NCBI GenBank assembly: GCA_003281795.1
Contig: QCAW01000001.1
Coordinates: forward strand, 15,206 to 79,205
Length of the DNA stretch: 64,000 nt
DNA from: Pelagibacteraceae bacterium AG-345-F21
GTDB taxonomy: Bacteria > Pseudomonadota > Alphaproteobacteria > Pelagibacterales > Pelagibacteraceae
Direction: 5' to 3'
In this document: one piece after another, positions 1 to 64,000 of the stretch
Numbering within the stretch: position 1 is the first letter of the stretch
How the letters are laid out: every line of letters begins with the position of its first letter
Position numbers and translations under genes: made by a program
The notes under the pieces: generated by a model
The model's input: only the letters and a program-made list of their open reading frames with translations
Databases searched by the model: none
What the model was told of the DNA's origin: nothing

Positions 1-1271
<1,271 letters not shown>

Positions 1272-1272
<1 letters not shown>

Positions 1273-3038
1273 TAGACTAAAATCTTTCCTTCGTCTGAAA
1301 TCTCTTCTTCTTCCTCGGGTCCTAAAATCATTTGGTTATGTGGTTTTCCTGAAGGTATCATGGGAAAACAATTTTCAGATTTATCAACAACACAATCAAA
1401 AATAACGGGTTTATCAACTTCAATCATTTCTTTAATTTTTTTGTCTAATTCATCAGGTGTTTTGGCTCTAATTCCAATACATCCATATGACTCTGCAAGT
1501 TTAACAAAATCTGGTAAGGCTGCTGTATAACTCTCGGAGTAGTTTTTTTCATGAAGAAGTTCCTGCCATTGTCTTACCATGCCCATGTACTCATTATTTA
1601 AAATAAATATTTTTATAGGCAATTTGTATTGAACAGCTGTAGACATTTCTTGCATGGTCATTAAAACTGAAGCCTCTCCTGCAATATCTACAACAAGTTT
1701 GCCAGGATTAGCTATTTGGACTCCAATAGCTGCAGGAAGACCATAACCCATGGTTCCTAATCCTCCAGAAGTCATCCAACGATTAGGTTTATTAAATTTG
1801 TAGTGTTGAGCAGCCCACATTTGATGTTGGCCAACTTCGGTTGTTACAAAAGTATCTTGATCCTTAGTCAGCTCATATAATCTTTGTACGGCATGCTGAG
1901 GTTTAATTATTTTTTCACTATTAATAAAATTAAGAGATTTTTTATCTCTCCATTTGTCTATTTGTTCCCACCATTTTGAGGTTTTTTGCTTATTAGAACT
2001 TAAAAAATTTTTATTTTTTTCTTTAAATCTTAATATTAAATTTTTTAAAAGTTCTGAAACATCGCTTACTATAGCTAGATCTACTTTAATATTTTTTCCA
2101 ATTGAAGAAGGATCTATGTCTACATGAATTTTTTTTGACTTAGGAGAAAATTCATCTACTTTTCCAGTAATTCTATCGTCAAATCTTGCTCCTATATTAA
2201 TCATCAAGTCACAATCGTGCATAGCGTTGTTTGCTTCGTAAGTTCCATGCATTCCTAACATCCCTAAAAATTGTTGGTCGTCTCCAGGGTAAGCTCCCAG
2301 TCCTTGTAATGTGGAGGTAATAGGAAAACCTGTAAGAGCAACAAGTTCTCTTAAATATTTACTAGCATCCGGGCCTGAGTTTATAACTCCACCGCCTGTA
2401 TAAAAAATTGGTTTAGATGATTTTGTTATCAACTCAATAAATTTATCCACCTCTTTATTTGAAATTTTGTGTTTAGCTTTTCCATTAAGTTTTTTCTTTA
2501 AAGAATTTTTTGTAAATTTATATTTTCCTTTTTTAAATTGGATATCTTTAGGTATATCTACAAGCACTGGACCGGGTCTTCCAGTAGTTGCAACTTCGAA
2601 AGCTAAATGTAAGACCCTTGCTAGGTCGTTTACATCTTTAACTAACCAATTGTGTTTAGTACATGGTCTAGTGATTCCAGTTGTATCACATTCTTGAAAA
2701 GCATCTGTTCCTATTAAATGGGTTGGTACTTGACCAGAAATACAAACTAGTGGAACCGAATCCATGTAGGCATCTGTAAGTGCAGTAACTGCATTCGTAG
2801 CACCGGGACCAGATGTTACAAGAAGCACTCCCGGTTTTCCACTTGATCTAGCGTATCCCTCGGCTGCATGACCTGCACCTTGTTCATGCCGCGCCAAAAT
2901 ATGTTTAATTGATTTATGGTTTTTTAATTCATCATATATGGGAAGAACAGCGCCCCCTGGATAACCAAAAATATATTCTACTTTTTGATCCTCCAAAGCT
3001 TTAAAAACTATTTCAGCACCACTAATTAATTTAGGCAT
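1272..3038 (-). CDS. ilvI: Acetolactate synthase large subunit
   Basis: FGYPGGAVLPIY, RHEQGAGHAAEGYAR, TSGGLGTMGYG motifs. Confidence 0.95.
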
Positions 3039-3044
3039 AGATAC

Positions 3045-3072
3045 AATCTAGCCTAGAAATGATTTCCGTCAA
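3045..3072 (-). promoter_or_regulatory. Putative sigma70 promoter of the ilv operon (TTGACG-16-TAGATT), 6 nt upstream of the ATG
   Basis: Minus strand reads TTGACG gaaatcatttctaggc TAGATT gtatct ATG. Confidence 0.55.
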
Positions 3073-3075
3073 GTT

Positions 3076-3996
3076 TTAGCTTACGACTTTTAAAGTTTTT
3101 TTTAAAAGTATAGTAAAATCTTTAGAATAAAGCTTATTCCAGTTCTTCATATGACCTCTAGCCCAAGTTTTTTGTCTTTTTGCGTATTGTCTCGTTTTAA
3201 CATTTATTAGTTCTATACATTGATCAAGGGAAATTAATCCATTTAAATAATTATTAATCTCTTGAACGCCTATTAATTTATTGGCTGAAAGAGATTTATT
3301 AACCCTCAACGAATTGAATTTTTTCACTTCATCTATGCATTTATTATTTTTAAACATTAGTTTAGTTCTTTTTAATATATTTTTTAATATCTCTTCTCTA
3401 GGTGTGTCCAAAAATATTGTTTTAATATCATAATTGATAAATTCAGATTTAGTATTTTTAGACCAATCAAAAAACGATTTTCTTGTTTTCAAAAATACTT
3501 CATAAGCTCTTTGGGATCTTTGAGAGTCTGTCGGTTGAATTCTGTTTTTAACTTTAGGATCTAATAATATAAGCATCTCATAAAATTTTTGTGGGCCCAC
3601 CTTTTCAAATAATTTTCTTGTCTTGTTTCTTATTTTTGTATCTATATTCGGAATTTTGCTTATTCCTTTTGTTATTGTGTTAAAATAAAGACCTGTTCCA
3701 CCAACAATTATGGGAGTTTTATTTTTTTTAAGACACAATTTAATTATTATTTTTACTTTCTTGAGCCATTCTCCAGCTGAAAAATATTTTTTGGCTGATA
3801 TTAAGCCATATAAATGATGTCTTGCTTGTTTAGTTTCGGTTTTGCTGGGTCTTGAAGATAAGATATTAAACTCTTTATACAATTGCATGCTATCAGCATT
3901 AATAATTTCACCATTAATTTTACGAGCCAATATAATTGCTAATTTTGATTTTCCTGAAGCTGTTGGTCCTGCTAAGAGAATTATTTTTTTTGACAA
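3076..3996 (-). CDS. miaA: tRNA dimethylallyltransferase
   Basis: GPTASGKS, INADSMQLY, VGGTGLYF, TRQYAKRQKTW; TTG start. Confidence 0.95.
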   Translation of the reverse strand: MSKKIILLAGPTASGKSKLAIILARKINGEIINADSMQLYKEFNILSSRPSKTETKQARHHLYGLISAKKYFSAGEWLKKVKIIIKLCLKKNKTPIIVGGTGLYFNTITKGISKIPNIDTKIRNKTRKLFEKVGPQKFYEMLILLDPKVKNRIQPTDSQRSQRAYEVFLKTRKSFFDWSKNTKSEFINYDIKTIFLDTPREEILKNILKRTKLMFKNNKCIDEVKKFNSLRVNKSLSANKLIGVQEINNYLNGLISLDQCIELINVKTRQYAKRQKTWARGHMKNWNKLYSKDFTILLKKTLKVVS

Positions 3997-3998
3997 AA

Positions 3999-5399
3999 TT
4001 AATTTATCTTAACACCAAGATATCTTCTCTGATTATTTTTGTTAATTATTGTCAGTAACAAAGTTTTTTCACCTTTCTGAATAATTTTACTAACAATTTC
4101 ATTTATATTTTGAGAATTAACAGGAGTTTTTTGTACTTCGATTATAATATCATTTTCACTTAATAAGTTTATCAAAGGACTATTATTTTTTATACTAACT
4201 ATGACTACTCCTTTAGTGTTCTTTTGTAATTTTCTTGAATTGATATCATCAGAACTAAGATCTCTAATTGTAATTCTTAAACTTTCAATTTCTTTATCTT
4301 TTTTTATTATTTTTGTTTTTTTTTCTTTAAATTCTTCAGAAGACTCTAGTCTTCCTAAAACTAATCTTTTCGTTATTTGTTTTTTATCTCTCCAAATTTT
4401 AAGCTGAACACTTTTTCCGACTTTTGTATTGGCTACAACTTTTGGAAGAGTTCGCATCGTGTCAATTTTTTTTCCATCAAATTCTAAAATTATATCTCCA
4501 GCTTTAATTCCAGCTTTATCTGCTGGGCTCCTTTCGCCAACGCTGGCTACTAGTGCACCTTTAGGGTTTTTTAGTTTTTCAACATCAGCTATCTCTTTCG
4601 TTACTTCTTGAATTCTAACACCCAACCATCCTCTTTTTGTTTCTCCGAATTGAATTAGTTGGTCAATAACGTTTGAGGCAGCGTTAGCTGGTATAGCAAA
4701 ACCGATTCCAATTGAACCTGTTTGACCGGGAGCAATTATTGCGGTGTTGATACCTATAACTTCTCCTTTTAAATTAAATAAAGGACCCCCCGAGTTACCT
4801 TGGTTAATTGAAGCATCGGTTTGAATAAAATCATCATAACGAGTTAAATTTATATCTCTATTTCTTGCTGAAATTATTCCCGCTGTTACTGTGCCTCCTA
4901 AACCAAATGGATTACCAATCGCAACGGCCCAATCCCCAACCCTGGCTTTATCAGAGTCCCCAAATTTTACTGGTTTAAATTTATTATTAGTTTGCACTTT
5001 TAAAACTGCAACATCCATATAAGGATCTGCTCCAACAACTTTAGCTTTATATTCTTTATCACCTACTCTAACTAAAATATCTTCTGCATTTGCAATTACA
5101 TGATTGTTTGTAATTATAATTCCGTTTTCCTTAATGATGAATCCTGATCCTAACGAAGATGCTTTTCTCTCTGTAGGTTTTTGAAAATCCTTAAACATTT
5201 CTCCAAAAGGTGAGCCTGGAGGAAATTGAAAGGGAAACTGATTGGTTGTAGTTTTTACAGTCTGTGTAGTAGAAATATTCACAACTGAAGGCATCAACTG
5301 TTCTGCTAGATCCGCAAAAGACTCAGGTACTGGCTTAGCTGCTGCTGCAGTTAAATTAATTAAAATTAATAAAAAAAATGTTTTTTTAATAAGATTCAT
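3999..5399 (-). CDS. degP: DegP/DegQ (Do-family) periplasmic serine endoprotease
   Basis: Signal peptide, TNNHVI, DASINQGNSGGPL, PDZ domains. Confidence 0.9.
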   Translation of the reverse strand: MNLIKKTFFLLILINLTAAAAKPVPESFADLAEQLMPSVVNISTTQTVKTTTNQFPFQFPPGSPFGEMFKDFQKPTERKASSLGSGFIIKENGIIITNNHVIANAEDILVRVGDKEYKAKVVGADPYMDVAVLKVQTNNKFKPVKFGDSDKARVGDWAVAIGNPFGLGGTVTAGIISARNRDINLTRYDDFIQTDASINQGNSGGPLFNLKGEVIGINTAIIAPGQTGSIGIGFAIPANAASNVIDQLIQFGETKRGWLGVRIQEVTKEIADVEKLKNPKGALVASVGERSPADKAGIKAGDIILEFDGKKIDTMRTLPKVVANTKVGKSVQLKIWRDKKQITKRLVLGRLESSEEFKEKKTKIIKKDKEIESLRITIRDLSSDDINSRKLQKNTKGVVIVSIKNNSPLINLLSENDIIIEVQKTPVNSQNINEIVSKIIQKGEKTLLLTIINKNNQRRYLGVKIN

Positions 5400-5585
5400 T
5401 TAATTTTTTATATACCAAATTATTATAAAACCCGTAATCAAAAAAACTACTCCTAAAGATCTTAATTTTTTTTCTGGCGTATTTTTAATAATTTCAAGCA
5501 TACTTTTGATTCTTGACGGGAAAATGGCAATTAATAAACCTTCTATGAAAAAAATTAATCCTATTGCTATTAAAAACTCGCTCAT
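5400..5585 (-). CDS. DUF2065 (YjeT-like) small membrane protein
   Basis: Two TM helices, AIGLIFFIEGL...LRSLG; usual position after hflC. Confidence 0.8.
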   Translation of the reverse strand: MSEFLIAIGLIFFIEGLLIAIFPSRIKSMLEIIKNTPEKKLRSLGVVFLITGFIIIWYIKN

Positions 5586-5597
5586 GATAGAGCTTGA

Positions 5598-6479
5598 TTA
5601 TCTCTTTTTAATTGCTGGTGTAGCTGATTTACCAAAAAATTTAAAAAACTCGCTATCAGGAGACAAAACTAAAGATGTTTCTCCGCCTATAAGAGCTTTT
5701 TCGTAAGCTTGCATAGCTCGATAAAAACCAAAAAATTGAGGGTCTCTTCCAAATGCGTCAGCAAAAATTTTGTTTCTTAAACCATCACCTTCCCCTTTCA
5801 TAATTTCTGATTTCTTATTAGCTTCTGCCAACAAAACTGTCACATCTTTATCTGCAGTTGATCTTATTTTTTGAGCAATCTCTGCACCTTGAGCTCTAAA
5901 TTCCTTGGCTTCTCTTTCTCTCTCGGTTTGCATTCTTTTATAAATTGCTTCACTGTTAGCGGGTGGCAAGTCTGCTCTTTTAATTCTTACATCAACAATT
6001 TCAATACCGAAATTTTGAGCTTCATTATTTACGTCGTTTTGGATGATTGCCATCTGTTTGGCTCTGTCTGTAGACAATAGAGTAGCCAATTCTTGTTTTC
6101 CTAAGACACCCCTTATCCTTGAATTAATAATAGTAGAAAGTCTTGATCTCGCTACTCTCTCATTCCCAACTGATATATAAAATTTTAAAGGATCAACAAT
6201 TTTAAATCTTGCTATAGCATCTACAATTAGTCTTTTTTGATCAGCGGCAATAACTTCCTCTGGAGCATTGTCCAAATTTAAAATTCTTCTATCTAAATAA
6301 ACAACGTTTTGTATAAATGGTAACTTAAAATTTAGTCCTGCTTTAGTAACAATTTTTTTAGGATCACCAAATTGCAAAACAATTGCTTGGCTAATCTCTT
6401 GAACAATAAACAAAGACTGAAAAATGACTACAATAAAAACTATTATGCCTGGAATTATAATTTTACTCGCTTTCATCAA
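5598..6479 (-). CDS. hflC: FtsH modulator HflC
   Basis: SPFH domain, DVRIKRADLP, RMQTEREREA. Confidence 0.95.
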   Translation of the reverse strand: MMKASKIIIPGIIVFIVVIFQSLFIVQEISQAIVLQFGDPKKIVTKAGLNFKLPFIQNVVYLDRRILNLDNAPEEVIAADQKRLIVDAIARFKIVDPLKFYISVGNERVARSRLSTIINSRIRGVLGKQELATLLSTDRAKQMAIIQNDVNNEAQNFGIEIVDVRIKRADLPPANSEAIYKRMQTEREREAKEFRAQGAEIAQKIRSTADKDVTVLLAEANKKSEIMKGEGDGLRNKIFADAFGRDPQFFGFYRAMQAYEKALIGGETSLVLSPDSEFFKFFGKSATPAIKKR

Positions 6480-7585
6480 TTATTACTCCCTGATTTTTTA
6501 AGTTCTGGTAAAGGCAAGTATGGTACTACTCCAGAACCTGATTCTTTATCGATTATAACTTTATCAATGTCAGCTAAAACTTTTTCCATTGTTTCAAGGT
6601 ACATTCTTTCTTGCGTTACTTGTTTGGCATTTTTATATTCATTATAAATTGCTAAAAATCTACTTGCTTCACCCTCTGCTTTTGCCACAACTTCCTTTTT
6701 GTAAGCCTCTGCTTGCTGTAAAACTTGTTCTGCTTCACCCCGTGCTCTTGGAATAACATCGTTAGCGTAAGCCTCTGCTTCGTTTTTTGATCTTTCTCTA
6801 TCAGCTCTTGCAGCTTGAACATCTCTAAATGCATCAATTACTTGTGCTGGCGGATCTGCTTGTTGTGTTTGAACTTGAGTAATTTGAATTCCAGAATTGT
6901 ATTCATCAAGAATTTGTTGTGTAATTTCTTGAACCTCTACTTCTATATTTGATCTACCTTCGGTTAAAATTGTTTGAATTTCGTTTTTTGCTATTACCTC
7001 TCTCATAGCAGTTTCAGAGGTTGCTTTTACTGTTTCGATAGGGCTTTGTATATTAAACAAAAATTTTCCTGCATCTTTAATTACCCAAAAAACTGAGTAA
7101 TTTATATCTACTATATTCTCATCCCCTGTTAACATTAAACTTTCTTCAGGGACATTTCCTACTCCTGATGATCTTCCAGTATCACTTGCTGGTCTAAATC
7201 CAACATCTACTCTGTTAACTTTTGTAACTTTCGGAGTGAGAACTCGTTCAAAAGGCATTGGGAAATGATAATGTAATCCTGGTTGAGTTGTATTAACAAA
7301 TTTTCCAAATCTTAAAACTACGCCCTGTTCATCTGGTAAAACTCTATAAAGTCCACTTGCAAAGTATAAAGCAATAATAATGAATAAACCTAAAACAATC
7401 GGTTTTGATCCACCTGATTTTCCACCTGAAAATTTATTTATAGTCTTTTGAAAATTTTTAATTATATCATCTATGCTAGGTGGCTCTCTTCTAGAACCAG
7501 ATCCATTACCGTTTGAACTTCCACCTCCAGGCGGAGGGGAGCCCCAGGGTGACTGGTTATTTAAGATTTTGTCTTTAAAACTCAT
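6476..7585 (-). CDS. hflK: FtsH modulator HflK
   Basis: N-terminal PWG/Gly-rich segment, MLTGDENIVD, SPFH domain. Confidence 0.95.
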   Translation of the reverse strand: MSFKDKILNNQSPWGSPPPGGGSSNGNGSGSRREPPSIDDIIKNFQKTINKFSGGKSGGSKPIVLGLFIIIALYFASGLYRVLPDEQGVVLRFGKFVNTTQPGLHYHFPMPFERVLTPKVTKVNRVDVGFRPASDTGRSSGVGNVPEESLMLTGDENIVDINYSVFWVIKDAGKFLFNIQSPIETVKATSETAMREVIAKNEIQTILTEGRSNIEVEVQEITQQILDEYNSGIQITQVQTQQADPPAQVIDAFRDVQAARADRERSKNEAEAYANDVIPRARGEAEQVLQQAEAYKKEVVAKAEGEASRFLAIYNEYKNAKQVTQERMYLETMEKVLADIDKVIIDKESGSGVVPYLPLPELKKSGSNN

Positions 7586-7662
7586 GACACTTTATATAGT
7601 GACTTTTTAATCAAAAACAAGTTAAGTTACAGCGATATTATGACCGATATAGTGATTGAATT

Positions 7663-8457
7663 ATGAGCCAAAAACCCCCTCCTAAGCAATTTGTTAAAAC
7701 TCCAATAAATGGAACTAAATTTACATTATTAGTTTCTAGTGCAAAAGGCGGAGTTGGAAAATCTACGGTTGCAGTTAACCTTGCATTTGCTCTTCAAAAT
7801 TTAGGACTAAAAATTGGAATACTTGATGCAGATGTTTACGGTCCTTCATTACCAAAATTAATTAATTTAAATGAAAAGCCAAAAAGCGAAGATGGTAAAG
7901 CAATGTCACCCTTGGTAAAATATGACGCACAATTTATGTCTATGGGTTTTTTAGTTGATGAACAAACTCCAATGATTTGGAGAGGTCCAATGGTTATTAG
8001 TGCAATTAAAACAATGACGCAAAAAGTTTTGTGGAAAGATAGAGATATAATAATAATCGATATGCCACCAGGAACTGGTGACACACAATTAACTTTTGCT
8101 CAAGAAGTTAAAGTTGATGGAGCAATAATTGTTTCAACCCCTCAAGATTTAGCTTTGCTTGACGTTAAAAGAGGCATTCAAATGTTTGATAAAACTGGTG
8201 TTAAAATTTTAGGATTAATTGATAATATGAGTTATTTTAAAGGTGATGATGGTAAAGAATATAAAATTTTTGGAGAAAGTGGTGTTGAAAAAACTGCTAA
8301 AGAATTTAATAAAGAATTTTTAGGTCATTTACCAATTCATCAGGATTTAAGAAGTTCTGCTGACAGAGGAGATCCTTTAACTCACTCTAATCCTGATCAC
8401 GAAGTCTCTAAATTATTTAAGCAAATAGCTGAAAAAATTAAACAATCTTTTCAGTAA
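7663..8457 (+). CDS. mrp: Mrp/ApbC (NBP35) Fe-S cluster carrier ATPase
   Basis: [28 protein letters not shown]. Confidence 0.92.
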
Positions 8458-9385
8458 AATTAAAAGAAGTCATCAATTCATTCCATTCTCTTTTCGAAAG
8501 ACCAGAACTTTGAATGCTAACTTTTTCGCCTCTAACCATTTGTTGAATTACTTTTTTGCCTTTTGCAGAAACGTGCGCTGCACCTACTCTGTAATCTAAA
8601 AATGCAGAATGTGTTATTGGTACCCATTTTTTGACTGTGTCTAACATTGTTTCTGCGTAAACCCTAATTTCATATTGAGCGTGACTATCAGCTCTTAAAA
8701 ATAAAAAATTAAGCAAATTTAACAAATCAGTTTTCCAATACCATTGAGTATATGAATTTAAAGTTAAATTCATTCTGGCAAGTTCTCTAGCGAGACCTGC
8801 TTTTTTATCATCAATAGTTGAACCGTCAAACCTTTCGTTTAACATTTTTTCATAGTTGTCATAAGTTCTCGTGGCATCATCTTTTAAAATTTTTAAAACT
8901 TCATTTGCTTGTTCGCCAGTAATTAAATCTCCTCTTCCTTGTCTATTTGAAGTTGATTGAGCAGATAATTGTTCTTTTGAGGGAATATAAAATTCTTTAT
9001 CTAAAATAGAATATCTTGCTGAATATTCATTTACATTAGCAGTTCTGTGTCTTATCCATTGTCGAGCGATAAAAATTGGAAGTTTAACGTGATATTTTAT
9101 TTCGCACATTTCGAAAGGTGTTGAGTGCCAATGCCTCATTAAGTATTTTATTAAGCCTTCGTCAGTAGAAACTTTTTTTGTTCCTTTTCCATATGATACT
9201 CGAGCAGACTGAACTATAGAAGTATCATCTCCCATATAGTCTACAACTCTTACAAATCCATGATCTAAAACTGGTAGCGCCTCATAAAGAATTTTTTCTA
9301 GCTCAGGAGAAGTCACTCTTTTAGTTTGATTTTTTTGTGATTGTTGGTCAGCTATTTCTTGCTTTTGTTCTAATGTTAGTTTCAT
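8438..9385 (-). CDS. thyX: FAD-dependent thymidylate synthase
   Basis: [27 protein letters not shown] ThyX motif; start moved to ATG at 9385 (MKLTLEQ) because the longer ORF overlaps tmRNA. Confidence 0.95.
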
Positions 9386-9433
9386 TTTGAATAAATTTAT
9401 TGAATCTCTCGATAAGAGTTTTATATTAATAGT

Positions 9434-9693
9434 GTTGGTTTTCCAACTATGACGATAAACGAATTTCGTAATAAACATTACGGACGTGGGGGCAGTACCC
9501 ACCACCTCCACCATTTACAACTTACGGGGGTGAATTAGGATCGACGGATGTCTAAAGGCTATTCTTTCGTACGAGATGGTTCCGACGTAACGGGCCAATT
9601 TATAAATGCTAACGAAAGTTACGCACTTGCTGCTTAATTAACTTAGTTAATTAAGTTACGGGGTTTGGGGCACCTGGCAACAGAACGCCCCTT
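9434..9693 (+). ncRNA. ssrA: Permuted two-piece tmRNA (acceptor piece ~9434-9513 ending CCA; coding piece from 9526; tag ANESYALAA at 9608-9637)
   Basis: T-arm GTGGG-GGCAGTA-CCCAC then CACCTCCACCA; after a 12-nt spacer GGGGGTG completes the acceptor stem with G3:U70; ataaat-GCT AAC GAA AGT TAC GCA CTT GCT GCT TAA. Outer ends approximate. Confidence 0.93.
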
Positions 9694-9787
9694 CCAAAGA
9701 CTCAAAACTCCCGTTAAACAATAATTTTTAAAAAAGTGGGCACACTGGTGTCACAGTGAGAAAAGAAATTTTAGTGTGCGGGGGAAT

Positions 9788-10162
9788 TTAATTCATTTTT
9801 TTTCTCTCACAATCCCTATCAATCGTTTGCCAATCACCTTCTTCGAAAGGAATATTCATATCGTTTAAAACTTTTTTAAGCTTCTCCAACCTATCTGCTC
9901 TTCCATCAATACTTTTTAAAAACATACAAAACCATTTATAGGCAGATTTTTTTAAACACTTTTTATCAATATGAATCCAATTTTCAAAGTCCATACAATG
10001 AGGGGTATTATAAGTATATTCATCATAACTTATCTTTTTTCCATCATCACTCAATGAATCTAACCAGCAACAAATTTGATTTTTTCCCTCATCGATAACT
10101 TGATAGACTTTATAATGATCTGAAAGATCATCTGAATTAAAATCTAATTCTAGTTGTTTCAT
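9788..10162 (-). CDS. Hypothetical 124-aa protein (acidic, Cys/Trp-rich, N-terminal QLELDF)
   Basis: Clean ORF with ATG filling the intergenic space; no family recognised. Confidence 0.7.
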   Translation of the reverse strand: MKQLELDFNSDDLSDHYKVYQVIDEGKNQICCWLDSLSDDGKKISYDEYTYNTPHCMDFENWIHIDKKCLKKSAYKWFCMFLKSIDGRADRLEKLKKVLNDMNIPFEEGDWQTIDRDCERKKMN

Positions 10163-10244
10163 TTTCTAGCAGTTGTTGAAGTTTATACGTTAAAGAGCTT
10201 TAACAATTATTAATATAATGATTAAAAATGGCAAAAGTTTGGTG

Positions 10245-10541
10245 TTAAAGATTTAATAACTCTGCTATTGCAGTATAACTTAAATAAAAACAACCACAGC
10301 CAATCAAAAAATAAAAAACCAATGGTAGAGAGCCTTTAAGAGTCTCAAGATTTTTTGCGTTCTTAATCATTTTTTCAATTAAATCGTAGCACAAAAAAAA
10401 ACAACCAAAACCTAATATACTAAATATCAAAAACCCAAAAACTGTAATTGAAGCATCAAAAGAAAGAATTGCTCCAAAAATAGCAAAACCTATGAAAAAT
10501 ATAGCTATAGGTTCACTAATTAACCTTAAAAGTTTTTTCAT
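10245..10541 (-). CDS. Hypothetical 98-aa membrane protein (~3 TM helices)
   Basis: Three hydrophobic stretches; GGGGAA SD-like sequence upstream. Confidence 0.7.
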   Translation of the reverse strand: MKKLLRLISEPIAIFFIGFAIFGAILSFDASITVFGFLIFSILGFGCFFLCYDLIEKMIKNAKNLETLKGSLPLVFYFLIGCGCFYLSYTAIAELLNL

Positions 10542-10590
10542 TATAATAATTCCCCGAAAACTTGATCTTTATTTAAACCCGATTTTTTAC

Positions 10591-11961
10591 TTAATTTATC
10601 CAATTAATATTCTTATTTAATTTATTGTAGGTTTTTACCTTTTTATTATCAATCCAACACAATGTAATATTAAGGTCCTCCATTAAATCTAACAAATAAC
10701 TGTATTTATTCATTAATTTCATCGGATCACTACTTAGTGCAAGATACATTTCTACTTTATCAGGTAATAATTTTTCGTTTTGATATCTTATTTTATATTC
10801 TAATAGTTTTATTATTCCATTTCTTATTTGTTCTTTTAAATTTTGACTTTTCCAAGTTTTAATTTCGAAGAGTTTTCCAATACCATTTAGTTCAGTATAT
10901 AGATCAAATTGTGCCCCTTTGTGCTGTAAATTCTTTTCTTTTAATTTTTTAGCAATAATTTTTACAGTTTCCTCATGTTGCATAGTAGCTTTTTCTAATA
11001 GTTCTAATTTACTTTGATTTTTTTCCTCTAGATTTAAACCACCTTTGGGTTGCCATTTTTTTGCAACTTTATTTATATCAATATCGCTTAATTTTATTGG
11101 GGATGGGTTATTAAATATTTCTTTTGGTATCTCTTTTTTAAAGTATTTAGTTTTTTCATTCGCAACAAAGTTCTCTTTTCTAACTAATTTAAAGTTACAA
11201 ATTTTGAAACCATCTACACCTTTAGAATACCAGAAATCATTGATAAGATATTTACCATCATATCTATAACCGTTTTTAGGTGCGTAATCTGAATTCAAAT
11301 TACTACCTCTAAAAACTCTTACTGGTATGTTCCAGTTGCAATTAAATACTAAAGATTTGTTAAATGTATTTTCAAATGATTGGTTTGAGTTTTGTTTACC
11401 GGTTTTTTCATCTCTTCCGCCCTGACCAATGTAAATTACTTCTTCTCCTCGGTCATAGGTTTCATCAACGTAACCTCCGGATAATACTACTGCTTTTGCG
11501 ACCCCTTGGTTTTGAGATATTCCAAATACTGTATTATTATGTAGCTCTGCCTTAAGAATTTCTTTCCTATCTTTAAATATTTTACCTTCTTTATGTTCTT
11601 CAACTTTTTTAAAATTTGAAACATTTAGTTTATCTAAATCTATATCTTTATAAATAATTGGATTTCTTTCTTTGCCCCAAAATTCTGGGATTGAAATTTC
11701 TGTATATTCTCTAAATCTAATTTTATATCTGCCTGGTCCATAAGGTGACTTTATAATTTCTTTTATTTTTCCAATTAAAAAAGCCTCTCTATGTTTCTCT
11801 TTGCCATGCCAAATTTTTCTTGCATCGTGTCTGTTTCTTGTGCAGATAATATATTTACATTTTGATGCTTTTATAGGATTTAATTTCCAAGACTCTGAAG
11901 TTTCTTTGAGCACAATCTCATCAATACTTTTGTATGTAAGTACTACAATTGTGTTTGGCAT
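10591..11961 (-). CDS. SRA/YDG-domain protein with C-terminal PD-(D/E)xK-like nuclease; candidate type IV modification-dependent restriction endonuclease
   Basis: SRA signature VVLSGGY..D.GEEVIYIGQGG, PVRVFRG, GYRYDGKY (aa ~125-262); FDLY..LFEIKT (D353/E366/K368); extra ~110-aa N-terminal domain. Confidence 0.8.
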   Translation of the reverse strand: MPNTIVVLTYKSIDEIVLKETSESWKLNPIKASKCKYIICTRNRHDARKIWHGKEKHREAFLIGKIKEIIKSPYGPGRYKIRFREYTEISIPEFWGKERNPIIYKDIDLDKLNVSNFKKVEEHKEGKIFKDRKEILKAELHNNTVFGISQNQGVAKAVVLSGGYVDETYDRGEEVIYIGQGGRDEKTGKQNSNQSFENTFNKSLVFNCNWNIPVRVFRGSNLNSDYAPKNGYRYDGKYLINDFWYSKGVDGFKICNFKLVRKENFVANEKTKYFKKEIPKEIFNNPSPIKLSDIDINKVAKKWQPKGGLNLEEKNQSKLELLEKATMQHEETVKIIAKKLKEKNLQHKGAQFDLYTELNGIGKLFEIKTWKSQNLKEQIRNGIIKLLEYKIRYQNEKLLPDKVEMYLALSSDPMKLMNKYSYLLDLMEDLNITLCWIDNKKVKTYNKLNKNINWIN

Positions 11962-12073
11962 AAATATTAATATAACCTAGCATAAGTTTGGACGCATCTG
12001 TGACGCAATTTTCATCAAAGTTTTAGATTTTATGCAATTGCAAATGGCGTATAATAAGGAATAATGTTACAAA

Positions 12074-12104
12074 GTTCGGGGCACCAGGTAATAGAACACC
12101 CCTT
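12074..12104 (+). repeat. Degenerate direct repeat of the tmRNA coding-piece 3' end (copy of 9663-9693)
   Basis: gttcggggcaccaggtaatagaacacccctt vs gtttggggcacctggcaacagaacgcccctt, 26/31 identical, ungapped. Confidence 0.8.
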
Positions 12105-12186
12105 AAAAGATATATTTATCGCCTAGATAAATTAGTATTCCTGCAGCAATACCTAGTAAAATCCAATGATAATTTTCTTTCATCAT
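12103..12186 (-). CDS. 27-aa single-TM small protein MMKENYHWILLGIAAGILIYLGDKYIF
   Basis: ATGA overlap with the stop of the upstream MazG-like gene; hydrophobic core. Confidence 0.55.
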   Translation of the reverse strand: MMKENYHWILLGIAAGILIYLGDKYIF

Positions 12187-12554
12187 ACAACGAACTTGCT
12201 TAAATCAGGTTTAAAATAGTTTGGCCCTTTCATTACTTTGCCTTTATCGTTATAAATCGGTCTTCCATCTGAGCCTAATTTACTCATATTAGAATTTTGA
12301 ACTTCTTTAAAACATTTGTCTAAATTAATACCGAATGCATGACCGGCTCCATAAGTAACATATAATATGTCAGTTAAAGCATCTGCTACTTCTTTTATAT
12401 CCTTTTTTTTTATAGCGTCTTTAAACTCTTCAAGCTCTTCCTCTATTAGGTCGTATCTAAGAGACGTAATTTTATCATGTGGAAATTCAGCTTTTTCTTT
12501 AATTTCTTGACCAAAAATTTCCATAAATTTTTTAACACTCTCAAAATTAGTCAT
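12183..12554 (-). CDS. MazG-like nucleoside triphosphate pyrophosphohydrolase (PRA-PH family)
   Basis: LIEEELEEF...EVADALTDILYVTYG...EVQNSNMSK. Confidence 0.9.
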   Translation of the reverse strand: MTNFESVKKFMEIFGQEIKEKAEFPHDKITSLRYDLIEEELEEFKDAIKKKDIKEVADALTDILYVTYGAGHAFGINLDKCFKEVQNSNMSKLGSDGRPIYNDKGKVMKGPNYFKPDLSKFVV

Positions 12555-12613
12555 TTCTCTTCCTTTGTATTTATAATTAGTAAATAAAAGTGTATTATAT
12601 CAATGAATCGATA

Positions 12614-14002
12614 ATGAAATACAGAACAGAATTTGATAGTATTGGAAAAATTAAGGTTGCTGGTGATAAGTATTGGGGAGCATCCACTGAAAGATCTAAT
12701 AAATATTTTAATATAGGTGATTTTTTAGTTAGACCTTTAGTTATCCATTCAATAGCAATAATCAAGAAAGCAGCAGCAATTGTTAATACAAAAAACAAGG
12801 ATTTAAATCCGAAATTAAGTAAATTTATAATTAAGGCCTCAGAGGAGGTAATTAAAGGAAAACTAGATATACATTTTCCCCTAAAAGTTTGGCAAACTGG
12901 TTCTGGTACTCAAACTAACATGAACGTCAATGAAGTGATAGCTAATAGAGCAATTGAGATGATGAGAGGAAAAATGGGTTCCAAGAAACCAATACATCCA
13001 AATGATCATGTTAATAAATCTCAGTCAACGAATGATGTTTTTCCAACAGCAATGCATATAGCTATCGCAATTAAAGCAAATGAAAAACTAATCCCTTCAC
13101 TTAAATTATTAGAAAAACAATTGGCAATTAAAACTAAAGAATTTAAAAATATTGTTAAAGTGGGAAGAACTCACCTGCAAGATGCTACACCCCTCACTTT
13201 AGGTCAAGAATTTTCTGGTTATCACTCTCAATTGAAAAAATGTATTATAAGAATTGAGGCAGCCTTAAAAGAAATCTATAATTTAGCGCAAGGGGGTACA
13301 GCCGTTGGGACCGGATTAAATACTAAAAAAAATTTTGATAAAAAAATTGTTAAAGAAATAAGAAAAATTACTAAATTGCCATTTAAAACAGCTGATAATA
13401 AATTTGCTGCTTTAGCTGCACATGATGAAATTGTAAATTTTTCGGGTACTCTTAATACTGCAGCAGTTTGTTTAATGAAGATTGCAAACGATATAAGATT
13501 TCTTGGGTCAGGTCCAAGAGCGGGTTATGGAGAATTAATTCTACCTTCAAATGAACCTGGATCCTCTATAATGCCAGGTAAAGTTAATCCTACTCAGACT
13601 GAAGCTGTAACTATGGTCTGTGTAAAAGTTATTGGAAACCATAATGGTATCACTATGGCAGGTTCACACGGCCATTTTGAATTGAATGTTTTTAAACCGC
13701 TTATCATCCATAACATCTTACAATCAATTGAAATAATGAGTGACTCAGCAAAAACTTTTGCGTTATATTGTGTTAAAGGAATAAAAGCCGACAAAAAAAG
13801 AATTAAACATCTATTAGAAAACTCATTAATGCTCGTAACAGCTTTAGCTCCCAAAATTGGGTACGATAAAGCAGCTTACATAGCAAAAGCAGCTCACAAA
13901 AATGGAACAACATTAAAAGAAGAAGTTTTAAAATCAGGACTAATTAATTCAAAAGAATATGACAAAATAATGAGTCCAATTAAAATGACAAAACCAAAGT
14001 AA
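12614..14002 (+). CDS. fumC: Class II fumarate hydratase
   Basis: [33 protein letters not shown]; start set at ATG 12614. Confidence 0.97.
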
Positions 14003-14004
14003 AA

Positions 14005-15408
14005 TTAAATTATTTCTAAAATATAATTTGAAATTTTTTCCTTTTTAAAAATTTCAAAAAAACTTCCACTAAATAAAATATTTTCAAATTTTTCCTTAAA
14101 ATATTTTAAATCTTCTTTATTCGCTAAAAAATTTTCATTAAATTGAATTTTAGTAAAATTTATTTTCTTATTTAAAATATTGATTGAGCCTTCAGCGCCT
14201 AGAGTGAAGGGTATATCTTCATCTTTTTTATTAATTGAAAGTTTCTTGAAAAGTTTTTTTTTATTTACAATTTTTAAATTACAATAAAAATTTAATCTGG
14301 GAAATTCTTCGACAAAAACACTTTCACCTTCGCAATTGGCTTCTCCACCAGCAAATAATATTATTTTTGAAAAGTTAACTCTACCAAAAGTAGACTGTAT
14401 ACTTAATTGATAACCATTTACTAAATCTTTAAAATATCTTTTATTCTCGTAGTTAATTATAAATTTACCATTTAATTTTTTTAAAAGTACTTTTTTATTG
14501 ATAATTTTTTCTAAATTAATCTTTTCAATATAATCTTGATCAATTTCATTGATGTTAATTGTAGTATCTATACTAAAAAAAGGAGCAAAATTAATTAAGC
14601 TATCCAATGATAATGATATAGCTTTATTTCTAAAATTAGAGTCATAAACTTTTAATACATCATTTTTAATTTCGAAGTTAAATTTTAATAAATTATTTAA
14701 TAAATTTACTTGAGAAGAACCCAAAATACTGTTTTCACCATCGTTTTTTTTTAAATCTACCTGCGCTTTGACACCCAATTCTTTGATAATAAAATCTAAA
14801 TTCTTTTTATTATCTTTAAAGGAAATGATAAAGTCTTTTTCAAATATTAACCCATTAATATTGTTTTTATTGTATCCGTAATTAACTAAGTTTATATTTT
14901 TGATTTTAGTCAACACTTCTGAGTTTTTCGTAAGAATTAAATTTAAATTTTCAATATTTATTTTATTTTTAAGGTTATTAAAATAATTTATTAAAAAAAA
15001 TGATTTATCGACTTTCATTTCACCTTTAGTATTTGTGACTTTCATTTTCTTAATATTAAAGTCTTTATACTTATAAATATTTTCAAAATATAAAAAAATC
15101 TCAATTTTATCTGAATTAAATTTTGTTAAACTATTGTTTATCGTGAAATTTACATTGGAAAGAGATAAATTAGGAAGAGGAAAAATATTGTATTTTATAT
15201 TTTCTATCTCATTTATTTTTAAAAAATAATTTTTTATCAAATATTCTTTTATAATTTCTTCTTTTTTTTTATAATCAAAAAACTTAGGTATTGTTAAAAA
15301 TAATGACATAGCTAGTAAAAAAATTAAAAATATATATCTTATGAAGAAAAAAAATTTAAAAACGTTTGAATATTTGTTGTGAACAGTTTTGTAAATTTTA
15401 TTAATCAT
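14005..15408 (-). CDS. Hypothetical membrane-anchored protein, possibly AsmA-like
   Basis: N-terminal TM followed by IPKFFDYKK..IFPLPNL and beta-rich repeats, reminiscent of AsmA N-termini. Confidence 0.5.
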   Translation of the reverse strand: MINKIYKTVHNKYSNVFKFFFFIRYIFLIFLLAMSLFLTIPKFFDYKKKEEIIKEYLIKNYFLKINEIENIKYNIFPLPNLSLSNVNFTINNSLTKFNSDKIEIFLYFENIYKYKDFNIKKMKVTNTKGEMKVDKSFFLINYFNNLKNKINIENLNLILTKNSEVLTKIKNINLVNYGYNKNNINGLIFEKDFIISFKDNKKNLDFIIKELGVKAQVDLKKNDGENSILGSSQVNLLNNLLKFNFEIKNDVLKVYDSNFRNKAISLSLDSLINFAPFFSIDTTININEIDQDYIEKINLEKIINKKVLLKKLNGKFIINYENKRYFKDLVNGYQLSIQSTFGRVNFSKIILFAGGEANCEGESVFVEEFPRLNFYCNLKIVNKKKLFKKLSINKKDEDIPFTLGAEGSINILNKKINFTKIQFNENFLANKEDLKYFKEKFENILFSGSFFEIFKKEKISNYILEII

Positions 15409-15452
15409 TTTTTTTATTTTTATAACTAGTGTATAAATGAAAACTTTCTAAT

Positions 15453-17488
15453 ATGAATAATATAAATAAATTAATTGACAATTTAAACAAAGAACAAAAA
15501 GAAGCAGTCTTAAACACTGAAGGTCCAAATCTTATAGTGGCTGGAGCAGGTTCAGGTAAAACTAGAGTTCTTACAACTAGAGTAATTCATATTATTAATG
15601 AGAAAAAAGCTTGGGCTAATCAAATTTTATGCGTTACTTTTACTAACAAAGCCGCAAAAGAAATGCAGTCTAGGGTAATGAATTACATAAAGGGTAGTTC
15701 TAATTCAGTTTCTTGGCTTGGAACTTTTCATTCAATAAGTGTTAAATTTCTTAGGAGACATGCAGAAGCATTGGGTTACAAAAGCAACTTTACTATTTTA
15801 GATACTGATGACCAAAAAAAATTGGTAAGAAACATCATCAAAAGTGAAAATTTAGATGCTAAAAAATTTTCTCCCCAATTAATCTTATATCACATTGATC
15901 AATGGAAAAATAAAGGATTGCTTCCTAAAGACATAAAAAATGAAAAATCGAGTGCAATTCTAAAAGCTGTTTTAAAAGTTTATGATATCTATCAAAAGAA
16001 AACTAAAGACTTAAACGCATTTGATTTTGGGGATCTAATACTCTTTTGCGTTAAACTTTTTGAAGAACACAAAGATATAAGAAAAATTTATCAAAATAAT
16101 TTTAAATATATTTTAGTTGATGAGTTTCAAGACACAAATTATATTCAAAATAAGTGGCTCAATCTTTTAGTAAATCAAAGTGAAAATATTTGTTGTGTGG
16201 GTGACGACGATCAATCAATATATAGCTGGAGAGGTGCAGAAATTAAAAATTTTTTAACATTCGATCAGATATACAAAAATTGTAAAATTTTTAAACTAGA
16301 ACAAAATTATAGATCCACAAAAAATATTTTACAAACTGCTTCTAGTCTTATTTCAAACAATTCTAACAGAGTTGGTAAAAAATTATGGTCGAGTGCTAAA
16401 GAAGGTGAGTCTGTTAAATTAAATTGCTATAAAACAGGAAAAGAAGAGGCCCAAGGTATAAGTGATATAATTGAGCATAGTTTAAAGAAAAAATATTCCC
16501 TCAATGAAGTTTCAATTTTAGTAAGAGCAATCTATCAAACTAGAGAATTTGAAGAGCGTTTTTTACAGTTAGGCATTGGTTATAGAGTCCTTGGTGGTAT
16601 AAAATTTTATGAAAGAGCGGAAATAAAAGACGCTGTATCTTACCTTAGAATTATAAATCAAAAAAGAGATGATTTAGCTTTAGAGAGAGTAATTGGTTCA
16701 CCCAAAAGAGGAATAGGTGAAAGTACATTAAAACAAATTTATTTATTCGCCGGTAAAAATAATCTTTGTTTAGAAGACTCAATTATGAAAATTTTAGAAA
16801 TGGATGATTTTAAACCAAAAATTAAAACCACACTTAAACAATTAATGGCCCTTATTCAAAAATGGAGAAAAGTCTCACGAAATATGAAACATTATGATTT
16901 GCTTAAATTAGTATTAGATGAGTCTGGTTATTCAAGTATGTTAAAAAATAAAAAAGATCTAGAAAATGAAAATAGATTAGAAAATTTAAAAGAGTTATTA
17001 AGAGCAATGCAAGATTATGAAAATTTACAAAATTTTTTAGAGCATGTTGCTTTAGCAACTTCTGCAGACCAGGAATGGGAAGGTGCTAAAATAAATCTTA
17101 TGACAATGCACGGCGCCAAAGGACTTGAGTTTGATGTGGTTTTTTTACCTGGATGGGAAGAAGGATTATTTCCTCATCAAAAATCTTTAGAGGAAAAAGG
17201 GGATTTTGCTTTAGAAGAAGAAAGAAGGTTAGCTTACGTCGGTATTACAAGAGCTAAAAAAGAGGCTTACATATCATTTGCAATGAAAAGAGCGTACCAC
17301 GGAGATTGGATGGACGCTTTACCTTCTCGATTTGTAAGTGAAATTCCAGATGAGAGTGTAGAAAAAAATGAGATTAATTTTGATAAAACCGTGGAAGATT
17401 TTGAATTTAATCAAGATAATTCTATTGAATTTGATGAAGAATATAGAAGCCCTGGGTGGGATAGATACAAAAAAAATAAATTTTTAAA

Positions 17489-17501
<13 letters not shown>
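15453..17501 (+). CDS. uvrD: UvrD/PcrA family DNA helicase
   Basis: AGAGSGKTRVL, LVDEFQDTN, VGDDDQSIY, EEERRLAYVGITRA. Confidence 0.95.
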
Positions 17502-22059
<4,558 letters not shown>

Positions 22060-22106
22060 AGACAAATTAGTATCAAATTAATTTGCAATGGTAAATTTGA
22101 ATGATG

Positions 22107-23027
22107 TTATGCGCCGATAGCTACTGGATTTTTATAAGAATTTTCGTTTTGTTTTTCGTTATTTTCAAAATTTTCTAAGCTCCAATTAGCTTTATTTGAA
22201 AAAAATTTCTTCAATAATTTATTGGTAAGAGCATGTCCACCTTGAGATGTTTTGATGCATCCAAATATACGATTACCTGAAAGCATTATATCTCCTAGAC
22301 AGTCTAGTATTTTATGTAAAACAAATTCGTTTCTATTTCTCAAGCCATCTTCGTTAAGAATTTTATTCCCTTGTACTACTATGGCGTTATCTAGTGAACC
22401 GCCTTTAGCTAGTCCCATTCTTTTAATATTATCAATATCTTCATATAAACAAAAAGTTCTAGAGTTGTAAATTTCTGATAAATTAGCATTGCTCAATTTT
22501 AATTCTTTTCTTCTAGTCCTTATCAACGGATTGTTGAAAATAATTTCGAAATCTATTATTAAATCTTGTTTTAGAGGTTCTATAGAGATAAATTTTTTTC
22601 CATCTTTAACTTCAACTTTTTTTAATACTTTAATGAATTTTCTAGGTTCGCTTTGTTCTACAACTCCAACTGACCTTATTGCATCAACGAAATCAACTGC
22701 TGAGCCATCCATAATCGGAATTTCAGAGGCATTAAGTTCTACAATGGCATTGTCTATACCTTCTCCATAAAAGGCTGCCATTAAATGTTCAACTGTTGAT
22801 ACTGTAACTCCATTTTTATTTTTAAGTTGCGTACACAAGACGGGCTCAACAACATTATTAAAGTTAGCGTTAATAATATTATTATCATTTATATCAATTC
22901 TTTTAAAAATTATTCCAGTATTAGGCTCTGAAGGTTTTATTGTTAAACTCACCTCTTGCCCATTATGTAATCCAATACCTTCTAAATTTATTTCGTTTTT
23001 TATTGTTTTTTGATTAGGTTTAAACAT
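22107..23027 (-). CDS. lpxC: UDP-3-O-acyl-GlcNAc deacetylase
   Basis: TVEHLMAA, PIMDGSA, HKILDCLGD. Confidence 0.96.
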   Translation of the reverse strand: MFKPNQKTIKNEINLEGIGLHNGQEVSLTIKPSEPNTGIIFKRIDINDNNIINANFNNVVEPVLCTQLKNKNGVTVSTVEHLMAAFYGEGIDNAIVELNASEIPIMDGSAVDFVDAIRSVGVVEQSEPRKFIKVLKKVEVKDGKKFISIEPLKQDLIIDFEIIFNNPLIRTRRKELKLSNANLSEIYNSRTFCLYEDIDNIKRMGLAKGGSLDNAIVVQGNKILNEDGLRNRNEFVLHKILDCLGDIMLSGNRIFGCIKTSQGGHALTNKLLKKFFSNKANWSLENFENNEKQNENSYKNPVAIGA

Positions 23028-23093
23028 TTGGATTTTATACAAAATTGATATAAATGAATTAACACAACAAATGTTTCAAAAAAAAACAACTTA

Positions 23094-24290
23094 TTAATCA
23101 AATAAAAGCTTAAAAAGCTTTGTAATTAATGATTTTTTTTGTTGCGCTACCGGTATAGCTTCATTTCTCCAACCTGTAACGCTCAACTTAGAAGCTTTGC
23201 TAACCGTAATTTCAGATGAAAAAGTGTCTATAAATTCAGGCTTTTGATAATTATTTTGAGAAATAAAATTATCAAAAACTTTTTCAAAATTTTTTTCAAT
23301 AATTTTGTCTTGAAACATCATAAATATTTTAAATCTATCAAATTTTAAATTTTTAATATTAGTATTTTTATTTAAAATACGATTTATGATTTCTTCTATT
23401 CTAGCTTCAGCTATGTCGAATATTAATTTTTTTCTTATTTTTCTAAAATTGCCATTTATAAAATATTTTTTTTCTAATACTTCATCTTTATCAATCGAGT
23501 TTTGATTTAAGAGACTATCATTGAAAAAATTTTTAATTGTTTTTGTATCTATTAAACAAATTTTTTCAATATCTCGGTAGACAATATTGGAACCATAGTC
23601 AAAATCTTCAGAATAAACAAATGCAGAATTATAAAAAAAACTTATATTAGATGAATTTTCATCTATTTTTACCTTTAAAAAAGACTCGTGATTTTTGAGT
23701 TCAATTAACTGAGCACCCTCAACAAAATCTTTAAGAAAAATCTTCTTAACTTCAATATTATGTTTATTAAATAAAAACTTTATATTCTTTAAGTCATTAT
23801 CGTTTATAAAAAAAAAAGTTAAATTATGAATATAGAAGTCACCAAATAAACCTATTGGTAAATTTTTAACCTCAACTCCATCTAAAATACTTTTAGAATT
23901 AAAAATATGTAAAATTTTATTTTTGTTTTCATTTTCAGTTATAAGCAATTTTAATGAATTTAAAATATATGAGATATTTTCCTTAAATATTTGAGATCCA
24001 TTTAATTTTTTGAAACCAGAAATATTTGTACAAGAGCAGTTAAAAGCATCAATTATAATAGTCGCTTCTTTAAAAACGAAATCTAATTTACTTTCAATAT
24101 TTTCAATGCTGTTTTTTATTGTCTCATATGCTTCATCTAAATTTATAAATTTTTTTTTGTTGATCCCAGCACTTAAAGTTACAATTTTTTCACTTATTTT
24201 AAAATTTTTATTATCATCGTATACACCAGCTATAAAAGTATAATTGCTATTATTGATTTCAATAAATAAAATCGGGACATTTGATAGCAT
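23094..24290 (-). CDS. ftsA: Highly divergent FtsA-like cell division protein
   Basis: Position after ftsQ, size, IAEARIEEI motif, C-terminal amphipathic helix SLITKLFKLLFD; ATP-binding motifs degenerate. Confidence 0.75.
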   Translation of the reverse strand: MLSNVPILFIEINNSNYTFIAGVYDDNKNFKISEKIVTLSAGINKKKFINLDEAYETIKNSIENIESKLDFVFKEATIIIDAFNCSCTNISGFKKLNGSQIFKENISYILNSLKLLITENENKNKILHIFNSKSILDGVEVKNLPIGLFGDFYIHNLTFFFINDNDLKNIKFLFNKHNIEVKKIFLKDFVEGAQLIELKNHESFLKVKIDENSSNISFFYNSAFVYSEDFDYGSNIVYRDIEKICLIDTKTIKNFFNDSLLNQNSIDKDEVLEKKYFINGNFRKIRKKLIFDIAEARIEEIINRILNKNTNIKNLKFDRFKIFMMFQDKIIEKNFEKVFDNFISQNNYQKPEFIDTFSSEITVSKASKLSVTGWRNEAIPVAQQKKSLITKLFKLLFD

Positions 24291-24293
24291 ATA

Positions 24294-24953
24294 TTAATTT
24301 AATATTATTTGATCTTTAATTCGATAGTCAAATAAGCTATATTCATTAAATTCTTTGCTACTAATAATTTTCATAAAATTTTTTAAACTTTTTTTATAAT
24401 CTTTAATTGGTAACTTAATTACTTTATTATCTTCAATTATCAAATCCCACCTGCCCGACTCAAAAAAATAATAAGATTTTATCATTTCGATTGGAAAGTT
24501 TGTATTTTTAAGATTTTGGTACATTGAAAAAAATCGATCTCCACCGTTTAAAACTGTTGGTAAATCTTCAAATTTATTAATATCTTTATATTTTACTATA
24601 TTTCCATTATCTGAAATAAAGTATTTTTTCTTTTCTTTTATTAAAATGGCTATGAACTCTTTCTCTTTTATTGTCAATTTTAAGGTATTTGGGTAAATCT
24701 TTTTTATGGTAAAACTTTCAACAAATTCTAAGTTTTTAATTTTCTTTTTAATATTTTCATTGTTTAAAAAAAATAAATTCTCTTCGTATAAATAATTTAA
24801 TTGTTTTTTTAAAAGATCTTTATCGATAATTTCATCATGTTCCAAAATTATCTGTTTAATATTAAAATGAGGAATTTGGATATTTTTAATATTTGGGTTG
24901 TAAGTAGATAAAAAAATAAAAAAAACTGCTAACAAAAAAAAGGGCTTTTTCAT
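24294..24953 (-). CDS. ftsQ: Cell division protein FtsQ/DivIB
   Basis: POTRA (IKKIYPNTLKLTIKE), GRWDL, FDYRIKDQI. Confidence 0.88.
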   Translation of the reverse strand: MKKPFFLLAVFFIFLSTYNPNIKNIQIPHFNIKQIILEHDEIIDKDLLKKQLNYLYEENLFFLNNENIKKKIKNLEFVESFTIKKIYPNTLKLTIKEKEFIAILIKEKKKYFISDNGNIVKYKDINKFEDLPTVLNGGDRFFSMYQNLKNTNFPIEMIKSYYFFESGRWDLIIEDNKVIKLPIKDYKKSLKNFMKIISSKEFNEYSLFDYRIKDQIILN

Positions 24954-25879
24954 CTATTAATACTGGCGTCAAGCAAGATTTTTTCAACTAAGCTCACAAA
25001 ATTTATACCTTTGTAACTTGCAATTTCTGGAACCAGAGATAAATCTGTCATTCCTGGTTGAGTGTTAGTTTCCAAAAGGTAGAATTTGTTTCTATAAAAT
25101 TTAAAATCTGATCTTGTAACTCCTCTACACCCTAGTGCTTGATGGGCCTTTTTTGCAATCGAAAGGACTTCTTTATATTTTTTACTTTTAATATTTGCTG
25201 GCATTATGTGAGATGTTAAAGCGGTTTTCGAGTATTTTGCTTTGTAATCATAAAATTTTCTTTTAGGTTTAAGTTCAATTGCTCCTAATGGCTTACCGTT
25301 TATCACTGCTACTTGAATCTCTTGTCCGCCAATAAAGGGTTCATAAATTAGCTCATCATATTTTTTAAAAAGAAATTTAGATGCATAATTGAGTTTATTC
25401 AAGTTATCACAAATTTTTACTCCAAGACTTGAACCTTCATTGGTTGGTTTGACAACAATCGGAAAAATAAAATTATTCTTTTTGAGTAATCTTTTTAAAT
25501 ACTCTCTATTAAACTCGTGACTCAAAATAGAAAAATATTTTGGTGTATATAGACCCTTTTGCTTAAATATTTTTTTAGAAATTAATTTATCCATAGCATT
25601 GTAAGAACTCATTATTCCTGAGTGAGTATATGGAATCTTAAAATATTCAAAATAACTTTGAGCAAAACCGTCTTCACCATTTTTGCCATGCAAGGCATTA
25701 AAAATTATATCTATTTTTTTTTTATAAATTAAATCAAGAGGTTTTTTTTTAGGGTCATAAATTGAAACATTATAACCTTTTTTTCTCAAAGCTTTAGCGC
25801 AAGCTCTACCACTATCAAGACTGACAGATCTTTCTCCTGATGTGCCTCCCATTACAACTAAAATTTTTTTATTTTTCAT
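24950..25879 (-). CDS. ddl: D-alanine--D-alanine ligase
   Basis: MGGTSGERSVSL, ALHGKNGEDG, ETNTQPGMT. Confidence 0.96.
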   Translation of the reverse strand: MKNKKILVVMGGTSGERSVSLDSGRACAKALRKKGYNVSIYDPKKKPLDLIYKKKIDIIFNALHGKNGEDGFAQSYFEYFKIPYTHSGIMSSYNAMDKLISKKIFKQKGLYTPKYFSILSHEFNREYLKRLLKKNNFIFPIVVKPTNEGSSLGVKICDNLNKLNYASKFLFKKYDELIYEPFIGGQEIQVAVINGKPLGAIELKPKRKFYDYKAKYSKTALTSHIMPANIKSKKYKEVLSIAKKAHQALGCRGVTRSDFKFYRNKFYLLETNTQPGMTDLSLVPEIASYKGINFVSLVEKILLDASINR

Positions 25880-26777
25880 CTCCTATAATTTTTATTTCAA
25901 GTTCTAAATCTATTCCTGTTTTTAAATGAACTTGACTTTTTACTTTATTAATAAGTTTCTCAATATCTGAAGATTTTGCCTTTCCACTGTTAATAAAAAA
26001 ATTACAGTGCTTTTCAGAAATTTTTGCATCGCCAACTGAAAATTTATCACAACCTGAATCCTTAATAAGTTCCCAAGCTTTTTTACTTTGATTATTTTTA
26101 AATGTGCTTCCGCCTGTTTTTATTTGACTTGGTTGTGAGTCACGCTTTTTTTTAATATATTCTATTTGTTTTTTTTCTATTAACTCTTTTGAGGTAGTAA
26201 CACCTTTTAATTGTGCGGAAATAATAATAAAATTATGAGCGAGGTTGCATCCTCTATAATAAAACTCTATTTCGTCTCGACTAATTTTTTTTTCCTGACC
26301 TTTTTCATCTACAACTAAGACTGACAATAATAATTCCGAAATTTCAGTTCCATAGCACCCGCTGTTCATTATTATGGCCCCGCCTATTGAGCCGGGTATA
26401 CACGACAAAAATTCCATTCCTCCAATTTCATTTATTTTTGCAAATTCTGAAACTTTTTTATCTAATGTGGCAGCACCTACTTCAATTATATCTTTTTTAA
26501 TTAATTTTATATTTGAAAAATTTGAACTTAACTTTACTAAAACTCCTTTTACCCCAGAATCTCTTATAAGGGTATTTGATCCAGCTCCTAAAATATTAAT
26601 TTTGAAATTTTTTTTAAATGTTTCATTTAGAAACTCTTTTAATTGTTCTTTATTCTCTGGTCTAAAAAAAATTTCTGCAGGTCCGCCTAAATTAAACCAA
26701 CTATATTTTGACAAAATTTCATTTTTAATAATGTTCTTGCCGAATTTTCTTTTAAGATTAGAAATTTCTAAATTCAT
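25869..26777 (-). CDS. murB: UDP-N-acetylenolpyruvoylglucosamine reductase
   Basis: GGPAE, GAGSNTL, IPGSIGGAIIMNSG, GGSTFKN. Confidence 0.95.
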   Translation of the reverse strand: MNLEISNLKRKFGKNIIKNEILSKYSWFNLGGPAEIFFRPENKEQLKEFLNETFKKNFKINILGAGSNTLIRDSGVKGVLVKLSSNFSNIKLIKKDIIEVGAATLDKKVSEFAKINEIGGMEFLSCIPGSIGGAIIMNSGCYGTEISELLLSVLVVDEKGQEKKISRDEIEFYYRGCNLAHNFIIISAQLKGVTTSKELIEKKQIEYIKKKRDSQPSQIKTGGSTFKNNQSKKAWELIKDSGCDKFSVGDAKISEKHCNFFINSGKAKSSDIEKLINKVKSQVHLKTGIDLELEIKIIGDEK

Positions 26778-28171
26778 AAGCTTGTTTTTAATTCTTTCAT
26801 CCATTGAGAAATAGAGCCTGCACCCATTCCAATTATTATTTCATTATTAATCAAATTTTTTCTAAAAAACTTATTTAGTTCTTTTTGAGATTTAACTAAA
26901 ACTACTTGAACTTTTGAATTTTTAGATATTAGATCCGCAAATTTTTGAAAGTTGAAACTAGAAATTTTTTTTTCACCTGCAGCATACATAGGGCAAATTA
27001 AAACTAAATCTGATTTTTTAAATGATTTAGAAAAAGCCTGTTTTAAAGAAATTACTCTTGAATATCTATGAGGCTCAAATACTGAAATAACTTTTCTTTT
27101 TTTGTAAACTTTTTTTACTCCATCAAGTATAGATGAAATTTCTGTAGGGTGATGGGCGTAATCATCAAAAAAATCGTTCTTATTTTTTGTAAATATTTTT
27201 GTCATTCTTCTTTGAACTCCTGTAAAGTTTTTTAAAGCCTTTTTGATTATATTAATTTTTACTCCAAGATTTAAGCAAAGTGATACTGCAGCGGATGCGT
27301 TTAAAACATTATGTTCCCCGATCAATTTTAAATTAATATTTTTGATTATAGTTTTTTTATTATTCAGATTTTTATAGTGTAGATCAAATAGTGAGTAATT
27401 TACCTTATATCTTGTATTTGCAATTCTGTAATTAGCGTTTTTGTTAAACCCATAAGTGTATATATTTTTATTTTTTAATTTGAATAAAATGTTTTTTATA
27501 TTTTTATTGTCAATACAGATTAATGATTTTCCAATGGGAGGAGTCTTATTAATAAATTGGATAAAAGCATTCTCTAAATTTTTATAATTTTTATAGTAGT
27601 CTATATGCTCATAGTCTATGTTAGTAACAATCGAATAATGTACTGGTAACTTAAGAAAACTTCCGTCTGACTCATCAGCTTCTAAAATTGCCCAATCGCC
27701 TTTACCAAGTTTTGCATTATTTTTAAATGAATTTATTACTCCACCATTTATAATTGTAGGGTCTAATTTTTGATCTGAAAAAATTTTTGCTACTAAAGAT
27801 GTTGTGGTAGTTTTGCCATGAGATCCAGTTACAATTATATTTTTTTTTAAAGAAACAACACTTGCTAAAACCTCAGCTCTAGAATAAATAGGAATTCCTC
27901 TTTTTTTTGCTTGAAGGATTTCAACATTGTTTTCTTTAATAGCTGAAGATTTAACTACAATAGAGGCATTTTTAATATTTTTTTGTACATGTCCGATATA
28001 AACTCTAATACCCAACCTTGTACAATTAGAAGTATTTTTGTTTTTATTTTGGTCGCTTCCTTGAATTTTTAAACCCATATTTTTCATTATCTGGGCCAAC
28101 CCACTCATTCCTATACCTCCGATACCTATAAAATGTATAATTTCTTTTTGTCCTATACTAATTTTTTTCAT
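26774..28171 (-). CDS. murC: UDP-N-acetylmuramate--L-alanine ligase
   Basis: HFIGIGGIGMSGLA, GSHGKTTTT, DDYAHHPTE. Confidence 0.97.
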   Translation of the reverse strand: MKKISIGQKEIIHFIGIGGIGMSGLAQIMKNMGLKIQGSDQNKNKNTSNCTRLGIRVYIGHVQKNIKNASIVVKSSAIKENNVEILQAKKRGIPIYSRAEVLASVVSLKKNIIVTGSHGKTTTTSLVAKIFSDQKLDPTIINGGVINSFKNNAKLGKGDWAILEADESDGSFLKLPVHYSIVTNIDYEHIDYYKNYKNLENAFIQFINKTPPIGKSLICIDNKNIKNILFKLKNKNIYTYGFNKNANYRIANTRYKVNYSLFDLHYKNLNNKKTIIKNINLKLIGEHNVLNASAAVSLCLNLGVKINIIKKALKNFTGVQRRMTKIFTKNKNDFFDDYAHHPTEISSILDGVKKVYKKRKVISVFEPHRYSRVISLKQAFSKSFKKSDLVLICPMYAAGEKKISSFNFQKFADLISKNSKVQVVLVKSQKELNKFFRKNLINNEIIIGMGAGSISQWMKELKTSL

Positions 28172-29258
28172 TTATAATTTCGTATATTTGTTTATCTATA
28201 TTTTCATAAACAGATTTATCAGAATGTTGTTTTTGTTTTTCCACTATTTGACTTAATATTCTTGGATCTTTATCAATCATTTTAATAAATTCAAATAATT
28301 TTGAGTTCAAATCTTTTTCCTCTACTAAGTAGCTATAACCATTTTTTTCATAATAAATAGCATTTTTTAATTGATGGTTGTCAGCAGATGACGGCAGAGG
28401 AACAGAAATAAAGGGTATTTTAACATTAATTAATTCTGCCAAAATTGAAGAGCCCGAACGAGTTATGGCTAAATTTACTTTAGAAAAATAATCTAAAATT
28501 TTTTCGCTAAAATTAAAAATTTCATAGTCAATTTTTAAATTATCATAAAAAGAACTTAAAATTTTATTTTGACTAGGTAAGCACTGCTGATAAACTCTTA
28601 TAGATATATTGGCTTTAACACATTTTTCAAAAATTTTAGGAAGAGTTTCTCCAAATATTTTCGCAGCTTGACTTCCTCCTAAAATTAAAATTTTAAGTTT
28701 GCTATCATCTTTATGGACTTCTTTATGATTTTTAAAATTAATTATTTCTTTTCGAACTATGTTGCCAATTTTACAAATTTTTCTTTCATATTTTTGTGGA
28801 ATCCCGTCCAATTCATTTTGAGAAACAAAAACTTTTTTTGCGTATGGCAACAAATATTTATTAGCTTTTCCGATGTGTAAATTGTTTTCATAAATAATAA
28901 ATGGAATTTTAAGAATTTTAGCTACTAAACATACAGGAAAAGAGGAATATCCACCCATACCAAAAATCAAATCTGGTTTTTTTCTTAATAAAAAAATAAA
29001 TGATCTTAATACAGAATATAAAACAACTAATACTGAAAAAAATAAATTAAATACGTTTTTTTTAAAAATAGTAGATGTTTCAATTTGAGTAACTTTTAAG
29101 CCGTGATTACTTTTTAAATATTTTAGTCCTCTTTTATCAGAAATAATCTCTACATCAAATTTATTTTCAATGAAATGTTTTGCTAAACTAAAAGCTGGAA
29201 AAATATGACCACCAGTCCCTCCTGTTGCGATAACAATTTTTTTAGTTTTGTAATTCAT
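28158..29258 (-). CDS. murG: Undecaprenyl-PP-MurNAc-pentapeptide GlcNAc transferase
   Basis: GGTGGHIFPA, GGYSS, GGSQAA, RSGSS. Confidence 0.96.
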   Translation of the reverse strand: MNYKTKKIVIATGGTGGHIFPAFSLAKHFIENKFDVEIISDKRGLKYLKSNHGLKVTQIETSTIFKKNVFNLFFSVLVVLYSVLRSFIFLLRKKPDLIFGMGGYSSFPVCLVAKILKIPFIIYENNLHIGKANKYLLPYAKKVFVSQNELDGIPQKYERKICKIGNIVRKEIINFKNHKEVHKDDSKLKILILGGSQAAKIFGETLPKIFEKCVKANISIRVYQQCLPSQNKILSSFYDNLKIDYEIFNFSEKILDYFSKVNLAITRSGSSILAELINVKIPFISVPLPSSADNHQLKNAIYYEKNGYSYLVEEKDLNSKLFEFIKMIDKDPRILSQIVEKQKQHSDKSVYENIDKQIYEIINEKN

Positions 29259-30378
29259 CAATATCTAATTTAATTTTTGTATAATTTAAAATTAATCCGG
29301 CCAAAATAGCGCTGCCAATAAGGGATGATCCTCCATAACTAAGAAAAGGCAAAGTCATTCCAGTTGTTGGCAGCAAACTTGTATTTACTCCGATATGAAT
29401 AAAAGTTTGAAAAATTAAAAGTGAAGCTAAACCGCACAAAGACAATTTTATAAATTCATCGTTTTTTGAAGAACAAGTTTTTACTATTCTGAAAGAAATA
29501 TATAAAAATATACTTATGATAATAATTGAAACTATTGATCCGTACTCCTCAGATATAATAGCAATTATATAATCCGTGTGCGCTTCGGGGACACTATCCT
29601 TAAGAATGCCTTCTCCCATTCCCTGGCCTTTTAACCCTCCCTGTTTAATTGCATCTAATGCTCTCGAGGATTGAAATGTGTCTCCTTTACTAGGATCTAA
29701 AAATGTAATTAAACGATTAATAATATAACCAAATTTTTCTGGCATCAAAAATAAAAGCCCTGATAACAAAATTATAAAAATAATAAAAAAACTTAAGATA
29801 TATAAAAGACTAACCCCTGAAATAAATACTGTGGCTATCCAACTTCCAATTAATAAAATTGATTGTCCTAAATCAGGTTGATCAATTAACAAAATTATTA
29901 TTGAAATTAATAATAAAAAACTAAATAAATATTTTATTTGAGAATTTTTTAATTTTTCGAATGTTAGTATTTTTACTATAGCGAGAATAAAAAAAGGTTT
30001 TAAAAATTCAATTGGTTGTAATCTAAATAGGTACAAATCTAGCCACCTTGTAGCTCCCTTCACTTCTACTCCTATAATAGGAACCAAAACTAATAGTAAA
30101 AAAGAGATTATAAAAAATGGAATAGTCATTTTCTTTAATAATGAAGTTTCAATTGCTGAAATAAAAATCATTACAAAAAGAGCAAATATAGTAAAAATTA
30201 AATGTTTGGAAAAGAAAAAATAATAGGTTTTATTTAGTCTTTCTCCAGCCAAAGACGAGGTGGAAGAAAATGAAAAAAAAAGACCTAAAAAAAATAATAT
30301 TAAAAATCCAAAAAGAATATTTTTATCTATATTTCTCCAATAATTAGAAAATTCAAAATTAAATATATTTTTTAGCAT
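29242..30378 (-). CDS. ftsW: Peptidoglycan polymerase FtsW
   Basis: GATRWL, QPDLGQ, PEAHTDYI, LPFLSYGGSS. Confidence 0.96.
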   Translation of the reverse strand: MLKNIFNFEFSNYWRNIDKNILFGFLILFFLGLFFSFSSTSSLAGERLNKTYYFFFSKHLIFTIFALFVMIFISAIETSLLKKMTIPFFIISFLLLVLVPIIGVEVKGATRWLDLYLFRLQPIEFLKPFFILAIVKILTFEKLKNSQIKYLFSFLLLISIIILLIDQPDLGQSILLIGSWIATVFISGVSLLYILSFFIIFIILLSGLLFLMPEKFGYIINRLITFLDPSKGDTFQSSRALDAIKQGGLKGQGMGEGILKDSVPEAHTDYIIAIISEEYGSIVSIIIISIFLYISFRIVKTCSSKNDEFIKLSLCGLASLLIFQTFIHIGVNTSLLPTTGMTLPFLSYGGSSLIGSAILAGLILNYTKIKLDIDELQN

Positions 30379-31633
30379 ATTGATTAACCAAAAGTTTAAA
30401 TTTATCTCCTCTATCAACGAAGTTTTTATATTGATCGTATGATGCACTTGCTGGACTAAATAAAATAGTAAGTTTTTTTTTATTTTTTAAGAATTTAAAA
30501 ACCTTATTGACAGCTGTTCGTAAATTATAAACAATTTCAAATTCGATTTTTTTATTAATATATTTAACAAAAAATTTAGAATGATTACCAATTATAAACA
30601 CTTTAATAATCTTTTTCTTAAATTCATTAATATTTATTTTGTCATTTTTTTTTGGCAATCCTCCAGTAATCCAAAGAATATTATCATTTGATCTTAAAGC
30701 ATATTTTGTAGACTCAAATGAAGTAGCTTTTGAGTCGTTTATAAAAGTATAATTATCAAATTTTAAAAAGATCTCATGTCTGTGAGCTAAACCTTTAAAG
30801 GATTTTAAAGATTTTAAAAAAGCCTTTTTATTAACATTAAAAATTTTTGATATATAATAAGCAAACTTTACATTATTTTTATTTGCTTCCAGTTGAAGAT
30901 ATCGGTTTTGACTATCTGATATTTTTAATGAATTATTTTTTATATATTTTAATTTTCCTAAAAAATTATTTTTTTTATATAATTTCTTTAAGATTAAATT
31001 ATTTAAAAATGCTATATCTTTTTTTGTTTGATTGTTGAAAATTTTAATTTTTGATTTTACATAATTTCGTTTTGAGCCATGCCAATCCAAATGATCTTTA
31101 GATATATTCAATATAGCTGCACAATAAGGCTTTATGAACTTTGAGTATTCTAGTTGAAATGAAGAAGCCTCAATAATGTAAATTTCTTTTTTTTTAAATT
31201 TTTCATCTAAAACTGGTTTTCCTATATTTCCTACTAATTTACTTTTAATTCTATTTTTTTTTAGAATATGGTGAATTAAAGAACAAGTAGTTGATTTTCC
31301 ATTTGTGCCTGTAATTACAATTGATTTTTGAACTTTATTTTTTAAAAAAAATAAATCTAGATCAGTTATGATTTTTTTTTTATTTTTCAATAATATTTTT
31401 TTAAATTTTGATTTTAAAATATTTATTCCAGGACTCATCACTATATAATCAACAGAGTTTAAAATATTTATAAATCTATTTTTAAGATATAAATTTGATT
31501 TAGTTTGATAATCGTCCCAAGTATAAATTTTGTGAGCTCTATTTTTACTCAAAAAATTGACCACAGAATTTCCAGTCATTCCTAGACCATAAACAGCAAA
31601 ACTTTTATCTTTAAAATTGAATGATTCACGCAT
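30359..31633 (-). CDS. murD: UDP-MurNAc-L-Ala--D-Glu ligase
   Basis: ITGTNGKSTT, EASSFQLE, NDSKAT, SPASASYDQY. Confidence 0.96.
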   Translation of the reverse strand: MRESFNFKDKSFAVYGLGMTGNSVVNFLSKNRAHKIYTWDDYQTKSNLYLKNRFINILNSVDYIVMSPGINILKSKFKKILLKNKKKIITDLDLFFLKNKVQKSIVITGTNGKSTTCSLIHHILKKNRIKSKLVGNIGKPVLDEKFKKKEIYIIEASSFQLEYSKFIKPYCAAILNISKDHLDWHGSKRNYVKSKIKIFNNQTKKDIAFLNNLILKKLYKKNNFLGKLKYIKNNSLKISDSQNRYLQLEANKNNVKFAYYISKIFNVNKKAFLKSLKSFKGLAHRHEIFLKFDNYTFINDSKATSFESTKYALRSNDNILWITGGLPKKNDKININEFKKKIIKVFIIGNHSKFFVKYINKKIEFEIVYNLRTAVNKVFKFLKNKKKLTILFSPASASYDQYKNFVDRGDKFKLLVNQYAKKYI

Positions 31634-32718
31634 TATCTTAATTTGAGTGTTGCTAGTCCTACTAAAGCTAAAATTATTGCTATGATCCAAAATCGAATTA
31701 CAATAGTTGATTCAGCCCAACCTTTTTTCTCAAAATGGTGATGTATTGGTGCCATTTTAAAAATTCTTTTTCCCGTTAGTTTAAATGATATTACTTGAAT
31801 TATTACTGAAACGGTTTCTAACACAAATAAACCTCCGATTATCGCAAGTACGATTTCATGTTTAGCAATAATAGCAATTGTAGCTAGAGAACCTCCTAGA
31901 GATAAAGAGCCTGTGTCTCCCATAAATATTTTAGCAGGAGGAGCGTTATACCAAAGAAAACCTAAACAAGACCCTACTATTGAACCACAAAAAATAGAAA
32001 GCTCACCTACATCTGGAATATATTGTAATTTAAGATACTCTGAAAAAATTGTGTTACCTACTACATAAGAAATTAAAGTAAATGAGAGTGCTACCAGCAT
32101 TACCGGGACAGTGGCCAATCCGTCCAAACCATCAGTCAAATTTACTGCATTAGAAGATCCAATAATCACAAATATACCAAAAGGAATAAAGAAAAGTCCC
32201 ATTTGCCAAATTAAATTTTTAAAAAATGGAAAATATAAATTAAATAAGTATTCATGGTCTGAAAATTCGATTAAAATTAGAATTGCTATAATGCTTATTA
32301 TTAATTGACCAAGTAATTTTAATTTTGAATTGAGACCTCGAGAATTCTTTAACTTAATTTTAAGCAAATCATCTACAAATCCTAACAAACCCAAACTCAA
32401 TGAAACAAAAATTAATGTCCAAATATAAATATTGCTTAAGTCAGCCCATAATAATGTACTAGTCAACATACCTATAATTATAATCACACCGCCCATGGTT
32501 GGAGTTCCAGACTTTTTAATAATATGATCTATAGGCCCGTCTCGCCTAATTGGTCCAGTAATCATATTTTCAGAAAATAGTTTTATAAGCGGTCCACCAA
32601 TTAAAAAAACAACAATAAGTGATGTAACTACAGATAAGCCGGTTCTAAAAGTAAGATATTTAAATACGTTTAAAAAAGAATATTGCTCTATAAGAGAAGT
32701 AAGAATACTAAATAACAT
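31633..32718 (-). CDS. mraY: Phospho-MurNAc-pentapeptide transferase
   Basis: GTPTMGG, NLTDGLDGL, FMGDTGS, APIHHHFE. Confidence 0.97.
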   Translation of the reverse strand: MLFSILTSLIEQYSFLNVFKYLTFRTGLSVVTSLIVVFLIGGPLIKLFSENMITGPIRRDGPIDHIIKKSGTPTMGGVIIIIGMLTSTLLWADLSNIYIWTLIFVSLSLGLLGFVDDLLKIKLKNSRGLNSKLKLLGQLIISIIAILILIEFSDHEYLFNLYFPFFKNLIWQMGLFFIPFGIFVIIGSSNAVNLTDGLDGLATVPVMLVALSFTLISYVVGNTIFSEYLKLQYIPDVGELSIFCGSIVGSCLGFLWYNAPPAKIFMGDTGSLSLGGSLATIAIIAKHEIVLAIIGGLFVLETVSVIIQVISFKLTGKRIFKMAPIHHHFEKKGWAESTIVIRFWIIAIILALVGLATLKLR

Positions 32719-35469
32719 TTATGATTCCTTTATCATTGTATTGCTTATATTTTTAAGACCTGTTGAATTAGATCCTTTTATCATTAAATAATCATTATTA
32801 GTGATTATATTTTTAAAAATTAGATCAATATCTTGATCGCATTGAAAAATATTTCCACGTTTATTTTTATTGATGTTTTTATACGTAAAAAGAGTTTTTT
32901 CACCTTTTATAAAAACTTTATCGATATCAGAACTGTTAATAAGTTTAGACAAATTTCTATGATAGATTTCTGATTTTTTTCCTAATTCGAGCATATCACC
33001 TAAAAGCAAATATTTTTTAAATTTCTTTTTTTTTATTTCTGAAAAATTTTTTAATGCATTTTTAACTGACAATGGATTTGCATTATAACTTTCATCGACC
33101 AATTTAAATTTTTTTTTGTACCTGTTTATCTTATGAATTTTTCCTCTTCCTTCCGAAGGCTCAAAATGTTCATATGTTTTGATAATTTTATCAATGCTTA
33201 AGCCAAATTCATTTAATACTGCTAAGGAGCATAAAACATTGTGCAAATTGATGTCTTTAATTCTAAATTTAATATATTTATTATTCACTCGGACATGAAT
33301 TAGATTGGTGCCATTATTTTTTTTTTGTTTTAAAAATTGAATATCTGACTTATTGTTTTTGCCAAATGTAACAACTTTAATTTTTTTTAATTTTGCCTTC
33401 TTGTAAAGAAAATCAAAAAATTTATCATCACGATTTAAGATAATTGAGCCATTTTCTTCAATATTATTTATTATTTCAGCTTTAGCAGAAGCTATACCTT
33501 TAATGTTTTTAAAATTTTCAATGTGTGCCTCTCCTATATTAGTTATTATGCCTAGATTAGGTTTTATTTTTTTGGTTAACTGATCTATTTCTCCAGATCT
33601 ACTCATCCCAACTTCAAAAACACCAAATTTATGATTTATATCTAAATTAGATAAACTTACGGGCACGCCTATACTGTTATTAAAAGATCTTGGTGAGGCA
33701 AAAGTGCTCCCAAAATTGTTAAGCAAATTTTTTAATAAATTTTTTAAAGATGTTTTTCCTGCACTACCAGTTATAGCAATAATTTTTGCATTCGAATTTT
33801 TTCTATTGAAAAAGGCAAATTTATTTAAAAACTTAAATTCATCTTCTACCTTTATTATCTTTTTTTTAAATTTTTTATTATTTTTTGATGAAATAATTAG
33901 TTTAGCCCCCTTTCGCACAGCTTGTGGTATAAATTTATTTCCATCGTTATTTTTTCCTTTTATAGCCAAAAATATATTTTCTTTTTTTACATCTCTAGAG
34001 TCTATTGCCAATCCATTATATTTATAAAATTTATTTTTTCCAAGGACTTGCTGTATTATTTTTGAATTTGCTAAAAAAGATATTTTTTTTTTTGAATGTG
34101 AACTTTTAATATTCTTGATGATTTTTTTATCAGAAATAGAAATAATTTTTTTTCCATAATCTTGATAAGTCTCATGACCTTTGCCAGCAATTAAGATAAT
34201 TTCATTAGGTTCTGCGTTTAAAATTGATCTTTTAATAGCTTCAGATCTACTGGCTATATTGTAGTAAGTTTTTCCTTTTAAATGTTTGCAAATTTCTTTT
34301 CTAATTTTAAAAGGATTTTCGTGTCTAGGATTATCATCTGTTACATAAATTTTTTTGCAATAAACTTTAGCTATTTTTGCCATTATCGATCTTTTTTTTC
34401 TATCTCTCTCTCCCCCGCAACCAAAAACTAAAGAAATATTGTCATTACTAAGACCTTTTAACGACTGGAGCACTGCTTGTAATGCTCCAGGAGTGTGGGC
34501 ATAATCTAGAAATACTTTAACATTATTATTAAATGTTTTTACAAATTCTAATCTTCCATTAACGTTTTTAATTTTTCTAATAGCTAAGTTAATTTTTTTT
34601 TTATTTAGACCGCACAATTTTGCAGCTAGTGCTGCCATAGATAGATTTTTTAATTGAAACGAACCTTTTAAATTTGAAATATTATTAAGTTCTGTCATTT
34701 TTTTAGATATATTTAACAACTTTAGTTGCCTTATTTTTGAAATTTTTTTTAAATTTGAAAACTCTTTAATTTTTTCATCAGTAATTAAATATTTCTTTTT
34801 TGACAACAATTCAGAGAACAATATTAGTTTTGCTTTAAAATAAGCTTTCATTGTACGATGATAATCTAAATGATCTTGACTTAAATTTGTAAAAATCCCG
34901 GCTTTAAAGTTAATATCGTTAAGTCTTCTTTGATGCAGGCCATGACTTGATGCTTCTATAATTACATTCTCAACTTTATTATTTTTTAAAATTTCTAAAT
35001 TTTTGTGAAGTGTAATAGTATCTGGAGTAGTAAGTTGTGTTTTGATTATTTTTTTTTTATATTTTATTCCTAATGTGCCTATGGAAGCTACAGGTACTCT
35101 ATTTAAGCTTAAAATTTGATAAAAAAAATCTGCTACCGATGTTTTTCCATTTGTGCCTGTCACTGCAATTATATTTTTTGGCTTTGAACTATAAAATTTT
35201 GATGAAAGTTCGCTTAAATATTTTCTTATATTTTTTGTTTTTATTATTAAAATTTTTTTATTGTAATATTTGCAATCTTGTGAACAAATAATAGCAATTG
35301 CACCTTTTTTTATTGCGTCGTTTATAAAATATTCACCGTTTATTTTAGTTCCTTTTGTTGCAATAAAAAAATAACCCTTTTTAACATTATTACTATTTGC
35401 AGTTATTCCTTTTACTTCGAGGTTTTGATGTTTTTTAGATGGAGTTTTAATTAGATTTTTTAGCAACAT
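32719..35469 (-). CDS. murEF: Bifunctional MurE-MurF fusion
   Basis: MurE half: VTGTNGKTS, DYAHTP, DNPR (mDAP), AGKGHE; MurF half: ITGSAGKTS, DESYNANP, LGDMLELG. Confidence 0.93.
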   Translation of the reverse strand: MLLKNLIKTPSKKHQNLEVKGITANSNNVKKGYFFIATKGTKINGEYFINDAIKKGAIAIICSQDCKYYNKKILIIKTKNIRKYLSELSSKFYSSKPKNIIAVTGTNGKTSVADFFYQILSLNRVPVASIGTLGIKYKKKIIKTQLTTPDTITLHKNLEILKNNKVENVIIEASSHGLHQRRLNDINFKAGIFTNLSQDHLDYHRTMKAYFKAKLILFSELLSKKKYLITDEKIKEFSNLKKISKIRQLKLLNISKKMTELNNISNLKGSFQLKNLSMAALAAKLCGLNKKKINLAIRKIKNVNGRLEFVKTFNNNVKVFLDYAHTPGALQAVLQSLKGLSNDNISLVFGCGGERDRKKRSIMAKIAKVYCKKIYVTDDNPRHENPFKIRKEICKHLKGKTYYNIASRSEAIKRSILNAEPNEIILIAGKGHETYQDYGKKIISISDKKIIKNIKSSHSKKKISFLANSKIIQQVLGKNKFYKYNGLAIDSRDVKKENIFLAIKGKNNDGNKFIPQAVRKGAKLIISSKNNKKFKKKIIKVEDEFKFLNKFAFFNRKNSNAKIIAITGSAGKTSLKNLLKNLLNNFGSTFASPRSFNNSIGVPVSLSNLDINHKFGVFEVGMSRSGEIDQLTKKIKPNLGIITNIGEAHIENFKNIKGIASAKAEIINNIEENGSIILNRDDKFFDFLYKKAKLKKIKVVTFGKNNKSDIQFLKQKKNNGTNLIHVRVNNKYIKFRIKDINLHNVLCSLAVLNEFGLSIDKIIKTYEHFEPSEGRGKIHKINRYKKKFKLVDESYNANPLSVKNALKNFSEIKKKKFKKYLLLGDMLELGKKSEIYHRNLSKLINSSDIDKVFIKGEKTLFTYKNINKNKRGNIFQCDQDIDLIFKNIITNNDYLMIKGSNSTGLKNISNTMIKES

Positions 35470-37171
35470 AGTCTTTATAAAATTCATCATTTTTTATGGC
35501 TAAAATAGGTCCAATTTTTTCTATAATTTTGCCTGCTGTATACACTGAGTTCCAACCAGCCTCATTTCTTGTGCCTTTTATCTTCATCCCTCTATAATTA
35601 TAAATTAAATTTTTTGCGACTTGTGGGTTTTCTAACATTACTAGCAAAGCATATTTTGGACTTTGAGAGGGGAAAATTGATATAAAAGTATTTATATTTT
35701 CATTTCTATTGCCATATTTTTGAGAAGTTCCAGTTTTTCCTCCTACATCATAACCGTAAATGTCTGCCAAGCTAGCTGTCCCCTCTTGTTCTGTTACGAC
35801 CTTTCTTAAAATTTTATTAATTTCTTTGCTAGTATCAGGAGAAATAATTTGTTTTTTTTCTAATTTTTCTTTTTTAATTAGAGTGGGAGAAATGATTTTA
35901 CCACCATTGACCAACGCTGCATAAGTTGCTGTAGCTTGAAGAGGTGTTACAGTTATACCATGTCCATAAGAAATAGTTTCTAATTTACATTTATCCCATT
36001 TAAAACTTAGAGGGTTACCCAGCTCTTCTAGTTGGATATTAGGAGGAGCCAGTAATTTTGTTTGATTTAAAAATTCCTTATAATCCTCTTCACCAATTTT
36101 TTGAGCTAACATTAATGTTCCGATATTTGAAGATCTTATTAAAATATCTTCTACAGACAAATGTTTGGGAAATTCTTTTATATCTGAAATTTCATGAATT
36201 GAACATTTAACTTTCCTTGGAATATTATTGATAATTGTATCAGAAGAAACTAGATTTTTTTCTATTGCTAAAGCTATAGTAAATGTTTTAAAAATAGAAC
36301 CTAGTTCATATATTCCTTTTGTAATTTTATTTATATAGTTTTTGTCTGTAATACTTTCTCTAATGTTAATATTATAATTAGGAAGAGAAACCAAAGATAA
36401 AACCTCGCCATTATTTACGTCCATCAATAACGCTGCTCCCCCAGTCGCATTAAAAATGTGCAACGCATTGTTTAATTCTTTATCTACTATATGCTGAATA
36501 TTCGTATCTAATGTTAATTGTAGAGGGTAATTCATAAGTTTTTTTTCTTTTAATTCTGTGTCAAAATATTTTTCTACTCCAGAAACACCGAAGTTATCAT
36601 AATCAACTTGACCTAGAATATGGCTGTAAAGATTTGCATTAGTATAAATTCTTGATTGGAACGGTTCAAATATTATTCCTTTTTCACCTAATGCCCATAA
36701 TCTTTCTTTGTCTTTTTGATCAAGTCTTCTTTTTAAATAAAAATATTTTCCTTCTTTAAGTTTAAGTCTAAGAAATTCATTTGAAATTTCTGGAAAATTA
36801 ATTCTAATTTTTAATAAAAAGTTTTTTTTATCTTTAATTAGGCTAGGATTAATTGCAGCATGATAAGAGTTGATATTTCTTGATATTATGGAATTATTTC
36901 TATCAACGATATCTCTTCTTAAAGAAATTAATTTAGAGTAATTGCTTTTATTATTTAAAATTTCAGGATTTTTTAAAGATACGAAAGTAATTTTAATTGA
37001 AAAAATTAAAATTAGAGAAAAAAATAGAAAAAAAAGAAGATAAATTCTATCTTGAGAAATTGTAGAACTTGTTTTTTTTTTATTTTTTTGATTAGTTTCT
37101 AAATAATCTTCAAAATAAAAGCTTGTTTGGTTTTCATTATAATTCTTTTTTTTTTTATTTTTTTTTTTCAT
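35447..37171 (-). CDS. ftsI: Class B PBP / septal transpeptidase FtsI
   Basis: SIFK (SxxK), SSN, KTGT motifs. Confidence 0.93.
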   Translation of the reverse strand: MKKKNKKKKNYNENQTSFYFEDYLETNQKNKKKTSSTISQDRIYLLFFLFFSLILIFSIKITFVSLKNPEILNNKSNYSKLISLRRDIVDRNNSIISRNINSYHAAINPSLIKDKKNFLLKIRINFPEISNEFLRLKLKEGKYFYLKRRLDQKDKERLWALGEKGIIFEPFQSRIYTNANLYSHILGQVDYDNFGVSGVEKYFDTELKEKKLMNYPLQLTLDTNIQHIVDKELNNALHIFNATGGAALLMDVNNGEVLSLVSLPNYNINIRESITDKNYINKITKGIYELGSIFKTFTIALAIEKNLVSSDTIINNIPRKVKCSIHEISDIKEFPKHLSVEDILIRSSNIGTLMLAQKIGEEDYKEFLNQTKLLAPPNIQLEELGNPLSFKWDKCKLETISYGHGITVTPLQATATYAALVNGGKIISPTLIKKEKLEKKQIISPDTSKEINKILRKVVTEQEGTASLADIYGYDVGGKTGTSQKYGNRNENINTFISIFPSQSPKYALLVMLENPQVAKNLIYNYRGMKIKGTRNEAGWNSVYTAGKIIEKIGPILAIKNDEFYKDYVAKKSN

Positions 37172-37484
37172 TTTTTATTTTTAACTTTGTCAAATTACTT
37201 CGATTATTAATATAATCTCCATAACTTAAAAATATTCTTGAAAAATCCATTGGTGAATACTGAGTGTAAGATAATTCATCAATTTTTTTTGAAAGATAGC
37301 CAGGAGATGAAAGATAATAATAATCTAACTGAACTTCATGCAAGTCATTTTCAATTTTTGCTAATACTACATTAGTTTTGTAAATTTTTTTTTCAATTAT
37401 TCTAGTTTGAGTTTTGATTATTGAAGTAAATCCCAGTAAGATAGAGAAAATACAAATAGATACTAAAATTTTAACTTTAAACAT
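37155..37484 (-). CDS. ftsL: FtsL-like cell division protein
   Basis: TM + coiled coil + YLSSP motif, between rsmH and ftsI. Confidence 0.75.
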   Translation of the reverse strand: MFKVKILVSICIFSILLGFTSIIKTQTRIIEKKIYKTNVVLAKIENDLHEVQLDYYYLSSPGYLSKKIDELSYTQYSPMDFSRIFLSYGDYINNRSNLTKLKIKNEKKK

Positions 37485-38490
37485 AAGAACTCTCTAATTC
37501 TAAATAATTTCGAAATTTGTTAATTAAATCTTTTGGATAAATAAATTTGTTTTTATTTCTTACTGCAAACCTTAATTTTGCAGAACGAGACGGAAGATTT
37601 TTAGATATTTCCTCTTTTGAGGGCCTTAAAATAATATTTTTATAAATTTCAAACAGTGTTGTACTTGTTTGATCTTGTTTAGGAAAATACCTTGATGGGT
37701 TTGATCTATTTTTAGAAAAATTATTAAAAAAAAATTTAACAATTTTATCCTCTATCGAATGAAAACTCACTATCAAGATCTTTCCTCCAGGTTTTAAGAT
37801 TTTCGTTGCATTTATCAATCCTTTAGATAACTCCGTTATTTCTTTATTAACAAATATTCTTAATGCTTGAAAAGTTTTAGTACATGGATCTATTTTCTGA
37901 GAATAATTTTTTTTTTTACTTTTTTTTATAATTTCTACAAGTTCACTTACTTTTGTTATCTTTTTAATGGATCTAAATTTAATTATATTTTTTACAATTT
38001 TAGATGCTTCTCTTTCTTCGCCCAAAACTTTAATAATCAATTTTAATTTTTGTTCACTGCATTTATTGATTACCTGCTCGGCCGAAATAGTTGACAATCC
38101 CATTGACATATCTAAAGATTCTTTTGACTTAAAAGAAAAACCTCTTTTTAAATTTTTTAATTGATATGAAGATAAACCTAAGTCAAAAATTGCTACGTCA
38201 ATTTTTTGACCTTGGACTATAGTGTCTAGCTCACTAAATTTTTTGTGGAAAAAAGTAAATCTTTTTGGGTATTTTTTTTCTAAATTTTTAGCTATTTTAA
38301 AAATATATTCATCTCTATCAAGTGCAATTACTTTTGTTTGAGAAAATTTTAATATTTTTTTGGAGTAGCCGCCACCTCCAAATGTACAATCTAAAAAAGT
38401 ATATCCCTTTTTTGGAGAACAAATTTTAATTACATCGTCCAGCATTACTGGAAAATGCTTTAAGTCCAGTAATAAAGGTTGGTTGAGCAT
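37477..38490 (-). CDS. rsmH: 16S rRNA m4C1402 methyltransferase
   Basis: HFPVML, DCTFGGGGYS, FQALRIFVN, SFHSIEDKIVK, SRSAKLR. Confidence 0.96.
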   Translation of the reverse strand: MLNQPLLLDLKHFPVMLDDVIKICSPKKGYTFLDCTFGGGGYSKKILKFSQTKVIALDRDEYIFKIAKNLEKKYPKRFTFFHKKFSELDTIVQGQKIDVAIFDLGLSSYQLKNLKRGFSFKSKESLDMSMGLSTISAEQVINKCSEQKLKLIIKVLGEEREASKIVKNIIKFRSIKKITKVSELVEIIKKSKKKNYSQKIDPCTKTFQALRIFVNKEITELSKGLINATKILKPGGKILIVSFHSIEDKIVKFFFNNFSKNRSNPSRYFPKQDQTSTTLFEIYKNIILRPSKEEISKNLPSRSAKLRFAVRNKNKFIYPKDLINKFRNYLELESSYV

Positions 38491-38508
38491 AATTATAAAG
38501 TAAAGACA

Positions 38509-39993
38509 TTAAAATTTTTGTTTTCTTAAAAATGCAGGTATTTCGAAGTCTTCCTCTTCTATTGTGTCTTGATCAAATAAATTTGCTGAATAATTATCAT
38601 TACTTTCTTCTTTATCTGCTTCAGATTCTTGATGACTTTCGTCAGAAAAAAGTTTTGGAGTATATTCTTCATCTGTGGTTTCTTTATCTAAAATGACTTC
38701 ATTTGTGTCTTGAATCAATGGATTTTCATTATTGTTTTCCATATAAGACGCACTTTCTATTGAAACTCCTTCAGGAAGATCGTTTTCTTCAAGAGCTGCC
38801 TCTTTTTGGGGTTCTTCAATATTTGGTGAAATATTGCTTATTTGAGCGTTTTGTTCTTGCTCATCAATTTCAAACTTTTCATCCAATTTCAAAGCTGTAG
38901 CACCTTCTATTGAATTTAAAGTGTTGTTCTCAATTTTTGAATTGTTAGAAAATAGACCTTCTGAATACCCGGTATTTCTATTTTGTAACCTATTGAACAT
39001 ATTCAAAACAGTTTTAGACTCTGTTTTATGACCATCCAAAGCAGTCGCAACAATTGAAACCCTTATTTTTCCACTCATATTCTCATCTTTAATAGCCCCA
39101 AAAATAATTTCTGCTTCAGGATCAACTTCGGCTCTTATCTTTTGAACTGTTTGATCTACTTCAAATAAAGTTAGATCTTTACCTCCCGTAATATTAATTA
39201 ATAACCCTTTAGCTCCTTGAAGCGAATATTCGTCAATTAAAGGATTGTTTAATGCCATATCAGTAGCTGACATTGCTCTATTTTCTCCTTCTGCTTCACC
39301 TGTTCCCATCATTGCTTTGCCCATTGAGCTCATAACTGTTTCAACATCTGCAAAATCAAGATTTATCATTCCCGGTCTTACCATCAAATCAGTTACACTT
39401 TGAACTCCTTGTTTAAGAACGTCATTTGATAAGTTGAATGACTCTTCAAAAGTTGTAGTTTCACTTGCAATTTTAAAAAGGTTTTGATTAGGAACTACAA
39501 TTACAGTGTCTAAATGTTTTTTCAGTTCCTCAAGTCCTGCTATAGCTCTTCTCATTCTTTTAGGTCCTTCGTATGAAAAAGGAAGTGTTGTAACTCCTAC
39601 AGTTAATATATTTAATTCTCTCGCAGCTTTAGCAATTACATGAGAAGCTCCAGTTCCTGTTCCGCCTCCCATACCAGAGGTTATAAAAACCATATTACTA
39701 CCTTGTATATAACTAACAATTTCGTTTAGAGACTCGTCTGCAGCTGCTTGACCGATGTCGTGCTTTGCGCCAGCTCCCAGTCCTTTAGTTAGGTTCATCC
39801 CTATTTGAATTTTGGCATCAGCTTTACTCATTTTTAAATCTTGTGCATCTGTGTTTACTGCTACAAATTCAACTCCTTGCATTCCAGCCTCTATCATAGC
39901 GTTAATTGCATTTCCACCAGCTCCACCGACACCTAAAACCAAAATTCTAGGTTTCAACTCTTTAAGCTCACCTCCACCAATATTTATACTCAT
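38509..39993 (-). CDS. ftsZ: Cell division protein FtsZ (long acidic linker)
   Basis: GVGGAGGNA, GMGGGTGTG, NLDFADV, C-terminal DFEIPAFLRKQKF; ATG at 39993 with SD AGGGGAG. Confidence 0.97.
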   Translation of the reverse strand: MSINIGGGELKELKPRILVLGVGGAGGNAINAMIEAGMQGVEFVAVNTDAQDLKMSKADAKIQIGMNLTKGLGAGAKHDIGQAAADESLNEIVSYIQGSNMVFITSGMGGGTGTGASHVIAKAARELNILTVGVTTLPFSYEGPKRMRRAIAGLEELKKHLDTVIVVPNQNLFKIASETTTFEESFNLSNDVLKQGVQSVTDLMVRPGMINLDFADVETVMSSMGKAMMGTGEAEGENRAMSATDMALNNPLIDEYSLQGAKGLLINITGGKDLTLFEVDQTVQKIRAEVDPEAEIIFGAIKDENMSGKIRVSIVATALDGHKTESKTVLNMFNRLQNRNTGYSEGLFSNNSKIENNTLNSIEGATALKLDEKFEIDEQEQNAQISNISPNIEEPQKEAALEENDLPEGVSIESASYMENNNENPLIQDTNEVILDKETTDEEYTPKLFSDESHQESEADKEESNDNYSANLFDQDTIEEEDFEIPAFLRKQKF

Positions 39994-40454
39994 ACCATCT
40001 CCCCTTTTTGTTTGTTTTCCCATTTTAAGTTAGATCTATTTTGATATGCCTTTTTTCTTGCTACTACTTTGAATTTTTCAAATACTTTTGGCTCCCATAT
40101 TTGAAATGTTTTGCCAAGACCAACAAATAAAATATTATTTTTTATTTTTGCATGATCTAATAATTTTTTCGTAAAGGACACTCTACCTTCAGTATCAAAT
40201 TGCAAATTCACACTTTCTGATAATATCGAAGTAGCAAAATAATCTCTTTTTTCTTCAAAAGGATTTAATGAGTCTATTGTATTAGATAATTTTTCTATTC
40301 TATCTTGCGAACAAGCATCTAGAGCAGAATGATTGAAAGATGGATAACAGATAAAACCATTGTAACCCATCGAACCTAAATGAGATCTAAAAGTTGCAGG
40401 CACAGAAACCCTTCCCTTTTTGTCTAATTTGTTTTCGAAACTTGATAAAAACAT
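39990..40454 (-). CDS. mraZ: Transcriptional regulator MraZ
   Basis: LDKKGRVSVPATFR and FDTEGRV DxxGR repeats, FQIWEP. Confidence 0.95.
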   Translation of the reverse strand: MFLSSFENKLDKKGRVSVPATFRSHLGSMGYNGFICYPSFNHSALDACSQDRIEKLSNTIDSLNPFEEKRDYFATSILSESVNLQFDTEGRVSFTKKLLDHAKIKNNILFVGLGKTFQIWEPKVFEKFKVVARKKAYQNRSNLKWENKQKGEMV

Positions 40455-40505
40455 ATTTAATTAAAACCTTCGTATTATTAAATTTTTTCAAATCACCCTC
40501 CGTTT

Positions 40506-40530
40506 TGGGATTATTTGGGATAGTATGGGT
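40506..40530. promoter_or_regulatory. MraZ operator: three TGGGN repeats at 10-bp periodicity
   Basis: tggga ttatt tggga tagta tgggt upstream of mraZ. Confidence 0.8.
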
Positions 40531-40607
40531 TTTAATTAAATAGTCAATGAATAAGTAAACTTGCTATTTAGTACAAATGTAGAACATTTAAGAATAAGTT
40601 TAATATT

Positions 40608-40966
40608 TGCCAGACAGTCTATAAGCCGGGTTCTGTCATTTAAGTTGTCATTTCTCTAGGCTTAAATTCACATTTAAGCTCAAGCGGTTAACCCAGAAGA
40701 CTAACAAAAGACTGTTTTTTGCACTTTCATGCAGTGTCTTCTCTATTTAACCTTGCTCCCAGTGGGGTTTGCCGTGCGTTTTTTGTTACCAAAAAACCGG
40801 TGAGCTCTTACCTCGCCGTTTCACCCTTGCCTTGATTAGGCGGTTTATTTTCTGTGGCACTATCCCTGAAGTCACCTTCGCCAGCCATTAACTGGCACTG
40901 TGTCTTTTTGGAGCCCGGACTTTCCTCTATTAGAAACTCTAATAGCGACAATCCAACTATCTGGCA
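40608..40966 (-). ncRNA. rnpB: RNase P RNA (type A)
   Basis: GAGGAAAGTCCGGGCTCC near the 5' end, ACAGAACCCGGCTTAT near the 3' end, terminal P1 helix GCCAGATAGT/ACTGTCTGGC. Confidence 0.96.
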
Positions 40967-40995
40967 TATGCTATTTATTGTTTTTTATAGGAAAA

Positions 40996-41721
40996 TCAAG
41001 ACAAATTAAGTCGACTAGCTAAAAAATGGCTTATTTTAAAGGTTTTTTTATCGATTTTACCAGATACATTTTGTGGGTAAAATCTTCTTTGAAAAGCTTT
41101 AATTGGAAAAACATCTTTTTTAGACCTTCTATTAATTTCAAAATATCTATAACCAATTTTATATAAATTCCTAAAAAATTGTTTTTGAAAATCTTTGTTT
41201 TTAAATTCTATTTTTTTGGAATTTTGAACTTTATACCAAATTCCAAGATTATTATTTTTCAATTTTTTCCAAGGGAATTTTTCGCCAGGGTCTTTTTTTC
41301 TTTGTGGTGCAACATCAGAATGTCCGACTATGTTAGAATTCTTAATTTTGTATTTCTTTTTCAACTTTAAACATAATTGCATTAATCTTTTTAATTGAAT
41401 GCTAGTAAATTTTTCATATCCAAATTTATGACCTTTATTAATAAGTTCTATTCCAATAGAACACTTATTTAAATTTACAAAATTTTTCCATTTTGATTTA
41501 CCTGCATGCCATGCCACTTTATTGTCTTCCACCATTCGAAAAATTAAACCCTTTCTATCTATCAAGTAATGGCAGCTAACCTTAAAACGGGGATTTACCA
41601 GCCTTTTTATAGATACAATCTTAGATTGCATTCCTGTATAATGGATTACTATAATCTTAATATCCTTGAATTTTCTAGTTTTTTTAGAAAAGTTTGAAGA
41701 ATATATCGTTTTTATAGTCAT
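40996..41721 (-). CDS. N-acetylmuramoyl-L-alanine amidase (Amidase_2, AmpD/AmiD-like)
   Basis: VIHYTGM, VSCHYLI, AWHAGKS, GHSDVAPQRKKDPG. Confidence 0.92.
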   Translation of the reverse strand: MTIKTIYSSNFSKKTRKFKDIKIIVIHYTGMQSKIVSIKRLVNPRFKVSCHYLIDRKGLIFRMVEDNKVAWHAGKSKWKNFVNLNKCSIGIELINKGHKFGYEKFTSIQLKRLMQLCLKLKKKYKIKNSNIVGHSDVAPQRKKDPGEKFPWKKLKNNNLGIWYKVQNSKKIEFKNKDFQKQFFRNLYKIGYRYFEINRRSKKDVFPIKAFQRRFYPQNVSGKIDKKTFKISHFLASRLNLS

Positions 41722-41803
41722 TATTTCCGTAAGTAATTTATAAAATATAGACAAATTTTATCTAGCATAAAAGCAAATTTTCTATATATACCTAGATAAA
41801 CCT

Positions 41804-42538
41804 ATGAAATTCGGTAGATTTTATATTTTATTAGTCCCAATCCTACTTTTAATCTCATCAGAGGTTAAAGCGACTAATGAATGCTTCGAAAAAACGAGTA
41901 GAGCTATTTTTAAATTTAATTCCGGTTTTGACAATTTAATTTTAGAGCCTGTTGCTAAAGGTTACAATAAACTTCCTGAGCCTATAAAAAACGGTACAAG
42001 TAATTTTACATCAAACATTGCAACACTACTTTCTATACCAAACTTACTTGTTCAAGGAGAAATGAAATCTGCTGGAGACGCAACTGCAAGCTTTTTAATC
42101 AATACCACAATTGGAATAATTGGTTTTGCTAACCCAGCTGAAAAATTAGGGCTTAAAGCTCAAAAGGAAGATGTGGGACAAACTTTAGGAACTTATGGAT
42201 TTGGCCCAGGTTGTTATTTTGTTTTACCGATATTAGGACCTACTACTGCAAGAGACTCGATAGGTTTAATAGCAGATAGTTTTGTAGATCCATTTGCTCA
42301 CATAACTTGGAGAGAAAATGAACTTTTTGGAGTATCTGGCCAAAAATTAGATTATTTTGCTGTAAAAGGAACGACTGCAATAGACTTCAGGGCTGATAAC
42401 GACTCTAATTTTGAAAGCTTAGAAAAGAATTCTATAGATTTATATGCTTCTTTTAAAAGTCTATATTTACAAAACAGAGAGAATAAAATAAATAATTCCA
42501 GCGAAGGTACAGACGACTGGGGAAATTTAGATAACTAA
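41804..42538 (+). CDS. mlaA: MlaA/VacJ family lipid asymmetry protein
   Basis: FLINTTIGIIG, EDVGQTLG.YG, LPILGPTTARD. Confidence 0.92.
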   Translation: MKFGRFYILLVPILLLISSEVKATNECFEKTSRAIFKFNSGFDNLILEPVAKGYNKLPEPIKNGTSNFTSNIATLLSIPNLLVQGEMKSAGDATASFLINTTIGIIGFANPAEKLGLKAQKEDVGQTLGTYGFGPGCYFVLPILGPTTARDSIGLIADSFVDPFAHITWRENELFGVSGQKLDYFAVKGTTAIDFRADNDSNFESLEKNSIDLYASFKSLYLQNRENKINNSSEGTDDWGNLDN

Positions 42539-42552
42539 AACTGATTTTTAGA

Positions 42553-43152
42553 ATGAAAAAGTTAAGTCTAATTCTAATTTTATTTTTTTTAATTTTTCAA
42601 ATTAGCCTTGCTAATACCTATAGCACTGATCCTAAGATTTTTATAGATGAATTAGTCAAAGACGCTATAAATAACCTCTCTGATAAAAATACCACCAAAG
42701 ACGAGAAGAAAAAGTTTATCGAAAAAATAGCTGTTGAAAATGTTGATATAAATGCACTTGGTCTTTACACTTTAGGGGATTTAAGAAAAACAACAGATAA
42801 AGAAAATTTAATTCAATACCAGAAAACATTTAAAAATTATTTTTTAAAAAGTTTAACTTCAAGATTATCTGATTATTCTTCTAATAAATTTGAGGTAATA
42901 GATGCTGAAAAAAAGAGTGCAAATTACACCATGGTAAAATCAAAAATACTTGAAAGTGAAAATCAACCAGAAATAAAAATAGACTGGAGAATTTATACAA
43001 AAAATCCAGAGAAACCTTTAATAAGAGATCTGATAGTAGAAGGTCTTAGTTTGGCTAGGACTCAGAAAGAGGAGTTTTCTTCTATACTAAACTCTAATAA
43101 CAATGATATTAAAATACTAATATCTAAATTAGAAGAATTTAATTCTAATTGA
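42553..43152 (+). CDS. mlaC: MlaC/Ttg2D phospholipid-binding periplasmic protein
   Basis: Signal peptide; IDWR...IRDLIVEGLSLARTQKEEF. Confidence 0.9.
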   Translation: MKKLSLILILFFLIFQISLANTYSTDPKIFIDELVKDAINNLSDKNTTKDEKKKFIEKIAVENVDINALGLYTLGDLRKTTDKENLIQYQKTFKNYFLKSLTSRLSDYSSNKFEVIDAEKKSANYTMVKSKILESENQPEIKIDWRIYTKNPEKPLIRDLIVEGLSLARTQKEEFSSILNSNNNDIKILISKLEEFNSN

Positions 43153-44225
43153 AAAATATTTTAAAAAAAACTTTCTTATACTTAGGATTATTTTTAATTT
43201 TTGATGTTTTTTATAGTAATATTTTTCATAAAAAAAATATTAAGTACAATTGCATCAAGCACACCGGAAACTTCCATTATCTAGAAAAAAATTGTTCTGC
43301 GACAGAAAAATATGTGAAACAAACGAAAAGTTACAAAGTTTTTACAGATGAAAATGGTTTTCGATTTTCAGGAAAAAAAAGAGATTTATCAAATAAAGCA
43401 AACGTTATTATTTTAGGAGACTCTTTTATATATGGAATGGGATTGAGTTTTGAAAAAACTTTTCCTGGAATTCTTGAGAAGAAAAAAAATAATTTTAATA
43501 TTTATAACTTAGGAGTTGCCGGATATAGTCCTACTGTTTATCAATATCAAATCAAAAAGTTAATAGAAAAAAATATACTACCATCTAAAATATTCCTTAC
43601 TTTAGATATAAGTGATGTAAAAGATGAAGCTTCAAAATGGCAGATAGATAAAAATACTTTAAAACCTACCTATATTTTTGAAAAAAAAATTGAAGAAAAA
43701 AAACCATCATTTAAAAAGAAAAATTTTAAAGGATCAAGACTAATAGCGAGAAGTATAAATAATTTTTTTAGAAATATAAGACTGAATTTCAATACAAAAA
43801 AGGTTGAACCAGTAATTGATCCTGGTCAGACTGTCAGAGGCTCTTTTCTCTATCTTGATTTAGATGAGACTGATCAAACTTTATGGAAGCCAACAGGATT
43901 TGAAGGTTCGATTAATAAAATTAAAAAAAATATTGGTGACATAGCAGAGATTGCTTCAAATCTAAATGCAGAACTTTATTTATTAATATATCCATGGCCT
44001 GATACATTATATTACGGAACTGAAAAATTTGAATGGGAAAGTTTTGCAAAAGAACTCTGTAAAAATAACAATTGTAAAAAAGTAATAAATTTGTTTCCTG
44101 AATTTAAAAAAATTAAAAATGAAAACTTGAATTGGTATCATGACCTTTATATAGGAAATGATTTACATATTTCAGAGAAAGGTCAAAAAATTATTGCTAA
44201 TAAACTATTAAGAGAAGCTTTTTAA
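43149..44225 (+). CDS. Membrane-anchored SGNH/GDSL hydrolase family protein
   Basis: ILGDSFIYG, NLGVAGYSP, NDLHISEKG. Confidence 0.85.
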   Translation: MKNILKKTFLYLGLFLIFDVFYSNIFHKKNIKYNCIKHTGNFHYLEKNCSATEKYVKQTKSYKVFTDENGFRFSGKKRDLSNKANVIILGDSFIYGMGLSFEKTFPGILEKKKNNFNIYNLGVAGYSPTVYQYQIKKLIEKNILPSKIFLTLDISDVKDEASKWQIDKNTLKPTYIFEKKIEEKKPSFKKKNFKGSRLIARSINNFFRNIRLNFNTKKVEPVIDPGQTVRGSFLYLDLDETDQTLWKPTGFEGSINKIKKNIGDIAEIASNLNAELYLLIYPWPDTLYYGTEKFEWESFAKELCKNNNCKKVINLFPEFKKIKNENLNWYHDLYIGNDLHISEKGQKIIANKLLREAF

Positions 44226-44229
44226 TCTA

Positions 44230-45234
44230 ATGGATTTTAATAATAAACATTATCAAAGTTTAGACCTTTTAAGGGGAATTAGTGGATATGGTGTAGCTAT
44301 TTGTCATTTCCACGCTTTTGTCCACCAAAGTACCTTTTTTGAATATTTTTCTTTTTTATTTGTTGAATTTTTTTTTATTTTAAGTGGATTTGTACTTTAT
44401 CCTCAATTAATAGAAGTCTTAAATAATAAAAAAAATTTAATCATTTTTTATAAAAGACGATGGCTAAGAACTATTCCTTTGTTTGTTTTTTGTTTAGTTC
44501 TTATTTCAATATCATTTGGAGAATTGTTCTCATTAAATTTTTTAAAATATCTATTTTTTGTACAAGATTTTTTACCTAATTTTCTTACAAACAACTACTA
44601 CCCCGTGGTCTGGTCTCTCGCGATCGAAGAGTTTTTTTATTTAATTTTTCCTATAGTATTAATCTTTCTAGGTAAAAAAAATTTACTCAAAAAAATTTTA
44701 GCTTTTTTAGCTGTAATATATTTCTTTAAAATTATCTTAATCGGTAATTTTGACTCAAATTTTTACAGAACAGGTACTTTTTTTAGATTTGATGCAATCC
44801 TAATAGGATTTTTATTGCGTTTTTTTCTTACAAAATTTGATAATAAGACTTTTTTATTATTATCATTATTTTTTTCTTTATTGATTTACTACTATTTTAA
44901 GGATTTCATTATTAACGAGAATGAAAATAATTTAGCAAAATTCTTATTTGTTTTAAGTATACAAATTATAAGTGTTATTACACTCTTAACGTTTATAAAT
45001 TTTGAAAGATTGATTTCGAGTCAAAAATTAAAGAATTTTTATTCTTTGATTTCCAAACAAACCTACTCTGTATACTTATTTCATCTAATACTGATCCACG
45101 TTATGCTCAAAGGCGGATTTACTGGAAATTTTTCAACAATAATTTTTGTTTTAATGCTATTTGTAATTTCTTCAATATTATACTATTTTTTAGAGTTACC
45201 TTTTTTAAAAATCAGACCTAAGATTATAAAATGA
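44230..45234 (+). CDS. Acyltransferase family 3 (OafA/YrhL-like) membrane protein
   Basis: LDLLRG, FFILSGF, WSLAIEEFFY, YSVYLFH, LELPFL. Confidence 0.9.
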   Translation: MDFNNKHYQSLDLLRGISGYGVAICHFHAFVHQSTFFEYFSFLFVEFFFILSGFVLYPQLIEVLNNKKNLIIFYKRRWLRTIPLFVFCLVLISISFGELFSLNFLKYLFFVQDFLPNFLTNNYYPVVWSLAIEEFFYLIFPIVLIFLGKKNLLKKILAFLAVIYFFKIILIGNFDSNFYRTGTFFRFDAILIGFLLRFFLTKFDNKTFLLLSLFFSLLIYYYFKDFIINENENNLAKFLFVLSIQIISVITLLTFINFERLISSQKLKNFYSLISKQTYSVYLFHLILIHVMLKGGFTGNFSTIIFVLMLFVISSILYYFLELPFLKIRPKIIK

Positions 45235-45258
45235 TAATGAGAAATTAAAAAATTAGAA

Positions 45259-45372
45259 ATGAAAAAAAAAGATATTTTAAGAGCCCTAGTTGTAATGATA
45301 ATAATTTTTGTAATTATTAACTTTTTTTTAGGTGATAGTGGTCTAACTAAGTTTAATTACAGAATCTTTTAA
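45259..45372 (+). CDS. 37-aa small single-TM protein MKKKDILRALVVMIIIFVIINFFLGDSGLTKFNYRIF
   Basis: Basic N-terminus plus hydrophobic helix; fills the gap between the acyltransferase and the tRNA. Confidence 0.5.
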   Translation: MKKKDILRALVVMIIIFVIINFFLGDSGLTKFNYRIF

Positions 45373-45377
45373 TTTGT

Positions 45378-45454
45378 TGGTGGGCCCGCCAGGACTCGAA
45401 CCTGGGACCAATACATTATGAGTGTACTGCTCTAACCAACTGAGCTACAGGCCC
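45378..45454 (-). tRNA. tRNA with CAT anticodon, most likely tRNA-Ile2 (lysidine type)
   Basis: GGGCCTGTAGCTCAGTTGGTTAGAGCAGTACACTCATAATGTATTGGTCCCAGGTTCGAGTCCTGGCGGGCCCACCA; G1-C72 paired (not initiator). Confidence 0.9.
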
Positions 45455-45576
45455 TACTCAATTAACAAGCTTTTACTTTGTTTTTTATTCTCATTCAAGC
45501 AAAGAAAAGAACAATTGTTCTTTGAATTTTGCTCATGTAAATCATATTTAATGTAACTTTATTAATTAGATTAAGT

Positions 45577-46614
45577 TTAAAGATTTTTTTGAATAATATT
45601 TAATAATAATTCTTTTGTCTTCTTAACGGCAAATCCTTGTGAGCCCATCTTTAAAGTTCTTTTTCCAAAACAGCCCTTAATATCTTTAAAGGTAAATTTA
45701 TTAGTAATCTTAAACTTAGTTTTTAAATCATCTTCACTTTTAAATTTAACTTTAACACCTGTAATATTTTCAATAACTGTGCCATCCCTTTTAAGGTCAA
45801 ATTTGCATTTAAAAAAATCAGGGACTTCAGAAGTTGGAATACTTTGAACAGGAAAATCAGAGTCATAAGCATGAACCGCACCCTCAATAATAAGTTCCTC
45901 AGAATTAGAACCAGCACTCAATAACTCCTCATATCTCTCTTTACAATATTCTGTGTCATAAGAAATATCTTTTGAACCTACTATGTAGTAAAAATTACTA
46001 CCTATAGTTTTTGGAATATTATATATATTATTACAGGCGCCATAAACTGAAATAACTGAACTAAAAGATTTTAAATTAGGACTAAAAATATTTTTTATTT
46101 CTTGATCTAAAGATAACATCGCAGCATCAGCACCATATGAAAAACCGATCAGAGCTGTTTTCTCTATATCAATATTTGGATGGCTACTAAGAGCATTTAA
46201 AGACATATAAGCATCAGTAGCAAAATCAAGCTCACGAATTTTATTCAAGCAAATTTTCCAGCCATTCCCCGATGCATTACATTTCCTAGTCTTATATGTA
46301 TTTATAACAAAAGTTATATATCCATTCTTATTTAAAAAATTTGCATATCTTAATTCTCTGTTTGGCTTAACTCCACCTGATGTATGTAATATTAATATTA
46401 ATGGTGCTTTTTCGTTAACCTCTAAATTTTTTGGTAATGATAAAGTCCCAATGCCAGTTAAAGGAGAATTTTTGTATATACCTGATTTTAATCTACTAAA
46501 ATCATATGTATAATAAGTGTCAAATTTAATTTTACCTTTTTGTAAAGGTTTGAAATCATTTGCTAATACTAAGCTTGAGGTAAAAAATAAGAGAAATGCT
46601 ACAAAAAATTTCAT
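45577..46614 (-). CDS. Secreted dienelactone-hydrolase-like alpha/beta hydrolase
   Basis: Signal peptide, LILHTSGG, GFSYGA nucleophile elbow, GSKD, GAVHAYD. Confidence 0.8.
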   Translation of the reverse strand: MKFFVAFLLFFTSSLVLANDFKPLQKGKIKFDTYYTYDFSRLKSGIYKNSPLTGIGTLSLPKNLEVNEKAPLILILHTSGGVKPNRELRYANFLNKNGYITFVINTYKTRKCNASGNGWKICLNKIRELDFATDAYMSLNALSSHPNIDIEKTALIGFSYGADAAMLSLDQEIKNIFSPNLKSFSSVISVYGACNNIYNIPKTIGSNFYYIVGSKDISYDTEYCKERYEELLSAGSNSEELIIEGAVHAYDSDFPVQSIPTSEVPDFFKCKFDLKRDGTVIENITGVKVKFKSEDDLKTKFKITNKFTFKDIKGCFGKRTLKMGSQGFAVKKTKELLLNIIQKNL

Positions 46615-46620
46615 TAATTT

Positions 46621-46649
46621 ATAATAACCAAATTATTTTATTTGCTCAA
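46621..46649 (-). promoter_or_regulatory. Putative sigma70 promoter TTGAGC-17-TATTAT, 6 nt before the hydrolase ATG
   Basis: Minus strand TTGAGC aaataaaataatttggt TATTAT aaatta ATG. Confidence 0.55.
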
Positions 46650-46714
46650 TGTATTTTAAAGATAAAATCATAATTAATAGATTTTAAATTTTTTAATTAA
46701 AGATAATACTTTAA

Positions 46715-46789
46715 TGGTGGGCCGTGTTGGTTACACTCCTACTACCCCTGCAATGTCAATGCAGTACTCTACTATTGAGCTACAGGCCC
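46715..46789 (-). tRNA. Atypical or degenerate tRNA-Val(GAC)-like gene
   Basis: 75-nt cloverleaf with perfect anticodon arm CTGCA-TTGACAT-TGCAG and ACCA end, but T-loop AGTGTAA, no D-loop GG, and mismatches in acceptor and T stems. Confidence 0.7.
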
Positions 46790-46818
46790 AAAACCTATAT
46801 GTTTTACATCAGAAAATT

Positions 46819-48684
46819 TTATTTTTCTAGGAAACTTTTTAACTGTTTTGATCTACTTGGATGTTTTAGTTTTCTAAGAGCTTTGGCTTCTATCTGCCTA
46901 ATTCTCTCTCTAGTTACCGAGAATTGCAAACCTACTTCCTCCAAAGTATGATCGGTATTCATTCCAATACCAAAACGCATTCTTAAAACTCTTTCTTCTC
47001 TTGGAGTTAATGAAGCTAATATTTTAGTAGTTGACTCGCTTAAATTAGATTGAATAGCAGTATCTAAAGGTTGTAATGCATTTTTGTCCTCTATAAAATC
47101 ACCAAGGCTACTATCTTCTTCATCTCCAACTGGTGTTTCAAGTGAAACTGGTTCTTTTGCAATTTTTAAAACTTTTCTAACTTTTTCGAGTGGCATCGCA
47201 AGTTTTTTAGCTAGCTCTTCAGGAGTTGGTTCTCTACCAAATTCACTCATTATTTGTCTTTGAGTTCTTACTATTTTATTAATAGTTTCAATCATATGAA
47301 CTGGTATTCTGATAGTGCGAGCTTGATCAGCTATAGATCGAGTAATTGCTTGTCTAATCCACCAAGTCGCATAAGTTGAAAACTTGTAACCTCTTCTATA
47401 TTCAAATTTGTCAACTGCCTTCATTAAACCGATATTACCTTCTTGTATAAGATCTAAAAATTGTAATCCTCTATTAGTATATTTTTTTGCAATTGAAATA
47501 ACTAAACGTAAATTAGCTTCTACCATTTCTTTTTTAGCCACTCTAGACTCTCTCTCACCTTTTTGAATCCTGCTTACTAGCTTTTTAAATTCACCAACTG
47601 AAAGACCAATTTTTTTGCTAAATTCAACTAATCTTTCTCTGATTTCAGAGAAATCTTTTTTATATTTTTTAAAAAAAGTTTTCCAAACAGGGCTTTCTTT
47701 TAGAAAAGACTCAAATTTAGGATTAATTTCATTTCCAATATAATATTTAATAAATTCTTCCCTGGAGATTTTATTATCCATCGCTAATCTTAGTAAAACA
47801 CCCTCTAGCGAGACTATTTTTTTATTTTCTTTATAATGAGATTGAACTAGTTCTTCAACAATATGAGGAGCTAATTGAAGGTTTTTGAAATTATCAACTA
47901 ATGTAATTTGTATCTTTTTAAAATTTTTATTTTTTGAAACAGATAATTCTTTAGCTGCTAGTAAGCAATCTAACTTTTCTCTTTGATATTTTTGCAATTT
48001 CAAATAATTTTTATTTAATGAGTCAAGAATGTTAATTATCTTAGGTTTAATTTCTTCTTCCATTTTAGCTAGAGATACATTAAATTCATCATCTTCTGTG
48101 GGTGTCTCCTCTTCTTTTTTATTATCGCCAGCGGTTTCTTTTTTAACTTCTTTATTTTTAGTTTTCTTATTTATTTTTAATTCATCGTCATCTTCTAAAG
48201 CCTCAAAATCCTCATAAGTTGAATCGATGTCTATGATATCTCTAACTAAAAGTTGTTGACCCTCAATTTGTTCCTTCCACTCAAATATTTTTTTTCCGAC
48301 TAAAGGACTTTGGGTTAAAGCATTTATCATTACATCTTTGCCTGCTTCTATCCTTTTTGCGATAGCAATTTCACCTTCTCTAGATAAAAGTTCTACTCCA
48401 CCCATTTCTCTTAAATACATTCTTATTGGGTCATCGCTTTTGTCTGTTGACTTCTCTTCTGTGGTGCTAGTTGTTTCCTTTTTTTTATTTGACTGATATT
48501 GAGATTTTTTTTCTACTAAAGTAATTTTTTCATCTACAAGAATTATAAAAGCTCTTTCTATATTATTGTAAGTACCGTTTCTTTTACCTAAAGATTTACC
48601 TAATTCTTCAAAAGTAATGAATCCTCTATGTTTTCCTTTGTCTAGAAGTCTTTCAAAAGATTTGGTTATGAGTTTTTCAGCCAT
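46819..48684 (-). CDS. rpoD: RNA polymerase sigma-70 factor
   Basis: [39 protein letters not shown], region 4 HTH. Confidence 0.98.
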
Positions 48685-48744
48685 TTATTTCCGTTTGGGT
48701 AGTTGAATATATATAATGACTGTTTTACAAAAATCTATCTTTTT

Positions 48745-50532
48745 TTAATCCCTATTTAACTGGCTTTTAAGCTTTATAAGTTCTGAATATGAACTTTCAT
48801 CAAGGTTATTTATCAATTCCTTTTCAAGAGATTCTATCTTTTTAAGACTATTCAATTCTTTCAATTCTTCAATTAATTCATTTAATAATTCCAAAATATT
48901 TTCCTTATTTTTAGTTTTTAAAATAATTTGTATACTAGAATTTTCATTTATTTCTTCAATCAACATCTTGAACTCGGTATTAATTTTTAATTTAATAGAA
49001 TTTCCATCTAAACCCTCTGTCAAAAGTGATAAAATTAAGTTTTTTAAATTCTGGTTTTTCTCTGACAAAAAATCAATTTCAGATAGATCAGATGCTTTGT
49101 CTAATGTGATGTCAAAATGATTTAACATTATGTATAATAATGAAAATTCTTTAATTTGAATTTTTGAAAAATGATTTTTTTTCTTATGTAAATTTTTTGT
49201 CTCATTTAATATTTCAAATTTTTGTTGATTGTATTTTTGAAATCTTTGATTGAGTTTTTTTGAGCTTTGAATCGGAGTAAGTTGTTTAATTTTATTTAAA
49301 TAATCCTCTAAAACATATTTTTTAAGAGTTTCATCCTTAATAGAGTAACATAATTTTTTAATTTCTTTTTCAAATTTTGAAACTTCAAAAGGATTATTTT
49401 TATCAATTTTACTTAAATAATAGTTCCAAATAAAAAATTGAATTACTTGTTTGTCATTAAGTAATTTTAGAAATCCATCTTTTCCGTTATGCTTAATATA
49501 GTCATCTGGATCTTTGCCTTCAGGCATAACAGAAAAAAAAATTTTATTTTTTTCATTTATTAACGGAAATAATTTTTCTGCTATTCTTAATGCAGCCTTC
49601 TGACCACTTACATCTCCATCTAGACAAATAATCGGATTAACAAAAAATTTCCATATTAGGTCAATTTGTCTTTCTGTTAATGCAGTGCCTGAATTTGAAA
49701 TAACATTTTTTATTCCAGATGAATAAACGCTTACAACGTCCATATACCCCTCAACTATTATAACTTCGTCGGTATCGGCTCTACAATTTTTAGCCTTGTC
49801 TAAATTAAAAATCATACTGCCCTTTTTATAAAACTCTGTTTCAGGTGAGTTAATATATTTGGCTAATTTACCGTCTCTAATTATTCGTCCACCAAACGCA
49901 ATTGTATCTCCGGAAATATTATTTATCGGAAAAATTATTCTAGAATTAAACCTATCAACGTATTTTCCTGTTTTATCGTTTTTATAGTACAATCCAGTAA
50001 AATTTATGTCTTCTTCGGTAAATTTTTTTACAAGATCTTCATAAAAATTATTCTTCCAAGGTACGTATCCTAATTTAAATTCTTTTATAATATTTTTATT
50101 TAATCCTCTCTTTGAAAGATAATCTAAAGCTTCCTTATTGCTTTCTTTAAATAATAATTGATGGAAATGATCAGAATAATCTTGAAATATCTTTTTATAA
50201 TTTTGAAATCTTAAGTCTTTTTTTTTATCAAAATTAGAAAATCTATAAGGTTGCATGCCTGCTTCAGAAGCCAGAACTCTCACGGCTTCGCCAAAACCTA
50301 TTGATTTTGTTTTCATTAAAAAGTCAAAAATATTCCCATGTTCACCGCTGCTAAAACAATGATAAAACTCTTTTTCATCATTTACAGTAAATGATGGACT
50401 TTTTTCATTTTTAAATGGTGAAAGCCCTATAAATTCTTTTCCCCTTTTTTTTAGCTGGACAGATTTCCCTACTACCTGTGATACTTTAAGTCTTAACTTT
50501 ATTTCATCTAAATACTCTTTGGGGTATTTCAT
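48745..50532 (-). CDS. dnaG: DNA primase
   Basis: N-terminal zinc-binding-domain-like region, KYINSPET, VEGYMDV, DPDD TOPRIM. Confidence 0.96.
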   Translation of the reverse strand: MKYPKEYLDEIKLRLKVSQVVGKSVQLKKRGKEFIGLSPFKNEKSPSFTVNDEKEFYHCFSSGEHGNIFDFLMKTKSIGFGEAVRVLASEAGMQPYRFSNFDKKKDLRFQNYKKIFQDYSDHFHQLLFKESNKEALDYLSKRGLNKNIIKEFKLGYVPWKNNFYEDLVKKFTEEDINFTGLYYKNDKTGKYVDRFNSRIIFPINNISGDTIAFGGRIIRDGKLAKYINSPETEFYKKGSMIFNLDKAKNCRADTDEVIIVEGYMDVVSVYSSGIKNVISNSGTALTERQIDLIWKFFVNPIICLDGDVSGQKAALRIAEKLFPLINEKNKIFFSVMPEGKDPDDYIKHNGKDGFLKLLNDKQVIQFFIWNYYLSKIDKNNPFEVSKFEKEIKKLCYSIKDETLKKYVLEDYLNKIKQLTPIQSSKKLNQRFQKYNQQKFEILNETKNLHKKKNHFSKIQIKEFSLLYIMLNHFDITLDKASDLSEIDFLSEKNQNLKNLILSLLTEGLDGNSIKLKINTEFKMLIEEINENSSIQIILKTKNKENILELLNELIEELKELNSLKKIESLEKELINNLDESSYSELIKLKSQLNRD

Positions 50533-50533
50533 T

Positions 50534-50989
50534 TTAATTTAAAAGTCCTTTTATAATTTCACTTACCTTAGAAAAATCTAATGTATCTGCATGTTTAGAT
50601 TTTAAAACTCCCATAACTTTTCCCATATCTTTCATTGATGCTGCTCCTACAGATTTTATTGCTTCCTCACAAATTTTTTTAGTTTCTTCTTCACTTAATT
50701 GTTTTGGTAAAAACTCAATAATTATATTTATTTCCTTGGTCTCGTTTTCTAAGAGCTCAGTTCTTCCCGCTTTTTTATAAACCTCGCAGGATTCATTTCT
50801 TTGTTTTATCATTTTTTTCAAAATTGCAGTAATATCTGCATCTTTAACTTCTTTTTGTCCTTTAGTACGACCAGCTATTTCAGCATCTTTTATTGCTGAG
50901 ACCATAAGTCTTAATGTCGGATAAGTATTTTTATCCTTGGCTTTTAATGCCTCGTTAAGCTTATTTTCTATTTGGTTTTTTAAGGACAT
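50534..50989 (-). CDS. GatB/YqeY domain protein
   Basis: KMIKQRNES..Y.KAGR.EL, FLPKQLS, MKDMGKVM. Confidence 0.92.
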   Translation of the reverse strand: MSLKNQIENKLNEALKAKDKNTYPTLRLMVSAIKDAEIAGRTKGQKEVKDADITAILKKMIKQRNESCEVYKKAGRTELLENETKEINIIIEFLPKQLSEEETKKICEEAIKSVGAASMKDMGKVMGVLKSKHADTLDFSKVSEIIKGLLN

Positions 50990-51114
50990 AAATTATACAT
51001 TTTAGTTTAATCACAATTCTTATCGAAAATAAAAAGAACTTTCTTGACGATTATATTTCTATTTCATATGTTTCGCAAAATCATGTTTATAAGTTTTTTA
51101 CTTTAACTCATGAG

Positions 51115-52323
51115 TTGTATTTGAAACAGATTGCTCAAAATATAAACTCAAATAAAAATCTTAATAAGATCGATTCCAACGCTATTTTAGTTCTTCAAAA
51201 CGGTAAAATTTTTAAAGGTATAGGTCTAGGTTATCAAGGGACTGTAACGGGAGAAGTATGTTTCAATACATCTATTACAGGTTATCAAGAAATAATTTCC
51301 GATCCCTCTTACGCAGAGCAAATTATAAATTTTACTTTCCCTCATGTAGGAAATGTCGGTTCCAATAAAGAAGATCATGAGTCAGATATTATTTGGACTA
51401 AAGGGGTGATAATTAATACTGAAATTACAGACCCCTCTAATTACAGATCTTTAAAGCACTTAGATCTATGGTTAAAAGCCAATAAAATAGTTGGAATAAC
51501 TGGACTGGATACAAGAAACTTAACTAATCTTATTAGAGATAAAGGGGCACCCAAAGGAACAATATCTTATTTTAATAATGTAAACTTTAATATTAAAAAA
51601 CTTGTTAGAGCAACTCAAAAATGGAGTGGTCTCAAAAATTTAGATTTAGCTAAAAAAGTTACTACTAAAAAAAATTATATTTGGAAAGATTTGAAAACTT
51701 GGAAGAAAGGGAAAGGTTTTGTAAAAAATAAAAAAAAATCTTTACACGTTGTCGCTATTGATTACGGTATTAAAAAAAATATTTTGAGATATTTTTCAGA
51801 TTTTAATTGTAAAGTTACTATAGTTTCGTGCAAAACAAAAGTGGATGATATTTTAAGATTAAAACCAAATGGTGTCTTTTTATCAAACGGACCAGGTGAT
51901 CCAGCAGCTACAGGAAAGTATGCAATTCCAGTTATAAAAAAATTCATACAAAAAAATTTACCAATATTTGGAATTTGTTTAGGACATCAGCTTCTAGGAT
52001 TAGCTCTAGGAGCAAAAACAAAAAAAATGAACTTAGGCCATAGAGGTGCTAACCATCCGGTTAAGAATTTGATTAAAGGAAATGTAGAGATAACAAGTCA
52101 AAATCACGGTTTTGAAATAATTAAAAAAAACTTGCCAAAAAATATTCAAGTCACTCATCAATCTCTTTTTGACAATAGTATAGAAGGTATAAAACTAAAA
52201 TCTAAACCAATTTTTTCTGTTCAATATCACCCTGAATCTAATCCAGGTCCTCAAGATAGTGTTTACTTATTTGAAGATTTTATAAAAAGTATGAAAAAGA
52301 ATGCCAAAAAGAAAAGATATTAA
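51115..52323 (+). CDS. carA: Carbamoyl-phosphate synthase small subunit (start codon uncertain, non-ATG)
   Basis: [33 protein letters not shown]. Confidence 0.96.
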
Positions 52324-55300
52324 AAAAATTTTAGTCATTGGAGCTGGTCCAATTATAATTGGGCAAGCATGTGAATTTGACTATTCAGGCACTCAAGCAT
52401 GCAAAGCCTTGAGAGATGAAGGTTATAAAGTAATTTTAATAAATTCTAATCCAGCAACAATTATGACTGATCCTGATGTAGCTGATAAAACTTATATAGA
52501 ACCAATTACTTTAGAGATTTTAGAAAAAATTATAATTAAAGAAAAACCTGACGCAATACTTCCAACTATGGGAGGTCAAACAGCTCTTAATTTGGCTATG
52601 GAGGCCGAAAAAAAAGGTATTCTTAAAAGATACAAAATTGAACTTATTGGAGCTAATTCTAAAGCTATAGCGAACGCAGAAGATAGAAAAAAATTTAGAA
52701 AAAATATGATTGATATCGGTTTAGATCTACCAAAATCAAAAATAGTAAATAATTTTAACCAAGCATCAAAAGTTTTAAAACAAATAGGCTTGCCTGCAAT
52801 AATAAGACCAGCCTTTACTCTGGGTGGACTTGGAGGAGGAATAGCAAAAAATAAAAAGGAATTTTTTAAAATAATTAAAAATGGCCTTCATGAGTCTCCG
52901 GTTAACCAAATATTAGTTGAAGAATGTTTGGAAGGGTGGAAAGAATTTGAAATGGAAGTTGTAAGAGATAAAAAAGACAATTGTATAATTGTTTGTTCAA
53001 TTGAAAACGTTGATCCTATGGGAATTCATACTGGAGACTCGATTACTATTGCTCCAGCATTAACTCTTACTGATAAAGAATATCAAGTGATGAGAAATGC
53101 ATCTATTGCATGCTTAAGAAAGATAGGAGTAGAAACAGGAGGTTCAAATGTTCAGTTTGCTATAAATCCTAAAAATGGAAGAATGGTTATCATTGAAATG
53201 AACCCAAGAGTTTCAAGATCATCCGCTCTAGCCTCAAAAGCCACGGGATTTCCAATAGCTAAAGTCGCTGCAAAACTTGCCATTGGTTATACTTTAGATG
53301 AATTAAAAAATGAAATAACAAAAGTCACTCCTGCTTCTTTTGAGCCTACTATTGACTATATAGTAACCAAAATTCCAAGATTCACTTTTGAAAAATTTTC
53401 GTCCTCAGCTGCAATTTTAGGCACATCTATGAAATCAGTTGGTGAAGCAATGGCAATAGGTAGAAATTTTAAAGAATCTTTGCAAAAGGCGTTGGTTTCT
53501 TTAGAAACTGGTTTTTCTGGTTTAGACCAAATTTTTGATTTAAAAGTTAAACAAATTGAAAAAAAGCTTAGAGAAAATATACCTAACAAGATCTTGCTTG
53601 TTGGTGAGGCTTTTAGAAAAAAAATCAATATAAAAAAGATTCAGAAATTTTCAAAAATTGATCCTTGGTTTTTAAATCAAATAAAAGATATTATAGATAA
53701 TGAAAATAAGATTAAAAAGTATGGATTACCAAAAAATTATAATGAATTTAATTATTTAAAATCAATTGGTTTTTCAGATAAAAAACTTTCAGAACTCGCA
53801 AATACTTCCGAAAGTATTATTAGAAAAAAAAGATCAGCCTTAAAGGTTTTTCCCGTATACAAAAAAGTTGATACTTGTGCGTCTGAATTTAAATCATTTA
53901 CACCCTATATGTACTCCACTTATCAAAGAAACTTTTCGTTAAATACTGAGTGTGAAGCTGAACCTTCGAATAGAAAAAAAATAATAATTCTTGGTGGAGG
54001 ACCTAATAGAATTGGCCAAGGCATAGAATTTGATTACTGTTGCTGTCAAGCTAGTTTTGCCTTGAAAAAAGCAGGATTTGAAACAATTATGGTAAATTGT
54101 AATCCTGAAACTGTTTCTACTGACTATGACACGAGTGATAGACTTTATTTTGAACCGTTAATAGAAGAGTTTGTTTTTAATATTATAAAAAAAGAAAAAA
54201 CTAAAGGAAATTTGATAGGTGTTATAGCTCAATTTGGAGGACAGACACCAATAAAATTATCTAAATTTTTACACGAGAATAAGCTCCCAATTCTAGGAAC
54301 TCAATATACTTCTATAGATTTAGCAGAAGATAGAGATAGATTTAGAAATCTTTTAAACAAATTAAGATTAAAACAGGCTGAAAGTGGTATAGCAAAAACT
54401 ATGCCCCAAGCTTTAAAAATAGCTAATAAAATTGGATTGCCACTTATGGTAAGACCTTCTTATGTTTTGGGAGGTAGAGCTATGGAAATTGTTTACGAAA
54501 AAAAACAACTTAAAAAACTTGTTCAAGAAGCATTTAAAGCTGCAGAAAAAAATTCAATTTTGATAGATAAATTTATAGATAATGCTATGGAAATAGATGT
54601 TGACGCATTGTCAGATGGTAAACAAGTATATGTTGCTGGCATCATGCAACACATAGAAGAAGCTGGAATTCACTCAGGTGACTCGGCTTGTAGTTTACCA
54701 CCAGTCTCTATAAAGCCCTTTTTAATAAAAGAGATTGAAAATCAAACAAAGAAACTAGCCTTAGCGCTAAAAGTAAAAGGCTTTATGAATGTTCAATTTG
54801 CAATCAAAAATGATGAAATTTTTGTTATAGAAGTTAATCCCAGAGCAAGCAGGACTGTACCATTTGTATCAAAAGCCAAAAATTTACCTTTTGCTAAAAT
54901 TGCTTCAAGAGTAATGGCGGGTGAAAAGTTATCTAATTTTAATTTAAGAAGTAAAACAAAAAAAATGTTTGCTGTAAAAGAGGCAGTTTTTCCTTTTAAT
55001 AAATTTCCAAAAAGTGATCTTTTACTCGGACCAGAAATGAAGTCTACTGGGGAAGTTATGGGATTTGATGAAAATTTTGGAATGGCTTTCGCTAAAAGTC
55101 AAATAGCAGCCTCTAATTCTCTTCCTACTCAAGGCTTGGCTTTTATATCTCTCAAAAACAGTCATAAAAATGAAGGTGTAGCTTTAGCAAAACAACTATC
55201 TAAGCTTAATTTTAAACTTTGCGGCACAGGTGGAACAGCAAAATATATTAACAAACACGGAATTAAGTGTAAAAAAATAAATAAAGTTAATGAAGGATCT

Positions 55301-55525
55301 CCACACATAGTAGATGTTTTAAATGCCAAAAAAATTGCTTTAGTGATTAATACTGGTGGAGGTAATAGTGAAAAACAATTGAATGATGCTTTAGCATTAA
55401 GAAGGGCAACTTTAGCAAATAAAGTGCCTTATTGTACAAATATGTCGACAGCAAAAGTTTGTATTGAAGGAATTAAGTCTCTTAAAAATAAAGATGTTAA
55501 AGTAATATCTTTGCAAGATTTATAA
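52301..55525 (+). CDS. carB: Carbamoyl-phosphate synthase large subunit
   Basis: [30 protein letters not shown]; two ATP-grasp halves; MGS domain. Confidence 0.98.
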
Positions 55526-55529
55526 AATA

Positions 55530-56192
55530 TTACTTTACTTTCCAATCAGTCTCAAATGTAACATAATTAATTTGAATACATCTACGTTCTTTTCTAATTT
55601 CTTTTTTTTCCATACCATGCCATGAATTTGGTCCGCTAGTGAAGAAATATCCATAGTTGTGCTTGTATGGGACAGTTTTAACTTTAGTCAATTTAGTGTC
55701 ATAAAAATCTGTACCTAAATTTTCAGATTCATTGTGAAGATTAATAAAAACAATTGAGGACATTAACTTTTCTGCAATATCACAGTGAGGTTTAAGCCAA
55801 AAACCTTCTCTATCACAAATAACTTCTAGTCTAACAAAAGAATTACTTAAATCTTTTCCTATAAGACTGCCTATCTTCTTATGAACTTCTGGTGATCTTA
55901 ATTCCTCAATAAAATTTGTAAGGTGAGGAAACTTATTAGTATTTTCTTTAGTTACGTAACATCTTAATTTTTTTGCTTTTCCTCCATCTTTTATACCTGA
56001 TCTAAAAGCTCCATCGCCGCCATCAAGTGCTCTAGTACCATCATACTTTAAGTTTTCTTTTTTAGGATTAGCAATATCGGCATTACTAATTTCATTAATT
56101 GCTTCATTAGTTAGTGGTTGATTAATTTCGTAATGTTCGAATGGTGTACTAAATAATTTAGTTCTAGTCGTGAGAGATTTAAATAATTCCAT
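55530..56192 (-). CDS. 2OG-Fe(II) oxygenase family protein
   Basis: WLKPHCD...SWHG...ERRCIQINY (HxD..H..R). Confidence 0.8.
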   Translation of the reverse strand: MELFKSLTTRTKLFSTPFEHYEINQPLTNEAINEISNADIANPKKENLKYDGTRALDGGDGAFRSGIKDGGKAKKLRCYVTKENTNKFPHLTNFIEELRSPEVHKKIGSLIGKDLSNSFVRLEVICDREGFWLKPHCDIAEKLMSSIVFINLHNESENLGTDFYDTKLTKVKTVPYKHNYGYFFTSGPNSWHGMEKKEIRKERRCIQINYVTFETDWKVK

Positions 56193-57129
56193 TTTTTTTC
56201 ATCTTTTCTTTAATAATAGGGGCAATTCTATTTACCTCATCTAACTTATTGTAGCTCCAGTTGTCAATATTATCTGTTAGTTCTTTTATTATACCTAAAT
56301 TTTTAAATTGGGTATAAAAATTTTTAAATCTTTGAGAGTTTCTTGTGGGTTTCATCGTAGCTATATAAACTGGTTTTCCAGTTACTGCAGCCTCTGAAAT
56401 CATTGAAGTAGAGTCGCAAGTGACTATAATGTAGTCAGCAATAGCTAAAGAGCCTAGATAAGCTTTTTTATCAATTTTTTTTACAACATGATGGTTTATG
56501 TTAAAAGTGTTATAAGCTTTTTTTATTACTTCTGCAGGGGTTCTGTAAGATGGAACTACAATAATTTTAAATTTATCTGGCGTAAACAAAGTTTTAACTC
56601 TGTTAAAAATATAATTAATTTGTTCTTCTGAATAATTATAATTTTTATTAGGTCCTCCGATAACAAAAGTAGCTATTTGTTTTTTTCCTTTTTCAATTTC
56701 AAGATATTTTGAGTTTGCTGTTATTTCTTTTTTTGTAAGATAGTGAATAGAGCCTCTAGTTGTTATAATATTGTTTCCTTTAATATTGTCATGTTCAGGA
56801 CTTACAATTAAATCAAAGTGTTTATAAGAAACTTTTGGATCTTGAATATGAATGTTAAAAATTTCTTTTCCTAGTCTTTTTTTTAAAGCTATAGATGGAA
56901 TTACACTTTTTCGACCACACGAAATAATAATTTTACTATCACAAACAAATTTTTCTGTTAATAAGTTTTCAGAAATCGGAGTAAATTTAGGAGGGATTAA
57001 ATTCCATATAGGTTTTAATTTAATCTTTTGATGTTTAAAGTTGAGTTTTAAAGCTTTGGCTAAACCCTCTACTTGGCTTAACATTCCATGCATGCCTTGT
57101 GTCAAAAGAAGTGCTTTTAATTCTAACAT
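56179..57129 (-). CDS. ELM1/DUF1022 family protein
   Basis: SQVEGLA, IHIQDP, PEHD, VTCDSTSMISEA..TGKPV. Confidence 0.85.
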   Translation of the reverse strand: MLELKALLLTQGMHGMLSQVEGLAKALKLNFKHQKIKLKPIWNLIPPKFTPISENLLTEKFVCDSKIIISCGRKSVIPSIALKKRLGKEIFNIHIQDPKVSYKHFDLIVSPEHDNIKGNNIITTRGSIHYLTKKEITANSKYLEIEKGKKQIATFVIGGPNKNYNYSEEQINYIFNRVKTLFTPDKFKIIVVPSYRTPAEVIKKAYNTFNINHHVVKKIDKKAYLGSLAIADYIIVTCDSTSMISEAAVTGKPVYIATMKPTRNSQRFKNFYTQFKNLGIIKELTDNIDNWSYNKLDEVNRIAPIIKEKMKKNGII

Positions 57130-57153
57130 TAGTTACTATATAAACATATCGTT

Positions 57154-58104
57154 ATGAATAATAAATCAACTAAACATACAAAAGTGTTAATTCTTGGATC
57201 TGGGCCAGCTGGATATACAGCAGCAATTTATGCCGCTAGAGCGATGTTAAAGCCAATTTTAGTTCACGGCTCTCAGCCAGGGGGTCAGTTAACTACTACA
57301 ACAGATGTGGAAAATTATCCAGGCTATTCAAAAGTAATACAAGGTCCATGGCTAATGGATGAGATGAAGGGACAGGCTGAAGCTGTAGGCACCGAAATGA
57401 TACAAGATCATATTAATAAGGTAGAGTTAACAAATAAACCTTTTAAAGCAGTTGGTGATAGTGGTCAGATTTATACTGCAGATACAATTATAATTTCTAC
57501 GGGAGCCCAGGCAAGGTGGTTAAACCTTGAGTCAGAACAAAATTTTAGAGGGTTTGGAGTGTCAGCCTGCGCTACCTGCGATGGTTTCTTTTTTAAAGAT
57601 AAGGAAGTTGCAGTAGTTGGAGGTGGCAATGCTGCAGTAGAAGAGGCAATGTTTTTGACAAAGTTTGCTTCTAAAGTAAAATTGATACATAGAAGAAATG
57701 AATTAAGAGCAGAAAAAATGCTTCAAGAAAAATTAAAATCTAATAATAAAATTGAAATTATTTGGGATAGTGTTGTAGAGGAGGTCTTAGGTACTAATAA
57801 ACCAAAAGGAGTGAATGCTTTAAAGATAAAAAACATTAAAGATAATAAAATTAGAGAATTAAAGGTAGATGGATTATTTATAGCTATTGGTCATGATCCA
57901 GCAACTTCTCTCTTTAAAGAACAGCTTAAAATGGATGAAGAAGGTTATTTAATTACTAAACCCGACTCTACTGAAACGAATATTCCTGGGGTTTTTGCTG
58001 CAGGTGATGTAAAAGATAAAATCTTTAGACAAGCTGTTACAGCTGCCGGAATGGGCTGTATGTCAGCTTTAGAAGCTGAAAAATATATATCTTCTCTTAA
58101 TTAA
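57154..58104 (+). CDS. trxB: Thioredoxin reductase
   Basis: GSGPAGYTAAIY, CATCDG, GGGNAAVEEA. Confidence 0.97.
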   Translation: MNNKSTKHTKVLILGSGPAGYTAAIYAARAMLKPILVHGSQPGGQLTTTTDVENYPGYSKVIQGPWLMDEMKGQAEAVGTEMIQDHINKVELTNKPFKAVGDSGQIYTADTIIISTGAQARWLNLESEQNFRGFGVSACATCDGFFFKDKEVAVVGGGNAAVEEAMFLTKFASKVKLIHRRNELRAEKMLQEKLKSNNKIEIIWDSVVEEVLGTNKPKGVNALKIKNIKDNKIRELKVDGLFIAIGHDPATSLFKEQLKMDEEGYLITKPDSTETNIPGVFAAGDVKDKIFRQAVTAAGMGCMSALEAEKYISSLN

Positions 58105-58108
58105 ATTA

Positions 58109-59299
<1,191 letters not shown>

Positions 59300-59334
59300 T
59301 TATATTATTTATTTTAAATTATTATTAATACAAA

Positions 59335-61503
59335 ATGCAAAATACTTATCAAGAAAAAATACTAGATATTGAAACTACTAACAACTCTATTAAGAGGAAG
59401 TTAGAGGGTGGTATTAAATTTAAAATCAAAAGTGACTTTCAACCAGCTGGTGATCAACCTCAGGCTATTAAATCATTAACACAAAACATAAAAAACAAAA
59501 AAAATGAACAAGTTCTACTTGGAGTAACAGGTTCCGGGAAAACTTTTACAATGGCTAAAGTAATTGAAGCTACTAATAGACCTGCTTTAGTGCTAGCTCC
59601 AAATAAAACTTTAGCTGCTCAGTTATACGGGGAATTTAAAAGTTTTTTTCCGGATAACGCTGTGGAGTATTTTGTGTCTTATTATGATTATTATACTCCT
59701 GAAGCATATGTCCCCAGATCAGATACCTATATTGAAAAAGAAGCATCTATCAATGAACAAATAGATAGAATGAGGCACTCAGCAACTAGGTCGTTATTAG
59801 AAAGAGATGATGTAATAATTGTAGCCAGTGTTTCTTGTATTTACGGACTTGGTTCGGTAGAGGCTTATAGCAAAATGACCATAACTCTTAAAAAAAATAA
59901 TGAATACGATAGAGATCAGTTAATAAGAACTTTTATAACTTTGCAGTATAAAAGAAATGATCAAAATTTTTTTAGAGGAACTTTTAGAGTAAGAGGAGAA
60001 AATTTAGAGATTTTCCCTTCTCATTTAGAGGACAGAGCTTGGAGAATAAGTTTTAACTTTAACAAGTTAGAGAAGATTGAAGAGTTTGATCCTTTGACTG
60101 GAGATAAGACTAATGATTATTCTATTATAAAAATTTATGCAAACAGCCATTACATAACTCCAAAACCAACTATGGAACAAGCGATTAGACAAATAAAATC
60201 TGAATTAGCTGAAACATTGAAAAAACACCGCGCAAATAACAAGTTATTAGAAGAACAAAGATTGAGAGAAAGAACAAAGTTTGATCTTGAGATGATAGAA
60301 GCAACAGGCACATGTGCCGGTATCGAAAATTATTCAAGATTTTTATCTGGAAGAAAAGCTGGAGAACCACCTCCAACTTTATTTGAATATTTTCCAGACA
60401 ACACAATTATCTTTGTAGATGAAAGTCATGTAACAGTTCCTCAATTAAATGGGATGTATAAAGGGGACAGAACTAGAAAAAGTACTTTAGCTGAATATGG
60501 TTTTAGATTACCGTCATGTATGGATAACCGACCTCTTAAATTCGAAGAGTGGGACATGATGAGAACGCAAACTGTATTTGTCTCGGCTACTCCTGGTCCT
60601 TGGGAATTAAAACAGACAAATAATAAATATATTGATCAGATAATAAGACCAACTGGTTTAATTGATCCTCCTGTTGAAATTAAACCAGCAAAAACTCAAG
60701 TAGATGATTTGATGCATGAAGCTGCAAAAGTTATAGGAAAAGGTTATCGAGTTTTAGCAACTACTTTAACAAAAAAAATGGCTGAAGATCTAACGGAATA
60801 TCTTCATGAAAATGGTCTTAAGGTTAGATATATGCATTCTGACATTGATACTTTAGAAAGAATTGAAATAATAAGAGACTTAAGACTTGGTGTGTTTGAT
60901 ATTTTAGTCGGAATAAATCTTTTAAGAGAAGGATTAGATATTCCAGAATGTGGTTTAGTAGGAATTCTTGATGCAGATAAAGAAGGGTTTTTAAGATCTG
61001 AAACATCTTTAATTCAAACTATAGGGAGAGCTGCTAGAAACATAGATGGTAAAGTGATTCTGTACGCTGATAAAAAGACTAAAAGCATTGATAAAGCTAT
61101 CCAAGAAACAGATCGTAGAAGAAATAGACAGTTAGAATACAACAAAAAAAATAATATTACGGCTGAGTCAGTTAAGAAAGAAATAGGTGACATTTTAGAG
61201 TCAGTCTATGAGAAGGATTACGTAAATATCAAAGAGTCAAACATAGGTGGTAATCTAAAAAAACATCTTAAAGGATTAAACAAAAAAATGAAGGAGTCAG
61301 CTTCTAATTTAGAGTTTGAAGAAGCAGCTAAAATTAGAGATGAAATAAGAAAATTAGAAGCAAGTGAATTAGAAATTACATTGAACCCTAAAATAAGTCA
61401 GTATAACCTCAAAAATAAGGTTTACCCTAAAGGTAGATCAACCCTAGGTATGCCTGGGACAAAAACAATGAAACAAAAAAAAAAATGGAAGCCAAAAAAA
61501 TAA
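59335..61503 (+). CDS. uvrB: Excinuclease ABC subunit B
   Basis: [26 protein letters not shown]-terminal FEEAAKIRD. Confidence 0.98.
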
Positions 61504-62240
61504 TAATTACCGGAGGAGCAAATCGAATTGGTAGGTCTATAGCTTTAGAGCTAGCAAGTTACGACACACAAATTGTTATTCATTACTCAAAATCATTTGT
61601 TGCAGCAAAAAAAATTAAAGTGGAATTAGAAAATTTAGGTTCAGTTGTTCATCTTTTTAAAGCTGACTTGAACAATTTGAAGCAAACTCAAAAAGTAATT
61701 TCATATGCTCAAAAGAAAATGAAAGGTTTAGATTGTTTGATTAACAACGCATCTATTTTTGAAAATGATAATTTGGTTAATTTTTCAGAAAAAAGTTTTT
61801 TAAAGCATATGAATGTGAATCTAAAAGCTCCTGCAATTTTAATTCAAAATTTTGCCAAAGTATGTAAAAATAGAAAAGGAAATGTAGTAAATATCATCGA
61901 TCAAAGAGTTGAAAAATTAACTCCTTTCTTCTTTTCTTATACTTTAAGTAAGTCTAGCCTAGCCATCTTAACAAAAACATCTGCTATGAAATTAGCACCA
62001 AATATTAGAGTTAATGGTGTCTCACCAGGGCCAACATTAAAAAACAAACGTCAATCAGAAAAACATTTTAAAAAGCAATGGAAATCTACAATACTTAAAA
62101 AAAAAGTAGATACAAAGAATGTAAGTTCTGCTGTGAGGTTTTTGATAAATAATAATAATATAACTGGCCAAATAATAAACGTAGATAGTGGTCAGCGTTT
62201 AGCATGGCAAACGCCTGATATAATAAATTCAAAAGAATGA
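61485..62240 (+). CDS. SDR oxidoreductase, pteridine reductase/FolM-like
   Basis: [19 protein letters not shown]; adjacent to folB. Confidence 0.8.
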
Positions 62241-62623
62241 AAATTTTAAAATTTAAAAATAAGCAAAAATTTAAATATAATAAAAAAATTATTGTTAAAG
62301 ACTTAATTTTATTGTTATCTGTTGGAATCCACCAGTTTGAAAAGCAAAAAAAACAAAGAGTAAAATTAAATATTGAAATAACTACTGATCCAAATCTAAA
62401 ACCTGATATTAAATCAATTGTTAATTATGAAAGCATTATCAATGGTATTAAAAAATTAACCAAAAAAACTCATTTTGAGTTACTTGAAAGTTTATCTGAG
62501 TCAATATTTGACGAAATATTTAAAAGTAAAAAAATTAAAAAAATTAAGTTAAAAATTGAAAAATTAGATATTATTAAAGAGACAACTTCGGTTGGCATAG
62601 AAGTGGTGAAAACAAAAATATAA
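62237..62623 (+). CDS. folB: Dihydroneopterin aldolase
   Basis: [33 protein letters not shown]. Confidence 0.85.
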
Positions 62624-64000
62624 TGGACAGTTTAGAGCAAGGAAAAAAAATAATAAAAGATAAAATACCTTTAATATCTAAAAATCCTGGAATTTATAAA
62701 ATGTTAAGTTCGACAGGAGAAATACTTTATATAGGAAAAGCAAAAAATATTCCTAATAGACTTAAAAGTTACGTAACAGACTCTAATTTGCCTATAAGAA
62801 CTGAGAGAATGTTATCTCTAACTCATAACCTTGAGACGACAACTACTAACAATGAAAGTGAAGCTCTACTTTTAGAAGCAAACCTAATAAAAAAACATAA
62901 GCCAAGATATAATATTCTTTTGAGGGATGATAAATCTTTTCCTTATATCTACATTGGCAATAAAGATAAATGGCCACAATTAACAAAGCTTAGAGGAAAA
63001 AAATCTAAAACTGGATATTATTTTGGACCATTCGCTTCAATTGGGTCTGCAAACTGGACTATTAAAATATTACAAAAAATCTTCCAGTTAAGAGTTTGCG
63101 ATGATACGGTTTTTAAAAACAGAAAAAGACCGTGCATACTTTATCAAATAAAAAGATGTTCAGCTCCTTGTGTGCAACATATATCAGAAAAAGAATATAA
63201 TTCTTCGGTCGATGACGCTATTGATTTTATATCAGGTAAATCCAGAAGAATTCAAAAAAATTTATCCAAAGAAATGGAAAAGGCAAGTAAAGAACTCGAC
63301 TATGAAAAGGCAGCAATATCTAGAGATAGAATAAAGGCGCTTACTCAAATACAAACTTCTCAAAAGATAAATCAAACTAATTTAAATGAAGCAGACGTTA
63401 TAAGTATTTATAAAGAAACAGGTAAAACCTGTATTCAAGTCTTCTTTTTTAGATCTAAACAAAACTGGGGAAATCAAGCCTTCTACCCTAAACATGATCC
63501 GGAAGACACAATTAAAGATATTCTTTCTTCTTTTATATCTCAATTTTATGAAAATAAAACGACTCCAATTCTAATTATTACTAATCATGAAGTTAGTGAA
63601 AAAGTTTTATTGGAAAAAACATTTTCAAATAAAGAAAATAAAAAAGTTGTAATTAAAAAAGCTAATGTAAAAGATGAGATAAATATTTCTAAACTTGCAG
63701 AAAAAAATGCAAAACAATCCTTAACTCAAAAACTTATTCAGTCAGATACAAATAATAATTTAATTGAAAATTTAGCGAAAAAATTCAAATTTAATAACAA
63801 TATTGATTTAATTGAAGTATACGACAATAGTCATATTCAGGGATCAGACTCTATTGGAGCTTTAATTTGTTTTGGAAATGAAGGTTTTGTTAAAAAAAGA
63901 TACAGAAAATTTAATATTAAAGACGATAAAGTTAAAGGTGATGATTATGGAATGATGAAAGAAGTTTTGTTTAGAAGATTTTCAAAAGCAATTAAAGAAA
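62623..64000 (+). CDS. uvrC: Excinuclease ABC subunit C (partial; runs off window end)
   Basis: Manual translation from ATG 62623: ...PGIYKM...[13 protein letters not shown] (GIY-YIG), [21 protein letters not shown]. Confidence 0.95.

What the first reader, a model, noticed from the sequence alone, without database searches (positions are those of the whole stretch)
10591..11961. Candidate two-reader modification-dependent restriction enzyme: N-terminal PUA-like domain + SRA/YDG + PD-(D/E)xK
Seen in sequence: aa ~125-262 carry a full SRA/YDG signature (LSGGY, GEEVIYIGQGG, PVRVFRG, GYRYDG). aa ~320-456 carry a QHEE..FDLY..FEIKT..QIR.GI.KLLEY restriction-nuclease-like motif rather than an HNH. 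aa 1-110 form a separate domain (SWKL..YIICTRN..AFLIGKI..RYKIRF..W..RNPIIY). No methyltransferase is nearby. Established: SRA domains flip and bind 5mC/5hmC, and SRA-HNH and MspJI-type SRA/PD-(D/E)xK proteins are type IV restriction enzymes. Inference: the extra N-terminal domain resembles PUA-superfamily (EVE/YTH-like) readers, so one polypeptide may sense two DNA modifications. That would be a compact anti-phage system against modified phage DNA in a lineage with few defence genes.
Basis: partly seen in the sequence, partly recalled or inferred. Interest (0 to 1): 0.85.

Follow-up and report, generated by a model that had tools for sequence, protein, structure and literature searches.

The report
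SAR11 three-domain modified-DNA restriction nuclease
A rare gene in a marine SAR11 bacterium encodes a single protein that joins two predicted modified-base-reading domains to a DNA-cutting domain; it is most likely a defence enzyme that cuts chemically modified phage DNA, a new family of an already known kind of enzyme.

Summary
ORF 10591-11961 (-) encodes a 456-aa protein. Its central SRA domain matches Pfam at E 1e-33, and TagI is the best solved relative. AlphaFold models with fold searches show that aa 324-456 is a PD-(D/E)xK nuclease (XisH Z 10.1; D353, E366 and K368 invariant) and that aa 1-117 has a PUA-like fold. All top 24 structural neighbours of the N-domain are YTH, EVE, ASCH, McrB-N or CMoRE-type readers, at modest Z of 5-7.8. 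All three domains are under purifying selection (dN/dS about 0.08).

The gene lies on a 2.4-kb islet inserted at the tmRNA 3' end and bounded by a 45-nt direct repeat. One relative has the empty site. Others carry different defence-type cargo there, including a McrB-N+DUF3883 nuclease. No C5 DNA methyltransferase was found in the host assembly.

The full architecture was found in only two of about 186,000 species genomes, both SAR11, plus marine metagenomes. It matches no PADLOC model. The two-reader idea is not new: YenY4I (EVE-DUF3427-PD-(D/E)XK), ScoMcrA and HHPV4I are precedents.

[quoted passage not shown] The N-domain's ligand and the enzyme's activity are untested. Another first-reader note in this scan flags the same islet.

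The parts
10591..11961 (-). Whole gene, 456 aa plus stop codon (protein P0001)
   Evidence: ORF list and translation. Single copy in the assembly. dN/dS is 0.084 against the 96%-identical copy in AG-915-K22.
11611..11961 (-). N-terminal domain, aa 1-117: PUA-like beta-barrel, an unnamed family that matches phrog_37247
   Evidence: AF2 model of the domain alone has pLDDT 86.8 and pTM 0.83. The top 24 VIA-align hits are YTH, EVE, ASCH, McrB-N, CMoRE or DrmA-N, Z 5.0-7.8. Foldseek's best E is 5e-3. Atlas TM is 0.60-0.67 to N-domains of nuclease fusions and to EVE. phrog_37247 matches at E 5.5e-17. There is no Pfam hit. Invariant residues are T9, W25, Y37, C40, A60, F61, L62, I66 and I81.
11173..11610 (-). 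SRA/YDG domain, aa 118-263
   Evidence: Pfam PF02182 E 1.1e-33. TagI 6ghs: phmmer E 6e-27, Z 21.4, rmsd 2.0. Y164 and Y177 align with the UHRF1 pocket tyrosines and E167 aligns with the pocket Asp (the UHRF1 residue roles are from my own knowledge).
10993..11172 (-). Linker, aa 264-323, predicted disordered
   Evidence: pLDDT is below 50 for aa 276-323 in the full-length model. Its sequence and length vary in distant homologs.
10594..10992 (-). C-terminal PD-(D/E)xK nuclease domain, aa 324-456 (XisH/NucS/Mrr-like)
   Evidence: VIA-align hits: XisH 2okf Z 10.1 with 116 residues aligned; also Can2, AF1548, CdiA-CT, NucS, McrC, Card1, BstEII, BsmI and PaqCI, Z 6.5-8.9. Invariant residues are H329, D353, E366, K368, T369, Q378 and R380. 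The helix and strand order fits the nuclease core. Language-model neighbours are XisH, NucS_C and Mrr_cat.
9396..9695 (+). Permuted alphaproteobacterial tmRNA gene (ssrA), the integration site
   Evidence: Rfam RF01849 at 224 bits, E 6.6e-65. ARAGORN finds a permuted tmRNA.
9649..9693 (+). Proximal copy of the 45-nt direct repeat (the true tmRNA 3' end), attL-like
   Evidence: the repeat finder family D1. The core motif occurs only twice in the genome, with 0 in the control.
12060..12104 (+). Distal degenerate copy of the tmRNA 3' end (35/45 identical), attR-like islet boundary
   Evidence: Rfam's tmRNA model gives a weak hit at 12024-12105, E 0.05. It is 91% identical to the distal copy in relative G035.
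9788..10162 (-). Islet ORF of 124 aa, no recognisable family; not co-inherited with the SRA gene
   Evidence: No Pfam, NCBIfam, PADLOC or PHROG hit. Absent next to the homologs in L019, L001 and L020.
10245..10541 (-). Islet ORF of 98 aa, hydrophobic and probably a membrane protein; not co-inherited with the SRA gene
   Evidence: Translation. Only weak sub-threshold hits. Absent from other loci that carry homologs.

Best explanation
[quoted passage not shown] Inferred mechanism: the central SRA domain flips a modified cytosine (5mC, 5hmC or a derivative) out of invading DNA into a pocket formed by Y164, Y177 and E167. A roughly 50-residue flexible linker tethers a PD-(D/E)xK nuclease (D353, E366, K368), which cuts nearby DNA, probably after dimerising with a second bound molecule. 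[quoted passage not shown] The host is spared because it lacks cytosine-5 DNA methylation. What is shown: the domain identities and folds, the conserved catalytic and pocket residues, purifying selection on all three domains, and the mobile islet in a defence context. What is inferred: modification dependence, the nature of the modification, the cleavage geometry and the N-domain's ligand.
For: SRA: Pfam E 1.1e-33. The closest solved relative is the modification-dependent enzyme TagI. Pocket residues are aligned. Nuclease: every C-domain structural neighbour is a PD-(D/E)xK enzyme, led by XisH at Z 10.1, and MspJI and AspBHI align across SRA plus nuclease at Z 8.8-9.4. D353, E366 and K368 are invariant down to 25% identity. 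Language-model neighbours are XisH, NucS and Mrr. N-domain: 24 of its top 24 structural hits are PUA-superfamily readers, including the sensing domains of VcaM4I, CMoRE/PD-T4-3 and archaeal McrB. Atlas neighbours are N-terminal domains fused to GIY-YIG, HNH, PDDEXK_7 and Vsr-like nucleases. Selection: dN/dS is 0.07-0.12 in each domain. Context: the gene lies on a 2.4-kb insertion at the tmRNA 3' end with a 45-nt direct repeat. G002 has the empty site. At the same site G022 has a McrB-N+DUF3883 nuclease matching PADLOC PD-T4-1 and PDC-S36, and G035 has a defence-type protease. A homolog in L001 follows an integrase and sits with two DNA methyltransferases, a DpdA-like TGT and a helicase. The stand-alone N-domain protein P0135 lies beside an Mrr-ResIII gene. 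No C5 methyltransferase was found in the host. The gene was found in none of 60 relatives searched.
Against: There are no biochemical data. PADLOC and NCBIfam do not recognise the protein. The N-domain matches are middling: Z is below 8, a level the tool says is common for models without true relatives, and there is no Pfam hit. I could not inspect a binding pocket. The pocket acid is Glu rather than the usual Asp. In HHPV4I the SRA domain was dispensable and the enzyme was m6A-dependent (PMC10101028), so an SRA domain does not prove cytosine-modification dependence. YenY4I, the nearest architectural analogue, had only weak activity (PMC6765204). The host assembly is 85% complete, so a methyltransferase could have been missed.
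Confidence: 0.65

Rival explanations
1. [quoted passage not shown] Instead it serves as an oligomerisation, autoinhibition or general DNA/RNA-binding module, or it senses a free modified nucleotide, as in the PUA-Cal-HAD systems.
For: N-domain fold matches are only Z 5-7.8 with 6-19% identity. There is no Pfam EVE, YTH or ASCH hit. Lutz et al. found a conserved base pocket in SRA and EVE domains but not in PUA domains proper (section heading in PMC6765204). Its top structural hit is the N-terminus of DISARM DrmA, whose role I do not know. A 2026 preprint reports a PUA module that binds free m6-dAMP (listed). The SRA+nuclease pair exists without this domain (P0150) or with a HARE-HTH in its place (P0040).
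Against: Almost all structural neighbours are proven modified-base binders, including the sensor domains of three characterised modification-dependent nucleases. Conserved aromatic residues (W25, Y37, F61, Y104) would suit a base cage. The domain is under purifying selection.
Confidence: 0.25
2. It is not a restriction enzyme. It could be a mobile-element maintenance or addiction function, or a host DNA repair or epigenetic factor that reads methylated DNA, or its nuclease fold could act like XisH as a recombination directionality or excision-control factor for the islet.
For: The best C-domain structural hit is XisH, an excision-controlling factor, and the language-model search also points to XisH. 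The islet has no integrase of its own. The gene moves as a single-gene cassette bounded by att-like repeats.
Against: The D...ExK catalytic triad is invariant. An SRA fused to a nuclease is the hallmark of type IV enzymes such as TagI and MspJI (PMC6765204). Defence genes occupy the same hotspot in relatives and surround homologs elsewhere. A host without C5 methylation has nothing for an SRA-based epigenetic factor to read.
Confidence: 0.07
3. It is a decaying or inactive remnant carried by a degraded islet and has no current function.
For: The islet lacks an integrase and its distal repeat is degenerate, with 35 of 45 positions identical. The gene is very rare.
Against: The full-length ORF is intact in 12 clusters at 62-96% identity. 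dN/dS is 0.084. All catalytic and pocket residues are retained.
Confidence: 0.03

Closest known systems
YenY4I group (Lutz et al. 2019, NAR, PMC6765204)
   Same: [quoted passage not shown] SauUSI's DUF3427 aligns structurally onto this protein's SRA domain at Z 7.8. The authors explicitly proposed two modification-sensing domains. YenY4I showed weak 5mC/5hmC-dependent cleavage in Mn2+ buffer.
   Different: No sequence-level relation was detected. Here the middle domain is a canonical Pfam SRA, not DUF3427. The nuclease is not DUF3883/NOV_C and the N-domain is not a Pfam EVE. This protein has 456 aa against about 600. It is confined to SAR11.
MspJI / AspBHI / LpnPI family (SRA-like + PD-(D/E)xK type IV enzymes)
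   Same: An SRA-type reader sits N-terminal to a PD-(D/E)xK nuclease. The model aligns to MspJI (Z 8.8, 215 residues) and AspBHI (Z 9.4, 226 residues) across both domains.
   Different: phmmer found no sequence similarity at E up to 1. The large rmsd (13-14.5 A) shows a different or undefined domain arrangement. This protein has a long disordered linker and an extra N-terminal PUA-like domain.
TagI / ScoA3IV (SRA-HNH type IV enzymes)
   Same: These have the closest SRA domain: 38-40% identity, E 6e-27, Z 21.4. Like this protein they lack the CpG-specific NKR finger and are single-chain modification-dependent enzymes.
   Different: Their nuclease is HNH, not PD-(D/E)xK, and they have no N-terminal extra domain.
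ScoMcrA (SBD + SRA + HNH) and HHPV4I (SRA + wH + HNH)
   Same: Both are characterised enzymes that combine an SRA with a second modification or sequence reader in one chain. ScoMcrA was a structural hit at Z 13.4. HHPV4I is described in PMC10101028.
   Different: The second reader is a sulfur-binding or winged-helix domain, not a PUA-like domain, and the nuclease is HNH. In HHPV4I the SRA domain was dispensable.
CMoRE / PD-T4-3 (GIY-YIG + C-terminal 5hmC sensor; PMC12923530, PDB 9u75) and VcaM4I (EVE-HNH)
   Same: Their sensing domains are among the nearest structural neighbours of the N-domain: Z 7.2 at 18% identity for CMoRE and Z 6.9 for VcaM4I.
   Different: Each has a single reader and a different nuclease, and no significant sequence similarity was found.

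Membership tests
SAD_SRA (Pfam PF02182) | Match to the family profile above its gathering score | tested here: met
   116.5 bits against a cut-off of 30.7, aa 118-263, covering profile positions 3-146 of 148.
SAD_SRA (Pfam PF02182) | Base-flipping pocket: two stacking Tyr and an acidic residue (UHRF1 Y466, Y478, D469; residue roles from my own knowledge) | tested here: met
   Y164 and Y177 align with the two Tyr and are invariant in the family. E167 aligns with the Asp, a conservative change. Geometry was not inspected.
PD-(D/E)xK nuclease superfamily | Alpha-beta-beta-beta-alpha-beta core fold | tested here: met
   Secondary-structure order is H327-342, E354-358, E361-368, H372-395, E403-409. 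All structural neighbours of the C-domain are PD-(D/E)xK proteins, with XisH at Z 10.1, rmsd 2.9 and 116 residues aligned.
PD-(D/E)xK nuclease superfamily | Catalytic D ... (D/E)-x-K on strands beta2 and beta3 | tested here: met
   D353 lies at the start of the 354-358 strand and E366-x-K368 at the end of the 361-368 strand. All three are invariant in 14 sequences down to 25% identity.
PD-(D/E)xK nuclease superfamily | Match to a curated sequence family (Pfam PDDEXK_*, Mrr_cat, NOV_C, XisH) | tested here: not met
   The query has no Pfam hit. Homolog P0040 has only a sub-threshold PDDEXK_9 hit, E 0.029. The C-domain profile found nothing in PDB sequences.
PUA-like superfamily (EVE / YTH / ASCH readers) | PUA-like beta-barrel fold | tested here: met
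   The top 24 VIA-align hits are all of this superfamily, Z 5.0-7.8 with about 100 of 117 residues aligned. Foldseek gives probabilities of 0.85-1.0 to DrmA-N, YTH and CMoRE but E no better than 5e-3. Atlas gives TM 0.61 to a cluster that is 99% Pfam EVE. Z below 8 is modest, so I put the fold assignment at about 85%.
PUA-like superfamily (EVE / YTH / ASCH readers) | Sequence membership of Pfam EVE, YTH or ASCH | tested here: not met
   No such hit at E up to 1 for the query, or up to 0.1 for P0135, P0160 and P0173. The only match is phrog_37247, of unknown function.
PUA-like superfamily (EVE / YTH / ASCH readers) | Aromatic or hydrophobic cage that accommodates a flipped modified base | not testable with these tools
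   Model coordinates cannot be inspected here. Conserved aromatics W25, Y37, F61 and Y104 are candidates only.
YenY4I group | EVE + DUF3427 + DUF3883-type PD-(D/E)XK domains | tested here: not met
   Pfam detects none of the three families in the query. The resemblance is in architecture and fold only.
MspJI family | Sequence homology to MspJI, AspBHI or LpnPI | tested here: not met
   None of them appears in the phmmer search of PDB sequences at E up to 1. Only structural similarity was found, at Z 8.8-9.4.
Type IV modification-dependent restriction enzymes (functional class) | Cleavage requires modified DNA, and there is no cognate methyltransferase | not testable with these tools
   The activity is untested. 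It is consistent that no methyltransferase lies in the islet and no C5 methyltransferase was found in the 85%-complete host assembly.
Known defence systems in PADLOC-DB v2 | Match to any PADLOC model | tested here: not met
   No hit at E up to 1.

The most novel reading that the evidence does not exclude
The N-domain founds a new PUA-like reader family specific for a modification other than the one read by the SRA domain, for example a pelagiphage hypermodified base, 6mA outside the host's own methylation motif, or a deazaguanine. The enzyme would then integrate two marks in one 456-aa chain. The phage-borne stand-alone copies of the same domain (phrog_37247, found in jumbo Brevundimonas phages) would act as decoys or shields that counter such enzymes. 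This would give SAR11, a lineage with few defences, a compact dual-sensor restriction system shuffled as a one-gene cassette at the tmRNA hotspot.
Probability: 0.2. Interest if true: 0.7.

Novelty: new variant of a known kind. Interest (0 to 1): 0.5.

Why it matters
SAR11 is the most abundant bacterial lineage in the surface ocean. It is heavily preyed on by pelagiphages, yet its streamlined genomes carry few recognised defences. A confirmed single-gene modification-dependent nuclease would imply that some pelagiphages carry modified cytosines. It would also show how defence is exchanged in streamlined genomes, as one-gene cassettes swapped at the tmRNA 3' end. Compact modification-dependent nucleases with new reader domains are also useful as epigenomic tools, as MspJI, AbaSI and CMoRE have been. 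The N-domain family has no Pfam entry and also occurs in phages, so it is a candidate new reader or counter-defence module.

Tried and rejected
- PADLOC and NCBIfam on the protein and its islet neighbours gave no hits.
- Word-index homolog searches restricted to the N-domain and the C-domain added almost nothing beyond the full-length family.
- The C-domain profile against PDB sequences gave no hits at E up to 10.
- Foldseek on the full model returned only SRA hits. The other domains needed the wide VIA-align search and a separate N-domain model.
- The search for related loci with the N-domain alignment failed because it has no sufficiently conserved stretch.
- The viral-contig scan with the full protein found no relatives.
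- The GenBank phage collection returned only the N-domain in two Brevundimonas jumbo phages, and every neighbouring gene there is hypothetical.
- The idea that the 124-aa islet ORF is a conserved partner was rejected. It has no similarity to the 123-aa ORF downstream of the homolog in L001, and it is absent beside the copies in L019 and L020.
- The idea that the repeat motif is a dispersed genome-wide element was rejected. It occurs exactly twice in the genome.
- The language-model search for the N-domain gave only sub-threshold leads, scores 0.76-0.81.
- I considered whether the N-domain is a second diverged SRA. No SRA structures appear among its top 50 neighbours, so it belongs nearer the EVE/YTH/ASCH branch.
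Full report
The minus-strand ORF 10591-11961 encodes 456 aa. Pfam assigns aa 118-263 to SAD_SRA at 116.5 bits against a cut-off of 30.7, E 1.1e-33. Neither flank matches any Pfam, NCBIfam or PADLOC model. The best solved relative by sequence is the SRA domain of the modification-dependent enzyme TagI (E 6e-27, about 40% identity), followed by the plant SUVH and animal UHRF1/2 SRA domains.

**2. Family and conservation.**
- Two searches, a word-index search of 5.8 billion proteins and an exhaustive phmmer search of 1.84 billion representatives, found only about a dozen full-length clusters at 62-96% identity. All are from marine metagenomes or single-cell genomes.
- The other roughly 2,200 hits share only the SRA domain. 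Most of those annotated with Pfam domains in the word-index search are ~290-aa SRA-HNH proteins.
- Distant relatives show that the architecture is modular:
  - P0150 has SRA plus the same C-domain and no N-domain.
  - P0040 has a weak HARE-HTH where this protein has its N-domain.
  - P0135, P0173 and P0188 are stand-alone N-domains with a short conserved C-terminal tail.
  - P0160 is a tandem pair of N-domains.
- Across 14 sequences down to 25% identity, the invariant C-domain positions are H329, D353, E366, K368, T369, Q378 and R380.
- Against the 96%-identical copy in SAG AG-915-K22, dN/dS is 0.084 overall. It is 0.11 for the N-domain, 0.07 for SRA and 0.08 for the C-domain, though the substitution counts are small.

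**3. Structure.**
- The full-length AlphaFold2 model has mean pLDDT 79.6. It shows three confident domains and a disordered linker at aa 276-323.
- Foldseek on the whole model returned only SRA hits.
- The Foldseek-independent search against 48,161 PDB representatives separated the domains:
  - SRA matched TagI at Z 21.4.
  - The C-domain (aa 325-456) matched only PD-(D/E)xK proteins: XisH (Z 10.1, rmsd 2.9, 116 residues), Can2, AF1548, CdiA-CT, NucS, McrC, Card1 and several type II enzymes.
  - MspJI (Z 8.8) and AspBHI (Z 9.4) aligned across SRA plus nuclease.
- The helix and strand order places D353 at the start of one strand and E366-x-K368 at the end of the next, which is the canonical catalytic geometry. 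Language-model neighbours of the C-domain are XisH, NucS_C, Mrr_cat and PDDEXK families.
- The N-domain folded alone has pLDDT 86.8 and pTM 0.83. Its top 24 neighbours, at Z 5.0-7.8 with about 100 of 117 residues aligned, are all PUA-superfamily modified-base readers or their kin. They are the DrmA N-terminus, Mmi1/YTHDC/YTHDF YTH domains, EVE domains (PH1033, THYN1 bound to 5mC DNA, VcaM4I), ASCH, two archaeal McrB N-domains, and the 5hmC-sensing domain of CMoRE/PD-T4-3, which has the highest identity at 18%.
- Below those hits the list falls to Lon-N and unrelated folds. Foldseek agrees in kind but only weakly, with best E 5e-3.
- In the ESM Atlas the N-domain matches three clusters of stand-alone hypothetical proteins at TM 0.87-0.88. 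It then matches N-terminal domains fused to GIY-YIG, HNH, PDDEXK_7 and Vsr-like nucleases, and an EVE cluster, at TM 0.60-0.67.
- The tool warns that Z below 8 can be a common arrangement. The assignment therefore rests on the coherence of the hit list, not on any single score. I could not inspect a ligand pocket.

**4. SRA pocket.** In the HMMER alignment to UHRF1, Y164 and Y177 align with the two tyrosines that sandwich flipped 5mC. E167 aligns with the pocket aspartate. The CpG-reading NKR finger is absent, as in TagI. The UHRF1 residue roles come from my own knowledge of that structure.

**5. Genomic context.**
- A permuted alphaproteobacterial tmRNA gene lies at 9396-9695 (Rfam, 224 bits).
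- Its last 45 nt (9649-9693) recur at 12060-12104 with 35 of 45 positions identical. This was the top repeat family in the region. Rfam's tmRNA model also gives that site a weak hit.
- The 25-nt core motif occurs exactly twice in the 975-kb assembly, with zero in the control.
- The 2.4 kb between the two copies holds the SRA gene and two small unrelated ORFs.
- Relative G002 has the empty site, with tmRNA followed about 80 bp later by the MazG-like gene and fumarase.
- Relatives G035 and G022 have their own distal copies of the tmRNA end, with different cargo in between:
  - G022 carries a 409-aa MrcB_N + NOV_C/DUF3883 protein that matches PADLOC PDC-S36 and PD-T4-1. This is another reader-nuclease fusion.
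  - G035 carries a trypsin-like protease that matches defence-associated PADLOC models.
- The tmRNA 3' end is therefore a recurrent cassette hotspot in this genus. A SAR11 pangenome study likewise reports one flexible island linked to a tmRNA and cassette insertions marked by partial tRNA repeats (PMC11796062).

**6. Distribution.**
- None of 60 relatives searched (36 in the same genus) has the protein.
- A pattern scan of one genome for each of about 186,000 species found the full architecture in two, both Pelagibacteraceae single-cell genomes.
- In AG-915-K22, nucleotide homology to the window is limited to the ORF plus about 6-12 nt on either side. The gene is again bracketed by a tmRNA-end-like motif and a distal-type motif. 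There it lies between core genes with no tmRNA gene nearby. That could be a real secondary site or a single-cell assembly chimera; I cannot tell which.
- In AG-325-E08 the homolog lies about 110 bp from a tRNA gene and directly follows a DUF6994 ORF.
- In metagenomic contig L001 the homolog follows a phage-type integrase. It sits with a weak EVE-like ORF, two N6/N4 DNA methyltransferases, a DpdA-like TGT and a large helicase.
- The stand-alone N-domain protein P0135 lies beside an Mrr_cat_2-ResIII gene.
- The N-domain matches phrog_37247, of unknown function. Stand-alone copies occur in two 348-kb Brevundimonas phages.

**7. Host compatibility.** The 85%-complete assembly has no PF00145 C5 methyltransferase and no Dam-type PF02086 enzyme. 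It has one strong N6/N4 enzyme, which I infer to be CcrM-like, about 73 kb from the SRA gene. There is also one small weak methyltransferase-like hit. This is compatible with carrying an enzyme directed at modified cytosine, but the assembly is incomplete.

**8. Mechanism.** The most likely reading is a single-chain type IV restriction endonuclease.
- The SRA domain flips a modified cytosine out of the DNA.
- A PD-(D/E)xK domain on a flexible tether cuts nearby, probably as a dimer.
- The PUA-like N-domain provides a second reading or binding surface.
- The folds, conserved residues, selection and context are shown. Modification dependence, target identity, cut geometry and the N-domain's ligand are inferred.

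**9. Comparison with what is known.**
- The layout of a PUA-superfamily domain, an SRA-like sensor and a PD-(D/E)xK nuclease was described for YenY4I. Its authors proposed two modification-sensing domains and found weak 5mC/5hmC-dependent activity (PMC6765204).
- ScoMcrA (SBD+SRA+HNH; a structural hit) and HHPV4I (SRA+wH+HNH; PMC10101028) also pair an SRA with a second reader. In HHPV4I the SRA domain was dispensable, which is a caution for this reading.
- This protein shares no detectable sequence family with YenY4I or MspJI outside the SRA domain. Its N- and C-domains have no Pfam family, and it is absent from PADLOC.
- I therefore rate it a new variant of a known kind, not a new category.

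**10. Verdict.**
- Interest is moderate. It is a new, very rare, SAR11-restricted type IV candidate. It has an uncharacterised PUA-like domain that phages also carry, and it moves as a one-gene cassette at a tmRNA hotspot.
- Another first-reader note in this scan (e1-5478221) flags the same islet. My independent tests agree with it.

Noticed in passing
window 9396-12104; L015 (G035), L016 (G022), L017 (G002): The tmRNA 3' end is a recurrent cassette hotspot in this SAR11 genus. G002 has the empty site. G022 carries a McrB-N+DUF3883 nuclease and G035 carries a defence-type trypsin-like protease followed by a second mini-islet (DUF2784), each bounded by copies of the tmRNA end. The distal copies in three genomes share a diverged flank that differs from the true tmRNA.
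   Followed up: yes
L019 7814-7839 and 9454-9486 (AG-915-K22): The 96%-identical SRA gene is bracketed by tmRNA-end-like motifs but lies between fatty-acid synthesis genes and a tautomerase on one side and PNPase and RbfA on the other, with no tmRNA gene nearby. This is either a secondary integration site or a single-cell assembly chimera.
   Followed up: partly
P0135, P0173, P0188; phages ON529851 and ON529853 (L059 3965-4468): Stand-alone N-domain proteins (phrog_37247) end in a conserved tail of about 26 aa (consensus L-T-x-x-x-A-x-x-G-L ... I-E-I-x-I-R-G). They occur in jumbo Brevundimonas phages and beside an Mrr-ResIII gene. They may be a sensor or an anti-restriction decoy.
   Followed up: partly
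L001 3-8026 (metagenome contig with homolog P0010): This is an integrase-headed island. It holds the SRA nuclease homolog, a weak EVE-like 137-aa ORF, two N6/N4 DNA methyltransferases, a DpdA-like TGT (PADLOC DpdA E 8e-9), a 283-aa unknown ORF and an 1129-aa helicase with an RNase_H_2 domain. It may be a deazaguanine-type DNA modification and defence island.
   Followed up: partly
window 8438-9514 (-): The listed ThyX ORF start overlaps the tmRNA gene on the opposite strand (9396-9514). The real start is probably the internal Met near residue 43, because G022 aligns in one piece only from residue 42, and in G002 only the first 29 residues match, within its tmRNA gene.
   Followed up: partly
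window 9788-10162 (-) and 10245-10541 (-): The two small islet ORFs (124 aa, and a hydrophobic 98 aa) have no family in Pfam, NCBIfam, PADLOC or PHROGs and do not travel with the SRA gene. Their function is unknown. Another first-reader note suggests a clamp-binding motif at the N-terminus of the 124-aa ORF, which I did not test.
   Followed up: no
L020 2616-3314: In AG-325-E08 a DUF6994 protein (Pfam E 1e-90) ends with a 4-nt overlap onto the start of the SRA-nuclease homolog, which suggests co-transcription there. No such gene accompanies the window's copy.
   Followed up: no
window 12183-12554 (-): The MazG-like pyrophosphohydrolase next to the islet strongly matches phage families (phrog_671, E 2.6e-42). 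It is nevertheless part of the conserved chromosomal flank, since it is also present at the empty site in G002.
   Followed up: partly
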